Part shown: one piece after another, positions 1-64,000 of the stretch
How the letters are laid out: each line of letters begins with the position of its first letter
Numbering within the stretch: position 1 is the first letter of the stretch
Assembly (NCBI GenBank): GCA_045580085.1
Contig: JAZNND010000039.1
Location: forward strand, 11,387 to 75,386
Direction: 5' to 3'
DNA: 64,000 bases
Origin: Eubacteriales bacterium
GTDB lineage: Bacteria; Bacillota; Clostridia; Oscillospirales; CAG-272
Notes under the pieces: model-generated
Seen by the model: only the letters and a program-made list of their open reading frames with translations
What the model was told of the DNA's origin: nothing
The model's database searches: none
Position numbers and translations under genes: made by a program

Positions 1-47
1 TTGTATTATTCACTATTCATTATTCATCATTCATTATTCATTTAACA

Positions 48-1985
48 TCATGCGTCTTTTGAACTTGTGCTCGTCCTCGTTATTTTGAAAACAACTCCGC
101 CGCAAGCACTTACCGAAATGTTTTTTTCATCACATTCCCCATAATATACGTCAGATATTTGCCAACCTTGCCTTATATTCAAATCGGCTGTCACATCGAA
201 TGTAGAGTAATTTATTGCCATGACAATACGGTTATTATTATCCTTTTTGTGTTCTGTTACGCGAAGGACGTGAGAGTTTGTATTGACTATATGATTTTCT
301 TTAACTGCTTCGAATAATGGTAAATACCATGCAGAATATTCAGAGGTCTTATCTAAGCAGAAATTCTCGTTTGTACTTAAGTACTTTTCAATCGGAATTG
401 TGCTGAAATAAATGTATCCGTCTCCGTAGCGATTTTTTGTATAAACAGGACGTCCATCTTCTCCTGTAGCAAGGACTTCTGCCTCGCATGTTTCTATGAC
501 ATATCGATAGTCTGCCTTTAACGTAATAATTTTTCCGTTGATGTTTACCTTTTCTGCATTGTTTATCTTTTCACGGTAAGCTATCGTGACACCCGTGATT
601 TCAGGAAGAGAACGGAAAAGTCCTTCACCAATGGAAATATACAAGGACGCTCCGGCTTTTACTCTGTCCAACAATTTATCCAAATGTCGTTTGCATATAG
701 AATGAAAATTATTTATTGAGGGAAACATATACAGCGACGAGTCAGGAAGCTCTGTGGTGGCATGAGCAAAAGACATATTCATATTCGCCTGTAATGCCAG
801 ACAAAACGCCGTGTTTGCGGTTGAGAAAGGATTGGGTTCATTTCGGGAAAGAATACAAACCGCATCATCAGTCAATGAGGGTAATTCTTCAAGTTGAGGG
901 TGATGTAATACCTCAAGCACTTTTTTATGGATCTTGGCAATGGGCTTTGGCTTTCTGTCATATGTGAAAAATCCGTAATCGCTTCCGATGGTGTTCCAAT
1001 CATAAGGGGGATAATCCATGTTTCCTTGATCGAAGGCACACCACCACATGACACCAAAACAATTATATGCCCATGACGACAGAATAAGTGCACGGTAGAA
1101 CAAAGCTTCAACTTTTTGGCTACAGTTGGTATAGCCTATAGAACCAATTTCTTGCAAAAAGGTGGGGATGTTTCCAATATCACGGTACATACGGCAAAGG
1201 ATCGAGCTGTGAAGAATGGAACGCATTGAGATAAGCGGTGCATTATTTGTTTGAAAAATATTGTAAGTATGTACGGTGTGAATATCAGCGCACTCTGTCA
1301 CATCAAATATATTAAAGGCTTCCTGCTCAATGGGAATAGTGTCAAAACCGGTGATGACCGGCCGTGTAGGATCGGATGTCCTTATTGCGTCGGAAAGAGC
1401 ACTACACCACACATATGCTTCGTCAGGATTGTTAAGACCGTTGGTTTTGGCAAATCCATTACATTCATTTCCCAGATCCCATCCGACTATGGCACTTTGT
1501 TTTCTCATTCGTTTTACAAAATAGTGAATAAAACGCAACTCCCATTTTACTGCGGTTGGGTCATTTACGAGATTTTTTCCTTCAAGTGCGGGAGGAGCGA
1601 AATAGCGAAAACTCATATGACCGGTTATAAGACCAACAATGAGCTTGATTTTGTATTTTTCGGCTATTGAACAAAATTCTTCAAAACGTTGACAGGCTTC
1701 TTCGCTTACACCGGCGCGTCCAGCCTCAGTGTTTGGAAGAGGAGAGTGCTCAAAGGCGTACTCAATGATCTTGTTATTGGACATTAACGCATGAATTGGC
1801 TGAAAGTATGACCAAAGAGGAAAGATTCGAAGATGGGTTATTCCGTATTCGTGAATGATTTTTAAGTCTTTTTCTATTTCCAAGGTGTCCCAGTTTTCCC
1901 ACATTTTAATAGCATGCTTGGAAGACCAATAGTTAAGCCCCAAAAACAAATTTCCGTTTTTGCATAATTTGTTGTTAATTTTCAT
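48..1985 (-). CDS. Glycoside hydrolase, clan GH-A TIM-barrel type (GH5/GH42-like), cytoplasmic
   Basis: 645-aa ORF with an AAGGAG SD just upstream of the ATG at 1985. 'GWDLGNECNG' fits the Asn-Glu acid/base motif of clan GH-A, and 'LQEIGS' is a plausible nucleophile strand. No signal peptide. Confidence 0.6.
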   Translation of the reverse strand: MKINNKLCKNGNLFLGLNYWSSKHAIKMWENWDTLEIEKDLKIIHEYGITHLRIFPLWSYFQPIHALMSNNKIIEYAFEHSPLPNTEAGRAGVSEEACQRFEEFCSIAEKYKIKLIVGLITGHMSFRYFAPPALEGKNLVNDPTAVKWELRFIHYFVKRMRKQSAIVGWDLGNECNGFAKTNGLNNPDEAYVWCSALSDAIRTSDPTRPVITGFDTIPIEQEAFNIFDVTECADIHTVHTYNIFQTNNAPLISMRSILHSSILCRMYRDIGNIPTFLQEIGSIGYTNCSQKVEALFYRALILSSWAYNCFGVMWWCAFDQGNMDYPPYDWNTIGSDYGFFTYDRKPKPIAKIHKKVLEVLHHPQLEELPSLTDDAVCILSRNEPNPFSTANTAFCLALQANMNMSFAHATTELPDSSLYMFPSINNFHSICKRHLDKLLDRVKAGASLYISIGEGLFRSLPEITGVTIAYREKINNAEKVNINGKIITLKADYRYVIETCEAEVLATGEDGRPVYTKNRYGDGYIYFSTIPIEKYLSTNENFCLDKTSEYSAWYLPLFEAVKENHIVNTNSHVLRVTEHKKDNNNRIVMAINYSTFDVTADLNIRQGWQISDVYYGECDEKNISVSACGGVVFKITRTSTSSKDA

Positions 1986-2103
1986 ATTTTCTCCTTAACT
2001 TGACTTTTTTTAATTTATACACTATAATATTAATATAAGAAATCACATTGTTCTTGCGATATTTTAACTTAAATGTTGCGTATTTTAAACGCTTTGGAGT
2101 GAT

Positions 2104-2910
2104 ATGGATTACACTGTTGAAAAAATTGAACCAAAAGAAAAAGATTTTTCGGTAAGCACAGGTAACATCTTTTGTTACCGCGCCCACATACATTCTTATT
2201 ACGAGATCATTTTATACGAGCCGTTTTGTGGAAATGTAACGGTGAACGAAAGAAAACTCGGTATGAAAAGTTATACTTGTGTTATGATTGCACCGTGGGA
2301 GTTGCACAAAATTGAAGTCGCAGAGAGAACTAAGGCGAATTTTATTAAAATAAGGGTTAGGTCGGAAGTTTTTGACGCAAAACGCTCCTATCCGTCTTTT
2401 GTTTTAAAGAAAATTGAATCAAACGATTTTCTTATTGCGATGTTTCACGAACTTTTGCAAAATGGTTTTTCGGAGCAATATGTATATCATATCGTTAACG
2501 CAATTGTGTTGCAGATCATTTCACGTGGCGAAACTGTGGGAGGGCTTAAGAGAGGAGAGAAATACCGATTGGCATTGGAGGCAGCCAAAATCGTACATGT
2601 GGATTTTTCATTTTCTATATCGGAAAGTGACGTGGCAAAACGCATTTCGATTTCTCCTCAATATCTTTCCAAAATATTCAAACAAATTTTTGGGGTTGGC
2701 TTTTCGGATTATCTTATAGATATTCGCTTGCGCCATGTCGCAAATTTACTGATCGAAACGGAAAAATCAATTACCGAAATTTGCTACGAAAGCGGATTTG
2801 GAAATTTTTCTCACTTTCTGCGAAGCTTTAAGAGAAAATATCATTTAACACCCCGCGAATTCAGAAAAAACAGATCTTGCGTTTTGGAGCAGGGTTTATT
2901 AGAGCAGTGA
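2104..2910 (+). CDS. AraC family transcriptional regulator (cupin N-domain + HTH)
   Basis: 268 aa. C-terminal AraC-type double HTH ('SPQYLSKIFKQIFGVGFSDYL...ITEICYESGFGNFSHFLRSFKRKYHLTPREFR'). Divergent from the GH gene at 48-1985. Confidence 0.85.
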   Translation: MDYTVEKIEPKEKDFSVSTGNIFCYRAHIHSYYEIILYEPFCGNVTVNERKLGMKSYTCVMIAPWELHKIEVAERTKANFIKIRVRSEVFDAKRSYPSFVLKKIESNDFLIAMFHELLQNGFSEQYVYHIVNAIVLQIISRGETVGGLKRGEKYRLALEAAKIVHVDFSFSISESDVAKRISISPQYLSKIFKQIFGVGFSDYLIDIRLRHVANLLIETEKSITEICYESGFGNFSHFLRSFKRKYHLTPREFRKNRSCVLEQGLLEQ

Positions 2911-2976
2911 TATGAAAAATTCTTTATCATAAGGTTGCATTTTTGTACTACGAGCGCACAAAAAAGCCTAACGCAA

Positions 2977-3328
2977 TGGGTGTTGTCCTTATCGGAGAAA
3001 TAAAATAAGGGTATGGGCATAGCCCGAGGCATTTGTTAAACAAATGCGAAACTGGCGATAAAACAGAAGAGAGTTAACGGTTTTAGCCATTAACTCTCTT
3101 TTTCTGCTTTGTGAAGTTTTTGCTGACGCAAAAGTGAAGTTGTGCAGATGCTTTGCATCAAGCACAGTGAAGTTGTTCGCCACAGGCTCACAGTGAAGTT
3201 AAGTTTGCTATTACTTCGCCGTAGGCGAAACTTCACTCACGAAGTGAACTTCACTATCGCAGATAACTTCACTTGCCCGAAGGGCAAACTTAGTTTTAGC
3301 GTGTTTTCCGTTAAGGATAACACGCTAA
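2977..3328. repeat. 352-nt MITE-like insertion inside a terminator hairpin loop, carrying inverted arrays of the 9-mer AGTGAAGTT/AACTTCACT
   Basis: It is flanked by the two arms (2960-2975 and 3330-3345) of a hairpin that is contiguous at 9143-9176. It has imperfect terminal inverted repeats, an internal hairpin with a T-run at 3067-3103, and no ORF with protein-like sequence. Confidence 0.55.
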
Positions 3329-3536
3329 CTGCGTTAGGCTTTTTTGAACGATTGCTTCCTTCGGAAGTGAAGTGCGCTTCGCGCGTGAGGTGTGCCTTCG
3401 GCACGATGATAGGAACACATCACTGCGACCGCAGGGAGCAACATCACTATGCGAAGCATAACATCACTTTGGCGAAGCCAAAACTTCACTAAGTCTCAAA
3501 GTCCTTGATTTCGGGGGACTTTTTTGGTTTTTAGGG
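3329..3536 (+). repeat. Intergenic mini-hairpin repeat element, copy 1
   Basis: About 209 nt, nearly identical over its 3' two-thirds to 9159-9376. It consists of small TTC/GAA-capped hairpins separated by AACATCACT/AACTTCACT and ends in a terminator. Confidence 0.8.
3499..3525 (+). terminator. Rho-independent terminator closing repeat copy 1
   Basis: Stem aagtcc/ggactt with an 11-nt loop, followed by TTTTTT. Confidence 0.6.
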
Positions 3537-3633
3537 CAAAAATTTAAGAAATTACCTTGTGACAACTCCTTGCGAACCATCGGGGCTTGAACCCTCAACA
3601 ATACAAAATATATCTATTATTTTTGAAAACCTA

Positions 3634-3664
3634 TTGACTCTCCCATAAGGGGAGGGTGTATAAT
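3634..3664 (+). promoter_or_regulatory. MerR-type promoter with 19-bp spacer and operator dyad
   Basis: TTGACT (3634-3639), a 19-nt spacer, then TATAAT (3659-3664). The spacer contains the dyad ACTCTCCC-ataag-GGGAGGGT (3637-3657). It lies 27 nt upstream of the MerR-family gene. Confidence 0.7.
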
Positions 3665-3690
3665 TGATATTGAAATGGAGGTGAATACCT

Positions 3691-4494
3691 ATGATTCGTA
3701 TAGGAGATTTTTCGAAGCTTTCCAAAATATCAATTAAAGCGCTGCGATACTATGACAAAATCGGTCTTTTGAAGCCTGCCATGATCGATAGCGCGACACA
3801 ATATCGGTATTATACGGTCGAACAGTTGGAAATCATCCGTTTAATTTCCATGTATAAAGATGCAGGCTTGACAAACGATATGATTTTAAAACTGATTCAC
3901 CAAACGGGCGATGCGTATATGTTACTTGAATATCAGAAACAAGTTCTTACTGAACGTGCCCAGGAAATCAAGAGAGCTTTGTCCACGCTTGATATATTAC
4001 TTGGGGAGCAAAGCAGACAGCAGTATGAGGCGAGCATAAAACGTGTGGAAAAACGTTTGGTGTATTGTTGTCGAGGCTATGTTGCAAACGTTGAGAGTAT
4101 TCATGAGTTTGTAAAATGCTGTTCATCAGAACTTTTAAAAACCAATCCTAACATCAAATTTTCTGAACCCGATTACTGCTGTGTGATCTATCCGGATGAC
4201 GGATATCGCGAATCCAATATATTTATTGAATATGCGCAATCTGTGGACAGAGTAGGTGTGGATACAGAAATTGTAAAATTCAAAGAGATTGAACCGATCA
4301 CAGCCATCAGTGTGATACACTATGGGAAATATGATACCTTGCGTGATGCGTATCTTTTTGCCGTTAACTGGGCGCGGAAAAATGGATATGTGCTTGCGGG
4401 AGAACCGAGAGAACGGTATATTCACGGTGCGTGGGACAGAAAAGAAGAAGCGGAGTGGGTTACGGAATTGCAGTTGCCCGTAACGGAGAAATAA
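3691..4494 (+). CDS. MerR family transcriptional regulator with GyrI-like effector-binding domain (BmrR-like)
   Basis: 267 aa with a GGAGGTG SD. N-terminal 'IGDFSKLSKISIKALRYYDKIGLLKP' is a MerR HTH. A coiled-coil linker is followed by a ~150-aa C-terminal domain. Confidence 0.85.
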   Translation: MIRIGDFSKLSKISIKALRYYDKIGLLKPAMIDSATQYRYYTVEQLEIIRLISMYKDAGLTNDMILKLIHQTGDAYMLLEYQKQVLTERAQEIKRALSTLDILLGEQSRQQYEASIKRVEKRLVYCCRGYVANVESIHEFVKCCSSELLKTNPNIKFSEPDYCCVIYPDDGYRESNIFIEYAQSVDRVGVDTEIVKFKEIEPITAISVIHYGKYDTLRDAYLFAVNWARKNGYVLAGEPRERYIHGAWDRKEEAEWVTELQLPVTEK

Positions 4495-4495
4495 A

Positions 4496-5374
4496 ATGAT
4501 AATATACTACTGCTTATTACTATTTTCCATCATTCTTGCGGTTTGTAAAAGTTCACTATACAATTCATATGCGCACAAAAGTGAGCTAACGATAGAAGCA
4601 ACCTTTCGTTTTAATGCAATTAGCTATGGTGTGGCAACGATCATCTCGTTTGTGGGAGTGTTGGTGAGTTCCGCTGCAGCTTCTGTAATGACTATAATTT
4701 GTGCGTTTTTCTATGCCGTGATCGTGTTCAGCCTGCAAACAATTTCTATCTCGGCTATGAGCGTCGGCGCGATGTCAACGACCTCGATTTGCGTGATGTA
4801 CGGAATGATTATTCCATCGGTTGCGGGACCGATTTTTTGGAAGGAGCCGATTAGCTTTTTGCAAATTGGTGGGATTGTCATGATGATCGTTTCTTTATGG
4901 TTGATTAAAGGAAAAGCGTTGCCAAAACAGCAAAAAGGCGATAAAAAATGGATGGTATTAGCCGCTTTTGCATTTGTACTTTCCGGTATGGCAGGTGTAA
5001 TGGAAAAAATTCATCAAAGCACGGAGGCAAAGGACGAGCGACTGCCATTCGTGTTTGTGGCTTGCGCGTTTATGTTCTTCTTTTCACTTGTAGCAAGATG
5101 TATAACGGGAAAGGGCAAGTATAAAACTTCCACGAAATCGACAATGGCACTTGCTATGCTATCTGGAACGGTCATTGGACTTTACTCTACCGTAAATCTG
5201 ATTTTGTCGGGTAAACTCGACAGTATGGTCTATTACCCGATTGCCAACGGTGGTGCTATGCTGTTGACTGTGTTGGTATCAGTCATTGTTTTTAAAGAGC
5301 ACTTTGATAAACCAAGAATTTTCGGAACCATTATGGGATTGCTTGGCATATTGTGTTTGAGTATACCCATTTGA
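4496..5374 (+). CDS. DMT-superfamily (EamA/GlcU-like) 10-TM transporter
   Basis: 292 aa, about 10 hydrophobic helices in two halves. The start is 1 nt after the MerR stop (translationally coupled). Confidence 0.6.
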   Translation: MIIYYCLLLFSIILAVCKSSLYNSYAHKSELTIEATFRFNAISYGVATIISFVGVLVSSAAASVMTIICAFFYAVIVFSLQTISISAMSVGAMSTTSICVMYGMIIPSVAGPIFWKEPISFLQIGGIVMMIVSLWLIKGKALPKQQKGDKKWMVLAAFAFVLSGMAGVMEKIHQSTEAKDERLPFVFVACAFMFFFSLVARCITGKGKYKTSTKSTMALAMLSGTVIGLYSTVNLILSGKLDSMVYYPIANGGAMLLTVLVSVIVFKEHFDKPRIFGTIMGLLGILCLSIPI

Positions 5375-5385
5375 AAGGAGAAAAA

Positions 5386-6525
5386 ATGGACAGAAAAATA
5401 AAACTTTATAGCGACGGTATACATGATGATACAAATTCGGTACAAGCAATGCTGGATCAATGCGGAACGGTTGAAATACCGGACGGACAATATTTGATAA
5501 GTAAGCCGTTGATCATCCACAGTAACACACATTTAAAGCTTGCGGAACACGCTACGTTACGTCTTGCGGATGGGGCAAATTGTTCTATCCTGGACAATGA
5601 TGGTCTTTACAATGACGAAACAAACGTAAACATTATCATCGAGGGTGGAATTTGGGACGGAAATCATATGATGCAAGAGCGTCAAAAGATTCCGAACGAG
5701 TGTCGTCCGGGGGATGAAAACGAAGATAAGGTTTGCAACAAGGAAACCTATATTTCCAATATTTACACAGTATTTATGGTGCGATTGGTTCATACGCAAC
5801 GTTTGCAAGTCAAAAATCTGACTTTTAAAAATCCGACAAGCTATGCCATTCATATTGCGGATAGCCGTTATTTTAATGTGGAAAATATCACCCTTGATTA
5901 CGATCTTTTAAAACCGAATATGGACGGAATTCATATCCAGGGTCCTGCGCGATATGGCAAAATTCAAAATATATTCGGAAATGCCAACGATGATCACGTA
6001 GCACTCTGTGCGAACGGAACGATACGAAGTGAAATCACGCACGGAGATATTGAGGATGTGGATATCAACGGGATTTACTGTGATAACGGATATACGGGTG
6101 TGAGGTTGCTTTCCCGTGGAGATGCGATTCGAAACATTCATATTTCCAATATACACGGCGAATTTCGTTTTTACGCGGTATCCCTAACGCATCATTATCC
6201 GCTTCGTGAAGATAAGCCAATTTTGCTTGAAAACATACACATTTCGGACATATATGCTTCAAAGAGCCACGCTGAGTGTGCGGAGAATCACAAGAATGCA
6301 GTAGAGAACGGCGCACTGATTTGGTTAGAAAAAGGAATTATCTGCCGAAACGTAACTGTTGAAAATGTTTATCGAAATGAAAGGAGTATCCGTACTAAAG
6401 CACCTACGGTACGTATTAGTGAAAACGTGGTTGCAGAGAATTTGCAGTTTAAGAATATTAACAATGTATTTACGGGCGAATCCTTGACATCAATAGAAAA
6501 CAATAGTGAATATGTTGTGTTGTAA
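5386..6525 (+). CDS. Right-handed beta-helix protein, pectate-lyase-3 / GH28-like
   Basis: The ORF track starts at 5353. The ATG at 5386 follows GAAAGGAG. 'DGIHDDTNSVQAMLDQCGTVEIPDGQYLISKPLII' is the typical N-terminus of this fold. Repeated 'I.I....N..I.N' coils, no signal peptide. Confidence 0.6.
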   Translation: MDRKIKLYSDGIHDDTNSVQAMLDQCGTVEIPDGQYLISKPLIIHSNTHLKLAEHATLRLADGANCSILDNDGLYNDETNVNIIIEGGIWDGNHMMQERQKIPNECRPGDENEDKVCNKETYISNIYTVFMVRLVHTQRLQVKNLTFKNPTSYAIHIADSRYFNVENITLDYDLLKPNMDGIHIQGPARYGKIQNIFGNANDDHVALCANGTIRSEITHGDIEDVDINGIYCDNGYTGVRLLSRGDAIRNIHISNIHGEFRFYAVSLTHHYPLREDKPILLENIHISDIYASKSHAECAENHKNAVENGALIWLEKGIICRNVTVENVYRNERSIRTKAPTVRISENVVAENLQFKNINNVFTGESLTSIENNSEYVVL

Positions 6526-6868
6526 TTTTGTCCTGTAATCACAAAAAATTCCGTACACGCGAGTGTGCGGAATTTTTACTTTTTACCTTTTCACTTTTCA
6601 CTAAATTGGCGTGTACGGAATTTTAGGTAATAGGAAATAGTGAATAGTGAAAAAGTAAAGGTTGATTTGCTTTGCAAATCTTCATTTTATTAAGTTGCAT
6701 TTTTGTACTATGAGTTCATCGTTACAGGACGATTTTACAACCTGTGGCAAAAAGCCTTGTTTTACAAGGCTTTTTTGTCGTTTTGGGGCAAAAAAACGAG
6801 CGAAAAAATTAATCCAACTCTTTGCGAACCTTCGGGGCTTGAACCCTCGACAATATCGCAGTTTTGAA

Positions 6869-7714
6869 CTAACTTCCTTTTTTGGATATAATATACTTAC
6901 TTGGAGACATACCGTATCGTTTCTTGAAAGCTTTGTTGAAATATGAAATATTGTCGAATCCGCACTCAATAGCGATATCAAGGAATTTATCCGTTGTTCC
7001 CAATAACAACGACTCCGCTTTTTTTAGCTTCAATAAAAGGCAGTATTCATGAAAGCTTATATGCATTTCATTTTTAAACAAGCGTCCCATATATTTCTCG
7101 TTTTTATGATAAATGGCAGACAAATCCTTTAGTGTTGGATTAAAACAATACATACAATCGGCATGTTGCTTGAGAGCGAAAACCAACCAGTGCATAGAAG
7201 TGGATACTTTGCGTTCTTTTATGTACAGCGTTGTGATGTAATCGCAAACAATTTCAGCAATTCTCAAAAATTCATCAGGAGTATTGGAAAACTCACAGTT
7301 CTGCGTTTGTTCGTAAAGCGTTTTTCTGTCAACACCCGTGTGGCGGCAGACTTTTTCTATTCTGGATTTGGTATGATCTATGTCTACAATAGCATTTCCA
7401 ACGTAGACAATTGCCACCACCTTTTCCCCTATGATAACGGGCATAGCCGCCTCATAAATGCCATATATGCAGTGACCGTAAAAGGGCTTTTTTAATGTGA
7501 TGGCTTTGGCATTTGCCAGACTTTTACAACGCAAGCAAGCGCGGTAGCCCTTTTCTGTGGACTTGGCAATATCACAGAATTTTTTTGAATGAATCACGTT
7601 TTCAAAACAGATTCTGGTTGAAGGAGTGTTGAGTATGCCGTTTAAATCCAAGATGCTGATATGCAGCTTTCTTCCCTTTGTTAGCATATCAATCAATACC
7701 TGAAGATTTTGCAT
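6869..7714 (-). CDS. PocR-sensor / AraC-HTH transcriptional regulator
   Basis: 281 aa. The N-terminal Cys-rich PocR-like domain ('YRACLRCKS...GHCIYG') is followed by an AraC HTH ('ECGFDNISYFNKAFKKRYGMSPSKY'). Confidence 0.75.
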   Translation of the reverse strand: MQNLQVLIDMLTKGRKLHISILDLNGILNTPSTRICFENVIHSKKFCDIAKSTEKGYRACLRCKSLANAKAITLKKPFYGHCIYGIYEAAMPVIIGEKVVAIVYVGNAIVDIDHTKSRIEKVCRHTGVDRKTLYEQTQNCEFSNTPDEFLRIAEIVCDYITTLYIKERKVSTSMHWLVFALKQHADCMYCFNPTLKDLSAIYHKNEKYMGRLFKNEMHISFHEYCLLLKLKKAESLLLGTTDKFLDIAIECGFDNISYFNKAFKKRYGMSPSKYIISKKGS

Positions 7715-7763
7715 TTTTTATATCCTAACTATATTTTTTTGCTTTATTATACCATAAAAGTTT

Positions 7764-7823
7764 CTTTTGTACAAGAGTTTTTTACCTTTTGTACGAGACA
7801 AACGTAAGTAACGGTGCTATAAT
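7764..7823 (+). promoter_or_regulatory. Candidate activator sites (2 x CTTTTGTAC, 22-bp phasing) abutting the promoter of the FAD-oxidoreductase gene
   Basis: CTTTTGTAC at 7764-7772 and 7786-7794. GAGACA (-35-like, 7795-7800) is followed by 17 nt and then the extended -10 TGcTATAAT (7815-7823). Confidence 0.45.
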
Positions 7824-7843
7824 AAAAGAAAAATCGGAGGTGT

Positions 7844-9097
7844 ATGATGAAAAAATATGATCTTGCTGTAATTGGTGGAGGCTTTGCAGGAGTGGCGGCA
7901 GCGTTGGCGGCTGCAAGAGGCGGTGCAAAGGTTCTGATCATTGAAAAATCAAATTGTCTTGGCGGTGCGGCGGCGAACTGTCTTGTTAACCCGTTTATGC
8001 CATATTGGACAGAGATAGACGGAAAACGAGTTGATCTATCTAACGGTATCTTTAAGGAAATACACGACCGTCTGGAAAAGCGCAATGCTATGAAGAAAGA
8101 AAGCTTTTTGGAAGAAGAGCTGAAATATATTTTGAATGAAATGGTGATCGAAGCAAATATCGACCTGCTTTTCCATGCATATATTTTCCGGGCAAATACA
8201 TGCGCTGACCGTATTGTGTCTGTTACTGTTGCTACCAAAAGCGGAGAAATGCAGATAGAAGCAGATTATTTTATTGACGCTACCGGAGATGCACAACTTG
8301 CGTATCTTGCGGGATGTCCTACGGTACTTGGCAGAGAGCCGGATCATTTGTGTCAGCCTATGACGTTGTGCTTCCGCGTCGGAAATGTGGACGTTGACAA
8401 ATTTTATGCAAGCAGAGAAAGATTAAAAATTTCGCATGCACAAAGTCTTGCGGCGGGAGAGCTTATCAATCCAAGAGAAAATATCCTTGTATTTAGAACG
8501 CCTATACACAACGTACTTCATTTCAATACCACAAGAGTGGTCAGGAAGAATCCCACCTCACCGGAAGAGGTAACAGAGGCAGAGGTGCTGGCTCGCAAGC
8601 AGGTGTATGAAATATATGACTTTATGAAAAGGCATGCCGACGGACTTGAAAATAGCTTTTTGATGATGACTGCGGCGGAGATTGGCGTGAGGGAAAGCCG
8701 TATGATCGTTGGAGATTACGTATTGACTGAACAAGATTGCAAAAATTGCGTGAAATTTGAGGATGCGATCGCTGCCTGTAACTATGATATAGATATTCAC
8801 AATCCCGAGGGAACGGGAACCAGCCACTACTATTTCCCGGCAGGAGCCTATTATACGATCCCTTACCGCAGTCTGATCCCCCAAAATATAAATAATATGC
8901 TCGTGGCGGGCAGATGTATTTCCTCGGACCACGGCGCGCAGGCATCGTACAGAATTATGCCCGTTGTTTGTTGCATTGGCGAAGCGGCAGGCTCGGCCAT
9001 CGGGTTGGCGGCAAGAAGCGGTTGTTCAGTGCGCGACATCACCTCCAAAGAATTACAAAGCGTTTTGAAAAAGAACCGCGCATATATCAATGTGTGA
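7844..9097 (+). CDS. FAD-dependent oxidoreductase (GIGGGFAG dinucleotide-binding fold; family not resolved)
   Basis: 417 aa. 'YDLAVIGGGFAGVAAALAAARGGAKVLIIEK' is a GxGxxG FAD fold. GGAGG SD. The second ATG at 7847 is equally possible. Confidence 0.75.
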   Translation: MMKKYDLAVIGGGFAGVAAALAAARGGAKVLIIEKSNCLGGAAANCLVNPFMPYWTEIDGKRVDLSNGIFKEIHDRLEKRNAMKKESFLEEELKYILNEMVIEANIDLLFHAYIFRANTCADRIVSVTVATKSGEMQIEADYFIDATGDAQLAYLAGCPTVLGREPDHLCQPMTLCFRVGNVDVDKFYASRERLKISHAQSLAAGELINPRENILVFRTPIHNVLHFNTTRVVRKNPTSPEEVTEAEVLARKQVYEIYDFMKRHADGLENSFLMMTAAEIGVRESRMIVGDYVLTEQDCKNCVKFEDAIAACNYDIDIHNPEGTGTSHYYFPAGAYYTIPYRSLIPQNINNMLVAGRCISSDHGAQASYRIMPVVCCIGEAAGSAIGLAARSGCSVRDITSKELQSVLKKNRAYINV

Positions 9098-9142
9098 TAA
9101 GGGGCAATTTTCACAAGTTGTCAAATTGACCTCCAAACACAC

Positions 9143-9176
9143 AAAAAAGTCTAACGCAACTGCGTTAGGCTTTTTT
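9143..9176. terminator. Bidirectional terminator hairpin (intact version of the split hairpin at 2960/3330)
   Basis: aaaaaaGTCTAACGCAacTGCGTTAGGCtttttt. Confidence 0.7.
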
Positions 9177-9376
9177 GAACGATGTGTTCCGCAAGCGGAA
9201 CGTGATGCTTCCTTCGCACGTGAGGTGTGCCTTCGGCACGATGATAGGAACACATCACATCACTGCGACCGCAGGGAGCAACATCACTATGCGAAGCATA
9301 ACATTACTTTGGCGAAGCCAAAACTTCACTAAGTCTCAAAGTCCTTGATTTCGGGGGACTTTTTTGGGCTTTTAGC
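9159..9376 (+). repeat. Intergenic mini-hairpin repeat element, copy 2
   Basis: Aligns with 3329-3536. It differs by hairpin substitutions and a 5-nt indel (cacatcacATCACtgcg). Confidence 0.8.
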
Positions 9377-9399
9377 GTCTGAATTCCTTTTGAATGTGC

Positions 9400-9428
9400 T
9401 TGCAACTTGTGAAGAAATATGCTATAAT
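9400..9428 (+). promoter_or_regulatory. Sigma-A-type promoter of the GH63-like gene
   Basis: TTGCAA (9400-9405), 17 nt, TATAAT (9423-9428). Confidence 0.6.
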
Positions 9429-9461
9429 TATACAAGTAGACAACAAAAAATGAGGTGCTGT

Positions 9462-10796
9462 ATGGAAATCAAATCTTCATTTCTACAACAAAGCGATTTG
9501 GAATATGCAATAGAGTGCCTTGAAGCGTGCAAACAGGATCACGCTCAAAAATACGGATTTAACTATCCTTATTTTACACCGGGAGGGGCATACGGAAAGC
9601 AGTGGTGGCAGTTGGACTCTTCCTTGGCTTTGTGTGGATATAAATGGATTAATCGAGAATTTGCGGAGACATCTCTTTGGAATTTTATTGAGTCGCAAAA
9701 GTATGACGGACGGATATGCCTTTGGGGGGCTGATGTGTTGCCCGGCAAGGTTGCCGGAGAAAATTTCCCTCAACAGACCGAAAACGTTTCTTCGTTGCCA
9801 AAGCTATTTGATGTTGCCTATCATGTGATACAAGGTTCAACCGACGAAAAGCTGAAGCTGGCAACCTATGATATGTTAAAAAAATATTTGGATTGGTGGT
9901 TTTTCAACCGTCAGGATTCAAATACAGGACTTATCACTGCAGTTTTTGAGGAGACCTTCATTCCGCATCTCGGCTATGCGGGAGAATATGCTCCCGTGGA
10001 TACCAACGTTGAGGTTTACGTTGGATGTCATTATACGGGATTGCTTGCACTTGAGCTTGGAAAAACAAATGATGCGGAAGAAATTGAGTGTAGAAAAAAT
10101 CGTCTGAAGCAAAGCATCAATCAATATTTATGGAACGAGGAAAGGGGCGCTTATTTCCCGTATTTTGTAAAAGAAGGGAGAATGTCGGATTGCCTGATGG
10201 CATCAACCTTTTTCCCGTTGAGAATGAAGATAGCAAGTGATGAGCGTCAGAAAAGGCTATTGGAACTGCTTAAATCTCAAGAGCATTTTAATTGGAACGC
10301 GATTCCGCTGACCTCGGTTTCTATGAGGGATAGCTCCTTTGTTACAACCAAAGGAGCGTATCAGGGAAACGCGAGCTGGAGTGGGAACGTATGGACGTTG
10401 ATAAACGAAATGGTCGTGCGTGGACTTTGCGACTGTGGCGAAAAGGAAATCGCGGCAGAGCTTGCACTTAAAACGATACGCGCCTTCAATCATAATTGTA
10501 CAGAATTTATCAATCCCTTTGATGGAAGCGGACACGGTGTACTTCAATATGCGTGGACGGCTTCACAGTATCTGGAACTCGTGATAGAAACGGTATTCGG
10601 TATTTCTTATCGCGCTGATGAAAGAACGGTTATTGTTTCGCCTAAGATCACTGACAATATGAAAAATGAATGCTTGGAATTAAAGCATGTTTATCTTTCA
10701 AAAGATATTTTTCTTGATGTGGATATTGATCACGGAATCGTTTCTTGTCGGGTGTCTTCGGATTCCATAAAAGTGGATATCGCGGAGCGCGTATGA
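9462..10796 (+). CDS. (alpha/alpha)6-barrel glycoside hydrolase, GH63 / MGH1 / trehalase-like
   Basis: The ORF track starts at 9345, which lies upstream of the promoter. The ATG at 9462 follows GAGGTG. 'YQGNASWSGNVWTLINEMVVRGL' and the overall ~445-aa size fit the GH63-like fold. No signal peptide. Confidence 0.55.
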   Translation: MEIKSSFLQQSDLEYAIECLEACKQDHAQKYGFNYPYFTPGGAYGKQWWQLDSSLALCGYKWINREFAETSLWNFIESQKYDGRICLWGADVLPGKVAGENFPQQTENVSSLPKLFDVAYHVIQGSTDEKLKLATYDMLKKYLDWWFFNRQDSNTGLITAVFEETFIPHLGYAGEYAPVDTNVEVYVGCHYTGLLALELGKTNDAEEIECRKNRLKQSINQYLWNEERGAYFPYFVKEGRMSDCLMASTFFPLRMKIASDERQKRLLELLKSQEHFNWNAIPLTSVSMRDSSFVTTKGAYQGNASWSGNVWTLINEMVVRGLCDCGEKEIAAELALKTIRAFNHNCTEFINPFDGSGHGVLQYAWTASQYLELVIETVFGISYRADERTVIVSPKITDNMKNECLELKHVYLSKDIFLDVDIDHGIVSCRVSSDSIKVDIAERV

Positions 10797-10939
10797 CAAG
10801 TTGTAATTTTGTCCTGTAACCACAAAACGAAATAGCTTGAACTTCTTTTCAGTGAAAAGATTGTTCGGGCTATTTTCTTTTTTTGAATTTTTAGCTTCTA
10901 TAATATCGTTACAAATTTATTTCACAAGGAGATTTTGTA

Positions 10940-11026
10940 ATGAACAAGAAGAAAACTGTATTTGAAAATGATTTCAATATTAACGAGGAGCAAATGGATT
11001 CTTTGGCGAAGCCAAAACTTTACTAA
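10940..11026 (+). CDS. Hypothetical 28-aa peptide (MNKKKTVFENDFNINEEQMDSLAKPKLY)
   Basis: AAGGAG SD 8 nt upstream. The last 7 codons plus the stop lie in the partial repeat copy. Confidence 0.25.
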   Translation: MNKKKTVFENDFNINEEQMDSLAKPKLY

Positions 11027-11066
11027 AACCTCAAAGCTTTTGATTTAGAGGGCTTTTCGTTTTTTC
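11001..11066 (+). repeat. Intergenic mini-hairpin element, partial copy 3 (last hairpin + word + terminator)
   Basis: ctttggcgaagccaaaactTtactaaAAcctcaaag... aligns with 3467-3526. The terminator stem carries compensatory changes. Confidence 0.65.
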
Positions 11067-11343
11067 AGGTGAGTGAATTGTCAATAGAATTGCAACGTTG
11101 AAATTTACCGTGAAGGCCGGAGAAACTGAATGCAGTGCTTGCAAAGAAAAAAGGACGTTGCGTTTTACAACTCTTCGTCCTTTTCTTGTCGGTGGGGAAC
11201 GTATTCTATGAAATTTCAAAACCTGTTCTTAAGGGGACATCTCTTTGCGTACCACGGTGGATTGCTGAAGTAAAAAACATGCAAATGTAAACAAGACATA
11301 GCAATATCTGGTTTTTATGATAAAAAAGGGATTGCATTTATCA

Positions 11344-12177
11344 TCATGCATTCGTCAGGTTTTGATTTTCTTTGTATCCGGTAGGACTTGTCCCGCAGTT
11401 GGATTTGAAAACCTTTGAAAAATAGTTGTAGTCGGGGATCCCGCACTGAATGGCAATTTGATTAACAGGCAGATTTGTAGTCGTCAGCAATTGGCAGGCG
11501 TGTGCAAGTCTGCATTTTTTGATATACTCTGCCGGTGCACATCCGAAGTATTCGTTGCATATGTTATAAAGCTCGTAACGCGAAAGGTGAAATTCGGAGC
11601 ACAGATGCGGAACAGACAGGGGCACTGAAAGATTTTCGCGTATGTATTTATCAATTTGTGTATCAATGGAATTTTCATTGATATGGACAAGTGTTTTAAA
11701 AAGCTCATATCCTGTACAAGCATCCAAAATGCGAAAAGCGGAAAGGATGTTTTCTTTTGAAATGGTCGGTAGACTGTCATAAGCAGAACGAAGCTTTTTA
11801 TGCAGGTGGGGCGGAAAATCTTTTTTAAAATCGGAAAAGTCTGTTATGTCGGAACTTTTGATTTGCCCTAACATGATAAACCCAATGATGTGATTGTTAT
11901 ATATGATGGGGGATATGCATTCTTGAAGTCCGGCGTGGCAGGTGTAGACATATTGGCTACGCGTTTTTCTGCAATTTGCAAAGGCAATCTTATCGCAATT
12001 TTTACATCGTTGATCTATTGCTTCGTTTTTTCGTAAAATGTCACAAAATGCGCTGAGTTTTTTGGGATAGTAGCATATTTCGTTGCCTTCGGAATCGTAC
12101 AGGCAAGCTTTTATGTTTGTAAGATTATAAAAATCATATAAGAGTTTTTTTAAGGATTGAATATCAAAAGCTGACAT
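11344..12177 (-). CDS. PocR-sensor / AraC-HTH transcriptional regulator (paralog of 6869-7714)
   Basis: 277 aa. 'IDQRCKNCDK...YTCHAGL' is a PocR-like domain, followed by an AraC HTH. GGAGG SD 9 nt upstream. Confidence 0.75.
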   Translation of the reverse strand: MSAFDIQSLKKLLYDFYNLTNIKACLYDSEGNEICYYPKKLSAFCDILRKNEAIDQRCKNCDKIAFANCRKTRSQYVYTCHAGLQECISPIIYNNHIIGFIMLGQIKSSDITDFSDFKKDFPPHLHKKLRSAYDSLPTISKENILSAFRILDACTGYELFKTLVHINENSIDTQIDKYIRENLSVPLSVPHLCSEFHLSRYELYNICNEYFGCAPAEYIKKCRLAHACQLLTTTNLPVNQIAIQCGIPDYNYFSKVFKSNCGTSPTGYKENQNLTNA

Positions 12178-12381
12178 ATTAGTATTCCTCCGTACAAAAT
12201 TACCATACCGTTGTATAAATTATACTATAATGCGCCGAAATAAACAAGTATAATAATAAAAAAGGATGCAATAAATTGTTTAATTGAGTACTCACATGGT
12301 TTTGCGCCTTGTATACGGACAGCATAAGACTTATGAAAAGATTAAAATATAAAAACTATATAATAAAGGAGCTTGATTGAT

Positions 12382-13776
12382 ATGAGATTTGCATTGTATT
12401 TTGGAAACAGAGGCTTTATGCCGGGCGAGTTGATCACAGGCGCGAGAACAGATATGATCAAGGCTGTAACCGATGCGGGCTACGAATACCTTGTTATGGA
12501 CGAAAATCTTACCCGTTACGGCGCGATTGAAACACGTGACGAGGGACGTCTTTATCACGATTGGCTAAAATCCCACGAGGGAGAATACGACGGCGTTATT
12601 TTATGTATGCCGATTTTTATTGATGAAAACGGCGCGGTGGCGGCTTTGCAGGATGCGGGCGTTCCCATTCTGATGCAGGCGTATCCGGATGAGATCGGCA
12701 AAATGGACTTCAAGCACCGCCGCGATGCATATTGCGGAAAATTCTCGGTGACCGATGTGTTCTATCAATATAAGCTACCCTTTACGGTTATGAAGCCGCA
12801 TGTGGTACATCCTTTGAGCGAAAATTTCCGTCAAAATCTTGATGATTTCGCGGCGATTTGCCGTGTCGTTAAGGGCATGAAGCGTTTCAACCTCGGCTGT
12901 ATCGGTGCGAGAACGACGGCGTTTAAGACAGTCCGTTTTGACGAGGTGACTCTGCAAAGATACGGTATTAACGTAGAGAGCTTCGATCTTTCCGAACTTA
13001 TTTTCAAGGTGCAAGCAAAGGCGGACGACGATGCGGCGGTGCTTGCAAAGATCCAACGTCTTGAAAATTACACCGATTTTACAAAGGTTCCCGAAAAGAA
13101 CAAGCTGATGCTTGCAAAGATCTCCGTTGTCATTGATGAATACATCAAGGAATATCACCTCGACGCGATCACGCTCCGTTGTTGGAACGAGATGGAAACA
13201 ATTTTACGTGTTTGCCCCTGTGTTTTGATCTCCGAGCTCAATGACAGAGGCATTGTATGCTCTTGCGAGATTGACCTCACAAGTGCGATCACGATGCGCG
13301 CAATGCAGCTTGCCAGCGGCAAGCCTACCGCCTGCCTTGATTGGAACAACAATTACGGCGACGATGAAAACAAGGTCATTCTGTTCCACTGCGGTCCTGT
13401 CGCGCAGACTCTGATGGCAGGCAAGGGAACGGTGACAGAGCATAAGATGTTTGCAAAGGGTGATCCCGGAAGCGGATGGGGAACGAATGAGGGAAGAATT
13501 GCGGCGTTTGATATGACCTTCTCCAACGGCTTCACCGAGGACGGTAAGCTAAAGTTATACGTGAGCGAAGCGAGGTTCACCGATGATGAAATCGAAAAAA
13601 CATTTTTCGGGTGTGGCGGGGTTGCGGAAATTCCCGATTTGCAAAACAAGCTGCTCCGTCTTGCGAGGGGCGGCTTCAAGCATCACACGACGGTCGGCGT
13701 CGGACATATGAAGTATGTTCTGGAGGAAGCCTTCAAGACGTATCTTGGCTACGAAGTTGTTGATATTGAGGGATAA
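12382..13776 (+). CDS. L-fucose/L-arabinose isomerase family protein
   Basis: About 464 aa. The ATG at 12382 is 10 nt after AGGAG (the track start at 12373 is a TTG only 1 nt after the SD). N-terminal 'FGNRGFMPGELI...' and the size are typical of the FucI-like family. Confidence 0.65.
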   Translation: MRFALYFGNRGFMPGELITGARTDMIKAVTDAGYEYLVMDENLTRYGAIETRDEGRLYHDWLKSHEGEYDGVILCMPIFIDENGAVAALQDAGVPILMQAYPDEIGKMDFKHRRDAYCGKFSVTDVFYQYKLPFTVMKPHVVHPLSENFRQNLDDFAAICRVVKGMKRFNLGCIGARTTAFKTVRFDEVTLQRYGINVESFDLSELIFKVQAKADDDAAVLAKIQRLENYTDFTKVPEKNKLMLAKISVVIDEYIKEYHLDAITLRCWNEMETILRVCPCVLISELNDRGIVCSCEIDLTSAITMRAMQLASGKPTACLDWNNNYGDDENKVILFHCGPVAQTLMAGKGTVTEHKMFAKGDPGSGWGTNEGRIAAFDMTFSNGFTEDGKLKLYVSEARFTDDEIEKTFFGCGGVAEIPDLQNKLLRLARGGFKHHTTVGVGHMKYVLEEAFKTYLGYEVVDIEG

Positions 13777-13925
13777 GCGGTCATGTCGGTAGGGCAAAAG
13801 AGGTTCTTGCGGGAGGTAACTGAAAGCAGAGGATGACGATTTCTTCCGCGGTCTTGATCGGAATGCAAAAAAGCAATGAAGGAGAATGCACCGGATACTT
13901 TGAAAGTGCTCGGTAATATAGAGTG

Positions 13926-14840
13926 ATGACAGACGGCAGAATTTCTAATTTCGAACAGGTGGCGCGTATGCGTCGTTATACGCTGACTGAGGGAAAAGAA
14001 AAAGGCCTTGAGGTAATTGATTGTGACAACGGTAAAATCCGTTTTCTTCTGAACGTAAACAAGGCTTGTGATATGATGCAGCTTTATCATGAAGGACAAA
14101 ACATGTCTTTTATATCAAAAAATGGGTTTACCCAAAGAGAAATACCGTTTTTGAATCGCTTTGAGGGCGGTATGCTTTACACCTGCGGTCTTGACAGTGT
14201 GGGCGGCAGAGAGGGGTATGAATTGCACGGAACGCTTCATAATATTCCCGCAAGAATAACGCGCGCGGAATGTGATGAAAATGGGATCCTCGTTGAGGCG
14301 ATTATCCGAGATGCGGCACTGTTTGGTAAAAATCTTGTTTTGAAGCGCAGAATATTTTCCGCCATCGGCGAAGATGGCGTAACTCTGCAGGATACGCTTG
14401 TAAACGAAGGATATAAAGACGAGGAATACTGTCTTTTGTACCATATCAATATTGGATATCCCATGCTTGACGATGGGTCGAAGGTTGTTGCCAATGTACT
14501 AAAATGTGAAGCTCGGACAGCTTGGTCGGAGCAAAACAAGGACAATGCGTACAAAATAGGCTCATCTGTTCCCAATCGTGAAGAAACTTGTTATTTTTTG
14601 ACACTAAAAACTCCTGAAATATCACTTATTAACGAGAAGATAGGCAAGAGCTTTACGGTATCATACTCGAGCGATACGTTGCCGCATTTTGTGGAATGGA
14701 AAAGCGAAGCAAGCGGCGACTATGCACTTGGGTTTGAACCTTGCACCACCGAGCTTGATGAGAGATTTTCCTATAAGACAATCAAGCCAAACGAAGAAAT
14801 TGCATTCGGTATTCATATCCGTATCAGCCAAAATCGATAA
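13926..14840 (+). CDS. Aldose-1-epimerase-like protein (DUF4432-type)
   Basis: About 304 aa. 'RRYTLTEGKEKGLEVIDCDNGKIRFLLN...' resembles the galactose-mutarotase-like fold. The SD is weak and the start is uncertain (GTG 13923 or ATG 13926). Confidence 0.5.
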   Translation: MTDGRISNFEQVARMRRYTLTEGKEKGLEVIDCDNGKIRFLLNVNKACDMMQLYHEGQNMSFISKNGFTQREIPFLNRFEGGMLYTCGLDSVGGREGYELHGTLHNIPARITRAECDENGILVEAIIRDAALFGKNLVLKRRIFSAIGEDGVTLQDTLVNEGYKDEEYCLLYHINIGYPMLDDGSKVVANVLKCEARTAWSEQNKDNAYKIGSSVPNREETCYFLTLKTPEISLINEKIGKSFTVSYSSDTLPHFVEWKSEASGDYALGFEPCTTELDERFSYKTIKPNEEIAFGIHIRISQNR

Positions 14841-14873
14841 GGTTGCCATTTTGACCGTCAAATCCAAAAAAAC

Positions 14874-14907
14874 GGGCTAACTCATGACTAATGAGCTAGC
14901 CCTTTTT
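14874..14907. terminator. Bidirectional terminator between convergent genes
   Basis: A 12-bp stem gggctaactcat/atgagctagccc (1 mismatch), flanked by an A-run and a T-run. Confidence 0.7.
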
Positions 14908-14989
14908 CGATCCGATCCGAAGGATCGGCACGTAATTGCCACAGGCGTATGTAATTCGTTCAGCCTTTACGGCGTAAAGCATCAAGTCA

Positions 14990-16456
14990 TCAGGCGAAGC
15001 GAATGGCGTAGAGATCTGCGTCTCGCATTTTCACCGAGAGTGTAACGGGTTTGCCCGCAAAGTCTCGAACGGAACCGTTTTTAAAATGCACGCGTAGGTC
15101 GGACGCATCGCCAAATGTCTCATAGCTTTCGATGTGTGTACCGTCATCGGCGGTTAGCGTGAAATAAAGATATCCGCATGCCGAGGTGGAGAGATTGACG
15201 TAAAGGTCATCTCCTGTGAAGGTAAAGGGTTTGGTGACCACCGTTTCCTCATTTTTTCCTCCCGCATGCAGACTGACAAAGCCGTCACGGCGGATGGTGT
15301 AGCGCCAAACCTCGATAGGCTTTATCCAGTGTCCGATGGGAACGAGCATGGATATCTCGGGCTCGCCGCCCTCAAATTCGGAGGGGGTTTCGAAAAGACA
15401 GGTAGCGGGATAGCCGTCGCCGTATACCCAATTGGAGCTATGCCCCGCGCCTGGGCGCAAAAACGCTTCATCATACCGCTTGAAGCTCACGCCGTCACGC
15501 CCCGCAAGGAAGGTGCAATCCGTGATCGCAAGCCCAAAACGCGCGTCAATCTGATAGCGGCGGCGGCGATGCTCGGCATTCGGCAATTCATCATAGGCAG
15601 GTGTCCACTGCCGCCTGTCGACGTAGCGTGTCGGAAAGCCTATATACTGATGAGGGGCGCGGTAGTAGGGCATGATTAGGTTTTCATACAGTTCAATGTC
15701 TGCGGCATCTCCTTCATCGATACGGCGTGAGGGCGACCAATGAACAAAATCTTCGGATTCAAGATACTGTATGTCTCGAATACGAATATCATAGGCACGG
15801 CGGTCGTGTGCGTCGGTAATATCCCCCGTATAACCATCGGGTAGATGGAAGCCGCGCGTATAGAGGCGGTACTTGCCGATGCTTTTATCCCAGAAGCAGG
15901 AATGTTTGGAATCGTAGAATCCGCCCTTTTCAATCACGCGCGGATGCTCCATGTCGAAATGAATGCCGTCGGCACTCACAAAAGCAAGCAAGGCATGCCC
16001 GCCGTATTTTTCGTGGAAACAGCAAACCACCGCCTTATATTGCTCCAAAGGCGGGCAGGCGGGATTTTCATCTTTAAAAACGCAAAATGGACAGATTAAG
16101 CCATCTGCATAGGAGGAGGTGATGTTATTTTCATAGCTCCCCCCGTACGAAAACAGGTTGAGCACAGGGCGTTCCCAGTGAATACCGTCTTGGCTTTGCG
16201 CATAGCAGTGATAATAGGTATCGTCTCGCTTTGCCGTAACGCTATCCATGCTTCTGCCATTATAATAGAGGCGAAAAAGCCCATCGTCCTTGACGAGAGA
16301 AAGAGAGGATGAGCCACTTCCTTCCCAAGGCATGTCCATACGCAAGACCATCTCACGGCGAGTAGGCTCATGTAGCAAAAAGGGCGCGGACGTTTTGGAG
16401 GTGTCAATCAAATAATCATCAAAAAAGCATTCTCGACGGGAATAAATGTGAATCAT
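14990..16456 (-). CDS. Beta-propeller glycoside-hydrolase-like protein (GH43/GH32 superfamily-like), cytoplasmic
   Basis: The ATG at 16456 follows GGGAG. The track extension to 16609 is a His/Arg-rich non-protein-like stretch. 'PWEGSGSSS..DDGLFRLYYNG' and 'AQSQDGIHWERP' resemble propeller blade motifs. Confidence 0.5.
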   Translation of the reverse strand: MIHIYSRRECFFDDYLIDTSKTSAPFLLHEPTRREMVLRMDMPWEGSGSSSLSLVKDDGLFRLYYNGRSMDSVTAKRDDTYYHCYAQSQDGIHWERPVLNLFSYGGSYENNITSSYADGLICPFCVFKDENPACPPLEQYKAVVCCFHEKYGGHALLAFVSADGIHFDMEHPRVIEKGGFYDSKHSCFWDKSIGKYRLYTRGFHLPDGYTGDITDAHDRRAYDIRIRDIQYLESEDFVHWSPSRRIDEGDAADIELYENLIMPYYRAPHQYIGFPTRYVDRRQWTPAYDELPNAEHRRRRYQIDARFGLAITDCTFLAGRDGVSFKRYDEAFLRPGAGHSSNWVYGDGYPATCLFETPSEFEGGEPEISMLVPIGHWIKPIEVWRYTIRRDGFVSLHAGGKNEETVVTKPFTFTGDDLYVNLSTSACGYLYFTLTADDGTHIESYETFGDASDLRVHFKNGSVRDFAGKPVTLSVKMRDADLYAIRFA

Positions 16457-16701
16457 AAATACAGTCTCCCTTTTTTCGTGTTCAATTTTAATGTACCGTT
16501 TCTTTTGAACCGACGATTTAAAACGCCAAAGAGAATAAAAGAGGAAACGATGCGCAAGGTGCCGATGCCGCGGACGAGATCGCGGGTGTTCGTGCTCGGG
16601 AAAAGGCACGCTTTGTGGTTGTAATAAGAGCTTTTTAAGGGTTTAGGTCAAAATTTGATTAATTAGTATTACCCCATACCAAAAACCGTACTGTTGCAAA
16701 A

Positions 16702-16730
16702 ATTATACTATGATGTGCTGAAAAAGTCAA
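16702..16730 (-). promoter_or_regulatory. Sigma-A-type promoter reading toward the beta-propeller gene
   Basis: On the minus strand: TTGACT (16730-16725), 17 nt, TATAAT (16707-16702). This implies a ~240-nt leader. Confidence 0.5.
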
Positions 16731-16843
16731 GTAATATTGGGTTTATTCTAACAGAATAGAATCCCCATTTCCATTGTTTTTTGCTTTTAGTCTCACAACC
16801 ATTTTAATACTGAAAAAAATCAAAAATATTTTGCCAAAACCTA

Positions 16844-16872
16844 TTGACATTACAAAAAAAATGTGCTATAAT
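16844..16872 (+). promoter_or_regulatory. Promoter of tRNA-Lys
   Basis: TTGACA (16844-16849), 17 nt, extended -10 TGcTATAAT (16864-16872). Confidence 0.7.
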
Positions 16873-16903
16873 TCTCTCGTTGCTGAAAAGTTCAAAGCTC
16901 TTT

Positions 16904-16979
16904 GCACCTCTAGCTCAGTTGGTAGAGCAACTGACTCTTAATCAGTGGGTCCGGAGTTCGAGTCTCCGGAGGTGCACCA
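16904..16979 (+). tRNA. tRNA-Lys (anticodon CTT), CCA-encoded
   Basis: 76 nt folded by hand. Acceptor GCACCTC/GAGGTGC, D-stem GCTC/GAGC, anticodon stem ACTGA/TCAGT with loop CTCTTAA, T-stem CGGAG/CTCCG with loop TTCGAGT, discriminator A, then CCA. Confidence 0.95.
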
Positions 16980-16982
16980 AAC

Positions 16983-17014
16983 AAAAAAACCAAGGCGAAA
17001 GCCTTGGTTTTTTT
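16983..17014 (+). terminator. Rho-independent terminator after tRNA-Lys
   Basis: ccaaggc-GAAA-gccttgg followed by TTTTTTT. Confidence 0.8.
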
Positions 17015-17196
17015 GTTTGGTCTATCCCAAGGCAGCCTACTCGAACTCTTCCAAAGCGCGGAGCGATTTGGACGGAGCGTTGCGAGAAGAAGGAAAAGCG
17101 AAGAAGAGAGTAGGCGCAACGCTTGAGTTCAGAGTCTGCGACTTTAGCGGAATTTTCGCTTGCCTTTGGAACAAACTTAGTTTTAGCGTGTTTCTA

Positions 17197-17225
17197 TTGA
17201 CAATCATGCGCCTTTTTGATATAAT
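17197..17225 (+). promoter_or_regulatory. Sigma-A-type promoter
   Basis: TTGACA (17197-17202), 17 nt, TATAAT (17220-17225). Confidence 0.6.
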
Positions 17226-17280
17226 TAACTCGATAAAATTGCCGAAAGATTGGTCGGCGACACGAGAAAGGGAACATATC

Positions 17281-18090
17281 ATGAAAGGTTATTTGAACGA
17301 AAATTCTATGGACACCGTTTGCGCGGCACTTGCCTATGCGATGGGCATTGAGGCACCCGCTTGCGCGGCAAAGCCCAATGAGACGCTGGTCGCTTATGTC
17401 GATGAGGCACTTGGCGGTGAGAAGGCGGACAGAATTGTGATGTACAACCCTGACGCTGTTGCGGAGTGGATTTATGAGAAATATCCGATGCTTTTTACTG
17501 CCGCGGACGAGGTAGCCGAGGTGAAAGTGCCGCTTTGCACGGTGATGCCGTCGGTTACTCCCGTTTGCTTCGGCACGATGTACACGGGCGCACAGCCCTC
17601 CGTGCATGGCATTCAGAAATATGAGAAGCCTGTTATTAAGATTGACACTCTCTTTGATGCGCTTATCCGTGCGGGCAAGAAGCCTGTTATTATCGCACAG
17701 ACGAATTGCAGTCTTTCGAAGATCTACCTTGAGCGCGAAATGGACTATTTCATTTACCCCTCTTGCGAGGAGGTAAACGCCAAGGCGGTTGAGGTATTGC
17801 TTTCGGACAAATACGATTTTGTCGTGATCTACAACGGTAACTACGATTCTACCATGCACAAGACGGGCCCCGAGAGCATCAAGGCACTTTCCGAATTGCG
17901 CATGAACACTTCGAATTACGCGATGATCTATAACATCGTCAAAAATCACTACAAAGAGCACAACACTCTGCTCGGTTTCGCGATGGACCATGGATGCCAT
18001 GAGATCGACGAGGGCGCAGGCTCGCACGGGCTCGACATGGAAGAGGATCTTAACGTCGTTCATCTGTACCGCGCCGTCAAAAGGGCTTAA
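17281..18090 (+). CDS. Alkaline-phosphatase-superfamily protein (nucleotide pyrophosphatase/phosphodiesterase-like)
   Basis: 269 aa from the ATG at 17281, downstream of the promoter. The track ORF from 16945 runs through the tRNA. 'MPSVTPVCFGTMYTGAQPSVHGI' matches the nucleophile-Thr region of NPP-type enzymes, with 'DHGCHE' near the C-terminus. Confidence 0.6.
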   Translation: MKGYLNENSMDTVCAALAYAMGIEAPACAAKPNETLVAYVDEALGGEKADRIVMYNPDAVAEWIYEKYPMLFTAADEVAEVKVPLCTVMPSVTPVCFGTMYTGAQPSVHGIQKYEKPVIKIDTLFDALIRAGKKPVIIAQTNCSLSKIYLEREMDYFIYPSCEEVNAKAVEVLLSDKYDFVVIYNGNYDSTMHKTGPESIKALSELRMNTSNYAMIYNIVKNHYKEHNTLLGFAMDHGCHEIDEGAGSHGLDMEEDLNVVHLYRAVKRA

Positions 18091-18204
18091 TGCGCGCAAC
18101 GGACGTTTTTGGAAAAAGATGTCTGATGGAAAGAGAGGCGCACTTGACAAGCACTGTTTTCTGTGATAGCATAAGGTGTGTTTTTCTGCGAAAGGAGAAT
18201 AGTC

Positions 18205-19350
18205 ATGAAAAAGATCGGAAAAGAAGTGTTGTTTTTAAAAACGGGCGAGTGTAATCCTCGAAACGGTGAAAGTACGCTTGTTCGCTTGAAGGATGGGCGT
18301 ATTATGCACGCCTATACCGAATATTACGGCGACGATTGGGAGGATCACGCTACCGCACGGATCTCTGCCTGCTATTCCGCCGACGAGGGTGAGAGCTGGT
18401 CAGAGCCTTGCGTTATCATCCAAAAGCCCGAAGAGGCACAGAATATCATGTCTCCTTCCTTGCTTCGTCTGCCCGATGGCGGACTTGGCATGATCTATGC
18501 GCGCAAGGACGTGCAGGCGGATATGGGTGTTTCTTGCATGCCTGTTTTTTGCCGTTCGGACGATGAGGGGAAAAGTTGGTCCGAAAGTGTCTTTTGCGGT
18601 ATGCCTCTCGGCTATTATTGCGGCATTAACGACGGCGTGTTGGTCACGCGTGACGGCGTGATCTATATGCCCATGTCTTATCACGGGGAACGTTACGATG
18701 CTCTTGGTAAGATGAATCCCAAGCCCGTGTGCCGGGCGGGGGATATCCGCGTGGCGGTGTCGTGCGACAGCGGACGCACTTGGCATGCGCATCCCCACGT
18801 ATTCACATCCCCCTATACGGACAGCGTGGGTTTGGCAGAGCCGGGGCTTTTTGAACATGAAAACGGAGATCTTTGGATGTATGCCCGCACGGGATACGGG
18901 CATCAGTATCAATCCCTTTCTTTTGATGCGGGCGATACATGGACGCCCGTTGAGGTGAATGTTCGTTTTCCTACGCCCGACGCGCCTATGCGAGTGAAGC
19001 GTGTTGGCAAGTATGTGGCGGCGGTGTATAATCCCATTGCCTATAACTGCTTGCGCACCGACCGTGAGGTGTGGGGCAGCCCTCGCCGCACCCCCATTGT
19101 GGTTTCGCTTTCGGCGGATGACGGCAGAAGTCTTGACGCACGCGGCGTGAATATCGCAAACGGTGCGATGGATGCGATCGTGCAAAACACCTATCTTTTG
19201 GAGGACGACACGAGCGACAGCTATTGCTATCCCGCCATCCTTGAGACGAAGGACGGCTTTCTTGTTTCGTACTATCACAGCGACGGCTCGGAGATTTGCC
19301 TTAACTCCACCAAGGTAGTGAAGGTATACTTTGAAGAAATACAAGCATAA
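18205..19350 (+). CDS. BNR/Asp-box repeat protein, sialidase-fold, cytoplasmic
   Basis: 381 aa with an AAAGGAG SD. Asp-boxes: SADEGESW, SDDEGKSW, SCDSGRTW, SFDAGDTW, SADDGRSL. Confidence 0.7.
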   Translation: MKKIGKEVLFLKTGECNPRNGESTLVRLKDGRIMHAYTEYYGDDWEDHATARISACYSADEGESWSEPCVIIQKPEEAQNIMSPSLLRLPDGGLGMIYARKDVQADMGVSCMPVFCRSDDEGKSWSESVFCGMPLGYYCGINDGVLVTRDGVIYMPMSYHGERYDALGKMNPKPVCRAGDIRVAVSCDSGRTWHAHPHVFTSPYTDSVGLAEPGLFEHENGDLWMYARTGYGHQYQSLSFDAGDTWTPVEVNVRFPTPDAPMRVKRVGKYVAAVYNPIAYNCLRTDREVWGSPRRTPIVVSLSADDGRSLDARGVNIANGAMDAIVQNTYLLEDDTSDSYCYPAILETKDGFLVSYYHSDGSEICLNSTKVVKVYFEEIQA

Positions 19351-19356
19351 AACAGC

Positions 19357-19394
19357 GGAAACTGCTTCGTCACAGGGAAGCAGTTTCCTTTTTT
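19357..19394 (+). terminator. Rho-independent terminator
   Basis: A 12-bp stem ggaaactgcttc/gaagcagtttcc followed by TTTTTT. Confidence 0.8.
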
Positions 19395-19489
19395 GATCAA
19401 ATTGTGTTAAAAATGGTCGTATTTGTCTTGCGCGGTGATGCGATTTATGCTATACTTGAAATAATAAAACATGCGGAAAGGGCGATATC

Positions 19490-20971
19490 ATGATTAAAAT
19501 CGGAGAAAATGTGATTAAACAGCAAAAAAACTTTTGGTGTCAATGCGTTTTTCACCCCACCGATGCGATTGAGGATCCTTGGGGCAGACGGATTTTAGAT
19601 CAAATGGCAGAGGATGGCGCGATCAATACCGTGCGCATGTATTCTATGTTTGAGGACATTGTATATGTCGGCGCCGACGGCAAGCTTTGCTATGATTTTC
19701 GATTGAGCGATCTTCGTCTTGACTATATGATAAAGATGGGATATGACCTTCTTATCGCTTATGCCGGCATTCCCGACTGCATTGCTACGGACACTAAGAA
19801 TGTTAATGTCAGCGCGAAGAGCAAAACGAGATATAAGGGTAAACTTTGGAATACCGCAACCCCCAAGGATTATGCACTCTGGGAGGAGATTTGCTACGAA
19901 TATACCAAGCACAACGTGGAGCGATACGGCATTGAAACGGTTTCTCGTTGGAAATGCCAATGCTTCAACGAGCCCGATCATACCTATTGGCTTTCGGGGC
20001 TCACGGGTGAAAATGCTTGGGAGCTTCGCATGAAAGAATATTGTAAGCTGTACGAGGCATTCCAAAAGGGTATTCGCCGCGTGTCCGAACGCATTCCCGT
20101 TGGCGGTCCCGCATTGGCGGCGAGCCGTCCTTTTCTCGGCGGGCTTCTTGATTACGTGAAGGCGCATGGCTTGAAGATGGATTTCGTATCAACGCACTAC
20201 TACGGTACAACGCCCCGTTGGCTTAAAGAAAAGACAAAACCCATCAAGGTCTCAAGCCTGCTTGAACGCCATGCGGGACATTTGGAAGTGCTTCGCGCTC
20301 ACGGCTTTGAACATTTGCCCGTTCTTATGGATGAGTGGGGGATGGCGTGCGCCGGCTTTGCCAATAAAGAAGACGCCCCCGAGCTGATGGTGCGTGAAGG
20401 TGAGGTTTTCTCGGCGTACTACGTGCGGCTTGTGCGCGCACTGCTGGACTTGGAAGATGCCCCCGAGGCTTTGATGATCTGCCTTTCCGGGCAACATGAG
20501 ATGACCGAGGACTTTACGGGATTCCGCAATTTCTTCACGTTGAATTTTATCCGAAAGCCTATTTATAATGCGCACGTATTGGCATCCAAGCTGAAAGAAG
20601 GGCTTTTGACTGCCGAAAAAGCGGACGACGCTCTTTCGGTTATTCCTACCAAAGACGAAAAGGGCAATTATGCCGTTCTTCTTTCTTATACGAACGATCA
20701 ATGCGAAACATCCCTCCCCGAAAAAGAAGAAGAGGTTGTATTTGCTGAGAATATAGCCGATAAAAAAATCACGGTCTATTGCATCGATGAGGATCATACC
20801 AATCCTTATCGCATGTGGCAACGTGCCGGGGAAGGCGAGATGACGGAAGAACTGCTTCGCGCTTTACAAGAAGAAGGCAAGCTAAAACCGATGAAGGAGC
20901 AAAGCGGTAGCGAACCGTTGCTATTGCGCTTGCGTGCAAATGCTACGTATTTGGTCGTGGCGGAAGCATAA
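19490..20971 (+). CDS. Clan GH-A glycoside hydrolase, GH39-like
   Basis: 493 aa. 'WKCQCFNEPD' is an NEP acid/base motif and 'LMDEWG' is a candidate nucleophile. No signal peptide. Confidence 0.55.
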   Translation: MIKIGENVIKQQKNFWCQCVFHPTDAIEDPWGRRILDQMAEDGAINTVRMYSMFEDIVYVGADGKLCYDFRLSDLRLDYMIKMGYDLLIAYAGIPDCIATDTKNVNVSAKSKTRYKGKLWNTATPKDYALWEEICYEYTKHNVERYGIETVSRWKCQCFNEPDHTYWLSGLTGENAWELRMKEYCKLYEAFQKGIRRVSERIPVGGPALAASRPFLGGLLDYVKAHGLKMDFVSTHYYGTTPRWLKEKTKPIKVSSLLERHAGHLEVLRAHGFEHLPVLMDEWGMACAGFANKEDAPELMVREGEVFSAYYVRLVRALLDLEDAPEALMICLSGQHEMTEDFTGFRNFFTLNFIRKPIYNAHVLASKLKEGLLTAEKADDALSVIPTKDEKGNYAVLLSYTNDQCETSLPEKEEEVVFAENIADKKITVYCIDEDHTNPYRMWQRAGEGEMTEELLRALQEEGKLKPMKEQSGSEPLLLRLRANATYLVVAEA

Positions 20972-21021
20972 CTTCATAAAAGTTTATCTTAAAACGGTGT
21001 GCCTTGAAAGGTGCCATAACA

Positions 21022-21055
21022 AACAGAGCTGTCACTTTTGCGACAGCTCTGTTTT
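21022..21055. terminator. Bidirectional terminator hairpin between convergent genes
   Basis: A 12-bp perfect stem aacagagctgtc/gacagctctgtt. Confidence 0.65.
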
Positions 21056-21077
21056 AAATGTAAAGAATTCTTTGCAA

Positions 21078-22046
21078 TTAAAGGAATAAAGAAAGGATTT
21101 TTCCGTTTTCACACAGCTCTTTGGCGGTGTGTATGAAGTTTTGTGCCGCGCATGAAAGCTCTTTATCGGGCGCGTATAAAAGAGCGAAGGGGGCGCGGGA
21201 GGTAGGTGTTTTTGGCACAAAATAAAGAATGTCATCGGTGGGAGCCTTCATGGCGGCGATGCTGGTTTCCGTGGCAACCGCGGCACCGAGCCCTGCGCAC
21301 ATCATATAATAGTTGGAAGTAAGGCTGGGAACATTGGGGATGGAATGCTCCGAGACGGCGACGGTTGGCAAAAAGCTGGAAGTGAAGGGGGCGCTTGGGG
21401 TGTCACTGCGGTGAGGCAGGAAGGGCGTGCGCGCGAAAAGAGATAATTCTTCCACTTTCTTCTCTTCCGTATAGCGTTTTAGCAGGATTTCCTCGCGCGT
21501 CAAGGCATAGGGCAAAAGCGCGGGCGTGACGAATTTTTTATGCATACCGATGACACGCTGTTCTTCAAACAGCGGGATGGAGGCAAATTTTGTGTCGGCA
21601 AAGTCATATACCGCCACAAGCTCAATGGAGTGCGAGGCGAGCTTTTCAAGCATAGGACCGATGTAGATTGACATGTCAAGCGAAAAACGGGAGCTTGGAT
21701 AACGCTTTAAGTGCTCTCCGCACAAAAAGGGGAGAATACTCTGCGCGATATAGATGGAACCGCCGATTTGAATCTCATTGCCGTTGATCTCATTCAAATG
21801 CTGAATGCGTTTTTGCATAATGCGCCGTGTTTCTTCGATTTCGGTCAGTGTCTCAATGTAAATATTTCCTTCGGGTGTCATCGCAAGGGGCGAGACCGAA
21901 CGGTCGAAAATGTGAAATCCCAACTCTTTTTCGAGCCTCGCCACGGTGGAGGAGAGGGCGGGTTGGGAAATAAACAGCTGTTTTGCCGCTTCGGAAAAGC
22001 TCCTGGTTTTGTAGACTTTATATACATATTTTTCTGCCAGAGTCAT
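21078..22046 (-). CDS. LysR family transcriptional regulator
   Basis: 322 aa. N-terminal 'SFSEAAKQLFISQPALSSTVARLEKELGFHIFDR' is a LysR HTH. Confidence 0.85.
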   Translation of the reverse strand: MTLAEKYVYKVYKTRSFSEAAKQLFISQPALSSTVARLEKELGFHIFDRSVSPLAMTPEGNIYIETLTEIEETRRIMQKRIQHLNEINGNEIQIGGSIYIAQSILPFLCGEHLKRYPSSRFSLDMSIYIGPMLEKLASHSIELVAVYDFADTKFASIPLFEEQRVIGMHKKFVTPALLPYALTREEILLKRYTEEKKVEELSLFARTPFLPHRSDTPSAPFTSSFLPTVAVSEHSIPNVPSLTSNYYMMCAGLGAAVATETSIAAMKAPTDDILYFVPKTPTSRAPFALLYAPDKELSCAAQNFIHTAKELCENGKILSLFL

Positions 22047-22306
22047 GGGAAATCCTCCTTGCGGTTAGTTTATAATAAAAAACATATGATGATATTCCTA
22101 TATTCATCTTTTATTATACTATTTTCTTTTCGCGGAATAAAGAGATAAAAAGTAAATAACATCGCTTGAAAAAACAAAAAAATGAATGCTTTATATCTTA
22201 AAAGTGAATGAAAGTGTTGCAAAGAAAGGCAATTTATGCTACTATATACATAGATGTTAAATTTTAGATAGGCATACCGTGACAGAAAAAAGGAGAACTT
22301 TTTACG

Positions 22307-25102
22307 ATGAAAAAAATCTTTTTTTACCTTCTTGCCGCTTTTTTGATTTTTGCTTTGGTCGGTTGTGACGTTGATTTGAAGGACCCGGAGCAAGAGGATG
22401 GGAGAGAAGCGGACGAAAATGGAGAAAACAATGACGGCGCAGACGCGCGCGTTCCTTTTCAAGCGTTCTACGTGCCGAATTCGCTCAGCAAAACGGAATA
22501 TCATCCGGGTGATCTTTTTGACTGTTCGGGTGCGCAGATCAAGATTCTATATGATAACGACACCGTGGAAACGATCGCTGTAACGCAGGACATGGTTGGC
22601 GAGGTGCGCTTCAATGAGCTTGGTGCTGTTACCGTTTACATACGTTGCTCGATTGGCGGCGTTCCTTTTGAAATTACCGTTAGCGTTAATGTAAGCGATC
22701 CGCTTTTGGCTGCCAAAGAAGCGGCTGTGGCGAAGATTCAGGCAAACGAGCTTGCCGTAGCGAATGCAAGCGACGGGCGCGTGGCGGAAATGCTTGTCGA
22801 TTACGAAGCGAAAATCCGCGCTGCCGACACGAAAGACGCGATCGACGCTTGGGTTTTGGCATTTGAAACAGAGATTGAGGCATATTTTACCGCCAAAGCG
22901 CAAGCGTTTGCGGATATTGCCGCGGTGGACTATTCGGTTCTGACAGAGCAGTTTAAAGAGAGGGCAGCCTCCGCCTTTGCGAAAGCAAACGCAGATGTGG
23001 CGGCGGCGCGCACATCGGATGAAATGGCTCAAATCGTTCTGGCATATCGGGAAGAGATTGCCGCGCTCATAGAAGAGCAGGATTTTTATACATATAAAGA
23101 AGCGGCTGTGGCTAAGATTCAAGCAAACGAGCTTGCCGTAGCGAACGCAAGCGACGGGCGCGTGGCGGAAATGCTTGTCGATTACGAAGCGAAAATCCGC
23201 GCTGCCGACACGAAAGACGCGATCGACGCTTGGGTTTTGGCATTTGAAACGGAGATTGAGGCATATTTTACTGCCAAAGCGCAAGCGTTTGCGGATATTG
23301 CCGCGGTGGACTATTCGGTTTTGACAGAGCAGTTTAAAGAGAGGGCGGACTCCGCCTTTGCGAAAGCAAACGCAGATGTGGCGGCGGCGCGCACATCGGA
23401 TGAAATGGCTCAAATCGTTCTGGCATATCGGGAAGAGATTGCCGCGCTCATAGAAGAGCAGGAGAGTCATATCTCTAGCCTGATCAATGAAAAAATTCGT
23501 CTTTTAATCAAAATAGAGGATTACATCGAGCGTATTACGTTTTTGAAGTCCGAAATTGAGAGCTACATGGATGCGCCTTGTAAAGAAGAGTATATTGCGG
23601 GGTTGGAATCTGCTTTGAAAGATCTTGCATATTGGCAAGATTATGTTCTACTTGCCTTGGATTTAAACGGTATTGAGGATGAGATTGATAAAATCTACCA
23701 AGAAAATGCCCGAACGCCCCTCGATGATCTTTACGATGCCTTGAAGGATGCTCTTTTTGGCGGCGCGGAGGACGGCATCACCGTTCTTCCCGGTGCTTAC
23801 ATCCGAGAAGAAAGCACGGGTGAGCTGATTTGCACCTCTATGACTGCAGAGGATGCCATCTGGGAGCTGCTTTTCTTTGTCGAAGTGGAGTATTCGGAAT
23901 GTGTAGCGATCTTTGGCGAAGCATTTGCCGAACGGCAGTTTACGGCATATTATCCTTTGGGTGCGAAAGAAACGGTTAATTTGAGCAGCTATATTAATGT
24001 GCTTTCCGAAGTCTATAATTCACTGCTCGAGATGCAGCTTGATGCGGTAAATGTTATTCAAGCGATTGATGCGCTCACGCGTGCGCAGAGCACCGATAGA
24101 GATATTGCCTTGACAGACGCTTGGGCGAAACTCAAGGAATGGGGCGAAAAACACCAAATTTTCTCTTTGCAGTTGGATATCACCGATGTCCTTAATAATC
24201 TTGTTTTTGATAAACGCTATGCCGGTATTTTTCGAATCACGGATGCTGATACGTTTTTGGAATATGAGCTTGACGAATACGTCTTTACCAAGGACTATAT
24301 GGTCAAATACTTTGTTCCCAATTATGATATTTTGGTCATGGTTACCCTAGAAGAGGAGATTAAGATAGTAGAACAGCTTGTCAGAGATATTCCGGAGTAC
24401 ATTATTTACGATGTGCGGGAAGATGTGGACTCTCATGCCGCAATTCAAGCTGCCAAATATGCGCGCAATGATTTCATTTGCCGCTATGGCATGAAAATTT
24501 ACGATATGTTTGCTCTTGTGGATGGCACGGATGAACTTCAATACAAGATAAAATGGGCAGAGAAAGAGTATGAGGAACTCACCAATATGGCTAATGAAAT
24601 CAATGAGAGATGGATTCCTTCTTTGCCGGCAGATGTCTCCGAGATTGTGATCGATGATTATGAAGGTCAAAATCCCATTCTCAAGTATGCCTATGATGCA
24701 TATATTGAATTTGCCAAGCGTAACGATGATGCAGACGGTAATCTTTACACCGACGTTATCACCGAGGAAGTACATTTGTTAGAGTGCATCGACAAATACA
24801 TTGAGCTTGTTTATACGGAAGAAAAATGTGTTCTTGCGCCCGCCAAAATCCGTGCACATGCCGATGCGCGTTTGCAATCGATAGAGGCGGATGAAGAGGA
24901 ACTCCGTTTGGCAATTTCGAATCTTGCGGATGAGTTGATCGGCGAATTGAGTGAAGTCACCTACGATTTTGGTGCGTTGCCCAACGAACCTATCAATAAA
25001 TTCAACCGTATCGCCGTTTTGGATGCTAATTTGAGTAAAATCTTGGAAGAATTTTTGTGCGACGCCGCGAGACAGATCAACGAATTGAGTATCCCCGAGT
25101 AA
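22307..25102 (+). CDS. Large lipoprotein with a bacterial Ig-like domain and Ala-rich helical repeats
   Basis: 931 aa. Signal peptide with lipobox 'FALVGC'. 'YHPGDLFDCSGAQIKILYDNDTVETIAV' resembles a Big-type domain. Contains an internal 127-aa duplication. Confidence 0.75.
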   Translation: MKKIFFYLLAAFLIFALVGCDVDLKDPEQEDGREADENGENNDGADARVPFQAFYVPNSLSKTEYHPGDLFDCSGAQIKILYDNDTVETIAVTQDMVGEVRFNELGAVTVYIRCSIGGVPFEITVSVNVSDPLLAAKEAAVAKIQANELAVANASDGRVAEMLVDYEAKIRAADTKDAIDAWVLAFETEIEAYFTAKAQAFADIAAVDYSVLTEQFKERAASAFAKANADVAAARTSDEMAQIVLAYREEIAALIEEQDFYTYKEAAVAKIQANELAVANASDGRVAEMLVDYEAKIRAADTKDAIDAWVLAFETEIEAYFTAKAQAFADIAAVDYSVLTEQFKERADSAFAKANADVAAARTSDEMAQIVLAYREEIAALIEEQESHISSLINEKIRLLIKIEDYIERITFLKSEIESYMDAPCKEEYIAGLESALKDLAYWQDYVLLALDLNGIEDEIDKIYQENARTPLDDLYDALKDALFGGAEDGITVLPGAYIREESTGELICTSMTAEDAIWELLFFVEVEYSECVAIFGEAFAERQFTAYYPLGAKETVNLSSYINVLSEVYNSLLEMQLDAVNVIQAIDALTRAQSTDRDIALTDAWAKLKEWGEKHQIFSLQLDITDVLNNLVFDKRYAGIFRITDADTFLEYELDEYVFTKDYMVKYFVPNYDILVMVTLEEEIKIVEQLVRDIPEYIIYDVREDVDSHAAIQAAKYARNDFICRYGMKIYDMFALVDGTDELQYKIKWAEKEYEELTNMANEINERWIPSLPADVSEIVIDDYEGQNPILKYAYDAYIEFAKRNDDADGNLYTDVITEEVHLLECIDKYIELVYTEEKCVLAPAKIRAHADARLQSIEADEEELRLAISNLADELIGELSEVTYDFGALPNEPINKFNRIAVLDANLSKILEEFLCDAARQINELSIPE
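22715..23461 (+). repeat. Near-perfect tandem duplication (2 x 366 bp, 381-bp period) inside the lipoprotein gene
   Basis: 22715-23080 against 23096-23461. By eye fewer than ten substitutions, in frame, with one amino-acid change (A to D). Confidence 0.9.
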
Positions 25103-25125
25103 ACATTGAGTATTTCTGAGTAAAC

Positions 25126-25154
25126 AAAAAGCCTCTTGACAAAAGAGGCTTTTT
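25126..25154 (+). terminator. Rho-independent terminator of the lipoprotein gene
   Basis: aagcctctt-gacaa-aagaggctt followed by TTTT. Confidence 0.75.
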
Positions 25155-25164
25155 GTGATATACT
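25136..25164 (+). promoter_or_regulatory. Promoter embedded in the terminator hairpin
   Basis: TTGACA (25136-25141, in the hairpin loop), 17 nt, TGaTATACT (25156-25164). Confidence 0.5.
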
Positions 25165-25198
25165 GCGAACCCATAAACCATGAAAAAGAGGTGACGGC

Positions 25199-25705
25199 AT
25201 GAAAATTCAGATCATCGGCTACAGCGGCAGCGGAAAATCCACACTTGCACGAAAGCTGGCGGATTTTTACGGCATTCCTTGCTTGCATCTTGATTGCGTG
25301 CAGTTTTACGGCAATTGGCAGGAACGGACCAAGCAAGAGCAGACAGAAATCGTGCGGCGCTTTTTGGCGGAGAACGAGTCTTGGGTGATCGACGGAAATT
25401 ATACGCGTGTTGCCACCGAGCGTTTTTCCATGAGCGATTTGACGGTCTATTTGAACTATAACCGCTTTTATTGCTACCGCAAGGCGAAAGAACGCTATCA
25501 CACCTATAAGGGGCGTGCGAGAGAATCCTGCCCTTGTGATGAAAAGTTTGATTTCACCTTTCAAAAATGGTTGCTTTGGTCCGGGCGGCGGAAAGAACGG
25601 CGCAAAAGAAATCTTGCCAATTTAGCGGCTTGCGCAGGCGAAAAAAAGATGTTCCGCAATGTCAAAGAGCTTTCGGCTTGGCTTAAGGAGATCGGTTGCG
25701 AATGA
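25199..25705 (+). CDS. P-loop kinase-fold protein (topology-modulation FlaR-like / adenylate-kinase family)
   Basis: 168 aa. 'IIGYSGSGKSTLARKLA' is a Walker A motif. Confidence 0.65.
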   Translation: MKIQIIGYSGSGKSTLARKLADFYGIPCLHLDCVQFYGNWQERTKQEQTEIVRRFLAENESWVIDGNYTRVATERFSMSDLTVYLNYNRFYCYRKAKERYHTYKGRARESCPCDEKFDFTFQKWLLWSGRRKERRKRNLANLAACAGEKKMFRNVKELSAWLKEIGCE

Positions 25706-25706
25706 G

Positions 25707-26414
25707 TTAGGGTGTTTCGTCGGTGTCAAAAACGGCACGGTCGATCTGCTCCAATGTGCTCAGCGTATATGTAGCGCGGATGCCGCGTTTGCTTTTGTCG
25801 CACAAAAAGACCGACATGCGGGCGTGCGCGAGCATGCGTTCGCGCAGATAGTTTTCCTCCGCGTTCGAGTCCGAGATGATGCCGTCCGCATCAAGCGCTT
25901 GCGAAGAGAAAAAGAGGATATCGGCGGTGAGTTTTTCTAATGCGCGATACGTCTCTTCTCCCGTCAAAGCTGCCGAGCCGTTTTTCGAAGAACCGCCGAG
26001 CACATGGGTATGAATGCCGAGCTCAATGGCAGACAGCGCGGTCAAAAGGCTGTTGGTATAAAGGGTGACGGTTTTGTATTTGGCAATGTGCGGCAACAGA
26101 AAAGCGGCGGTGGTGGAACCGTCCAAGAGAATCGTTTGCCCTTCCGACAGATATACGGCGGCTTTTTGCGCGATCAGCCTTTTTGCCGCCGTGTTTTGGT
26201 TCATACGGCTGTTGAGCGAGGGAACGCGGTCAATGAGGTCGGCGAGTGAGGCACCGCCGTGGGTGCGGTGCACCAAATGCTTTTTTTCAAGCGCGGCAAG
26301 ATCGCGGCGGATGCTGGATTCTGAGGTGTAGGTGATCTTGGCAAGCGATTTTACGGTCATAAAAACATGTTCTTTTAAAAGTGTGAGTATTTGTTCGTGT
26401 CTTTCCTTGCTCAT
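25707..26414 (-). CDS. DeoR family transcriptional regulator
   Basis: 235 aa from the ATG at 26414. 'MSKERHEQILTLLKEHVFMTVKSLAKITYTSESSIRRDLAALEK' is a DeoR HTH, followed by a sugar-phosphate-binding C-domain. Confidence 0.85.
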   Translation of the reverse strand: MSKERHEQILTLLKEHVFMTVKSLAKITYTSESSIRRDLAALEKKHLVHRTHGGASLADLIDRVPSLNSRMNQNTAAKRLIAQKAAVYLSEGQTILLDGSTTAAFLLPHIAKYKTVTLYTNSLLTALSAIELGIHTHVLGGSSKNGSAALTGEETYRALEKLTADILFFSSQALDADGIISDSNAEENYLRERMLAHARMSVFLCDKSKRGIRATYTLSTLEQIDRAVFDTDETP

Positions 26415-26478
26415 ATATATACCTTTCTGCTCAAATAGTTGCTTATATTTGCGCGTTTTTCGTTTTGTGCGCCATCTA

Positions 26479-26516
26479 TTGCGTGAAAACACGCATCACG
26501 CTATAATTATAGCGTG
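26479..26516 (+). promoter_or_regulatory. araD-operon promoter with a 20-bp perfect palindrome over the -10
   Basis: TTGCGT (26479-26484), 17 nt, TATAAT (26502-26507). The palindrome CACGCTATAATTATAGCGTG spans 26497-26516. Confidence 0.6.
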
Positions 26517-26573
26517 AGAAATTTCATTTGTCAATGAAAATATGAGAGCTTATTTGCGGAAGGGAAATACAAA

Positions 26574-27281
26574 ATGTTGGAAGAACTCAAAGAACGCGTA
26601 TGGCGCGGTAATCTTATGTTGCAAAAGGCGGGGCTGGTGACGCTGACGTGGGGTAATGCGTCCGCCGTTGACCGTGAGACGGGGCTCGTGGTGATCAAGC
26701 CTTCGGGTGTTTCTTATGAAGAAATGACTGCCGACGATATGGCGGTGGTGTCGCTCGACGGCGATGCCGTGGAAGGGCGTTATCGACCTTCTTCGGACAC
26801 CCCCACGCATTTGGCACTTTACCGTGCCTTTCCGACGCTCGGCGGTGTGGTGCATACCCATTCGCGCTTTGCTTGCGTGTTCGCGCAAAGCGGAAGAGAC
26901 ATTCCCGCCCTCGGTACAACGCACGCCGACGCTTTTTACGGTGATGTGCCTTGCACCCGCCCGATGACCGCGGAGCAGATCGGCGGGGCGTATGAGCTTG
27001 AGACCGGGCTCGCCATTGTTGAAACTTTCCGCGATAAGAGCGTAGAGAAGATTCCCGCCGCTTTGGTTTATTCGCACGGTCCGTTTACTTGGGGCGCAAG
27101 CGTTGAAAAAGCGGTGGAAAACGCCATCGTTTTGGAAGAGGTGGCACAAATGGCGTGGCATACGCTTATGCTAAATCCGGGCATCCGCTTGAGTACGGCT
27201 CTCGCCGATAAGCACTATTTTCGCAAGCATGGCGAAGGGGCTTATTACGGGCAAACGCGGAAAGGAACGGATGAAAAATGA
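26574..27281 (+). CDS. araD: L-ribulose-5-phosphate 4-epimerase
   Basis: 235 aa. '[27 protein letters not shown]' and 'HTHS' are class II aldolase/AraD signatures along the full length. Confidence 0.85.
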
Positions 27282-28519
27282 GAATAGACGCACAACGCTA
27301 CAGCGGCACTTGTAGTTGCGGAAAAAGCCACGAAATGCAAACAAAGCTTTGTATTATTGAGGAAAACTGTTTAAAAGATCTTTTCCTTTATGTGCAAAGC
27401 GTGGGACTAAAAGGGAAGGCGTGCGCGGTGTTTGATACCAATACCCATGCCGCTGTTCGAGGGAAAATGCCGCAAGCGGAGCATGAGGTTGTTTTACCGC
27501 AAGAAGGTTTGCATGCTGATGAGCACGGTGTGGCACTCCTAACGGAGCGTTTGCCGACGGACTGTGCCTACTTGATCGCGGTCGGTTCGGGTACGGTGCA
27601 TGACATCGTGCGCTACACCGCATATCAAAAGGAGATTCCCTTTGTTTCCTGCCCCACGGCGGCGAGTGTGGACGGTTTTTGCTCCTCGGTTGCGGCTATG
27701 ACGTGGGAGGGCGCGAAGAAAACCTTAAAAGCAATTTCCCCAATTTTGGCGGTGGCGGACCTTTCGGTCATCAAATCTGCCCCCGCGCGCCTTTCGAGAT
27801 CGGGATTTGGCGATATGATCGGGAAATTTATTGCGCTTGCGGATTGGAAAATCGGAAAAATCTTAAAAAATGAGTTTTATTGTGAGCGTATCGCCTCTTT
27901 GACCGAAGGGGCAACGAAAGCGGTATTGGACGCGGCATGGGGGCTTGCCCGTTCGGAGACGGCGGCGTATGAAAAGCTGATGTATGGGCTTTTGCTCTCG
28001 GGGCTTGCCATGCAAATGCTGGGCAATTCCCGCCCTGCGTCCGGCGCGGAACACCACATTTCTCATTTGATTGAAACCGCGCCTATGTCGCTCGGCATTT
28101 CTTCCGATGCCTTGCACGGAGAAAAGGTGGGCGTGGCTACGCTTCTTGCGGCGGAGGAATATCACCGCCTTTCTCTTGAGGGGCTTGCGCTGCCCGATTA
28201 TCGGGAAACTTCAAAGGCGGAACTTTGGGCTTTGTTCGGGGAAGGACTTGGGGCGCAGCTTTGGCGCGAAAACAAAAACGATGCCGCCTTGGGTATTCGT
28301 TTTGCCGATATTGCCGCGCATCGGGATGACATTTGCGCCGTTATCGCTCAAATTCCCAATAAGGAGATGCTTTTGCCCCTTTACGAGCGTTTGGGGGCTC
28401 TTACCTCGCTTTCGTCGATTGGCGTTGCAGAGGGTAAAAGGGAGCTTCTTTTGACGCTTTCGCCTTTGGTACGCAACCGCCTTACTTTGATGCGTTTGCG
28501 ACGGTCTTTGTTTATTTAA
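27278..28519 (+). CDS. Iron-containing alcohol dehydrogenase family, sn-glycerol-1-phosphate dehydrogenase (AraM)-like
   Basis: 413 aa with a 4-nt ATGA overlap with araD. '[13 protein letters not shown]' and 'SGAEHHISH' are metal/NAD motifs. Confidence 0.65.
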
Positions 28520-28555
28520 AAAGGAGGGGCTGTCTTTCGACAGCCCGTAGAGAAG

Positions 28556-29245
28556 ATGATTTTTTTAACAGGTGATATTCACGGAGAGCTTGAGCGTTTT
28601 TATCGCTTGGAGAGCGCGGACGGCAGACGTCCCGGCGAGGGCGATTACGTGATTGTGTGCGGGGATTTCGGCTTGGTGTTTCAAACCGAGGGCACGATGG
28701 GGTACATCGAGGAACGGCGGCGTGTTGCCGAAATCGAGAAAATGCCCTTTACGGTGCTTTTTGTGGACGGAAACCATGAAAATTTTTACCGTTTGAATCG
28801 GTATCCCAAGGAACACTGGCAGGGAGGGACTGTACACCGCGTCTCGTCCAATATTCTTCATTTGATGCGCGGTGAGATCTATCACATCGAGGGCAAGACG
28901 TTTTTTGCCATGGGCGGTGCTTACAGCCGCGACAAGCAGATGCGTTTGGAAGGGCTCAGTTGGTGGGAAGAAGAGCTTCCCTCGGAGAAGGAGTATAAGA
29001 ACGCCGAACGGAATTTGAGAGATGCGGGGATGAAGGTGGATGTGGTGCTTTCTCATCAAGCACCGCGTGAGATCATTCGCCGCATGGGCAGATATCCGGA
29101 CCGACACGATGCAGAGCTGACGGGGTTTCTCGAATGGGTGATGTATGAAGTAACGTTTGAAAAATGGTTTTTCGGTCACTGGCACGGCGATAAGGAAATT
29201 CCGCCAAAGTTTCGGCTTTTATGGTTTGATACTGTGGTAGTATAA
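28556..29245 (+). CDS. Calcineurin-like metallophosphoesterase
   Basis: 229 aa. Motifs GDIHG, CGDFG, GNHEN and GHWHG are present. Confidence 0.8.
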   Translation: MIFLTGDIHGELERFYRLESADGRRPGEGDYVIVCGDFGLVFQTEGTMGYIEERRRVAEIEKMPFTVLFVDGNHENFYRLNRYPKEHWQGGTVHRVSSNILHLMRGEIYHIEGKTFFAMGGAYSRDKQMRLEGLSWWEEELPSEKEYKNAERNLRDAGMKVDVVLSHQAPREIIRRMGRYPDRHDAELTGFLEWVMYEVTFEKWFFGHWHGDKEIPPKFRLLWFDTVVV

Positions 29246-29291
29246 AAAAAGCTGTTTGAGACGCTTTTGGCGATACTCAAACAGCTTTTTT
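29244..29291. terminator. Bidirectional terminator
   Basis: aaaaaaaGCTGTTTGAG-15 nt-CTCAAACAGCtttttt between convergent genes. Confidence 0.8.
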
Positions 29292-29292
29292 C

Positions 29293-30513
29293 TTATGCGC
29301 CGAGTCGCTTTTCGAGGCGAGCACGGATGGCTTTGATAAATTCGTCGGAGTTGACGGCGGTGGCGGTGTAACCCTCACTGACAAGGCCGACCAAGTCCTT
29401 GGTCATGATGCCGTCATTCAAGGTGTCGATGCAAGCAGCTTCCAGCGCATTGGCGAAGTTGACAAGATCGGCAAGAGAGTCCATCTCACCTCTTTTGCGC
29501 AGAGCTCCCGACCATGCATAAATGGTGGCGATGGGGTTGGTGGAGGTGCTTTCGCCCTTTAAGTAACGGTAGTAGTGGCGAGTAACGGTACCGTGTGCCG
29601 CTTCGTATTCATAATTTCCGTCGGGCGAAACGAGCACCGAGGTCATCATGGCAAGAGAGCCGAAGGCGGTGGAAACCATATCGCTCATGACGTCGCCATC
29701 GTAGTTCTTGCAAGCCCAAATGAAGCCGCCCTCACTGCGGATGACACGGGCGACAGCGTCATCGATCAAGGTGTAGAAATAAGTAATGCCTGCCTCTTCG
29801 AACTTTTCTTTATAGTCGGTGTCGAAAATTTCTTGGAAAATGAGCTTGAAGGTTTGATCGTATTGCTTGGAGATGGTGTCCTTGGTGGAGAACCAGAGAT
29901 CTTGCTTGGTATCAAGCGCGTATTTGAAGCAGGAGTGCGCGAAAGAACGAATGGAGGAATCCTTGTTGTAGGAGCCTTGGAGCACGCCGGGGCACTCAAA
30001 ATCGTAGACGGTTTCGCGGAAGGTTTCCTTGCCGTCCTTGTCGGTGAAAACGAGCTCGGCTTTTCCCTCGGCGGGAACGCGGTATTCGGTTGCTTTATAA
30101 ATGTCGCCGTAGGCGTGGCGGGCGATGGTGATGGGAGCTTTCCAAGAACGCACCGAGGGGCGGATGGAATCAATCAGAATGGGAGCGCGGAACACAGTTC
30201 CGTCCAAAATGGCACGGATGGTGCCGTTGGGGCTCTTCCACATCTCGGAAAGACCGTATTCCTCCACGCGCTGACGGTTGGGGGTGATGGTGGCACACTT
30301 GACCGCTACGCCGTATTTTTTGGTTGCGTAGGCGGAGTCAAAGGTCACTTGGTCTTTGGTTCTTTCTCTTTCGGGGAGACCTAGGTCATAATACTCGGTT
30401 TTGAGATCTACAAAGGGAAGAAGCAGGTCATCCTTGATCATCTTCCAGAGAATTCTGGTCATTTCATCGCCGTCCATTTCGACGAGGGGGGTGGTCATAC
30501 GAATCTTTTCCAT
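29293..30513 (-). CDS. icd: NADP-dependent isocitrate dehydrogenase (homodimeric IDH1-type)
   Basis: 406 aa. 'PLVEMDGDEMTRILW' and full-length similarity to eukaryote-like IDH. Confidence 0.9.
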   Translation of the reverse strand: MEKIRMTTPLVEMDGDEMTRILWKMIKDDLLLPFVDLKTEYYDLGLPERERTKDQVTFDSAYATKKYGVAVKCATITPNRQRVEEYGLSEMWKSPNGTIRAILDGTVFRAPILIDSIRPSVRSWKAPITIARHAYGDIYKATEYRVPAEGKAELVFTDKDGKETFRETVYDFECPGVLQGSYNKDSSIRSFAHSCFKYALDTKQDLWFSTKDTISKQYDQTFKLIFQEIFDTDYKEKFEEAGITYFYTLIDDAVARVIRSEGGFIWACKNYDGDVMSDMVSTAFGSLAMMTSVLVSPDGNYEYEAAHGTVTRHYYRYLKGESTSTNPIATIYAWSGALRKRGEMDSLADLVNFANALEAACIDTLNDGIMTKDLVGLVSEGYTATAVNSDEFIKAIRARLEKRLGA

Positions 30514-30549
30514 CGGAATATCCTTTCCATGTTTGTATCATTGTATACA

Positions 30550-30577
30550 ATTATACTCATTTTTTTGAATTTGTCAA
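30550..30577 (-). promoter_or_regulatory. icd promoter
   Basis: On the minus strand: TTGACA (30577-30572), 16 nt, TATAAT (30555-30550), followed by the palindrome TTGTATACAA (30541-30550). Confidence 0.6.
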
Positions 30578-30597
30578 GGGCTTTGCGGGGAATGCGT

Positions 30598-32523
30598 TTA
30601 TTTTGGAGCCTTTTTTTCTTTGGGGGGATTGGAAGCGGGAGAACGTTTGAAGAGCCTTTGCAAGAAGGTACCCGTGGGCGCGGTAAACTCGTCCGGCAGA
30701 AAGGAGATTTCCTCCGGCTCTTCACCGCCTTCGATTACAGGGAAGAGGGTGTTACTGATCGCAGCACTTTCTTTTTCACGCGGGAGCGTCAGGCGGAGCT
30801 TGGGGGCGAAAACAGCACCCATACGGAACATGATCTGTTCCAAATTGATTCTTTCAAGCAGAAACGCCATAATACCGCCCTCATCGATGAGACCGTCGCC
30901 GGCACTTCGAATAAGCTTTTCCACAAAATCAAAGCCGGGTGTTTCAAAGAGGGAGAGTGTCAGGCTACCGCCTTGCATGCGGAAAATAAGCCGCCTTGCA
31001 CAAGCGAGCTCGGGAAAGATCAGCGATATTTTGAGCGCGGGGGCGCGGTGTTCGTCGTAGCCCCATTCGTAAGCGGCGCGGACGCGATACGGTTCGCCCG
31101 AAACGCAGACGGTGTTTTCCGTATAACGGTGAGAGCCGATGGAAAGGGTATAGCTTTCTTTGCCTTCATCTAAGGTGAGCAAGAGGGCGTTTGAGGAGGC
31201 TTTTTGTAAGGAAACGTATGAAAGCCCCATGGTGTGATTGTTTTGTATCAGCCGCACGAGAAAAGGCAGGATGCCCGTATTGTTGGCGGAAACATGGTAT
31301 TTTTCGAAAATGCCGTGCTCTTCCAAATATTTTTGCCGTTCGTCTTCGTGGGGCAACGGCTCGGGTGAGAGCCAGGCGTAACGCCTGCCGAAATTCTTTT
31401 CGGCGCGGCGCAACCGTGCCGTGAGGAAGGGGGAGGAGAAAAGCTTCTTCTTGCCGCCGATCTCCGAGAGAATTTTGGCGGCAAGCTCTAAGGAGGCGGC
31501 GTCTTGAAAGACGCAAGAATCGCCCGCCGTCAAAGCAAGAACCGTTCGCGTGGCGGGGCAAACCAAGGTGTTTTGCCCTAACATGCCGTTTAAAAGAAAG
31601 TTTCCGTCCTCACTTACCCACACGTGATAGCCGTAGTGGTAGGGGGTGCCGAGTGTTTCGGGAACGCGGTTCTGAATCGAGCATGACTCTTTGAGCCAGT
31701 CCTCGGAGATGATACGGTATTTGCCGTATACGCCGCCGTCGAGCATCATTTGACCGATCTTTGCCATGCTTTCGGTGGAAAGATAGAGCCCCCAGCCGCC
31801 TTTTTCAATGCCCATCGGGCATTTTTCCCAAAAGAAATTGGTGATGCCCATCGGCGCAAACAGGCGCTTTGTGAGGTATTCGCTTAGGGAGCATTTTGCC
31901 ACGCGTGTGACCACGGCGGCGAGCATGTAGCTGTTCATGCTGTTGTAGGCAAATTTTGTGCCGGGAACAAAACGGCAAGAGGATTCAAAAAAGCCTTTTG
32001 CCCAGTTGGTTTCTACCGCTGCGCCCGCTTCGGCAAAGACGATGCCGCTTGACATGGTGAGCAAATGCTTTACCGTCAAAGAACGGATGCGGCGGGAAAG
32101 AAAAATGGGTTTGAACTCGGGAAAAAAGCGATAAATACGGTCTTCGAGTGTCAGCTTTCCTTCATCGATCAGCATGCCGACGGCAAGCCCCGTGACGGTT
32201 TTTGAAAAGGAAAAAGCGGCGTGCGGCATGCGCACATCGTATCCTTCCGCAGATGCGGAAAAAATCTCCTTGCCGTTTGCGAGCAAAAGCGCGCTGTGAA
32301 TATTGGCTTCGGGAGAGGTGGAAAGCGCATGCAGCAGTGCAAGCGTTTTGCGGCTGCAAAGACCTTCTCTCGCCGCAGAAGAACGGCGGAAGGCGGGGAA
32401 AGGATCGCGTTCCGTCAGTTCGGTTTTTTGAGGATAAAACGGGATCTTCGCAAAGTCCGTTTTCCCTTTTACCATGCCGTCGTAAAGAAGCTTGGCGGCG
32501 TTTGCAGTGTTTTTAAAATCCAT
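30598..32523 (-). CDS. Beta-lactamase-related serine hydrolase with a long C-terminal extension
   Basis: 641 aa. SxxK motif 'SFSKTVTG'. No signal peptide. Confidence 0.7.
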   Translation of the reverse strand: MDFKNTANAAKLLYDGMVKGKTDFAKIPFYPQKTELTERDPFPAFRRSSAAREGLCSRKTLALLHALSTSPEANIHSALLLANGKEIFSASAEGYDVRMPHAAFSFSKTVTGLAVGMLIDEGKLTLEDRIYRFFPEFKPIFLSRRIRSLTVKHLLTMSSGIVFAEAGAAVETNWAKGFFESSCRFVPGTKFAYNSMNSYMLAAVVTRVAKCSLSEYLTKRLFAPMGITNFFWEKCPMGIEKGGWGLYLSTESMAKIGQMMLDGGVYGKYRIISEDWLKESCSIQNRVPETLGTPYHYGYHVWVSEDGNFLLNGMLGQNTLVCPATRTVLALTAGDSCVFQDAASLELAAKILSEIGGKKKLFSSPFLTARLRRAEKNFGRRYAWLSPEPLPHEDERQKYLEEHGIFEKYHVSANNTGILPFLVRLIQNNHTMGLSYVSLQKASSNALLLTLDEGKESYTLSIGSHRYTENTVCVSGEPYRVRAAYEWGYDEHRAPALKISLIFPELACARRLIFRMQGGSLTLSLFETPGFDFVEKLIRSAGDGLIDEGGIMAFLLERINLEQIMFRMGAVFAPKLRLTLPREKESAAISNTLFPVIEGGEEPEEISFLPDEFTAPTGTFLQRLFKRSPASNPPKEKKAPK

Positions 32524-32574
32524 AACAGTACCGATACCTATTTAGATTTTTTTGTTTTTTTTGTAAAGATAAGA

Positions 32575-34002
32575 TTACAAAAGACGCATAAATGAAAGCG
32601 ACGCGGTGTGATCCTTCTCGGTAAGACGGAGATTTATGACATAGGGAGAGCCGATAAGGCGCAAGGTTGCGCAAAGGGTATTTGCGTTTTCAAAAAAGGC
32701 GGTGGAGGCGAGGATGGTGTCGTGCTTTTCGGTCGGATAGGGGAAGCGCGTTTTTTCTTTTTCTACCGTGGTTCTGATGGGGGAACGAAGACCGACGGCA
32801 ACCTTGACCGATTCACCGTCTTTTTCGAAAGAAAAGGTAAGGCTATCGGAGGTGTGGTATACGCTGAGGGTGTCATAGAGATCCGTTCCGACCAAACGGA
32901 AGGGCTCTTTTTCGAAAAAGGGCAGTGTGGGGGGGAGCGCGGAATAGCGCAAGGGAAGAGAAAGATCCTTTAAAAAGCGGGAGAGCTCCCTGCTGTCACA
33001 CGGCGGAAGGGGGTTCTTTGAAAGGCGCGAGAGGATTTTTTCATAAAAGGTGTCGAGAATATGCGGAATCTCAAAATAGTCGGCACCCGAAAGAACGGCG
33101 AAAACCAATTCCTCTTCGGGGAAAACGGCGCACATTTGCCCGTAAGCACCGCAAAAACGGAAGGAGCCGTGCCTGCCGCGCCAAAAATGTGTGGCGTAAC
33201 CTTCGCCCCAATCCGCGCCCGGCATGGGTGTGGTGTCGATGCGTTTTTCTACGGCTTTTTCCGCAAAGCCGAGAGGGAGGATTTGTTTGCCTCGGTATGC
33301 TCCGCCCAAGCGGAAGAGCTCTCCTAAGAGTGCGTAGTCCTCAACCGTCAGACGCACCCCGGCAAAGCCGAAAGAAATTCCGTCCTTATCCTTCCCGAAA
33401 GAAGGCGTTTTCATGCCAAGCGGCGCAAAAAGGCGGGGGGTGAGATACTCCTCCAAGGAAAGTCCTGTTTTTCGGGTAATCACGGCAGAAAGCAGATAGC
33501 TCGCTTCATTGTCGTAGGCAAAAATTTCGCCCGGCGCATGCACAAAGCGGCGCGCGAGGATGGCGCGCACACGCGAGAAGGGAGTGCCGTCCTCTTCGAG
33601 GGCGGCGACGGTATGCACCGCCTGCCCTTCCATGCCGAGACTCATGGAGATTAGGTGGGAAAGCTTTAGTTGGAAGAGCTCGGGTGCCGGGGCGACGGGC
33701 AAGAGATCGGGAAATATGTCCGCTACCTTTTCGTCCTCCGAAAGAATGCCTTCCGCTATGGCAAAGCCAACGGCGGTGCCGACGAACATTTTGGTACCCG
33801 AAAAGATTTCGTGTTCCTCTTCTATGCGGAAGGGCGAAAACGCGCCTTCGCAAACCAGCTTTCCGCGCCGTAAAAGCGCGAATGCGTGCACTTCTCGTTG
33901 GATGCCGCCGTCGGTGCAGGCACATAGAAATTCATAAATATCTTGTGTGCGGATGCCTGCCTCTTCGGGCGTGCATTTTTCAAATATGCTTTGGAATCTC
34001 AT
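32575..34002 (-). CDS. Beta-lactamase-related serine hydrolase (paralog)
   Basis: About 475 aa from the ATG at 34002 (the track GTG at 34035 would overlap the upstream gene). SxxK motif 'SGTKMF'. Confidence 0.65.
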   Translation of the reverse strand: MRFQSIFEKCTPEEAGIRTQDIYEFLCACTDGGIQREVHAFALLRRGKLVCEGAFSPFRIEEEHEIFSGTKMFVGTAVGFAIAEGILSEDEKVADIFPDLLPVAPAPELFQLKLSHLISMSLGMEGQAVHTVAALEEDGTPFSRVRAILARRFVHAPGEIFAYDNEASYLLSAVITRKTGLSLEEYLTPRLFAPLGMKTPSFGKDKDGISFGFAGVRLTVEDYALLGELFRLGGAYRGKQILPLGFAEKAVEKRIDTTPMPGADWGEGYATHFWRGRHGSFRFCGAYGQMCAVFPEEELVFAVLSGADYFEIPHILDTFYEKILSRLSKNPLPPCDSRELSRFLKDLSLPLRYSALPPTLPFFEKEPFRLVGTDLYDTLSVYHTSDSLTFSFEKDGESVKVAVGLRSPIRTTVEKEKTRFPYPTEKHDTILASTAFFENANTLCATLRLIGSPYVINLRLTEKDHTASLSFMRLL

Positions 34003-34018
34003 AAAAATCTCTTTTCGT

Positions 34019-36013
34019 TCATCGGTTCTCCACACCCGCCATTTCGGGGGAGATCATGGGAAAACCGTATTTGCGGAGCTCGTCGGGGGTGCGGAGGATG
34101 GGGGCGTCGGTGCGGAATATTTTTGAGAATACATCCATGCCTTGCGCTTGCCAGTCTTCCCATGTGCGTTCGATGTTGCCCTGCTTGGGCACATTGGTTT
34201 GATGCAGATTGACGAGGGGGGCGTCGGTGGTTTTATAGATGAAATTCATATCACTTTCGCAGATGGGGAAGGTGAGCGATACGTTGTAAGCACCGTTATA
34301 AACGTAATTATCTTCTACGAAGAAAAGGTTTTTGAACATATTGAGATAAATTCCTTCGCGGCAAGCGGCACCGATGGCGACGTTGGCTTTGCCGTGACCG
34401 AAAATGTTATAGCGCACGGTGTTTTCCGCGCCGTAGTGGATCATCATGCAGGCGGAATCGCAATCATAAACGATGTTCTTTTCTACGAGAATTCCCGTTG
34501 AGCCTTCGTCAAGGTAGATGCCGTTGCCGCCGTAGACGGCGCGGTGTATATCATGAACATAGTTGCCGCGGATTTCGGAACCGCAATGAGGGCCGAGCAG
34601 ATAGATGCCGCCCATATCGCTCATGTCACCGTCGCCGAGGTGGTGAATGTGGTTATATTCGATGATGGCATTGGAGGTACGGGAGGGGAGCATACCCCAT
34701 ACCCAACCGACCGAAATACCGGAATACTTGAGGTGATGGATATGGTTGTGGGCAATATAGGTGCCTGCGCCGTGTGCAACATAGATGCCGACGGCACCGT
34801 AATCGATTTTGGCACAGTCATAGATCTCGCAGTTTTCAACACGGATGCCGCTTGCGGCATCCGCCTCGTCATCCCATGCACAAGCACCGCCGAATTTGAT
34901 GCCGCCCGCGCCGATTTGATAGAAGCGGCATCTTTCAAAGGCAAAGTTTTCGGAGCCTTTGCCGCCTTCGGCACCGTAGTTGCCGATGTTGCGGAAGGTA
35001 CAGTTTTCAAAAAAGATGTTTTTGGCGTAAATTGCTTTCACCGCGCCGTCGCGGTTTGCCGCCGCTTGGGCATAGGTGGCGTACTTAACCTTAGCGTCTG
35101 CGTCGCAGGTGTCTGATTTGGTACCTTCGAAGGTGATGCCTTCAAAAGAGATATCCGTGACGGGGTTGCCCTTTTTACCCGTGATCTCTACGATGTTCTG
35201 AAGAACGGGAGCTTCTACCAGAATGTTATCTGCCGTCTCGCCTTCCATGGGGATATAGTAGAGCTTGCCCTCGTAGCGGTCGAGATACCATTCGCCGGGC
35301 TCCGTTAAGGCTTCGAACACATTCAAAATGCGGTATTTTGCATAGGAAGGAGAGGTGCTGTCCACCAACTTTTGACGGGGAAGACGGTCAAAATGCACGA
35401 TTTTCTTTTCTGCGTCGTAAAAAGTGACAGGCATGCGTTCGGAGAGCCAAAAATGGAGTATTTCCACCGTGGTTTCTTCGGGATGGGCGATGTTATCAAA
35501 GGCACCGTCGCCCGCTTCAAAGGCGCGAACATCGATGGAGCCGTAACTGTCGATGGGGTGATTGGGAACATTCGTGATTTGATATTTGCCGCCGCCTTTG
35601 GGCGCTGTGGGGCGCGAACGCCAGCCTTTGTTGACGTAGAGCTCTTCGAAATACCATTCCCCTGCTTTGACCTCCGGCATGTCCGCTACGAGCGCGTCTA
35701 AACCGTTGACCTTGCAAGGGCGGAAACCGCCGATCTTTTTGGCACCCGAGAGAATTACCTCGCCGCCGTCTGCGATAAAGGAAAGGCGCGTACGGATGCT
35801 CGTATCGATGGAAACGGGGGAAGAAAGGTAATAGGTGCCGGGGGCAAGATGTATTTCATAGTCATAGATCATACCACGCATGCGGTCGTGCATCAAGGTT
35901 TCGAGCAATTGTTTGAAATTAGCCTTTCTGCGATCGTTTTCCGCGCCGTAGGCATAGCGATGTTCGAAGGGGGCATCATTGTCATGGGTGATGTAAATAA
36001 GCTTTTTTTTCAT
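34019..36013 (-). CDS. Right-handed parallel beta-helix repeat protein (pectin-lyase fold)
   Basis: 664 aa. Repeated 'G..I....N..I..N.I' coils (for example 'GIRVENCEIYDC', 'IAHNHIHHL', 'IEYNHIHHL', 'IRGNYVHDI'). No signal peptide. Confidence 0.65.
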   Translation of the reverse strand: MKKKLIYITHDNDAPFEHRYAYGAENDRRKANFKQLLETLMHDRMRGMIYDYEIHLAPGTYYLSSPVSIDTSIRTRLSFIADGGEVILSGAKKIGGFRPCKVNGLDALVADMPEVKAGEWYFEELYVNKGWRSRPTAPKGGGKYQITNVPNHPIDSYGSIDVRAFEAGDGAFDNIAHPEETTVEILHFWLSERMPVTFYDAEKKIVHFDRLPRQKLVDSTSPSYAKYRILNVFEALTEPGEWYLDRYEGKLYYIPMEGETADNILVEAPVLQNIVEITGKKGNPVTDISFEGITFEGTKSDTCDADAKVKYATYAQAAANRDGAVKAIYAKNIFFENCTFRNIGNYGAEGGKGSENFAFERCRFYQIGAGGIKFGGACAWDDEADAASGIRVENCEIYDCAKIDYGAVGIYVAHGAGTYIAHNHIHHLKYSGISVGWVWGMLPSRTSNAIIEYNHIHHLGDGDMSDMGGIYLLGPHCGSEIRGNYVHDIHRAVYGGNGIYLDEGSTGILVEKNIVYDCDSACMMIHYGAENTVRYNIFGHGKANVAIGAACREGIYLNMFKNLFFVEDNYVYNGAYNVSLTFPICESDMNFIYKTTDAPLVNLHQTNVPKQGNIERTWEDWQAQGMDVFSKIFRTDAPILRTPDELRKYGFPMISPEMAGVENR

Positions 36014-36043
36014 AATAACACCTTTCTTTTTGTAAATATATAT

Positions 36044-36643
36044 TTACTTTTCTTCAAAGACTTCTTGGATGAGGCGGTGATATTCGTCTTTATCGTATAA
36101 AAGATTGATGGCTTCGAGCAGGGCGTTTGCCGTCATGTCATCGGGAAAGGCGAGGTGGGCACAGAGAATCTTGCGGCGGTTTTCCGCACCGTCGGTGCCG
36201 CAGAGCCCGTCTAAATAAAAATCTGTTTTGGTCACGCCGCCTTTTTTGGCAGGGGCTGTACCCGCAAAGGGCAAAAAGAGATGATAAAGAAGATCGCTAT
36301 GCATGCCTTCCACGCCGAGAAGTCCCGCTTTGCCCGCTTTGTCTTTTCGCTTTTCTTTGCCCGCAATTTTAGGAATATAGAGATGAAAAACCTTTTCTTT
36401 GGGTAAGATGCCCGACAAAAAGGCGCGGATTTGTTTGCCGCCGCCGTCGGAATCGGTCAAAACGATCACACCGTTCTTTTCGCCGAGACGGCGCAAAAGC
36501 GCTGCTTTTTCTTTTTGATGGAAGAGAGAAAAGCCGCCTGTGGGAATGATGTGCGCATCAATGACCGAGGCAAGTTTGATCTTGTCGTATTTTCCCTCCA
36601 CGATGACGGGGAGAGCGATCTTGAGGGGTGATGTGGGAGACAT
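36044..36643 (-). CDS. Toprim-domain protein (RNase M5-like / DUF4093 type)
   Basis: 199 aa. 'VIVEGKYDKIKL' and 'VIVLTDSDGGGKQIR' are Toprim acidic motifs. Confidence 0.6.
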   Translation of the reverse strand: MSPTSPLKIALPVIVEGKYDKIKLASVIDAHIIPTGGFSLFHQKEKAALLRRLGEKNGVIVLTDSDGGGKQIRAFLSGILPKEKVFHLYIPKIAGKEKRKDKAGKAGLLGVEGMHSDLLYHLFLPFAGTAPAKKGGVTKTDFYLDGLCGTDGAENRRKILCAHLAFPDDMTANALLEAINLLYDKDEYHRLIQEVFEEK

Positions 36644-36670
36644 GAAAAGCTCCTTTATAAATAAAAATAG

Positions 36671-37858
36671 TTATTTGGTCAAGGCGTGTGTGCAGAGAGA
36701 AGCGAGGGGGCAGACGGCGCACTTCGGTGCGCGCGCGGTGCAAATGTCTCTGCCGAACTGCACGATGCGGTGGCAAAAATCGGTGCTTTCAGCGGGAGCA
36801 AGCAACGGCATGAGAGCCTTTTCCACCTTATAAGGATCGCTTAAGGTTTCTTCGTATGCGCCGAGTCTTCCGCAAATGCGGATGCAATGGGTATCGGTTA
36901 CAATGGAGGGCTTGCCGAAAATATCGCCGAGCAAAAGATTGGCGATTTTTCTTCCTACACCGGGAAAACGCAAAAGATCCTCCATGGTATCGGGAAGTGT
37001 TCCTTGATATTCGTTTATGAGCATGGCGGCGGAGGCTTTGAGATTTTCCGCTTTGGTTCGGAAAAGGCCGCACGGACGAACCGCTTCGGAAAGCTCCGAA
37101 AGATCGGCGTTTGCCATGGCTTCGGGGGTGGGGTATTTTTCAAAAAGCGATAAAGAGACTTCGTTTACGCGCTTATCGGTGCATTGTGCCGAAAGCCTGC
37201 CCATCACCAGCAGACGCCAAGGATCGCCTTCATAGCGAAGTGCGCAGGTGGAATCGGGGTAGATTTCTTTGAGTTTTTCGGTCACAAGTGCCATTTTTTC
37301 TCGCTTTTTTTGGGTTTCGATCAGCTCGCCGACAAAAGCCACGGGGAGCCCGATGACATTGTCAAAAGCGCCTTTATAGGAGGCGACAAGCTTCCCGCCC
37401 TTGCCTTGGATGCCGTACGCTCCCGCTTTATCCATCGGTTCGCCCGTTTTGATATAACGGCGAATTTCACGGTCGGTGAGTGTGCGGAAGTGCACGAGTG
37501 TCTCTTTCGCGCCCGAAAGAATCACGCCGCTGTGCCATACAGCAACACCTGTGCACACGCTGTGCACCGTGCCCGAAAGCTTTTTGAGCATGAAAAAGGC
37601 GTCCTCTTCGTCGCGCGGTTTGCCGAGAGGCTCGTTTCCGAGAAAGACAAGCGTGTCAGCACCGATGACAAAATCCTCTTTTTCTTTTCCCATCGCCCCC
37701 GCTTCGCATTTGCGGCGCGCCAAAAGCTCCACCGCTTGCATAGCGGCAATGCCGTTTGGCAGGTCTTCATTTGCATTCGCGGGGCAGACTTCGAAAGGAA
37801 TGTTTAATTGAGAAAGCAGTTCTTTTCTGCGTGGGGATTTGGATGCGAGATATAGCAT
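36671..37858 (-). CDS. Fusion ORF: Maf nucleoside-triphosphate pyrophosphatase (N) + endonuclease III (C)
   Basis: 395 aa. Residues 1-~185 ('LASKSPRRKELL', 'GAYGIQG') are Maf. Residues ~190-395 carry an HhH motif ('FPGVGRKIANLLLG'), 'TDTHCIRI' and the 4Fe-4S motif C-x6-C-x2-C-x5-C. No stop codon lies between the two parts. Confidence 0.8.
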   Translation of the reverse strand: MLYLASKSPRRKELLSQLNIPFEVCPANANEDLPNGIAAMQAVELLARRKCEAGAMGKEKEDFVIGADTLVFLGNEPLGKPRDEEDAFFMLKKLSGTVHSVCTGVAVWHSGVILSGAKETLVHFRTLTDREIRRYIKTGEPMDKAGAYGIQGKGGKLVASYKGAFDNVIGLPVAFVGELIETQKKREKMALVTEKLKEIYPDSTCALRYEGDPWRLLVMGRLSAQCTDKRVNEVSLSLFEKYPTPEAMANADLSELSEAVRPCGLFRTKAENLKASAAMLINEYQGTLPDTMEDLLRFPGVGRKIANLLLGDIFGKPSIVTDTHCIRICGRLGAYEETLSDPYKVEKALMPLLAPAESTDFCHRIVQFGRDICTARAPKCAVCPLASLCTHALTK

Positions 37859-37884
37859 AAAAACCTCTTTTTGTAAATAAAAGT

Positions 37885-39912
37885 TTACTTATATGCCCGT
37901 CTGACGGGAATGCCGAGAGGGGCATGCGCGGTGTATGCCCGAATGACACGTTCCGCTTCTTTTGTGCTTTCGACCGAAAAGATGAAATGAGCTCCTATGT
38001 CCGCAAGCGCGCTTCGGCTTTCCGCACTGTCGCCAAGATAGGTGGGGAGACTGTTAAAAATGAGCGTGCGGTGGTCTTCGGTTCGCAACATGGGGAAGCG
38101 CGCGCCGCGCTCATCTGTGAGGGCGGCTTTGCCGCAGGCATCACACCCGAAGATGTCTTTGACGAAACAGCGTTCGGTCAGCATCAAAGGAATACGCCCG
38201 TATACGATATAAGCCCCCGAAAGACGCTTGGCTTTTGCGGGAGAAAGCTCGGGTGAAAGGATAAATGCGCCGAGTCCGAGGGTGCGGTATACCCGTTCGC
38301 TTTCGCGGTTGGCAATATTGAGACGGTAGTCACCGATGGGGGTAAGATCCGCCGCTTGGGCGAGTGCGATGGCACCGAGAGAGGAGACGAGGGCGTAACG
38401 CGCTCCGTTTCGGTGGGCATGCTTCAAAGCGTTTACTGTTTTTTCGTCCTCGGAATCAAATACGACGGGCGGTACGATCACGCCGTTTGCGGTGCTTTTT
38501 TCATCGTCGAAGGCACTAAGGGGCAGAAAAACCGCATCAAAATCATGCCGAAGGGAAGGGGCAAAGCCCTCTTTTTTGTAGAAAACTGCCGTTTTCAAGG
38601 GCGAAAGAGGAGCCGTTTCTACCGAAGGGACGGGGTGGCATTCGTTTGTTTCACGGTGGCGGCGCAATGCGTCCGACAAATCGGCTGCTGCCTGCCTTCT
38701 GAGCGCGTTTTGCGCACCGACGGGAACGAAGAGCCCATCTTTTAAGGTGAGCGACAGGGATACCATACGGAAGCCGTCCGCACCTACCTTGGAAAGGCGT
38801 GCGCGCACGCCTTCCTCCTCGATTGCCGCCTTTTCCGCCGCCAAGGGTACGTCGCCCACCGCGTGCGCGGTAAGGACGGTTCCGTCCTTTAGGGTGACGG
38901 AAAGCGAGAGAGATAGGGGCGTTTCGGGAGCAAAAAGGGCTTTGCCCTCTATGGGAATGGGTTTGGGATCAAATTTCATTTCGCCTAAGGCACGGGAGGC
39001 TTCCTTATCGCTTTCGCGGCGGATGCCCGTCATACCTTTTTCAAGGCGGCTTGTATAATAGCCGTCGGTAAAGCCCGAACGCGAGAAAGCACTTTCGAGT
39101 GTACGCATTTCTTCGGCGGTCGCGTTTCTGCCTTCGTCGAGCAGGCGGCGGTACACTTTGACGACGGTATAAACGTAGGCGGCACTTTTCATGCGGCCTT
39201 CTATTTTGAGAGATGCCACACCGTCACGGATGAGATCGGGAATGTGATTGGCAAGGCATGCATCTTTGAGAGAAAGCGCGTATCCTGCCTTGCCATACGA
39301 CTTGCGGCAGGGCTGGGCGCATGCGCCGCGGTTGCCGCTTCTGCCTCCGAGCATGGAAGAAAAGAGGCATTGCCCCGAATGTGAAACGCAAAGCGCACCG
39401 TGTAAAAAGATTTCGGTTTCGGCGAGCGAATGCTCGGTTACGCTTCTTATATTTTCGCGGCTTGATTCTCTGGCGAGCACCACGCGTGAAAAACCGAGCC
39501 GAAAGAGCGCGTCGGCGGTGCGGGTGGAGTGCGCAAAGGCTTGCGTTGATGCGTGAAGCGGCATTTCGGGAAGCTCACGCGCGATTAAGGAAGCGAGCCC
39601 GAGATCAGCAACGATCAAGGCGTCCACCCCTATTTCATTCGCAAAACGAGCGATGGAAAGGATGCTCTCAAGCTCGTTTTCATAGGTTATGGTGTTCAGT
39701 GTCAAATATACCTTTACACCGTTTGCGTGGGCGTAAGGAATGAGAGGAGACAACGTCTCACGCGTGAAATTCTCCGCGCCGACGCGCGCGTTGCTCGCAC
39801 CCTCGGCAAGCCCGAGATATACGGCATCCGCACCGGCTTCTATCGCGGCGTAAAACGCCTCCGCGTTCCCCGCCGGAGCAAGCAATTCGGGCAGCTTGGT
39901 TTTTCTTCGCAT
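37885..39912 (-). CDS. Peptidase U32 family protein (long form)
   Basis: 675 aa. 'ELLAPAGNAEAFYAAIEAGADAVYLG' is the typical U32 N-terminus. AAAGGAGG SD. Confidence 0.8.
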   Translation of the reverse strand: MRRKTKLPELLAPAGNAEAFYAAIEAGADAVYLGLAEGASNARVGAENFTRETLSPLIPYAHANGVKVYLTLNTITYENELESILSIARFANEIGVDALIVADLGLASLIARELPEMPLHASTQAFAHSTRTADALFRLGFSRVVLARESSRENIRSVTEHSLAETEIFLHGALCVSHSGQCLFSSMLGGRSGNRGACAQPCRKSYGKAGYALSLKDACLANHIPDLIRDGVASLKIEGRMKSAAYVYTVVKVYRRLLDEGRNATAEEMRTLESAFSRSGFTDGYYTSRLEKGMTGIRRESDKEASRALGEMKFDPKPIPIEGKALFAPETPLSLSLSVTLKDGTVLTAHAVGDVPLAAEKAAIEEEGVRARLSKVGADGFRMVSLSLTLKDGLFVPVGAQNALRRQAAADLSDALRRHRETNECHPVPSVETAPLSPLKTAVFYKKEGFAPSLRHDFDAVFLPLSAFDDEKSTANGVIVPPVVFDSEDEKTVNALKHAHRNGARYALVSSLGAIALAQAADLTPIGDYRLNIANRESERVYRTLGLGAFILSPELSPAKAKRLSGAYIVYGRIPLMLTERCFVKDIFGCDACGKAALTDERGARFPMLRTEDHRTLIFNSLPTYLGDSAESRSALADIGAHFIFSVESTKEAERVIRAYTAHAPLGIPVRRAYK

Positions 39913-40068
39913 GATCTGCCTCCTTTCTTATAATTATTCATAATAATAATACCGAATTTTTTCGTAAAAGTAAAGAGCTTTCGGTAAAATTTCAAGAAAA
40001 AACATGGGGCTGCCGCATGAGCGACAGCCCCACATCGCTTCCCTGATCGTGAAGCGATGCCTTGAATA

Positions 40069-43000
40069 TTATTTTCGAATATTTCCATCGATGCAATAGA
40101 CGATGTAGAAAGAGGTCTCTTGGTCCCAATTGATGTCTTTTTCGATGGCTTTCCATTCTGCCTTGGTGCCGGCAAAATGGATGCTTTCAAGGGAGAAACA
40201 ATGGTAGAACGCATTGTAGTCAATGTTTGCGGTGCTCTTGGGGATGGTTATAGATGAAAGATTCTCACAGTCTAAAAATGCATATGCGTGGATATACACT
40301 ACTCCTTCCGGAATCGTGATGGTAGTTATGTTGCATGCCTCGAATGCACGAATGTTGATACTCGTCACACTGCCGTCGGTGGGGATTACGCTGTTTTTAC
40401 ATCCCGTAATCAAAGCTTTGCTTTTCGTTTCAATTAAACAGTTACCCGCACTGTGATAATTCATGTTTTTTGAACCTACTGTAATGGATGTAAGGCTGGT
40501 ACAAGAAGAAAACGGATTGCCGGTGATGCAGATGACACTATCCGGAATAATGACAGAGTCAAGATTAAAGCAGTTGTTGAATGCTGCATTGCCGATGTGT
40601 GTGACACTGTCGGGGATAATGATGGAACCCAGATTGTAGCAGTTGTTGAATGCATTATCACTGATGTATGTGACAGTGTTGGGGATGGTTAAGGAGGTGA
40701 GAGTTGCGCAATTGGAGAATGCGGAATAGTTGATACCGATAACCGGTTTGCCTTTATAAGAAGGAGCAATGACAATATCTTCATCTGTCACTGTGCCGAT
40801 GCCGCTGACAAAATAGGCGTCACCGTTGTTCGTTGAGCTATATTCAAGACCTATCGTGAAGGGCGGCTTTAATGTTTCATTGTAGTAGACTGTATAGGCG
40901 TTGGTGTTGGCATCCCAATTTGCGGTCTTTTCGATAGCGTCCCATTGTTTTTGTGTACCGCCAAAATAGATAGAGACAAGGCTTTGGCAACGGTAGAACG
41001 TGTTATGACTGATATAGGTGATACTGTTTGGGATGGAGACGGCAGTGAGTCGAAGGCAGTTATAGAACGCGCTATCACCGATATGCGTGACACTGTCGGG
41101 GATGAAGACGGTAGTAAGGTTACAGCAATAGCGAAATGCATAATCACCGATGTGTGTGACACTGTTTGGGATAGCGATAGAAGTGAGACGGTAGCAGTCA
41201 TGGAATGCGCCCATACCGATAGAAACGACGCTACCATCTGCCGGAATAACGCTGTTCTCGCATCCTAAAATCAAAGTTTTGCTTTCTGTTTCAATCAAGC
41301 AATTGCTTGCACTGTGATATACGAGATTTTTATTTTTGACCGTGATAGAGGTGAGTCCAGAACAATTAAAGAATGCGTTTTGACCTATGGTCGCAACTTT
41401 ATGAGGGATAACAATGGCGGTAAGACCGTGGCAATAGCGGAAGGCAGAATCTCCAATGGAAATAACAGCATCGGGAATGAAGATGGATGTAAGCCCGGAG
41501 CAACCATAGAAAGCACACTTGCCAATGGAGGCGATGTTTTTGGAGATGGAGATGGACGTAAGTCCGGAACAACCATAGAATGTATAATCACCGATGAAAG
41601 TGACACCATCGGGGATGGAGAAAGAAGTGAGTCCGGAACAGCAATAAAACGAGTCATTGCCGATGAAAATGACACTGTCGGGTGTTGAGAAAGAAGTAAG
41701 CCTAGAACAGTTATAGAACGCAGCCTCGCCGATGAAGGAGAGTTGACTTTTCGGCGCAAATGTTACCGTTTGCAAGTTCCCACAATTATAAAATGTATAA
41801 TCGCCAATGCTTTTTATACTATCTGAAATTGCGACGGCAGTAAGATTCGAGCAGGCATAGAATGCACAATGACCGATGGAAGTGACACTGTCAGGAATAG
41901 AGATAGTGGTAAGCCCGGAACAGTTATAGAACGTACAATGATTGATGGAAGTAACACCGTCAGGAATAGAGACGGAGGTAAGCTCGGAACAGTTATAGAA
42001 CGCACAATTACCGATGAAAGTGGCAGCGTCAGGAATAGAGACGGAGGTAAGCTCGGAACAGTTATAGAAAGCATAATTACCGATGGAAGTGACATCGTCA
42101 GGAATAGAGACGGAGATGAGTCCGGCGCAGCCATAGAACGCATAATCGGCAATACAAACTGTTCCGTTTTTGATCTCATATGAACCGGAAAGCGAGTTGT
42201 TTGCTCTAATCAAATGTTGATCTATATAAAGAACACCGTTTTCCCATTTAGCTTCGCTGTTATAGTATGCAGTATCGTTGAATGCGCTGTTGCTAACAGA
42301 GGTGACATTTTTGCGGATGGAGATCGAGAGAAGGTTGGTGCAATTTTGAAATGCGGCCTTGCTGATAACACCGTTAGAGATTATAACAGAAGTGAGGTCG
42401 TGGCAATTTTTGAACGCCATCTCACCAACAAAGCGGACATTTTGGGGGATGAAAACAGAGATGAGACTTTTGCAATTTTCAAATGCGTTGTTGCCAATAA
42501 AAGCGACGCTGTTGGGAATGATAATGGATTTAAGGTCGGAGCAATTATAGAACGCATTATCAGCGATACAAATGGTTTCATTTCTAATCATATATGAAAT
42601 AGAAAGTGAGCTTTTTGCTTTAATCAAAAAAGATCCTATGTAAAGAACATCATCTTCCCAATTAGCTTCTTTGTTATAATATCCGGTGTTTTGGAACGCT
42701 TGGTCACCTATGTAGGCGACAGTATCGGGGATGGTGACGGATTCAAGTTGGTTGCATTCATAGAAGGCACGTTCGGCAATACAAACTGTTCCGTTTCTGA
42801 TGGCATATGAACCGGAAAGTGATGTTTTTGCCTCAATCAAATTCTTTCCGATATAAAGCACATCGTTTTGCCAGTTGGATTTATCATTATAAAATCCCGT
42901 GCTTTCAAACGCGAAATCGCCAATGGAAGTGATGCCGTCGGGAAGGGAGATGGAGGTAAGCTTTCGGCAATTATAGAACGCGCTATTGCCAATGGATGTG

Positions 43001-44172
43001 ACACTATCGGGAAGGGAGATGGAGGTAAGACTGTAGCAACCCGAGAATGCGCCGTTACCAATGAAAGTGACACTTGGTGGGATGAAAATGGAGGGAAGGT
43101 TATAACACCCCTTGAATGCGTTGTCTCCGATACCAACAACCGGTTTTTCACTGAAAAAAAGGGGAATGGAAATGCCTCTGTCTATGTGCTTATCTACAAT
43201 GCCGCTGACAAGATAGCCTGTGCCATCTTCTGTTAGAGTAAATTTAAGGCTTGGTATGTAGTAGGGATTCATGTCCATTACATCATCGGTGTTGCCATCG
43301 TCAATGCAATAGACGGTAGCTCCCCAGGAAACGCCCTTTGAGACTGCCTCCCATTCTGTTTGAGTGCCGTTAAAATAAATGAAAGCGAGTCCGGTGTGAT
43401 ATGTAAACGCATCTCGGGAGATAGAAGCCACACTGTTGGGAATGAGGATGGAAACGAGATTGATACCGCAAAATGCGCCAGTGCTGATAGAAGTAACGCT
43501 GCCGTCGTTTGGTATAAGACTGTTTTGGCATCCGGCAATCAAAGTTTTACTTGCTGTTTCAATCAAACAATTGTTTGTGCTGTGATATTTAGGGTTATCT
43601 TTGCCTACAGTGATGGAAGAAAGCTTTGAGCAATAAGAAAACACTTCTTCACCGATACTTATAACACTTTTTGGAATTGTAACTGAGGTAAGACCGGAGC
43701 AGTCATAGAACGCACAATTGCCGATAGAAGTAACACTGTCTGGAATTGTGATAGAGGTGAGACTGGGGCAGCAATAGAATGTATGCTTGCTGATGGTGGT
43801 GACACTGTCGGGAATTGTGACGGAGGCAAGGTTTGAGCAATCTTTAAATGCCCCCCACCCGATGGACGTGATACCTCCGGAAATGGTAACGGATATGAGA
43901 CTATTGCAATCTTCAAACGCATAATCGTCGATGCCGATGACTGGTTTGTTTTTATAAGAAGAAGGGATTGTAATGATTGTGTCTGTTACTGTACCGATGC
44001 CACTGACAAGATAAGCGTCGCCATTTTCTGTTAGAGTATATTCCAAATCTATTTCGGCATCCGTTTTGATATCGGGTTTCTTTTCGTTGCCGAACGAGCA
44101 TGAGCTGCACGCGCTGAAAAGGCAAAGGAGCAAGCCGAGAATCAGGGCGAAAAATGCAAGTTTCTTTTTCAT
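40069..44172 (-). CDS. BspA-type leucine-rich-repeat (LRR_5) lipoprotein, three concatenated modules
   Basis: 1367 aa from the ATG at 44172. Lipobox 'LFSAC'. Dozens of ~23-aa units match 'I.IP.SVT.IG..AF..C..LTS'. Confidence 0.85.
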   Translation of the reverse strand: MKKKLAFFALILGLLLCLFSACSSCSFGNEKKPDIKTDAEIDLEYTLTENGDAYLVSGIGTVTDTIITIPSSYKNKPVIGIDDYAFEDCNSLISVTISGGITSIGWGAFKDCSNLASVTIPDSVTTISKHTFYCCPSLTSITIPDSVTSIGNCAFYDCSGLTSVTIPKSVISIGEEVFSYCSKLSSITVGKDNPKYHSTNNCLIETASKTLIAGCQNSLIPNDGSVTSISTGAFCGINLVSILIPNSVASISRDAFTYHTGLAFIYFNGTQTEWEAVSKGVSWGATVYCIDDGNTDDVMDMNPYYIPSLKFTLTEDGTGYLVSGIVDKHIDRGISIPLFFSEKPVVGIGDNAFKGCYNLPSIFIPPSVTFIGNGAFSGCYSLTSISLPDSVTSIGNSAFYNCRKLTSISLPDGITSIGDFAFESTGFYNDKSNWQNDVLYIGKNLIEAKTSLSGSYAIRNGTVCIAERAFYECNQLESVTIPDTVAYIGDQAFQNTGYYNKEANWEDDVLYIGSFLIKAKSSLSISYMIRNETICIADNAFYNCSDLKSIIIPNSVAFIGNNAFENCKSLISVFIPQNVRFVGEMAFKNCHDLTSVIISNGVISKAAFQNCTNLLSISIRKNVTSVSNSAFNDTAYYNSEAKWENGVLYIDQHLIRANNSLSGSYEIKNGTVCIADYAFYGCAGLISVSIPDDVTSIGNYAFYNCSELTSVSIPDAATFIGNCAFYNCSELTSVSIPDGVTSINHCTFYNCSGLTTISIPDSVTSIGHCAFYACSNLTAVAISDSIKSIGDYTFYNCGNLQTVTFAPKSQLSFIGEAAFYNCSRLTSFSTPDSVIFIGNDSFYCCSGLTSFSIPDGVTFIGDYTFYGCSGLTSISISKNIASIGKCAFYGCSGLTSIFIPDAVISIGDSAFRYCHGLTAIVIPHKVATIGQNAFFNCSGLTSITVKNKNLVYHSASNCLIETESKTLILGCENSVIPADGSVVSIGMGAFHDCYRLTSIAIPNSVTHIGDYAFRYCCNLTTVFIPDSVTHIGDSAFYNCLRLTAVSIPNSITYISHNTFYRCQSLVSIYFGGTQKQWDAIEKTANWDANTNAYTVYYNETLKPPFTIGLEYSSTNNGDAYFVSGIGTVTDEDIVIAPSYKGKPVIGINYSAFSNCATLTSLTIPNTVTYISDNAFNNCYNLGSIIIPDSVTHIGNAAFNNCFNLDSVIIPDSVICITGNPFSSCTSLTSITVGSKNMNYHSAGNCLIETKSKALITGCKNSVIPTDGSVTSINIRAFEACNITTITIPEGVVYIHAYAFLDCENLSSITIPKSTANIDYNAFYHCFSLESIHFAGTKAEWKAIEKDINWDQETSFYIVYCIDGNIRK

Positions 44173-44383
44173 GAGAGTGTCCTTTCCGCAAAAAGAAAAT
44201 AGATTTACAGGAGAACTTATGAAGATATAGTAACACATTTTTCGTTTTTTGTCAACATTTTGCTGTATAAAATGAGAGATATCGCGTGCTTTTGCTCGTT
44301 TTTTGCGTATGGCAAGTGTAGGCTCGATTGGCTTGAAAGCTTTCTTTGAGATCCGGGTTTCAAAAAGTCTTTTGCGAAAAGAC

Positions 44384-44412
44384 TTGACAGAAAAGGTTTT
44401 TTGTACTATAAT
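44384..44412 (+). promoter_or_regulatory. ileS promoter
   Basis: TTGACA (44384-44389), 17 nt, TATAAT (44407-44412). Confidence 0.7.
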
Positions 44413-44418
44413 ATTTGA

Positions 44419-44654
44419 GAATTAAATTATAACCGAACAAAAGCGATGACAAAGACAGTCAAAAAGAGACGCCCTTCAGCGAGTCGGGTACGGTGGAAGC
44501 CGACAGGAAACGCCTTTTTGAGAATCCCTTTCGAGCTGTGTGCCGGAATTGAGTATGGCACAACGGCGGTCCCCCGTGAGTGGACGACATATGGTGGTAT
44601 GGAGAACGGTGCCGATATAGCGGTTTTCTCTGTACGAAAACCGCTTTTTCTTTT
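44419..44654 (+). promoter_or_regulatory. T-box leader (probable Ile specificity)
   Basis: AGCGATGA K-turn element (44442-44449). Distal stem I 'cAGCGAGtcgg..GGTGGAAg' (44478-44499). Candidate AUC specifier at 44524-44526. T-box-like 'atGGTGGTAtgg' (44591-44602). Terminator gcggttttc/gaaaaccgc plus a T-run (44620-44654). Lies directly upstream of ileS. Confidence 0.7.
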
Positions 44655-44690
44655 GTAAAAAATGCCGCAAGGCAAAAGAGAGGATAGAAC

Positions 44691-47600
44691 ATGTTTAAGA
44701 AGGTTCCCGTATCGATGAACTTCAAGGCGCGTGAAGCGGAAACACTGAAGTTCTGGAACGAATCCAAAATTTTTGAGAAGAGCGTGAAAATTCGCGAGGG
44801 TGCGGACGATTTTACGTTCTATGACGGTCCTCCGACCGCAAACGGTAAGCCGCATATCGGTCACGTGCTTACCCGTGTTATCAAGGATATGATTCCCCGT
44901 TACCGCACCATGAAGGGCTATGAGGTCGTTCGTAAAGCGGGATGGGACACCCATGGACTTCCTGTTGAGCTTGAAGTGGAGAAGCTGCTTGGGCTCGACG
45001 GCAAGGATCAGATTGAGGAATACGGTCTCGATCCCTTCATCGGCAAATGCAAGGAAAGCGTTTGGAAGTATAAGGGCATGTGGGAGGATTTCTCCGACCG
45101 CGTGGGCTTCTGGGCAGATATGAACGATCCTTACGTTACCTATCACGACAGCTTCATTGAGTCCGAGTGGTGGGCACTCAAGCAGATCTTTGACAAGGGG
45201 CTTCTTTACAAGGGCTTCAAGATTGTGCCTTATTGCCCCCGTTGCGGTACTCCGCTTTCCAGCCATGAGGTTGCGCAGGGTTATAAGACGGTCAAGGAGC
45301 GTTCTGCTGTGGTTCGCTTCCGCGTAAAAGGGGAGGACGCGTTCTTCCTCGCGTGGACAACGACGCCTTGGACGCTTCCCTCGAACGTAGCACTCTGCGT
45401 CAATCCCAAGGATACCTACGCCAAGGTCAGAGCCGCCGACGGCTTTACCTATTACATGGCTGAGGCATTGCTCGAGAAGGTTCTCGGCGCACTTAGCAAG
45501 GACGGCGAGCCTGCCTATGAGGTGCTTGAGACCATGCCCGGTACAGCCCTTGAGGGCAAGGCTTATGAGCCTCTCTTCGCTTGCTCGGGCGATGAGGCGG
45601 CGCGTCAGCGCAAAAAGGCGCATTTCGTAACGGTGGACGGTTACGTTACCATGTCCGACGGTACGGGTATCGTACACATTGCGCCCGCATTCGGTGAGGA
45701 CGACTCCCGCATCGGCAGAAATTACGATCTGCCTTTTGTACAGTTTGTGGACGGCAAGGGCAATCTTACCCCCGAAACGCCTTACGGCGGCGTGTTCGTG
45801 AAGGATGCCGATCCTTTGGTGCTCAAGGATTTGGATATGGAGGGAAAGCTCTTCTCGGCTCCCAAGTTCGAGCACGAATATCCCCATTGTTGGAGATGTA
45901 ACACGCCCTTGATCTATTACGCGCGCAACAGCTGGTTTATCCGTATGACGGCGGTGAAGGAAAACCTTATCCGCAACAACAATACCGTCAACTGGATTCC
46001 CGAAAACATCGGCAAGGGGCGTTTTGGCGACTGGCTTGAAAATATCCAAGACTGGGGACTTTCGAGAAACCGTTATTGGGGTACACCTCTCAATATTTGG
46101 GAATGCTCTTGCGGCAAGTATCACGCCATCGGTTCTATTGAGGAATTGAAGGCCATGTCCGAAAACTGCCCGGAGAACATTGAGCTTCACCGTCCTTACA
46201 TCGATGCGGTCACCCTCAAGTGCCCCGATTGCGGCGGCGAGATGAAGAGAGTGCCCGAGGTCATCGACTGCTGGTTCGACTCCGGTGCCATGCCTTTTGC
46301 GCAGTGGCATTACCCCTTTGAAAACAAAGAGATTTTCGACCGCCATTTCCCTGCGGACTGGATTTCCGAGGGCGTTGACCAAACGCGCGGCTGGTTCTAT
46401 TCGCTGATGGCGATTTCTACCTTGATCTTTGATAAAGCTCCTTACAAAAACGTTCTCGTGCTCGGCCATGTGCTTGATAAGGACGGACAGAAGATGTCCA
46501 AGTCCAAGGGCAACGCTGTGGATCCCTTTGAGGCACTGGATGAGTTCGGTGCTGACGCTATTCGCTGGTATTTCTATTCCAACAGTGCACCTTGGCTCCC
46601 CAACCGTTTCTTCCGTGAGGCTGTTGTGGAAGGGCAACGCAAGTTCATGAGCACGCTTTGGAACACCTATGCGTTCTTTGTTCTCTATGCCAATATCGAC
46701 GGCTTTGATCCTTCGAAGTATACCTTGGCGGATGAGGATTTGACGGTCATGGATAAGTGGCTGCTTTCCCGTTTGAATACCGCTGTGGGCACGGTGGACA
46801 GATGCCTTGATAAGTATCAGATTCCCGAAGCTACCCGCGCGCTCGATTCCTTTGTGGATGAAATGTCTAACTGGTACGTGCGTGTCGGCAGAGAGCGTTA
46901 TTGGGCAAAGGGTATGGGCAAGGACAAGATTGCCGCGTATATGACGCTTTATACCGCGCTTGTAACCATCGTGAAGGTGTCCGCACCTCTTGTTCCTTTC
47001 CTCGCTGAGGATATCTATCGCAACCTCGTTTGCTCGGTGGATGAAACGGCTCCCGAAAGTGTACATCTTTGCTCCTATCCCGAGGTAGACACGGCAAGAA
47101 TCGACACGGCACTCGAAAAATCCATGGATGAGGTTCTTTCCATTGTTGTTTTGGGCCGTTCGGCACGTAACGCCGCAAGCGTAAAGAACCGTCAACCTCT
47201 TGATAAGATGTATGTGCGCGCCGAGGAAGCACTTTCCGAGGTCTATGCCGAGATCATCAAGAATGAGCTCAACGTCAAGAACGTGATCTTTACCGACTCG
47301 CTCCGTGACTTTACCACCTACACCTTCAAGCCTCAGCTTCGCACCATCGGTCCGAAGTACGGCAAGTACCTCGGTGCCATCAAAAACGCGCTTTCCACCC
47401 TCGACGGCAATAATGCCATGGACGAGCTTGAGAAGGACGGCGTTTTGAAGCTCGCGCTCGGCGAGATCACGGCAGAGCTGACGAAGGACGATCTTTTGAT
47501 CGATATGGTTAAGAAGGAAGGCTTCTCCTCCGCGGAAGAGAAGGGCGTTACGGTTGTGCTCGACGTCAATTTGACCGAAGAGCTCATCGAAGAGGGCTTT

Positions 47601-47837
47601 GTTAACGAGTTGATCAGCAAGATCCAAACCATGCGTAAGGAAAGCGGTTTTGAGGTCACCGACCGCATCGTCGTTACGGTTTCGGGCAACGATATGCTTT
47701 CCGCTTTGATGAAAAAGAACAAAAAGGAAATTTCCTCTGTTGTTTTGGCGGATGATATCCGCACCGCTTCTATCCCCGAGGGCAAGGAGTGGGATATCAA
47801 CGGAGAGAAGATCACCATCTCTCTTAAAAAGAAATAA
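44691..47837 (+). CDS. ileS: Isoleucine--tRNA ligase, type 2
   Basis: 1048 aa. 'YDGPPTANGKPHIGH' (HIGH motif) and 'KMSKSKGN' (KMSKS motif). The length and the PPTANG variant fit type-2 IleRS. Confidence 0.95.
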   Translation: MFKKVPVSMNFKAREAETLKFWNESKIFEKSVKIREGADDFTFYDGPPTANGKPHIGHVLTRVIKDMIPRYRTMKGYEVVRKAGWDTHGLPVELEVEKLLGLDGKDQIEEYGLDPFIGKCKESVWKYKGMWEDFSDRVGFWADMNDPYVTYHDSFIESEWWALKQIFDKGLLYKGFKIVPYCPRCGTPLSSHEVAQGYKTVKERSAVVRFRVKGEDAFFLAWTTTPWTLPSNVALCVNPKDTYAKVRAADGFTYYMAEALLEKVLGALSKDGEPAYEVLETMPGTALEGKAYEPLFACSGDEAARQRKKAHFVTVDGYVTMSDGTGIVHIAPAFGEDDSRIGRNYDLPFVQFVDGKGNLTPETPYGGVFVKDADPLVLKDLDMEGKLFSAPKFEHEYPHCWRCNTPLIYYARNSWFIRMTAVKENLIRNNNTVNWIPENIGKGRFGDWLENIQDWGLSRNRYWGTPLNIWECSCGKYHAIGSIEELKAMSENCPENIELHRPYIDAVTLKCPDCGGEMKRVPEVIDCWFDSGAMPFAQWHYPFENKEIFDRHFPADWISEGVDQTRGWFYSLMAISTLIFDKAPYKNVLVLGHVLDKDGQKMSKSKGNAVDPFEALDEFGADAIRWYFYSNSAPWLPNRFFREAVVEGQRKFMSTLWNTYAFFVLYANIDGFDPSKYTLADEDLTVMDKWLLSRLNTAVGTVDRCLDKYQIPEATRALDSFVDEMSNWYVRVGRERYWAKGMGKDKIAAYMTLYTALVTIVKVSAPLVPFLAEDIYRNLVCSVDETAPESVHLCSYPEVDTARIDTALEKSMDEVLSIVVLGRSARNAASVKNRQPLDKMYVRAEEALSEVYAEIIKNELNVKNVIFTDSLRDFTTYTFKPQLRTIGPKYGKYLGAIKNALSTLDGNNAMDELEKDGVLKLALGEITAELTKDDLLIDMVKKEGFSSAEEKGVTVVLDVNLTEELIEEGFVNELISKIQTMRKESGFEVTDRIVVTVSGNDMLSALMKKNKKEISSVVLADDIRTASIPEGKEWDINGEKITISLKKK

Positions 47838-47843
47838 TTTAAA

Positions 47844-47904
47844 ATGAGGGGTGCTTCACCGGTCGTGAAGCACCCCTCATCGGTTGCATTTTGTAAAATG
47901 CAAC
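47844..47904. other. Two tandem perfect hairpins without a U-tract, downstream of ileS
   Basis: A 16-bp stem atgaggggtgcttcac/gtgaagcacccctcat (47844-47880) is followed by gttgcatttt-gt-aaaatgcaac (47883-47904). Confidence 0.6.
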
Positions 47905-47988
47905 ATAACTTATAAATTTTCTGCAAAAAAAACGGCAATTTGCGCCGCCCATGGCACAAATTGCCGAGGGGCTGAGTTACTCGGCCCC

Positions 47989-48948
47989 TTATCTTTTGCT
48001 TTCCTGGCGTTTAAACTCCGAAGGTGTCATGCCAAGCACCTTGTGAAAAAGTTTATTATAAGCGGAAATATTGTGAAAACCGGCTGTTTGTGCGGCCCTT
48101 CTTACGGGAGCACCGTTTTTTAAAAGTTCACAGCTGTACCAGATCTTGCGCCTTGAAATATACTCGTAAATCGGCATGTGATAATAGCGTTTGAAAACAC
48201 GCGTGATATACTCGCGGGTGTAAAAGAATTTTGCCGCAAGCTCGGTTGTCGAGGTTATGGTGGGAGCGTTTGCATCGATATAGTTTTTGATGGTGTGGAT
48301 AAACTCCGGTGTTACGGTGGCGGGGATGTTTTTAGGGGTTTGGCGATAACGGCAGAACATTAAAAAAAGGGATGCTGTAGTATGCAAGGCTTCTGCGCGA
48401 GAGTAGAGATCATCCGCTTCAAGCGTTCTTTGTATTTTTGTGAGCAAAGAAATGAGCTTTTCACTTTCGTTTCCCACAAAACGCATGACATAGATGGGAG
48501 AGTCTGTTACCTTGGTGAAGTTTAAGAGCACTTCATCCTCCTCTCCGAAAAGATCGGGGCGGAAATAGAGGACATAGCGATTGTATGTTCGATTGGTGTT
48601 GTTGATATACATATGCGCGGTGTAGGGTTTGACAAGGATTGCGCAACCGGCGGAAACACTTAGGTGAATGTTATCTGCGGCAAAATAGAGGTCGGTATCC
48701 TCCGTGTAGATCGAAAGCTCATAGCACAAGTGCGCATGTAAGCGGTCGGAGTTGGCACGGTCTTCGAAAAGTCTTTCGCGGTGGGAGAAGCTGAAGGAGG
48801 GATTGGGAAGATAGTCGATCCATTGTTCATGCCCGCGGTCAAGACGCAAATAGGTTGGAATATGATTTTTTTGAAGGAGGTGCATTTCTCCTTTTTTGAT
48901 TTGATTTTCTATGATTTTGTTTGGCATGAATGTCACAAAAGCATACAT
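47989..48948 (-). CDS. AraC family transcriptional regulator
   Basis: Up to 319 aa with a C-terminal AraC HTH ('QTAGFHNISAYNKLFHKVLGMTPSEFK'). The start is ambiguous (48948, 48927 or 48885). Confidence 0.8.
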   Translation of the reverse strand: MYAFVTFMPNKIIENQIKKGEMHLLQKNHIPTYLRLDRGHEQWIDYLPNPSFSFSHRERLFEDRANSDRLHAHLCYELSIYTEDTDLYFAADNIHLSVSAGCAILVKPYTAHMYINNTNRTYNRYVLYFRPDLFGEEDEVLLNFTKVTDSPIYVMRFVGNESEKLISLLTKIQRTLEADDLYSRAEALHTTASLFLMFCRYRQTPKNIPATVTPEFIHTIKNYIDANAPTITSTTELAAKFFYTREYITRVFKRYYHMPIYEYISRRKIWYSCELLKNGAPVRRAAQTAGFHNISAYNKLFHKVLGMTPSEFKRQESKR

Positions 48949-49048
48949 TTATATCACAATACATGCTTTTCCTTTCAAAAATATTGTGTTATAGTTATTA
49001 TAGCGATGGATGAGAAATTTGTCAAGTCTTTTTGTTCGGGAGGTTTTT

Positions 49049-49195
49049 ATGAAAGTTTACGAAGCACCCTTTGCCTGCGCTGTTTTTGTCGAAACGGAAG
49101 ATGTTTTGAGTCTTGATCTTCTGCTCGCTTCCTCGGAAAATGATGAAACCGATAACGAAACGAGCATTGATGATCTGCTCGGCGGACTTCTCTAA
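49049..49195 (+). CDS. Small acidic hypothetical protein (48 aa)
   Basis: GGGAGG SD 5 nt before the ATG. MKVYEAPFACAVFVETEDVLSLDLLLASSENDETDNETSIDDLLGGLL. Its stop is 20 nt before the next gene. Confidence 0.4.
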   Translation: MKVYEAPFACAVFVETEDVLSLDLLLASSENDETDNETSIDDLLGGLL

Positions 49196-49215
49196 TTTTT
49201 GAAAAGGAGATCAAT

Positions 49216-52200
49216 ATGAAACGCTTTTTATCATTTCTTCTTATATGCGCGACGCTTTTGGGGGTTTTGCCCGTTATGAACGTGTCGGCAAGCGAGAGCA
49301 GCTCGCTTTTAAACAATGAGAACGGTGAGAGCACCGCACATCACTATACCGAGCTTTACGTCAAGGAGGGGTTGGCAGCTCTTTTCGTTGCCTATGAAAG
49401 CACCGCTTCCGAGAGTACTGTGACAGCTTGGACTCCCGTTGCGTTTTATGGCAAGGCGGGATACGATTCGTACATCGATCCCTCGCTTTATAAGGCGCAG
49501 ACGGTAAGTGGCGGAAAGCTTGCCTGGCGGCAGGCGAACGGTTCGCTCAAGACCTGCCTTACCGAAGCGAATACGGCGGAAAATCCCGGTACGTATTTAA
49601 AGCTCACTTCGCTTCACTCCCTTCTTTCGGACAATTTTGCCGTGCAAGAGGTATGGCAACAAACCTCTTCCACCATCACGGGTAATACCCCTGTTTATAC
49701 CGAAAACGAGGATGGCACCGTGACGGCATCCGCCGCAAACGGCGGCTCCTTCAACGAGGAACAGGCAACGAATAGCTACGGCTTTTTGTCCGTGAAGAAC
49801 AACTATGTTCCGGGCTTCCAACGGAGCAACGGAGAAAGACACAATCATTTTTATTATCAAGTCACTCCGAAAAACGCCTCCTATGCCAATGCAACAGCGC
49901 GCAACATCGTTTTTGAGAACGCAAACTATTTGCTCGATACCCAAAAGAAGAGCTTTACGAATAATACCTCTTATACCTATAACGTTGGTTCTTTTCCCAT
50001 GGCGGTGATGGAGCAGACCGTCTCGCGCCGTGATTTTTCGGATCTTGAGGACGGCTTTTCGGCTTACTATCAGTTCTCTTGGCAATTTATGCCCGCCAAG
50101 TATTACGGAAAGAATGCCACTTCCCGTCACTACGGCTTTACTACTTACAGCACCACCGATACGGATAACCTCATCATCATGCGCGACAAGGTGTTGAACG
50201 TGTATTCGGTGCGCGTTTATGAGGAAAAGATTCTAACCGATGCTGAGATGGACCAAAACCACCTTGCTGACCTTTGCGGCTTTTACGGTATTGACGTAGA
50301 TATTCTCTTTGAGCTTGATGCCGAGGGGGTGGCCGGCATCGCGTCCGCACTTGCCTCAACCAAGCTCGTTCGTGAAAAATATGACGCGAACGGTGCTTAT
50401 ACCGAGGCGTTTTTGAGAACCAAAGCAAAGATTGAGAGCGTGATCGCTTCCTCTGTTGCCGCGCTTCTCTCGGAAGAGGAGCATAGCTACACCGAGCTTT
50501 ATGTGAAGGATGGACTTGCCGCACTCTTCGTGGCTTACGAGGCGGTTTCTTCCGAGGAAACGCCCACCACTTGGGCACCCGTCAATCTTTACGGACAGGC
50601 GGGATATGAGGATTATGTCAACCCCGCTTCCTATGCCTCGGTTTTGAAATCGGTTTCCACTTTTGCATGGAAATGGGAAACGGGTGCGCTTACATCGGGT
50701 GCTGTCGGTACCAATACGAGCACCACTCCCGGTACCTATATCAGCCTTGCGGAGCTGATGGCACACATCGGTGATAACTGGTCTGTGCAGGAAGTTTGGC
50801 AGTGGACGGGTTCCACCAAGACGGGAAATATGCCCGAATATACAACGAATGAGGATGGAACGGTTACCATCTCGAACTACTCCTCGCTTTCTCAAGAGTA
50901 CGCCAGCAATAACGTTTATGGTTTTTTGAATCTCCGCCGTTATTACGTGCCGAATTTTATCACCTCCAACGGTTCAAGACATAATCACTTCTTTTTCCAG
51001 ATTTATCAGCCCAAAAACGCTTCCTTTTCGAACGCTGCCGCGCGTAACATCGTTTTTGATAACGCGAATTACTTAGAGAGCACCGCGACGAAGACCTTTA
51101 CCAACAGCTCGACGAAGTATTACGTCGGCTCTATGCCCACCGCCGTGGTGGAGCAGACTCTCAACCGCACGAACTTTACCGCGGTCGAGGGCGGCTATTC
51201 GGCACGCTATGATTTTATCTGGCAGTTTAAGCCCAGCAAATATTATGGCTCGAACGCCGCCTCGCGTACCTATGGGCTTACAGCTTATTATACTTCCAAC
51301 GCCAAAAACATGACGCTTTGCCGCGATAAGACACAAAACGTCTACTCCATTCGTGTATATGACGGCAAGGCACTCTCGGAGGACGAGGTTGATCTTAACC
51401 ATTTTGCCGACCTTTGCGGCTTCTATGGGATCAATACTTCACCCTTATGGCAGATGGATGCCGCGGCGCGCGACACCTTCGCAAAGAGCTATGCCGCCGT
51501 CGCCATGGTGCGCGAACGCTTTGAGGTAGATGGCGAAACAGAGACACTAGACTATTTAAATGCAAAGAATTCTTTGCAAAAAGCCATTAATGAGTTGGCG
51601 ATGGAGGAGCTTTTGTCGGGGCAGACGGCGAAAAAGTCTCTGCTTTCTTTCGATGGCTACTCGGTGCGCGTGAGTGGCGATTACGGTATGCGCGCCATCT
51701 TCACACTCAGCAAGGCATCGGAAGCGACGCTTGCCGATTTGGGCATCGATGTGCTTGCCTTCGGGGCAGTCACTGCCATTGGCAGCTATGACGGCACGGT
51801 TTATAATGACAGTGTCGCCGACCTCACCGTCAGCGTTGCCGAGGACGGCACTGTCGCTCTTGCCGAAGGGGTAAAGGGGGCGTCTCTTACCGTCAGCAAT
51901 GCGGAGGGCTTCCGCACCTTGAGTGACACGGACGAGGCGACTCGCTTTGCGTATACCACTCTTTATTCCTCCTCCGATCTTTCCGCCGCCTCGCTTTATA
52001 ACATCGCCCTTCTTTATCGCGGCTTTGCCGTTCTGAAAAATGCAGCGGGAAGTGTTGACGTCGTGTATTATGAAACCACCCGCACCGAGGCACTCTCGCT
52101 CTTTTCGCTCCACGATGAGATTGTGAACGACCACGGTCACTATAAGACACGTTTCCCCATGTCTTCTTTTGATTATATTTACGATATGCTCTCCGCCGTA

Positions 52201-53787
52201 TCTCCCTCCGTTTACAGTCAAGAGGCGCGTGAAGAGGACAGAACGCTTTGCGAAAGCTACGGCTTCGACGAGACGAGTATCAAGCTCTCCTTTTCTGCAC
52301 TTTCCGATACGCATTGCATTTATAGCACCCCTGCCATTGGTAATAAGGTAGCAAATCAGATGAAGAAGATCTCCTCGCTTTATGAGCTTGACGCCTTCCT
52401 CTTCTGCGGCGACCTTGGCGATAATATGTCCACCTATACGAACGCGCACAGCGGCACGAAGGATAGCCGTGCCGCCAATCTCTGGACGGAGTTCACGCAC
52501 TTCGGCGAATACGTGGCGAAGGGCAACGCCGATGCACAGCTTCCGATTATATGGAATCTCGGCAATCACGACGCGCCCGATTATGCCTCAGGCTCTGAGA
52601 TCACCGTGACGGCACCTATTAGCAAGAACACCTACACCTTTGCGGCGGGTACGACCTCGTACGAGGCGGCTGTGGAGATCTTTGGTTCATCCTCGGAGCT
52701 TTTCTTCTCGAAGGATCGGCTTCCCGACGGTACGGATACGGTTCCCTACGATGGCTTCCGTTATAATAATATCAACGGTTATTCCTTCTTCTCGGTGGAT
52801 TACCGTATGGTGACGGAAGAGGGTATAGCGTGGCTCGACAGTCAGCTCGCGCTTTTGCATAACGCCGATCCCTCGAAGCCTATCTTCTTCAATTTCCACG
52901 TCAACTCCACCTCAAGCGGGACGAAATACGCAACGGGGCAGGCACTCATCAAGCAGACTATTGGCAAGTACGATCAGGTGGTATGGATCTCCGGCCACGC
53001 GCACACCGCTATGCAACGTCAGTCAAATATGCAGATTCGTGACGGCTTTGCCGAGATCAATATCGGTCCTAACCGCTTGACCACCAACGTAAACTCCACT
53101 GCAACTCAGCAGTTCATGAACTACCAGATCAAGCATGGTGCGATCATTCAGGTGGATGCAAACGGCAATATCCGCGTGCTGACGGTGGACTATTCTTATC
53201 AGCTCACCGAGGACGGAACGGTGGAGGGAACAGACCGCACCGACCGCTTTACCGTCATTGACAATCCGATGATTATCCGCACGACCTATTTTTCAGCTCC
53301 TGTCGCAGGCAAGGCACAAGAAATCTATTTTGATACCACCGTCGGATCGATGGACGATCCAAGATACGTCGCACCGCATTTTGAGGCGAACGCTACGGCA
53401 AGCTTCTCGAATATCACTGCCGGGCAGGCGACTGTGACCTTCTCGACACCTACCGTCGCGAATGTCATCACTTATTACACTGCGACCGTCAAGAACGTCA
53501 CGACGGGTGAGACGGTACAGATTTATGACCGCTATCGTTTGAGTGACACAAACAGCGATAACGATCTTTGCTCCGCTTATAACTTCTCCTCCGATTACAT
53601 GTATTACGGACCCGCGTGGAACTATCCCGCGGAGCATTCCTTCATCCTGCGCCTTGATGAGAGTGCGCTCGTCGAAGGAAACGAGTACAGCGTTTCGATT
53701 TACGGAAGGGATGATTTCGGACAGCTGACGGACACGGTGACCTTCATCCTGCCCGCCGCCATGACCACACCTGCCGTGACGGAATAA
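49216..53787 (+). CDS. Secreted 1523-aa protein: duplicated ~381-aa LamG-like module + metallophosphoesterase + Ig/Fn3-like C-terminus
   Basis: Signal peptide 'LLICATLLGVLPVMNVSA'. The repeats span 49339-50481 and 50482-~51620. Phosphoesterase motifs: DTH, GDLGD, GNHD, GHAH. Confidence 0.8.
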   Translation: MKRFLSFLLICATLLGVLPVMNVSASESSSLLNNENGESTAHHYTELYVKEGLAALFVAYESTASESTVTAWTPVAFYGKAGYDSYIDPSLYKAQTVSGGKLAWRQANGSLKTCLTEANTAENPGTYLKLTSLHSLLSDNFAVQEVWQQTSSTITGNTPVYTENEDGTVTASAANGGSFNEEQATNSYGFLSVKNNYVPGFQRSNGERHNHFYYQVTPKNASYANATARNIVFENANYLLDTQKKSFTNNTSYTYNVGSFPMAVMEQTVSRRDFSDLEDGFSAYYQFSWQFMPAKYYGKNATSRHYGFTTYSTTDTDNLIIMRDKVLNVYSVRVYEEKILTDAEMDQNHLADLCGFYGIDVDILFELDAEGVAGIASALASTKLVREKYDANGAYTEAFLRTKAKIESVIASSVAALLSEEEHSYTELYVKDGLAALFVAYEAVSSEETPTTWAPVNLYGQAGYEDYVNPASYASVLKSVSTFAWKWETGALTSGAVGTNTSTTPGTYISLAELMAHIGDNWSVQEVWQWTGSTKTGNMPEYTTNEDGTVTISNYSSLSQEYASNNVYGFLNLRRYYVPNFITSNGSRHNHFFFQIYQPKNASFSNAAARNIVFDNANYLESTATKTFTNSSTKYYVGSMPTAVVEQTLNRTNFTAVEGGYSARYDFIWQFKPSKYYGSNAASRTYGLTAYYTSNAKNMTLCRDKTQNVYSIRVYDGKALSEDEVDLNHFADLCGFYGINTSPLWQMDAAARDTFAKSYAAVAMVRERFEVDGETETLDYLNAKNSLQKAINELAMEELLSGQTAKKSLLSFDGYSVRVSGDYGMRAIFTLSKASEATLADLGIDVLAFGAVTAIGSYDGTVYNDSVADLTVSVAEDGTVALAEGVKGASLTVSNAEGFRTLSDTDEATRFAYTTLYSSSDLSAASLYNIALLYRGFAVLKNAAGSVDVVYYETTRTEALSLFSLHDEIVNDHGHYKTRFPMSSFDYIYDMLSAVSPSVYSQEAREEDRTLCESYGFDETSIKLSFSALSDTHCIYSTPAIGNKVANQMKKISSLYELDAFLFCGDLGDNMSTYTNAHSGTKDSRAANLWTEFTHFGEYVAKGNADAQLPIIWNLGNHDAPDYASGSEITVTAPISKNTYTFAAGTTSYEAAVEIFGSSSELFFSKDRLPDGTDTVPYDGFRYNNINGYSFFSVDYRMVTEEGIAWLDSQLALLHNADPSKPIFFNFHVNSTSSGTKYATGQALIKQTIGKYDQVVWISGHAHTAMQRQSNMQIRDGFAEINIGPNRLTTNVNSTATQQFMNYQIKHGAIIQVDANGNIRVLTVDYSYQLTEDGTVEGTDRTDRFTVIDNPMIIRTTYFSAPVAGKAQEIYFDTTVGSMDDPRYVAPHFEANATASFSNITAGQATVTFSTPTVANVITYYTATVKNVTTGETVQIYDRYRLSDTNSDNDLCSAYNFSSDYMYYGPAWNYPAEHSFILRLDESALVEGNEYSVSIYGRDDFGQLTDTVTFILPAAMTTPAVTE

Positions 53788-53803
53788 AATCCAATATCTT
53801 TGA

Positions 53804-53836
53804 TTCGGACATGATTGCAAAATCATGTCCGAATTT
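53804..53836 (+). terminator. Rho-independent terminator
   Basis: A 13-bp stem ttcggacatgatt/aatcatgtccgaa with a GCAA loop, followed by TTT. Confidence 0.7.
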
Positions 53837-53850
53837 CACATAAAAAGAGG

Positions 53851-53879
53851 TTGACAAAACGGCATTTCTTTGCTATCAT
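53851..53879 (+). promoter_or_regulatory. Promoter of the AraC-MFS-BNR operon
   Basis: TTGACA (53851-53856), 17 nt, TGcTATCAT (53871-53879). Confidence 0.6.
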
Positions 53880-53912
53880 CAAAGCGAAGGAAAAAGAGCT
53901 GCGGAGGCGGGT

Positions 53913-54761
53913 ATGAGTCAGAATGGCCTAAAGGAGATGGAATACGAATATACCGCTTCGGGCGTTCGTATGACATTGATGCGCGGTTCGCTTCCGCTGC
54001 CGCCTAAAAAGAGGTTGAGCGATAAGTTTCATACTCATGCATGGTATGAGCTGTTTTATGCCGACGGTTGTGAGACGGATATTTATTTTGAACAGGAAAA
54101 AGTGCTGTTAACACCGAGGCATTTTTTACTTATGGCACCCGAAACGGTGCATTACGCCGAAGAGGTTCCGGATCCATCCAAGCTTCTTGTGTGCACCTTT
54201 ACGGCGGAATTTTCGGAAAAGAGCGATGCCGGTGCTTCTCTCGCCGATTTTTTAAGAGGTGCGCCTTATCGCACTTTTGCGGCGGATGAGATGTGCATGC
54301 TGCTCATGCGCGGTCTTTGCGCCTCTTTGAGAGAGGGCGACGGTGCTTCGGCGGGCAGTTATTTGGTTGCGCTTCTTTACCGCGGCGTTTCGATTTGCAA
54401 TAAAACCGCGGTGGCAAAAGCGCAGAACAGCGATAGCCGTATGGGGCGTATTTACAAGATTGAGCAGATGCTGTTCGGGTTTTATAATCAAGAGCTTCCT
54501 TTATCTTTTTTGGCTGAGCAACTTCACCTTTCGGAGCGTCAGCTTTCACGCGTTTTTAAGCAACAATACGGTGTGGGTTATCGCGAGAAAAACCGCGAGC
54601 TCCGCATGCGTTCCGCCGCGCGTAGGCTTATGAAGGGTGAGAGCGTTAAAGAGATTGCCAAAGCGGTGGGCTATAGCTCGGAAAGTGCGTTTTATGCCGC
54701 ATTTAAAAGTTATTTCGGTCTTTCTCCCGCCGCGTATCGGTCGGAGAAACGAAAAAAATAG
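53913..54761 (+). CDS. AraC family transcriptional regulator
   Basis: 282 aa with a GGAGG SD. C-terminal HTH 'IAKAVGYSSESAFYAAFKSYFGLSPAAYR'. Confidence 0.85.
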   Translation: MSQNGLKEMEYEYTASGVRMTLMRGSLPLPPKKRLSDKFHTHAWYELFYADGCETDIYFEQEKVLLTPRHFLLMAPETVHYAEEVPDPSKLLVCTFTAEFSEKSDAGASLADFLRGAPYRTFAADEMCMLLMRGLCASLREGDGASAGSYLVALLYRGVSICNKTAVAKAQNSDSRMGRIYKIEQMLFGFYNQELPLSFLAEQLHLSERQLSRVFKQQYGVGYREKNRELRMRSAARRLMKGESVKEIAKAVGYSSESAFYAAFKSYFGLSPAAYRSEKRKK

Positions 54762-54776
54762 AAGGAGATATCCTCT

Positions 54777-55997
54777 TTGAAAAACGATGTTTTAAACAAT
54801 AAAATACTGACCGTTGTGTCTGCTTCTCTTCGTTCGGCGGCACTCTTGTGTGCCACAGGATCTCTTATGCAGACGTTTCTTGCGGTGCTTGGCTTTTCGC
54901 AAAGTGAGATTTATATCCATTCAACTCTGTTGCAAGCGGCAAATGTTTTGACCATTCTCATCGGTTCGCGTTTTGCCGACAAGGGCAATCTCATCAAGCG
55001 TGCCGCGCTTATGGTGGTGTTTTTGGGTGCGTTTTTCTTTGCGTATTTGCCTTTATGCTTGGCGCGTTCCACGACAACAGCGGCGTTCGTTCTTCTTATC
55101 GCCGTGAGTATAGCGCAGTCCATTTTTACGGCACTTCATACCGTTTGCGAGTATAAGATTCCTTATTTTACGTTTCGTATAGAAGATTATGGCGGTATTA
55201 CGGCTCTTTCGGGCATCATTATTGCGGGTGTCACCTTTGCGGTCGGCGCACTTGTAACGGCACTTTCCACTCGGTTTGACTACATATCTTTGATGTTTTT
55301 TGCTTTTTGCATTTCGGGTGGGTTTATGCTTCTTGCCGCCTTTTTGCAATATAAACTTCGTTCCTTAATTGATATGAGTGCTGTGCAAGAGGACGGCGCG
55401 CACCGTGAAAACAAAAAACGCGTGCCGCTTTGGGACGTGTTCCGCCATCCCGCTTTTGCCCAGCTTTGCGTGGCGCATCTGTTTCGCGGATTTGCGGGAG
55501 GTGTGATCGGCGTGCTTGCCGTGGTGGCAATCGGCATTGGTTTTAACGCGACCGTGACCAGTGCCATGGTATCGGTTTCCTCAGTGGCGATGCTTGCCGC
55601 TTGTGCGCTTTACGGGATTTCTGCGCGATATATCCATCCGCGCTTCGTGATCTTCGCGGGAAGCGTTTTGATTTTGCTTTTGCCGTTTTTGTTCTTTGTG
55701 AAAAATTCCGTTCTTTTTTTGGCTCTTTACGCTGCGATTTTCTTTGGGCGCACCCTTGTAGATTACGCCGTGCCAACGGCAATGGTCTACGTGGTGCCGG
55801 TTGAGATTGCGGGCCCTTATAACGCTTGGCGCATGGTGCTCAACAATGGCGGTATGCTTTTGTCGACTGCAGTGGCGAGTGTCATTCAAAACGATTTTGT
55901 ACTGATTTGGATCGCGTTTGTTTGTTCTCTCGTTTCGGGAGCGTTCTATCTTTGGGCAGGGGTTATGCGTAAGAGCAAAAACCGTGTTAGTTATTGA
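54777..55997 (+). CDS. MFS transporter
   Basis: 406 aa with a TTG start 9 nt after AAGGAG. About 12 hydrophobic helices. Confidence 0.65.
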   Translation: MKNDVLNNKILTVVSASLRSAALLCATGSLMQTFLAVLGFSQSEIYIHSTLLQAANVLTILIGSRFADKGNLIKRAALMVVFLGAFFFAYLPLCLARSTTTAAFVLLIAVSIAQSIFTALHTVCEYKIPYFTFRIEDYGGITALSGIIIAGVTFAVGALVTALSTRFDYISLMFFAFCISGGFMLLAAFLQYKLRSLIDMSAVQEDGAHRENKKRVPLWDVFRHPAFAQLCVAHLFRGFAGGVIGVLAVVAIGIGFNATVTSAMVSVSSVAMLAACALYGISARYIHPRFVIFAGSVLILLLPFLFFVKNSVLFLALYAAIFFGRTLVDYAVPTAMVYVVPVEIAGPYNAWRMVLNNGGMLLSTAVASVIQNDFVLIWIAFVCSLVSGAFYLWAGVMRKSKNRVSY

Positions 55998-56030
55998 ATA
56001 TTATATTCTTGTTTTAAAAGGAGAATCCGT

Positions 56031-57161
56031 ATGAAAAAGTTATCCGTTCTTGATAAGAGAATCATCATGGAAAAGCCCGATTCGGTGCACAACTACTTTG
56101 CATGGCCGACCGTGATAACCTTGCGTGACGGTACGCTTGCCGCGGTTGCTTCGGGCTTTCGCTTTGACCATGTTTGCCCTTTCGGCAAGTCTGTCATTTC
56201 TTACAGCTATGACGGGGGAAAGAACTGGAGCGAGCCTGCTGCCGTGATCGATACCATCCTTGACGACCGTGACGCGGGCATTCTGAACTTCGGCGAAAAT
56301 GACGTTATTTTTACTTCCTTCAACAATTCGATTGCCTTCCAAAAGGGCAACGCCGGCACAAGAGAGGGAACGAATTTTGATTATATGCGCGCGTATCTTG
56401 CGCATGTCGAGAAATATGCCGATCTTGAAAAAGCGCAGATCGGTTCCACCTTTAAATTCAGCCGTGACGGCGGAAAAACCTGGGAAAAGACCATTCACCG
56501 TTCTCCCGTCACCTCCCCCCACGGTCCGTTGGAAACCGCAGACGGCAGACTTATTTATATCGGTAATGTGTTCGGTGTGTCTCCTTCGGTGCTTGAAAGC
56601 TGGGAGATCGACGGCAAGACGGGAGAAATGGTGAAGCTCGGCACGGTTCCCCCCATTGAGGGCGGTAAGTATCCTTCCTACGAGCCCCATGCCATTGAGC
56701 TTAAAGATGGGCGTATTCTTCTCATCATTCGCACCGATCATCAACCTCAAAATGCTACTTGGCAAAATGCCTACGATCTTTTTACGGTATATGAAAGCAT
56801 TTCTTGCGATGGCGGCAGAACCTTCAGCGTTCCTGCGCCTCTTACCCTTACGGAAGAGAGCTCCGCGGTTGCTGATCCCGCCACGCTTGGCGCGCCTCCG
56901 CACCTCTTCCGCCATTCCTCGGGGAAACTCATTCTTTCTTGTGCCACGCGCTTGCGCCCCTTTGGCATTCACATCCTCACGAGTACCGATGAGGGCAAGA
57001 GTTGGGATGTTCATGTGCTGACGCACGACGTTCCCGACACGGCGGACTTGGGATATCCAGCCACAACCGAGCTTTCGGACGGATCGCTCTATACCGTTTG
57101 GTATCAGCATACCGCGCTCGGTGAACCTGCGGTGATCTATGGCGCGAGGTGGACTTTTTAA
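56031..57161 (+). CDS. BNR/Asp-box sialidase-fold protein, paralog 1
   Basis: 376 aa. Asp-boxes SYDGGKNW, SRDGGKTW, SCDGGRTF, STDEGKSW. No signal peptide. Confidence 0.7.
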   Translation: MKKLSVLDKRIIMEKPDSVHNYFAWPTVITLRDGTLAAVASGFRFDHVCPFGKSVISYSYDGGKNWSEPAAVIDTILDDRDAGILNFGENDVIFTSFNNSIAFQKGNAGTREGTNFDYMRAYLAHVEKYADLEKAQIGSTFKFSRDGGKTWEKTIHRSPVTSPHGPLETADGRLIYIGNVFGVSPSVLESWEIDGKTGEMVKLGTVPPIEGGKYPSYEPHAIELKDGRILLIIRTDHQPQNATWQNAYDLFTVYESISCDGGRTFSVPAPLTLTEESSAVADPATLGAPPHLFRHSSGKLILSCATRLRPFGIHILTSTDEGKSWDVHVLTHDVPDTADLGYPATTELSDGSLYTVWYQHTALGEPAVIYGARWTF

Positions 57162-57188
57162 AACTGTGCGATTGGGGAAAATTACGAA

Positions 57189-58352
57189 ATGAAAAGATGC
57201 CATATCCTTGAAAAAACCGTTGTGATGCAAAAGCCCGATTCGGCGCACAACTATTTTGGCTGGCCGTCGATCGCCAAGCTTCCCGACGGTACGCTTTTGG
57301 CGGGTGCCTCGGGCTTCCGTATTGACCATGTCTGTCCTTTCGGCAAGGCGGTGCTTTCCTACAGCTATGACGAAGGCAAAACCTGGACAGCACCCATCCC
57401 CGTGATCGATACGCCGCTGGATGACCGCGATCTCGGACTTTTAGCGTACGGTGAAAATAAGGTGATTTGCACCTCTTTCAATAACAGCGTGGAGTTTCAG
57501 CGGTTGTGGCTCAGCTGGCGCGAGGAGAACCTTAAAAAAATGGAAGGGGAGAGTGCCAAAAGGGAAGCCGCGGCGCAGGCATACGTGCGCGCGTATTTGG
57601 ACTATGCGGATGTGTTTTATCCGAACCACGACGATTTTTACGGTTCGACCTTCCGCATGAGCTCTGACGGCGGCAAAACTTGGGGAGATTTAAAGTATTC
57701 TCCCGTCACCTGTCCGCACGGACCTTTGGCAACGGCGGATGGCAGACTCATTTACGTCGGCACTCCGATGGCGGATATTAAGCGCAAAGCCGCCGATCCG
57801 CGCATCCGCGCCTATGAGATTGCCGAGGACGGCACGATGACCGAGCTTGGCATCATTCCTCCCATTTCGGATGCGTACGGTAAGATCACTTCTTGCGAGC
57901 CGCATGCCATCGCATTAAGTAACGGCGACATTTTGGTACATATTCGCGCCGAGCGCAGAAAGAGCGAAAAAGATGTCTTTACGATCTACCAAACGGTGTC
58001 GAAAGATGGCGGAAGAAGCTTCCCCGTGCCCACACCCATCGTTCTTTCCAATGAGCAAGAGGTCGACAAAACCTTCCTTGGTGCGCCGCCTCACATCATG
58101 CGTCATTCCTCGGGTGCACTCTTTTGCCTTGTCGGCGTGCGCGACGGTAATGTCGGCGTTCGTGTTTTGAAGAGCGTCAACGAAGGAGAAAGCTGGGAAG
58201 TCATGGTGCTGACCGATGACGCGGTGAGCAACGATATCGGCTATCCTTCCACCGCCGAGCTTTCGGACGGCTCCTTCTACACTGTTTGGTACGAACGCCC
58301 TAACGACGAAGAGCCGGCAACCATACGCGGCGTCAGATGGATGGAAGGATAA
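57189..58352 (+). CDS. BNR/Asp-box sialidase-fold protein, paralog 2
   Basis: 387 aa, collinear with paralog 1 (SYDEGKTW, SSDGGKTW, SKDGGRSF, SVNEGESW). Confidence 0.7.
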   Translation: MKRCHILEKTVVMQKPDSAHNYFGWPSIAKLPDGTLLAGASGFRIDHVCPFGKAVLSYSYDEGKTWTAPIPVIDTPLDDRDLGLLAYGENKVICTSFNNSVEFQRLWLSWREENLKKMEGESAKREAAAQAYVRAYLDYADVFYPNHDDFYGSTFRMSSDGGKTWGDLKYSPVTCPHGPLATADGRLIYVGTPMADIKRKAADPRIRAYEIAEDGTMTELGIIPPISDAYGKITSCEPHAIALSNGDILVHIRAERRKSEKDVFTIYQTVSKDGGRSFPVPTPIVLSNEQEVDKTFLGAPPHIMRHSSGALFCLVGVRDGNVGVRVLKSVNEGESWEVMVLTDDAVSNDIGYPSTAELSDGSFYTVWYERPNDEEPATIRGVRWMEG

Positions 58353-58375
58353 AAAGCAAAGAGAGGTTTACAAAA

Positions 58376-59491
58376 GTGAAGAAAATTGAGCTGAAAGATA
58401 AAAAAGTGATCATGTCAAATCCGATGTCGGTGCACAACTATTTTGCTTGGCCTTCGGTGGCGAGACTCAAAAACGGTGTGCTCGCGGCGGTTGCTTCCGG
58501 TTTTCGTATGGAGCATATCTGCCCATTCGGCAAAACGGTTATCTCTTACAGTTATGACGAGGGAAAGACTTGGACTCTCCCGACGCCCGTTATTGATACG
58601 GTCTTAGATGACCGCGACGGCGGTATTCTTGCGTTTGGAGAATCGAGTGTGATTGTAACCTCCTTTAATAATTCCTTGGAGCGACAAGAGGAGTGGTCGG
58701 AATATTGGTTGAAGCCCGGCAACACGCGCCGCAATTACATCAACGGCTATATCGAACGCATTCACGCACAAGAGGATGAGCGCAAATATCTTGGCTCGAC
58801 CTTCCGCATCAGCCACGATAACGGTGTCAGCTGGGGACCGCTGATGAAATCTCCCATTACCTGTCCTCACGGTCCGCTTTTAACTGCTGACGGCAGGATC
58901 ATCTACATCGGAAGAACCTTTTCCGATCCTGTTTTGCCGCCCGTGCCGGATGAGATCCGCGCCTATGAGATCAACGGTGAGACGGGTGAGATGACCTATC
59001 TTGGCACGCTTCCCCATGTTGCCGACGATGGCGAAGGCAAATTCGGAGAGTACGAACCCCATGCTTTGATGCTTCCTTCGGGGAAAATCATCGTGCATGT
59101 CCGTGTGGAGCGCGGTGCTGACAACACAAGCGACAAGGTCTTTGCGGTGGCGCAAACCGAATCTTATGACGGCGGCAAAACGTTCACCCCCCTTCACTAC
59201 ATTCACGAATCCAAAACGATCGGTGCGCCCGCGCATATTCTGCGCCATTCCTCGGGTAAGCTCATTTCGGTGGTGGGGGATCGCATGGAGCCTTTTGGCA
59301 TCCGCGCTCTCATCAGCTCCGACGAGGGTGAAAGCTGGGAGGCGTATATTCTTGATGACGACGGCAAGCTACCCGATATCGGTTATCCCGCGACGGTAGA
59401 GCTTTCGGACGGCTCGCTTTATACCGTTTGGTATCAGCATCCCGAAAAGGGACAGCCCAGTCTTATCTTTGGCGCGAACTGGAAACTTTGA
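58376..59491 (+). CDS. BNR/Asp-box sialidase-fold protein, paralog 3
   Basis: A GTG start at 58376 gives an N-terminus (VKKIELKDKKVIMSNP) collinear with paralogs 1 and 2. The track start at 58337 overlaps the upstream gene. Confidence 0.65.
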   Translation: MKKIELKDKKVIMSNPMSVHNYFAWPSVARLKNGVLAAVASGFRMEHICPFGKTVISYSYDEGKTWTLPTPVIDTVLDDRDGGILAFGESSVIVTSFNNSLERQEEWSEYWLKPGNTRRNYINGYIERIHAQEDERKYLGSTFRISHDNGVSWGPLMKSPITCPHGPLLTADGRIIYIGRTFSDPVLPPVPDEIRAYEINGETGEMTYLGTLPHVADDGEGKFGEYEPHALMLPSGKIIVHVRVERGADNTSDKVFAVAQTESYDGGKTFTPLHYIHESKTIGAPAHILRHSSGKLISVVGDRMEPFGIRALISSDEGESWEAYILDDDGKLPDIGYPATVELSDGSLYTVWYQHPEKGQPSLIFGANWKL

Positions 59492-59525
59492 TTTTTTTTG
59501 AAAAAAGTAAAGGTGGGTTTACAAA

Positions 59526-59984
59526 ATGATATTTGATAGCATGAAAAACGCAGCACTTTATGACGGTGCACATCCGCTTATGGCGGCAGGTTTTGCTTTG
59601 GCGGAGCAACTGATCAAGGAAAAAGCTCCTGCGGGCAGATATGAGGGTGAGGACGGCGTTTACGCCATGGTGCAGGAATACGATTCCGCTGTAAAAGCAT
59701 CCGATGAGGTGCGCTTTGAAGCGCACAGAGAATATATCGATGTGCAAATCCTTCTTTCGGGTAAGGAGACGGTGCTCGTTGCCTACGAGCCCGATTGCAA
59801 GATGGATACCCCTTATACGCCCGACTATGCGCTTTACACTCCCGATGTTTTTCCCGTACAAAAGTTAACGCTTGCAGATGGCACATTCGCTGTCTTTTTC
59901 CCGCTTGACGCGCACGCGCCGGGGCTTGCATATGAAGGCAAGAGCGAGCATGTTTCGAAAATCGTGGTGAAGATTCCGGTATAA
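59526..59984 (+). CDS. YhcH/YjgK/YiaL (DUF386) family protein
   Basis: 152 aa. 'RFEAHREYIDVQILLSGKE' and 'FAVFFPLDAH' are typical of the family. Confidence 0.75.
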   Translation: MIFDSMKNAALYDGAHPLMAAGFALAEQLIKEKAPAGRYEGEDGVYAMVQEYDSAVKASDEVRFEAHREYIDVQILLSGKETVLVAYEPDCKMDTPYTPDYALYTPDVFPVQKLTLADGTFAVFFPLDAHAPGLAYEGKSEHVSKIVVKIPV

Positions 59985-60001
59985 GCGAATCAAAATGAAA
60001 G

Positions 60002-60037
60002 ACGGAACCGAGTGATTGGCTCGGTTCCGTTTTTTTA
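60002..60037 (+). terminator. Rho-independent terminator
   Basis: acggaaccgag/ctcggttccgt followed by TTTTTTT. Confidence 0.8.
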
Positions 60038-60251
60038 AAAATTAAGAGCAAGGGTTTTGCAGAATAAAACCGTGTCTTGCTTTCATTGCATCTTCGCACG
60101 CTTTTTCGGCACAAGGCTCGATAAACAGCCAAGAACGTGCGGATGTTTTTCGTAAGGGAAATTTTCCAAAAGCTCTTTACAAAACCAAAGAATTTGATAT
60201 AATATTATTTGAAGTATTTTCCAAACAGAGATGGGAAAGGAAGAAACGGGG

Positions 60252-62798
60252 ATGGCACTTTACAAAGGTCAAAAAACCAAAGAAATTATTTTTCCGCTTG
60301 GCGGTATGGGGACGGGTTCGATCGGTCTTTGCGGCAACGGTATGCTTGCCGATTTTGAGATCTTTAACCGCCCGAATAAAGGTTCGCTCAACGGTATGAG
60401 TTTTCTTGCGGTGCGCGCCGAGGATGAAAACGGCGTGATAGACACTCGTGTTTTGAACGGCGATTATCTCAAAAGTTACATGGGCTTTTATCAGCAAGGC
60501 TTGTACCACGGCTACGGCTTCGGTCCGCAAAGAGAGACGATGGCGGGCTTCCCGCATTTCAAAAGCTCGGATTTTAAAGGCGAGTTCCCCTTTGCAACCC
60601 TCCGCTTTTCGGATGATGCATTTCCCGGGAAAGTAACCGAGTGTGCGTATAATCCTTTTATTCCGAATGACGACAAAAACTCTTCCTTGCCGATCGCGTT
60701 TTTTGATATTACCTTCGAGAATACAACCGAAAAGACCTTGACATACACTGCGGCGTTTTCTTTTGAAAATCCGTATGGGGAGAGCATCAACCGCAATATT
60801 TCAAAGGGCTCTCTTCAAGCTGTTATGCTGTCTCACGCCACGGCGAAAAAGGACAGCCCCGCCTACGGTGATATTACGCTCGCGTCAAACGACGAGGATG
60901 CCTTCGTGCAGACCTATTGGTATCGCGGTGAGTGGATGGACGGGATTACGGTATTTTGGAATCAGTTTACCTCGATGCATGAGATTCCCGACCGTACGTA
61001 CACCGAGAAACGGCGGGCGGATGTTGCGTCTGTTTTCTCGCGCGTGAAGGTTGCGCCGCATCAAAAAGGAAAGGCGCGCTTTGTTCTTGCTTGGAACAAC
61101 CCTATTTGCGAAAAGTATTGGTCTGCGCCTGCCGAGGACGGAAGCCGTTACACTTGGAAAAACTATTATGCGACACTTTTCCGCGACTCCGCCGTGACCG
61201 CGCGTTACGCGCTTCGCAAACGCGGTATGCTGTATCGCAAGAGTCTTGCCTTTAAAAATGCCATGCAGTCCGTTACCGCGGATGCGGCGGTGAAAGATGC
61301 GGCTCTTTCCAATCTTTCCGTTTTGAAATCGCCTACCGTCTTGCGTTTGGAGGACGGCAGCCTTTGGGCTTGGGAAGGCGTGCATGAAAAGTACGGTTCT
61401 TGCGAGGGCACGTGTACCCATGTTTGGACTTATGCTTATGCGCTTGCGTATCTTTTCCCGCATATTGAGAGAGGGATGCGCGAGACCGAATACACCTATG
61501 ATACCCGTGCTGACGGTGCGGTTCGTTTCCGTACACCTTTGCCGCGCACCGAAGAGGTGCCGCCAAACACCACGCCTTGCGTGGACGGACAGATGGGCGG
61601 CGTAATCAAGACCTACCGCGAGTGGAAGCTTTCGGGCGACACGGAATGGTTGAAGTCTGTTTATTCTGTGATGAAGAAAACGCTTGACTTTGCGCGGGAT
61701 AAAAATTCCGCTTGGCAATGGGATGCCGACGGCGACGGCGTTCTCGAAGGCAGACAGCATCATACGTTGGATATGGAGCTGTTCGGTCCTTCTGCATGGC
61801 TTGAGGGATTTTATATCGCGGCACTCCGCGCTTGCGCCGAAATGGCAGACGCTGTGGGAGATGCCGACGGTGCGCTCTACAGAAGCCTTGCCGACAAGGG
61901 CTCGGCTTATTTGGAAAAAGAGCTCTTCAACGGAAGCTATTACATACAAAAGGTAGACTTGAAGGATCTTTCCAAGCTGGATGCGTATGAGGGTGCTGCT
62001 GAAAAATATGCCAATTATGAGGCAGGAGAGCTGAAATATCAGATCGGCGACGGCTGTGCGCTTGACCAGATGCTTGCCGAATGGCACGCGCATTTGTGCG
62101 GACTGCCGGCGGTGTTCGATGAGGCGCACCGCAAAACGGCACTCGCCTTTCTTTATCGCCACAATTTCTTTCCTTCCGTGCGCGGCGTGCTTAATTGTTG
62201 GCGTAATTTTACACTCAACGACGAAAGCGGCGCGATGATTTGTACCTATCCGAACAAGGAAACGAGACCTAAGATTCCGCTTCCTTATGCGGAAGAGTGC
62301 ATGCACGGCTTTGAGTATGCTTTTGCGGGCTTGCTTCTTGCCGAAGGCATGACGGAGGAAGGACTTTCGGTGGTTCGTTCGGTCAGAGACCGTTATGACG
62401 GCGAAAAGCGTAATCCCTATAATGAGATGGAATGCGGTTCAAACTATGCGCGCTCCATGGCGGCGTTCGCGCTTTTGCCTATTCTTGCGGGATTCTCGTT
62501 TGATATGACGCGCGGTTATATCGGTTTTGCTCCCCGTGTGCGTGATGCGAAGGGAAGCTTTTCTTCCGTTTTTGGTGCCGCCGATGCGTTCGGTAAAATC
62601 AAGAGTGACACGGATGAGACCGTTTTGACACTTCTTTCGGGCAAGCTTTGCCTCTCTTCTTTCGGATTGCCCGAACAAAAAGAGGTTGCCGCTGTTTGGG
62701 CAGACGGTGTTGCGTGCCGTTTCTCACAAGAAAACAGAAAGCTTTCTTTTGCTAACTTGGAGTTTGCAAAAACACTTAAAATTGTTTATAAAAAGTAA
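60252..62798 (+). CDS. GH116-like (GBA2-type) glycoside hydrolase
   Basis: About 848 aa. 'FPLGGMGTGSIGLCGNGMLADFEIFNRPNKG' is the characteristic GH116 N-terminal domain. The ATG at 60252 has the better SD (AAGGAAG); 60231 is also possible. Confidence 0.75.
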   Translation: MALYKGQKTKEIIFPLGGMGTGSIGLCGNGMLADFEIFNRPNKGSLNGMSFLAVRAEDENGVIDTRVLNGDYLKSYMGFYQQGLYHGYGFGPQRETMAGFPHFKSSDFKGEFPFATLRFSDDAFPGKVTECAYNPFIPNDDKNSSLPIAFFDITFENTTEKTLTYTAAFSFENPYGESINRNISKGSLQAVMLSHATAKKDSPAYGDITLASNDEDAFVQTYWYRGEWMDGITVFWNQFTSMHEIPDRTYTEKRRADVASVFSRVKVAPHQKGKARFVLAWNNPICEKYWSAPAEDGSRYTWKNYYATLFRDSAVTARYALRKRGMLYRKSLAFKNAMQSVTADAAVKDAALSNLSVLKSPTVLRLEDGSLWAWEGVHEKYGSCEGTCTHVWTYAYALAYLFPHIERGMRETEYTYDTRADGAVRFRTPLPRTEEVPPNTTPCVDGQMGGVIKTYREWKLSGDTEWLKSVYSVMKKTLDFARDKNSAWQWDADGDGVLEGRQHHTLDMELFGPSAWLEGFYIAALRACAEMADAVGDADGALYRSLADKGSAYLEKELFNGSYYIQKVDLKDLSKLDAYEGAAEKYANYEAGELKYQIGDGCALDQMLAEWHAHLCGLPAVFDEAHRKTALAFLYRHNFFPSVRGVLNCWRNFTLNDESGAMICTYPNKETRPKIPLPYAEECMHGFEYAFAGLLLAEGMTEEGLSVVRSVRDRYDGEKRNPYNEMECGSNYARSMAAFALLPILAGFSFDMTRGYIGFAPRVRDAKGSFSSVFGAADAFGKIKSDTDETVLTLLSGKLCLSSFGLPEQKEVAAVWADGVACRFSQENRKLSFANLEFAKTLKIVYKK

Positions 62799-62811
62799 AG
62801 GATACATAGAA

Positions 62812-64000
62812 ATGAAAGAGATTTACCAAAACATTGCCGCGCTGGTGGATTATGCCATCGGTTGCGGTTTGACGGCGCATGCCGACCGCACCTATGCCAT
62901 CAATGCGCTGATGGCACTTTTGAAGATCGATGAATATGAAGAGCCCGAGTGCTACGAAGAGAAATCTTTGGAGGAGATACTCGGCGCGCTTTCCGATTAT
63001 GCTTATAAGACGGGTGTGATCGCCGAAAACGGTGTGGCATATCGCGATCTTTACGATACCTCCTTGATGGGTGCACTCACCCCCCGCCCCTCCGAGGTTA
63101 TCGAAAAATTCTTCTCGCTCTATAAGACGGATCGCGTGGCGGCGACCGATTATTTCTATGCTCTTTGCCGCAATTCGGATTATATCCGCACGTATCGCGT
63201 TAAGAAGGATGTCAAATGGGTATATTCTTCCGCTTACGGCGACATTGATATTACCATCAATCTCTCCAAGCCCGAAAAGGATCCCAAGGCGATTGCTGCC
63301 GCCAAGAGCATGCCTCAAAGCGGATATCCCAAGTGCCTTTTGTGCCATGAAAACGAGGGCTATGCGGGCACGCTTCGCTCGCCTGCCCGTCAAAATCTGC
63401 GCCAGATCCCTCTGACGCTTGGCGGGGACGTGTGGTATATGCAATATTCTCCTTACGTATACTATAACGAGCATTGCATCGTACTTGCCGCCTCTCACAC
63501 CCCCATGAAAATCACCGAGGGCACCTTCCGCCGCGCTTTGGATTTTGTAGAGGCTTTGCCCCATTATTTTGTAGGCTCCAATGCCGATCTTCCCATCGTT
63601 GGCGGATCGATTCTCACGCATGACCATATGCAAGGCGGTCACTACACCTTTGCAATGGAAAAGGCTCCTATTGAACAAGAGCTCTCTTTTTCGGGCTTTG
63701 AAAACGTCAAAGCCGGTATTGTGCACTGGCCGATGTCTGTTATTCGTCTTGACAGCACCGATAAGGAAAGCCTTTGCGCTTTGGCATCCAAGATTCTTGA
63801 TGCATGGCGCGGATATACCGATGAGGAGGCGTTTGTCTTTGCCGAAACCGACGGGGAAGCGCATAACACCATCACTCCCATCGCACGCCGCCGCGGCGAA
63901 TTGTTTGAACTGGATCTCGTGTTGCGCAATAATATCACCACCCCCGAACATCCTCTCGGTGTTTATCATCCCCATGAGCATTTGCATCATATCAAGAAGG
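62812..64000 (+). CDS. galT: Galactose-1-phosphate uridylyltransferase, type 2 (partial, runs off the window)
   Basis: Not in the ORF track because there is no stop codon in the window. Hand translation from the ATG at 62812 gives MKEIYQNIAALVDYAIGCGL...YPKCLLCHENEGYAG...YSPYVYYNEHCIVL...GGSILTHDHMQGG. Confidence 0.85.
   Translation, partial: MKEIYQNIAALVDYAIGCGLTAHADRTYAINALMALLKIDEYEEPECYEEKSLEEILGALSDYAYKTGVIAENGVAYRDLYDTSLMGALTPRPSEVIEKFFSLYKTDRVAATDYFYALCRNSDYIRTYRVKKDVKWVYSSAYGDIDITINLSKPEKDPKAIAAAKSMPQSGYPKCLLCHENEGYAGTLRSPARQNLRQIPLTLGGDVWYMQYSPYVYYNEHCIVLAASHTPMKITEGTFRRALDFVEALPHYFVGSNADLPIVGGSILTHDHMQGGHYTFAMEKAPIEQELSFSGFENVKAGIVHWPMSVIRLDSTDKESLCALASKILDAWRGYTDEEAFVFAETDGEAHNTITPIARRRGELFELDLVLRNNITTPEHPLGVYHPHEHLHHIKK

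Follow-up and report, generated by a model that had tools for sequence, protein, structure and literature searches.

A putatively selfish palindromic element with a Gut-1-like half lies in a terminator-like hairpin loop of a Clostridial contig

Two oppositely oriented elements in the window

What is a region of DNA in which one short word, first on one strand and then on the other, alternates with small hairpins that differ from each other? The window analyzed here, a 64,000-nucleotide stretch of a Clostridial contig, contains such a region, and the original prediction took it for a single array of an undescribed structured-RNA or REP-like family. The words in that prediction are all present within 3110-3490. 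In plus-strand letters they are TGTGAAGTT at 3110, AGTGAAGTT at 3133, 3166 and 3192, AACTTCACT at 3229, 3247, 3265 and 3482, AACATCACT at 3440 and 3460, and a variant, ACATCACT, at 3418-3425; spacings of the sense-strand words are 18, 18, 20 and 22 nt. Allowing at most one mismatch, the window holds 26 words where 12.8 are expected (sd 4.0), a number reached by none of 100 shuffles, and 13 of the 26 fall within 3110-3490. The different short hairpins with 3-nt loops proposed between adjacent words could each be located as well: cac-GAA-gtg (3238-3246), atc-GCA-gat (3256-3264), tgccc-GAA-gggca (3274-3286), ttcgcc-GTA-ggcgaa (3215-3229), atgc-GAA-gcat (3449-3459), ttggc-GAA-gccaa (3469-3481), and three TTC-capped hairpins (3356-3368, 3375-3385 and 3393-3405).

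Several familiar kinds of repeat were considered and rejected. The reading frame at 3142-3492 runs through the array, but the word spacings are not multiples of three, and a second copy of the array (B', below) carries a 5-nt indel, a duplication that rules out a conserved reading frame; the arrays account for spurious frames such as this one. DnaA boxes, iterons and transcription-factor operators were set aside given the spacing of 16 to 26 nt, the lack of helical phasing and the palindromic spacers. The repeats, at 8-9 nt, are not the 23-50 nt of a CRISPR array and the spacers are 7-25-nt palindromes; the sole CRISPR-repeat match in the Rfam comparison of the window scored 14.7 bits (E = 9.7). 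For an integron attC site (RYYYAAC...GTTRRRY, with extrahelical bases), the word order GTGAAGTT...AACTTCAC places GTT before AAC and the stems are perfect, and Rfam returned no attC match for the window. A type III toxin-antitoxin RNA failed an architecture test.

The idea of a single array did not survive, as the region is made up of two oppositely oriented elements, one of which has inserted into the other. Element A (2978-3329, sense on the minus strand) is a complete, gene-less element of 352 nt inside a hairpin loop. The 5' arm of the invaded, terminator-like hairpin, CAAAAAAGCCTAACGCA, lies at 2959-2975 on the plus strand and pairs with the 3' arm, at 3330-3346 on the same strand with a T run, which doubles as the head hairpin of element B. 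These 17-nt arms are 100% complementary and 354 nt apart. An uninterrupted copy of the split hairpin stands at 9141-9176 on the plus strand, where it heads B' as a paralogous 'empty site'. In the minimum-energy fold of the plus-strand RNA 2950-3356, the host arms and the terminal repeats of A are paired (-166.5 kcal/mol, z = -11.8).

Read along its minus-strand sense, element A begins with a head hairpin, ttagcgtgttttcc-gttaa-ggataacacgctaa (3296-3328), that includes the 5'-terminal inverted repeat; this palindrome also stands alone in a terminator loop of locus L073 (7163-7195). Next come a Gut-1-like half with three words, three GNA-capped mini-hairpins and a palindromic end word, AACTTAGTT (3229-3295), a center with AAGTTTGC and the ttcgcc-GTA-ggcgaa hairpin (3201-3228), and a four-word half (3110-3200) in which the GTGAAGTT-type words on the plus strand at 3110, 3133, 3166 and 3192 are, on the sense strand, AACTTCAC words F1-F4 with hairpins between them. 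Beyond this half lies a long internal hairpin with an A run on one side and a T run on the other (3067-3100; 14-nt arms, 93%), which is terminator-like in both directions, was called as a terminator-like site on the minus strand and is kept in L041, L095, L096 and L103. Two small hairpins, gggc-ata-gccc and gcatttgtt-a-aacaaatgc, follow as a module (3015-3047) that is inverted relative to L041, L095 and L096. The element ends, in its sense, with ...TCTCCGATAAGGACAACACCCA, the 3'-terminal inverted repeat (2978-2998, minus strand). This terminus, also found in L041, L095, L096 and L051, is an imperfect match to its partner, with about 15 of 19 positions complementary between 2978-2998 and 3309-3327. 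Homologues of element A were found in 65 loci, the best at 83.5% over 237 nt.

Element B (3330-3530, plus strand) has a decayed left half (3347-3417), with a remnant AACGAT followed by the three TTC-capped hairpins and, between these, the degenerate words TGAAGT, GTGAGGT and GATGATAGG; L065, L115 and L054 are intact relatives. The right half (3418-3490, plus strand) carries ACATCACT, AACATCACT twice and AACTTCACT, with the hairpins tgcgaccgca, atgc-GAA-gcat and ttggc-GAA-gccaa, and shares an unusual spacer, TGCGACCGCAGGGAGC, with L051. An intrinsic-terminator-like hairpin with a T run closes the element on the plus strand (3498-3530), in agreement with the terminator that had been placed at the array's end: a terminator-like site was called at 3498-3522, followed by the T run. 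Alone, element B is not unusually stable (folding z = -1.9), and no promoter-like site was found within 2700-3800. The 3' part of the region recurs as predicted, with 3330-3534 found again at 9161-9375 at 89% identity, and the replacement of cttcc-ttc-ggaag in B by gttccg-caag-cggaac in B' is real. The B' copy occupies 9141-9370 on the plus strand, comprising the intact head hairpin (9141-9176) and a body (9177-9370) that is a paralogue of B (89% identity) with one hairpin swapped and its own terminator. In all, the window contains three copies (A, B and B') and one fragment.

Three features of the window had no place in the original prediction. The two halves point in opposite directions, a 352-nt insert splits the host hairpin (2959-2975/3330-3346), and the fragment itself, at 11001-11057 on the plus strand, is a 3' end that retains the last hairpin, the last word and the terminator (83% over 58 nt).

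A dispersed family and its relation to Gut-1

Relatives were collected by scanning for a three-word pattern in one genome per species. At least 120 loci matched, almost all of them in Clostridia MAGs, where we estimate that about 13 would be expected by chance. The full unit consists of a head hairpin, three or four GTGAAGTT words and then four complementary AACTTCAC words, with neighboring words parted by a short perfect hairpin. Caps differ by word, being GNA beside AACTTCAC words and TNC beside GTGAAGTT words, and the end word AACTNAGTT is constant, as is the 3-plus-4 layout. Among distinct hairpins between words, 202 of 206 are perfectly Watson-Crick. Loose scoring gave 10 G-T versus 0 A-C mismatches, and stricter scoring only 2 G-T among the 206, too few to call a strand. 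The GNA triloops are closed by C-G, and the words are in places separated by 7-nt units such as GCGTAGC and GCAAAGC.

The suggested long-range pairing between sense and antisense words proved possible. Paired with one another, the words form a ladder of 8-10 bp helices that has mini-hairpins at its junctions, a predicted fold in which the unit doubles back and its two ends meet. For this structure 98.2% of cells pair and 62 show two-sided changes, a result matched by 0 of 500 shuffles; none of the 62 covarying cells has a one-sided G-U change. Hairpins are retained across copies while their letters change, so the proposal that structure is kept and sequence is not also stood, as did that of a dispersed REP-like repeat family that conserves structure. 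The arrays are enriched at gene 3' ends without orientation preference, with 39 of 89 lying between convergent genes, 8 of 89 between divergent genes, and no strand bias. Units occur in both orientations in a mosaic, modular build, and there are also arrays with a single orientation (L040, L057 and L064) and unit duplications (L086). Such arrays account for the long, odd stretches between genes in Clostridial genome bins.

The family had been called undescribed, with a hit in Rfam named as grounds for dropping that claim, and the claim falls by this rule. Half of the unit corresponds to the Gut-1 RNA motif (RF01706), which Weinberg et al. described in 2010 from human-gut reads only, graded as a certain RNA that is not cis-regulatory, and gave no function (PMC2864571). 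Nothing in the window reaches the Rfam gathering threshold, which for RF01706 is a curated cut-off of 50 bits; below it are matches at 3225-3296 (minus strand, 45.1 bits, E about 1e-7), 3436-3516 (minus, 39.5 bits) and 3346-3417 (plus, 23.3 bits). The matches at 45.1 and 39.5 bits extend over the full length of the model; the alignment spans model positions 1-77 with all three stems formed, and homologous copies score above the cut-off (57.4 bits in L120, 53.4 in L073 and 50.6 in L072), element A being 78% identical to L120 over 207 nt. Judged from sequence, the three-hairpin half of the element is the catalogued Gut-1 motif. That the window holds sub-threshold Gut-1 matches had not been noted before.

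Gut-1 and the window share three short hairpins parted by GUGAAAU-like words, although the word in the window is GUGAAGUU or GUGAUGUU, unlike that of Gut-1, and the window copies stay below 50 bits. The Rfam model covers one half of the unit only, and the Gut-1 description makes no mention of the complementary array, the terminal repeats, the location in hairpin loops, the multiple copies or the gene link. Gut-1 seed members variously show the inverted-array architecture, the hairpin location or a PF05635 gene downstream; one, BAAZ01000095, has the identical full layout with another word pair, and a seed member is bracketed by a 10-nt hairpin. In the literature searched, we did not find the full architecture, the hairpin-loop location or the PF05635 link, and searches on the word, on terminator-loop MITEs and on PF05635 with heptamers returned nothing relevant beyond the Gut-1 and Coxiella papers.

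Hairpin-loop insertion and PF05635 genes

Element A has counterparts in other genomes. Full copies of 259-373 nt lie inside unrelated terminator-like hairpins with A and T runs in L025, L041, L051, L063, L073, L095, L096, L099 and L120, of which L095 and L096 come from one MAG. A duplication of the target, if any, amounts to no more than 2 nt and is ambiguous: the junctions would allow TT in the window and in L095 and L096, or AT in L041, but equally 0 or 1 nt. L063 has a 14-nt direct repeat at its junctions. Terminal inverted repeats are absent or different in L063, L073 and L120, and with head hairpin and terminal repeats varying in this way by subfamily, a common insertion mechanism for all copies does not follow. 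Filled and empty sites were compared between paralogues within the window (9141-9176); no orthologous strain pair was found, no orthologues of the element's flanks were present among the fetched loci, and neither exact-protein look-ups nor a metagenome scan with an AraC-type protein yielded a close relative. The 419 reading frames lying at most 2.5 kb from arrays showed no cluster of transposases or recombinases and no enrichment of HUH/Y1 genes. The element resembles MITEs in its size (259-373 nt; 352 nt here), lack of reading frames, imperfect terminal inverted repeats, many copies and nested insertion. It differs in having no known cognate transposase, a duplication of at most 2 nt that is ambiguous, terminal repeats in only some subfamilies, and internal hairpins that covary, which those of ordinary MITEs do not.

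The sole recurrent neighbor of the arrays is PF05635, which is not a known transposase. This family is the four-helix-bundle protein of 23S rRNA intervening sequences (S23p, Avd-like), and its members are not known to have catalytic activity. PF05635 genes adjoin arrays in L001, L023, L077, L085 and L028, five of about 120 loci among the matches listed, and the 64-kb window has no PF05635 homologue. Approached from the gene, the element is present in 27 of 27 distinct upstream sequences of close PF05635 homologues, and in every close homologue inspected the gene starts about 15-30 nt past the last word. Apparent multi-copy PF05635 matches come mostly from a single syntenic locus that follows a U5-methyltransferase gene. 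The copy that precedes the PF05635 gene keeps its synteny and is conserved in many samples, a pattern that looks more like a host-level or cis-regulatory function than like pure selfishness. At an orthologous PF05635 locus the whole array has been re-worded to TCGATATG/CATATCGA with its architecture kept. Gut-1-type arrays also stand directly before PF05635 genes on phage contigs. PF05635 genes of several phyla lie between 7-nt-word arrays, usually inverted, in 10 of 13 cases, and a flanking-word statistic of at least 6 was obtained for 10 of 13 such genes versus 8 of 319 control genes. Protein similarity does not track the word, as identity is 59% between proteins with different words and 50% with the same word.

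Classical 23S rRNA intervening sequences offer a close parallel to this arrangement. That of Coxiella carries terminal inverted repeats, with tandem heptamers ahead of an S23p reading frame; RNase III cuts at the first heptamer, and the classical intervening sequences are regarded as selfish (PMC4990558). Like our element, the intervening sequences of Leptospira and Coxiella are inserts in the loop of a pre-existing hairpin, with terminal inverted repeats that close the stem, and short tandem words before a PF05635 frame are common to them and to the element's relatives. The differences are that the target here is a terminator hairpin rather than an rRNA helix, that the window copies have no PF05635 gene whereas the intervening sequences compared bear S23p, and that words here alternate with mini-hairpins instead of forming pure tandem heptamers.

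Alternatives and a selfish-element reading

These observations can be read in several ways. A free-standing structured small RNA gene acting in trans, for example with single-stranded 8-nt words sponging a protein or an RNA, would fit the strong covariation of the hairpins, the terminator-like site after the last word on the sense strand of both A and B, and the rating of Gut-1 as a certain RNA that is not cis-regulatory (PMC2864571). In L040, L057 and L064, moreover, the words all have one orientation and are unable to pair, so they would be exposed. Yet the element has no promoter-like site within or beside it, A and B meet head to head and so leave no room for promoters, orientation relative to neighboring genes is random, copies are multiple, nested and inside other hairpins, and one-sided (G-U) changes number 0 in 62 covarying cells. 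Triloops dominate, and hairpins of the 7-nt GCGTAGC type, which would be weak in RNA, are present; we consider a small RNA gene unlikely. It is also fairly unlikely that the array is a cis-acting leader or binding platform of a PF05635 gene, used in autoregulation or RNase III processing, with the window copies as orphans after gene loss. The start codon does follow the last word by about 15-30 nt in each close homologue that was inspected, this position is constant though the word changes, and in Coxiella the first heptamer of the intervening sequence is where RNase III cuts (PMC4990558). However, the window has no such gene, copy A lies inside a hairpin that is intact elsewhere and not beside a decayed gene, the gene accompanies only five of about 120 loci among the matches listed, ten copies are in unrelated terminator-like loops, and protein identity does not follow the word.

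The REP/BIME elements of Enterobacteria and the BOX elements of pneumococcus are likewise dispersed, modular, extragenic palindromes at gene 3' ends in both orientations, and are transcribed as part of mRNAs. A REP/BIME-type element moved on single-stranded DNA hairpins by an HUH tyrosine transposase (RAYT-like), its word being a cleavage or guide motif and its use to the host mRNA stabilization or termination, would account for the gene 3'-end location, the mosaic modules with units both ways round, and a unit that reads the same way on both strands. The C-G-closed GNA triloops and near-perfect Watson-Crick stems also fit DNA hairpins, since d(GCGAAGC)-type mini-hairpins are known and d(GCGNAGC) mini-hairpins are extraordinarily stable as DNA. 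The triloops resemble both these mini-hairpins and Streptomyces telomere palindromes, which are properties of single-stranded DNA ends, a stage that would be hypothetical for our element. Set against this, REP elements conserve their hairpins and vary their linkers, the reverse of the element, in which the linker word is conserved; Y1/HUH genes are not enriched near arrays; some subfamilies have terminal inverted repeats, which HUH elements lack; and the REP/BIME combination of a conserved palindrome with a GTAG-type flank and a RAYT gene was not found here. To our knowledge, REP and BOX do not occur inside terminator loops or in association with PF05635, and we regard this reading as quite unlikely. 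Finally, the arrays could be records of a repeat-duplicating insertion process instead of structures, in which case every mini-hairpin would be a unit that had been inserted and every word a copy of the target. Within an element the words are identical and the hairpins are not, whole arrays switch word together, and units are duplicated in L086, but positionally equivalent hairpins of different genomes are homologous and differ by paired substitutions, neither the end word AACTNAGTT nor the 3-plus-4 layout changes, and no associated enzyme was found, making this very improbable.

We conclude that 2958-3536 carries a pair of gene-less copies, one nested in the other, of a dispersed, mosaic palindromic element found in gut Clostridia, and that this element is probably selfish DNA resembling an intervening sequence, tolerated by virtue of folding shut. 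The family would be selfish DNA of the intervening-sequence type that settles in hairpin loops, those of terminators here and of rRNA helices in the classical case, and the window copies would be non-autonomous derivatives. An insert that folds shut would be tolerated because the invaded hairpin can still form, and the terminator-like hairpin carried by most full copies examined may be a further ground for tolerance. Uniformity of the words may reflect a need for each of them to pair with every possible partner, or their being read by a factor acting in trans. If the link holds, Gut-1, an orphan motif since 2010, would be the folding module of a selfish element and not a stand-alone small RNA, terminator hairpin loops would be a safe-haven target for mobile DNA, and widely annotated four-helix-bundle proteins would gain a concrete candidate nucleic-acid partner.

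A broader reading is more tentative, and we favor it less than we doubt it. PF05635 genes and their gene-less derivatives may form one phylum-spanning class of very small mobile elements with inverted arrays of 7-9-nt words (pure heptamers in cyanobacteria, Bacteroidota and spirochaetes; hairpin-interleaved 'Gut-1' in Clostridia) that invade hairpin loops and tight intergenic gaps and are zipped shut by their arrays, the protein or a partner acting on the words. Targets of such a class would be rRNA helices, terminators, and spaces inside operons and defense loci. If true, 23S rRNA intervening sequences, STRR repeats and Gut-1 would have a common origin and a testable mobility mechanism; how the S23p-bearing intervening sequences arose and move, and what their protein does, have been standing questions since the early 1990s. 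Inverted tandem arrays of 7-nt words flank PF05635 genes in Nostoc, Planktothrix and Dolichospermum plasmids. The cyanobacterial STRR heptamers share with relatives of our element inverted short-word arrays beside PF05635 genes, but are pure tandem repeats with no interleaved hairpins, in another phylum; Vioque is said to have placed STRR tracts, in 1997, inside the P12 hairpin of RNase P RNA genes. In a scan of viral sequences 33 of 34 matches were coding tandem repeats, with true arrays only in L130, a siphovirus-like contig.

Two elements in opposite orientation and their relation to Gut-1

The original prediction placed a single array, as a candidate undescribed structured-RNA or REP-like family, at 3110-3536. 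All of the words (8-9-nt repeats) and hairpins it listed are present where it put them, and a terminator-like hairpin (3498-3522) closes the array as proposed, but the region consists of two elements in opposite orientation, element A (2978-3329, minus strand) and element B (3330-3530, plus strand). Segments 2959-2975 and 3330-3346 (17 nt each) are exact complements; an A run precedes the first and a T run follows the second. Only 2 nt lie between these arms in the paralogue (9141-9176). The 352 nt of element A thus fill the loop within a terminator-like hairpin.

On the minus strand, element A opens with a head hairpin (3328-3296). Next come AACTAAGTT, which is a palindromic word, a hairpin with arms TGCCC and GGGCA, three copies of GTGAAGTT with 9-nt hairpins between them, a tcgcc/ggcga hairpin, and then GCAAACTT and four AACTTCAC words, again with hairpins between. 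These are followed by a long hairpin with A-run and T-run flanks (3100-3067), by two small hairpins and by a terminus that repeats the head imperfectly and in inverted orientation. Element B has the same plan, with decayed left-half words (TGAAGT, GTGAGGT and GATGATAGG) and right-half words that are either AACATCAC or AACTTCAC; intact relatives in loci fetched for comparison (L065, L115, L054 and L051) retain the words in undecayed form, GTGATGTT/AACATCAC, and also have the odd spacer TGCGACCGCAGGGAGC. The predicted recurrence of the 3' part was borne out, as 3330-3534 is found again at 9161-9375 with 89% identity, one hairpin being swapped for a different one between the copies. Searching the window for AACTTCACT at up to one mismatch gives 26 matches versus 12.8 expected, a count reached by 0 of 100 shuffles, and half of these matches fall within 3110-3490. 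The array is also spanned by a 116-codon reading frame (3142-3492). A 5-nt indel in the second copy, and spacings between words that do not divide by three, show that this frame is not conserved.

A third element fragment lies at 11001-11057. It overlaps a 28-codon reading frame (10941-11057) with a good ribosome-binding site (MNKKKTVFENDFNINEEQMDSLAKPKLY), whose last nine codons and terminator share 72-83% identity with the final hairpin, final word and terminator of element B, at its 3' end. The frame may represent a small gene that took up a piece of an element, or one that such a piece cut short.

At gathering thresholds, Rfam finds only one tRNA in the whole window. In E-value mode, the Gut-1 motif (RF01706) matches 3225-3296 minus (45.1 bits), 3436-3516 minus (39.5 bits) and 3346-3417 plus (23.3 bits), all below its cut-off of 50 bits. 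The homologous half-element passes that cut-off in L120 (57.4 bits), L073 (53.4 bits) and L072 (50.6 bits), and in the Gut-1 seed alignment viewed with its flanks, BAAZ01000095 has the full architecture, bracketed by a 10-nt hairpin, GGGGCUGCCG/CGGCAGCCCC. We conclude that the element is a variant of a known motif, which leaves the proposal of an undescribed family unsupported. Gut-1 was first reported from 43 human-gut sequences and rated as an RNA that is not cis-regulatory, with no function given (Weinberg et al. 2010, PMC2864571). The published model covers only half of the element. In the literature we found no account of the complete unit, of its nested position in terminator loops or of the connection with PF05635 genes, which in turn connects it to classical intervening sequences and to heptamer repeats.

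A predicted ladder fold and jointly changing word sets

Long-range pairing of the sense and antisense words, which the original prediction considered possible, is supported by RNAalifold analysis of 13 diverse copies. In the predicted ladder, each of the three GTGAAGTT words is matched, in reverse order, by one of three AACTTCAC words. The AAACTT that runs into the fourth AACTTCAC word has AAGTTT in the head word as its partner, and the mini-hairpins sit at the junctions. On this structure, 98.2% of cells pair, with two-sided changes at 14 pairs (62 cells) and no one-sided changes; no shuffle reached these values, and slid controls paired at only 35-43%. Folded as RNA, 2950-3356 gives -166.5 kcal/mol (z = -11.8); the predicted pairing begins at the host arms and continues inward through the terminal repeats to the ladder.

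Within the GTGAAGTT/AACTTCAC subfamily, the word helices are invariant. Between subfamilies the two word sets switch jointly, GTGAAGTT with AACTTCAC being replaced by GTGATGTT with AACATCAC (L051), GTGATATT with AATATCAC (Gut-1 seed and L269), GTGAAAT with ATTTCAT (L268), or TCGATATG with CATATCGA (L028-type loci). The hairpins between words are perfectly Watson-Crick in 202 of 206 distinct cases, and their loops are mainly C-G-closed GAA, GTA and GCA triloops. Whichever strand is read, AACTTCAC words go with GNA caps and GTGAAGTT words with TNC caps; the unit thus has a polarity, mirrored between the halves. The near absence of wobbles, the triloops and the 7-nt GCGTAGC-type units resemble features of stable DNA mini-hairpins. 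However, with stems of only 3-6 bp, wobbles would also be scarce in RNA; either RNA or single-stranded DNA may be the folded form.

Distribution, insertion sites and PF05635 genes

Scanning one genome per species with a three-word pattern identified at least 120 loci, versus roughly 13 chance matches by our own estimate. Almost all of these loci belong to genome bins of Clostridia recovered from the guts of ruminants, humans and other hosts; the listed matches include Christensenellales, Oscillospiraceae, Acutalibacteraceae and Candidatus Scatosoma. The complete three-plus-four layout is found in 23 copies, and 65 of the fetched loci contain homologues of element A. Other arrays have a single word orientation, extra or duplicated units, or a tandem second word (AATTCATG), and this variety makes the family a mosaic of modules. 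One element (L078 650-960, minus strand) holds two different arrays in tandem and in the same orientation, AACTTCAC four times and then AATTCATG/AATTCATC four times, which cannot pair with each other. A full element in L091 is followed, about 60 nt downstream, by a 6S RNA gene (3880-4071, 58.1 bits).

Besides those in the window, full copies of 259-373 nt sit between the arms of A-run/T-run hairpins in L025, L041, L051, L063, L073, L095, L096, L099 and L120, with L095 and L096 being two sites of one MAG, and the invaded stems are unrelated in sequence across loci. One subfamily (window, L041, L095, L096, L051 and L099) shares inverted termini of about 20 nt; the other subfamilies have different head hairpins, and we found no clear terminal repeats in them. 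The insertion junctions are compatible with a 2-nt duplication without proving one. Among 89 arrays, 39 lie between convergent genes and 8 between divergent genes, and neither orientation with respect to the neighbouring genes predominates; we found no promoter-like site in 2700-3800. One phage contig has two intergenic copies, in its head and tail modules. No mobilising enzyme was found among reading frames near the arrays, and protein look-ups, a metagenome scan and flank searches among the fetched loci yielded no orthologous filled/empty pair. In L073 (7163-7195), the head palindrome (TTTAGCGTGTTCTCC-GTTAA-GGATAACACGCTAAA) occurs alone within a terminator hairpin loop, as either a minimal unit or a footprint.

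The 64-kb window has no PF05635 homologue. In L001, L023, L077 and L085, the last AACTTCAC word is followed after 4-30 nt by the start of a PF05635 gene, which encodes the 23S rRNA intervening-sequence protein (TIGR02436, 'four helix bundle protein'); L077 has the order right half, gene, left half, and there the stop codon overlaps the head word. Two protein searches returned thousands of close homologues, and all 27 distinct upstream sequences inspected carry an element. Sixteen are of the L023 type, all GTGAAGTT/AACTTCAC and behind a U5-methyltransferase gene, and 11 are of the L028 type, all TCGATATG/CATATCGA and in at least three genomic contexts. Downstream of the Clostridial PF05635 gene is a variable gene, and the locus behaves like a variable island. 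This next gene is hypervariable, encoding HTH plus T5orf172 in L023 (1061-1960) and unrelated proteins of 160-351 aa with no Pfam match in L235-L266.

Outside Clostridia, tblastn against plasmids and phages found PF05635 genes squeezed in among the genes of operons and defence loci. They lie between type I hsdS and hsdR, between DISARM drmD and BREX pglX, between DUF1156 and a Swt1-HEPN gene, between an RND adaptor and permease, or ahead of cas1 (plasmid records L267, L272, L274, L276, L277 and L278, between co-directional genes). These genes are flanked by arrays of 7-nt words, usually inverted across the gene, and a flanking-word score of at least 6, a simple count statistic, was reached by 10 of 13 PF05635 genes versus 8 of 319 control genes. 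Two human-faecal phage contigs carry Gut-1-type arrays directly 5' of a PF05635 gene, one with the word GTGATATT, resembling a Gut-1 seed member as judged by eye, and the other with the Gut-1 consensus word GTGAAAT. In Coxiella, the 23S rRNA intervening sequence lies in helix 45, its terminal inverted repeats close a 28-bp stem, and a variable number of GACAGAT heptamers precede the S23p reading frame, for which the authors cite an old idea of a role in mobility (PMC4990558).

Interpretation and other features of the window

We read the window elements as gene-less members of an intervening-sequence-like selfish DNA family that lodges in hairpin loops; from their sitting in such loops we infer that they move there by a defined mechanism. 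With an insert that folds compactly and closes on itself, the invaded hairpin would remain able to form; combined with the terminator-like hairpin that most full copies examined have of their own, this would make insertion nearly neutral. We propose this near-neutrality as the explanation for selection on perfect capped hairpins and complementary word arrays. Words may stay uniform because every copy has to be able to pair with every partner while arrays grow and shrink (unit duplications are seen in L086). Alternatively, a factor may read the words, and the four-helix-bundle protein is the obvious candidate for such a reader, although protein identity does not track the word: the L023 and L028 proteins are 59% identical with unrelated words, and the L023 and L001 proteins 50% identical with the same word. 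Given the conserved syntenic copy ahead of the PF05635 gene, a cis-regulatory role is also possible.

The window also contains a gene-less heptamer counterpart of the word-array element (6545-6653), with TTTTCAC twice at 6588-6601 and the inverted GTGAATA/GTGAAAA 38 nt away at 6640-6653. It adjoins an imperfect terminator-like hairpin (6545-6575) that is partly repeated at 6608-6624. Spacers of the first 11 kb share three short intergenic modules at 72-96% identity (2908-2954/6668-6714, 3563-3603/6815-6855 and 6519-6546/9117-9144/10800-10827), which suggest recombination or common promoter/terminator cassettes among sugar-related genes. The DNA at 40.3-44 kb repeats with a period of 69 nt because it encodes a 1389-aa BspA-type leucine-rich-repeat protein (40069-44238, minus strand). 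Two 300-nt segments, 22715-23014 and 23096-23395, are 97% identical and 381 nt apart within a 931-aa frame (22307-25102), an internal domain duplication. Finally, three tandem paralogous genes encoding proteins of about 380 aa (56031-59491) share 70-84% DNA identity in blocks, the first containing BNR/sialidase-like repeats.
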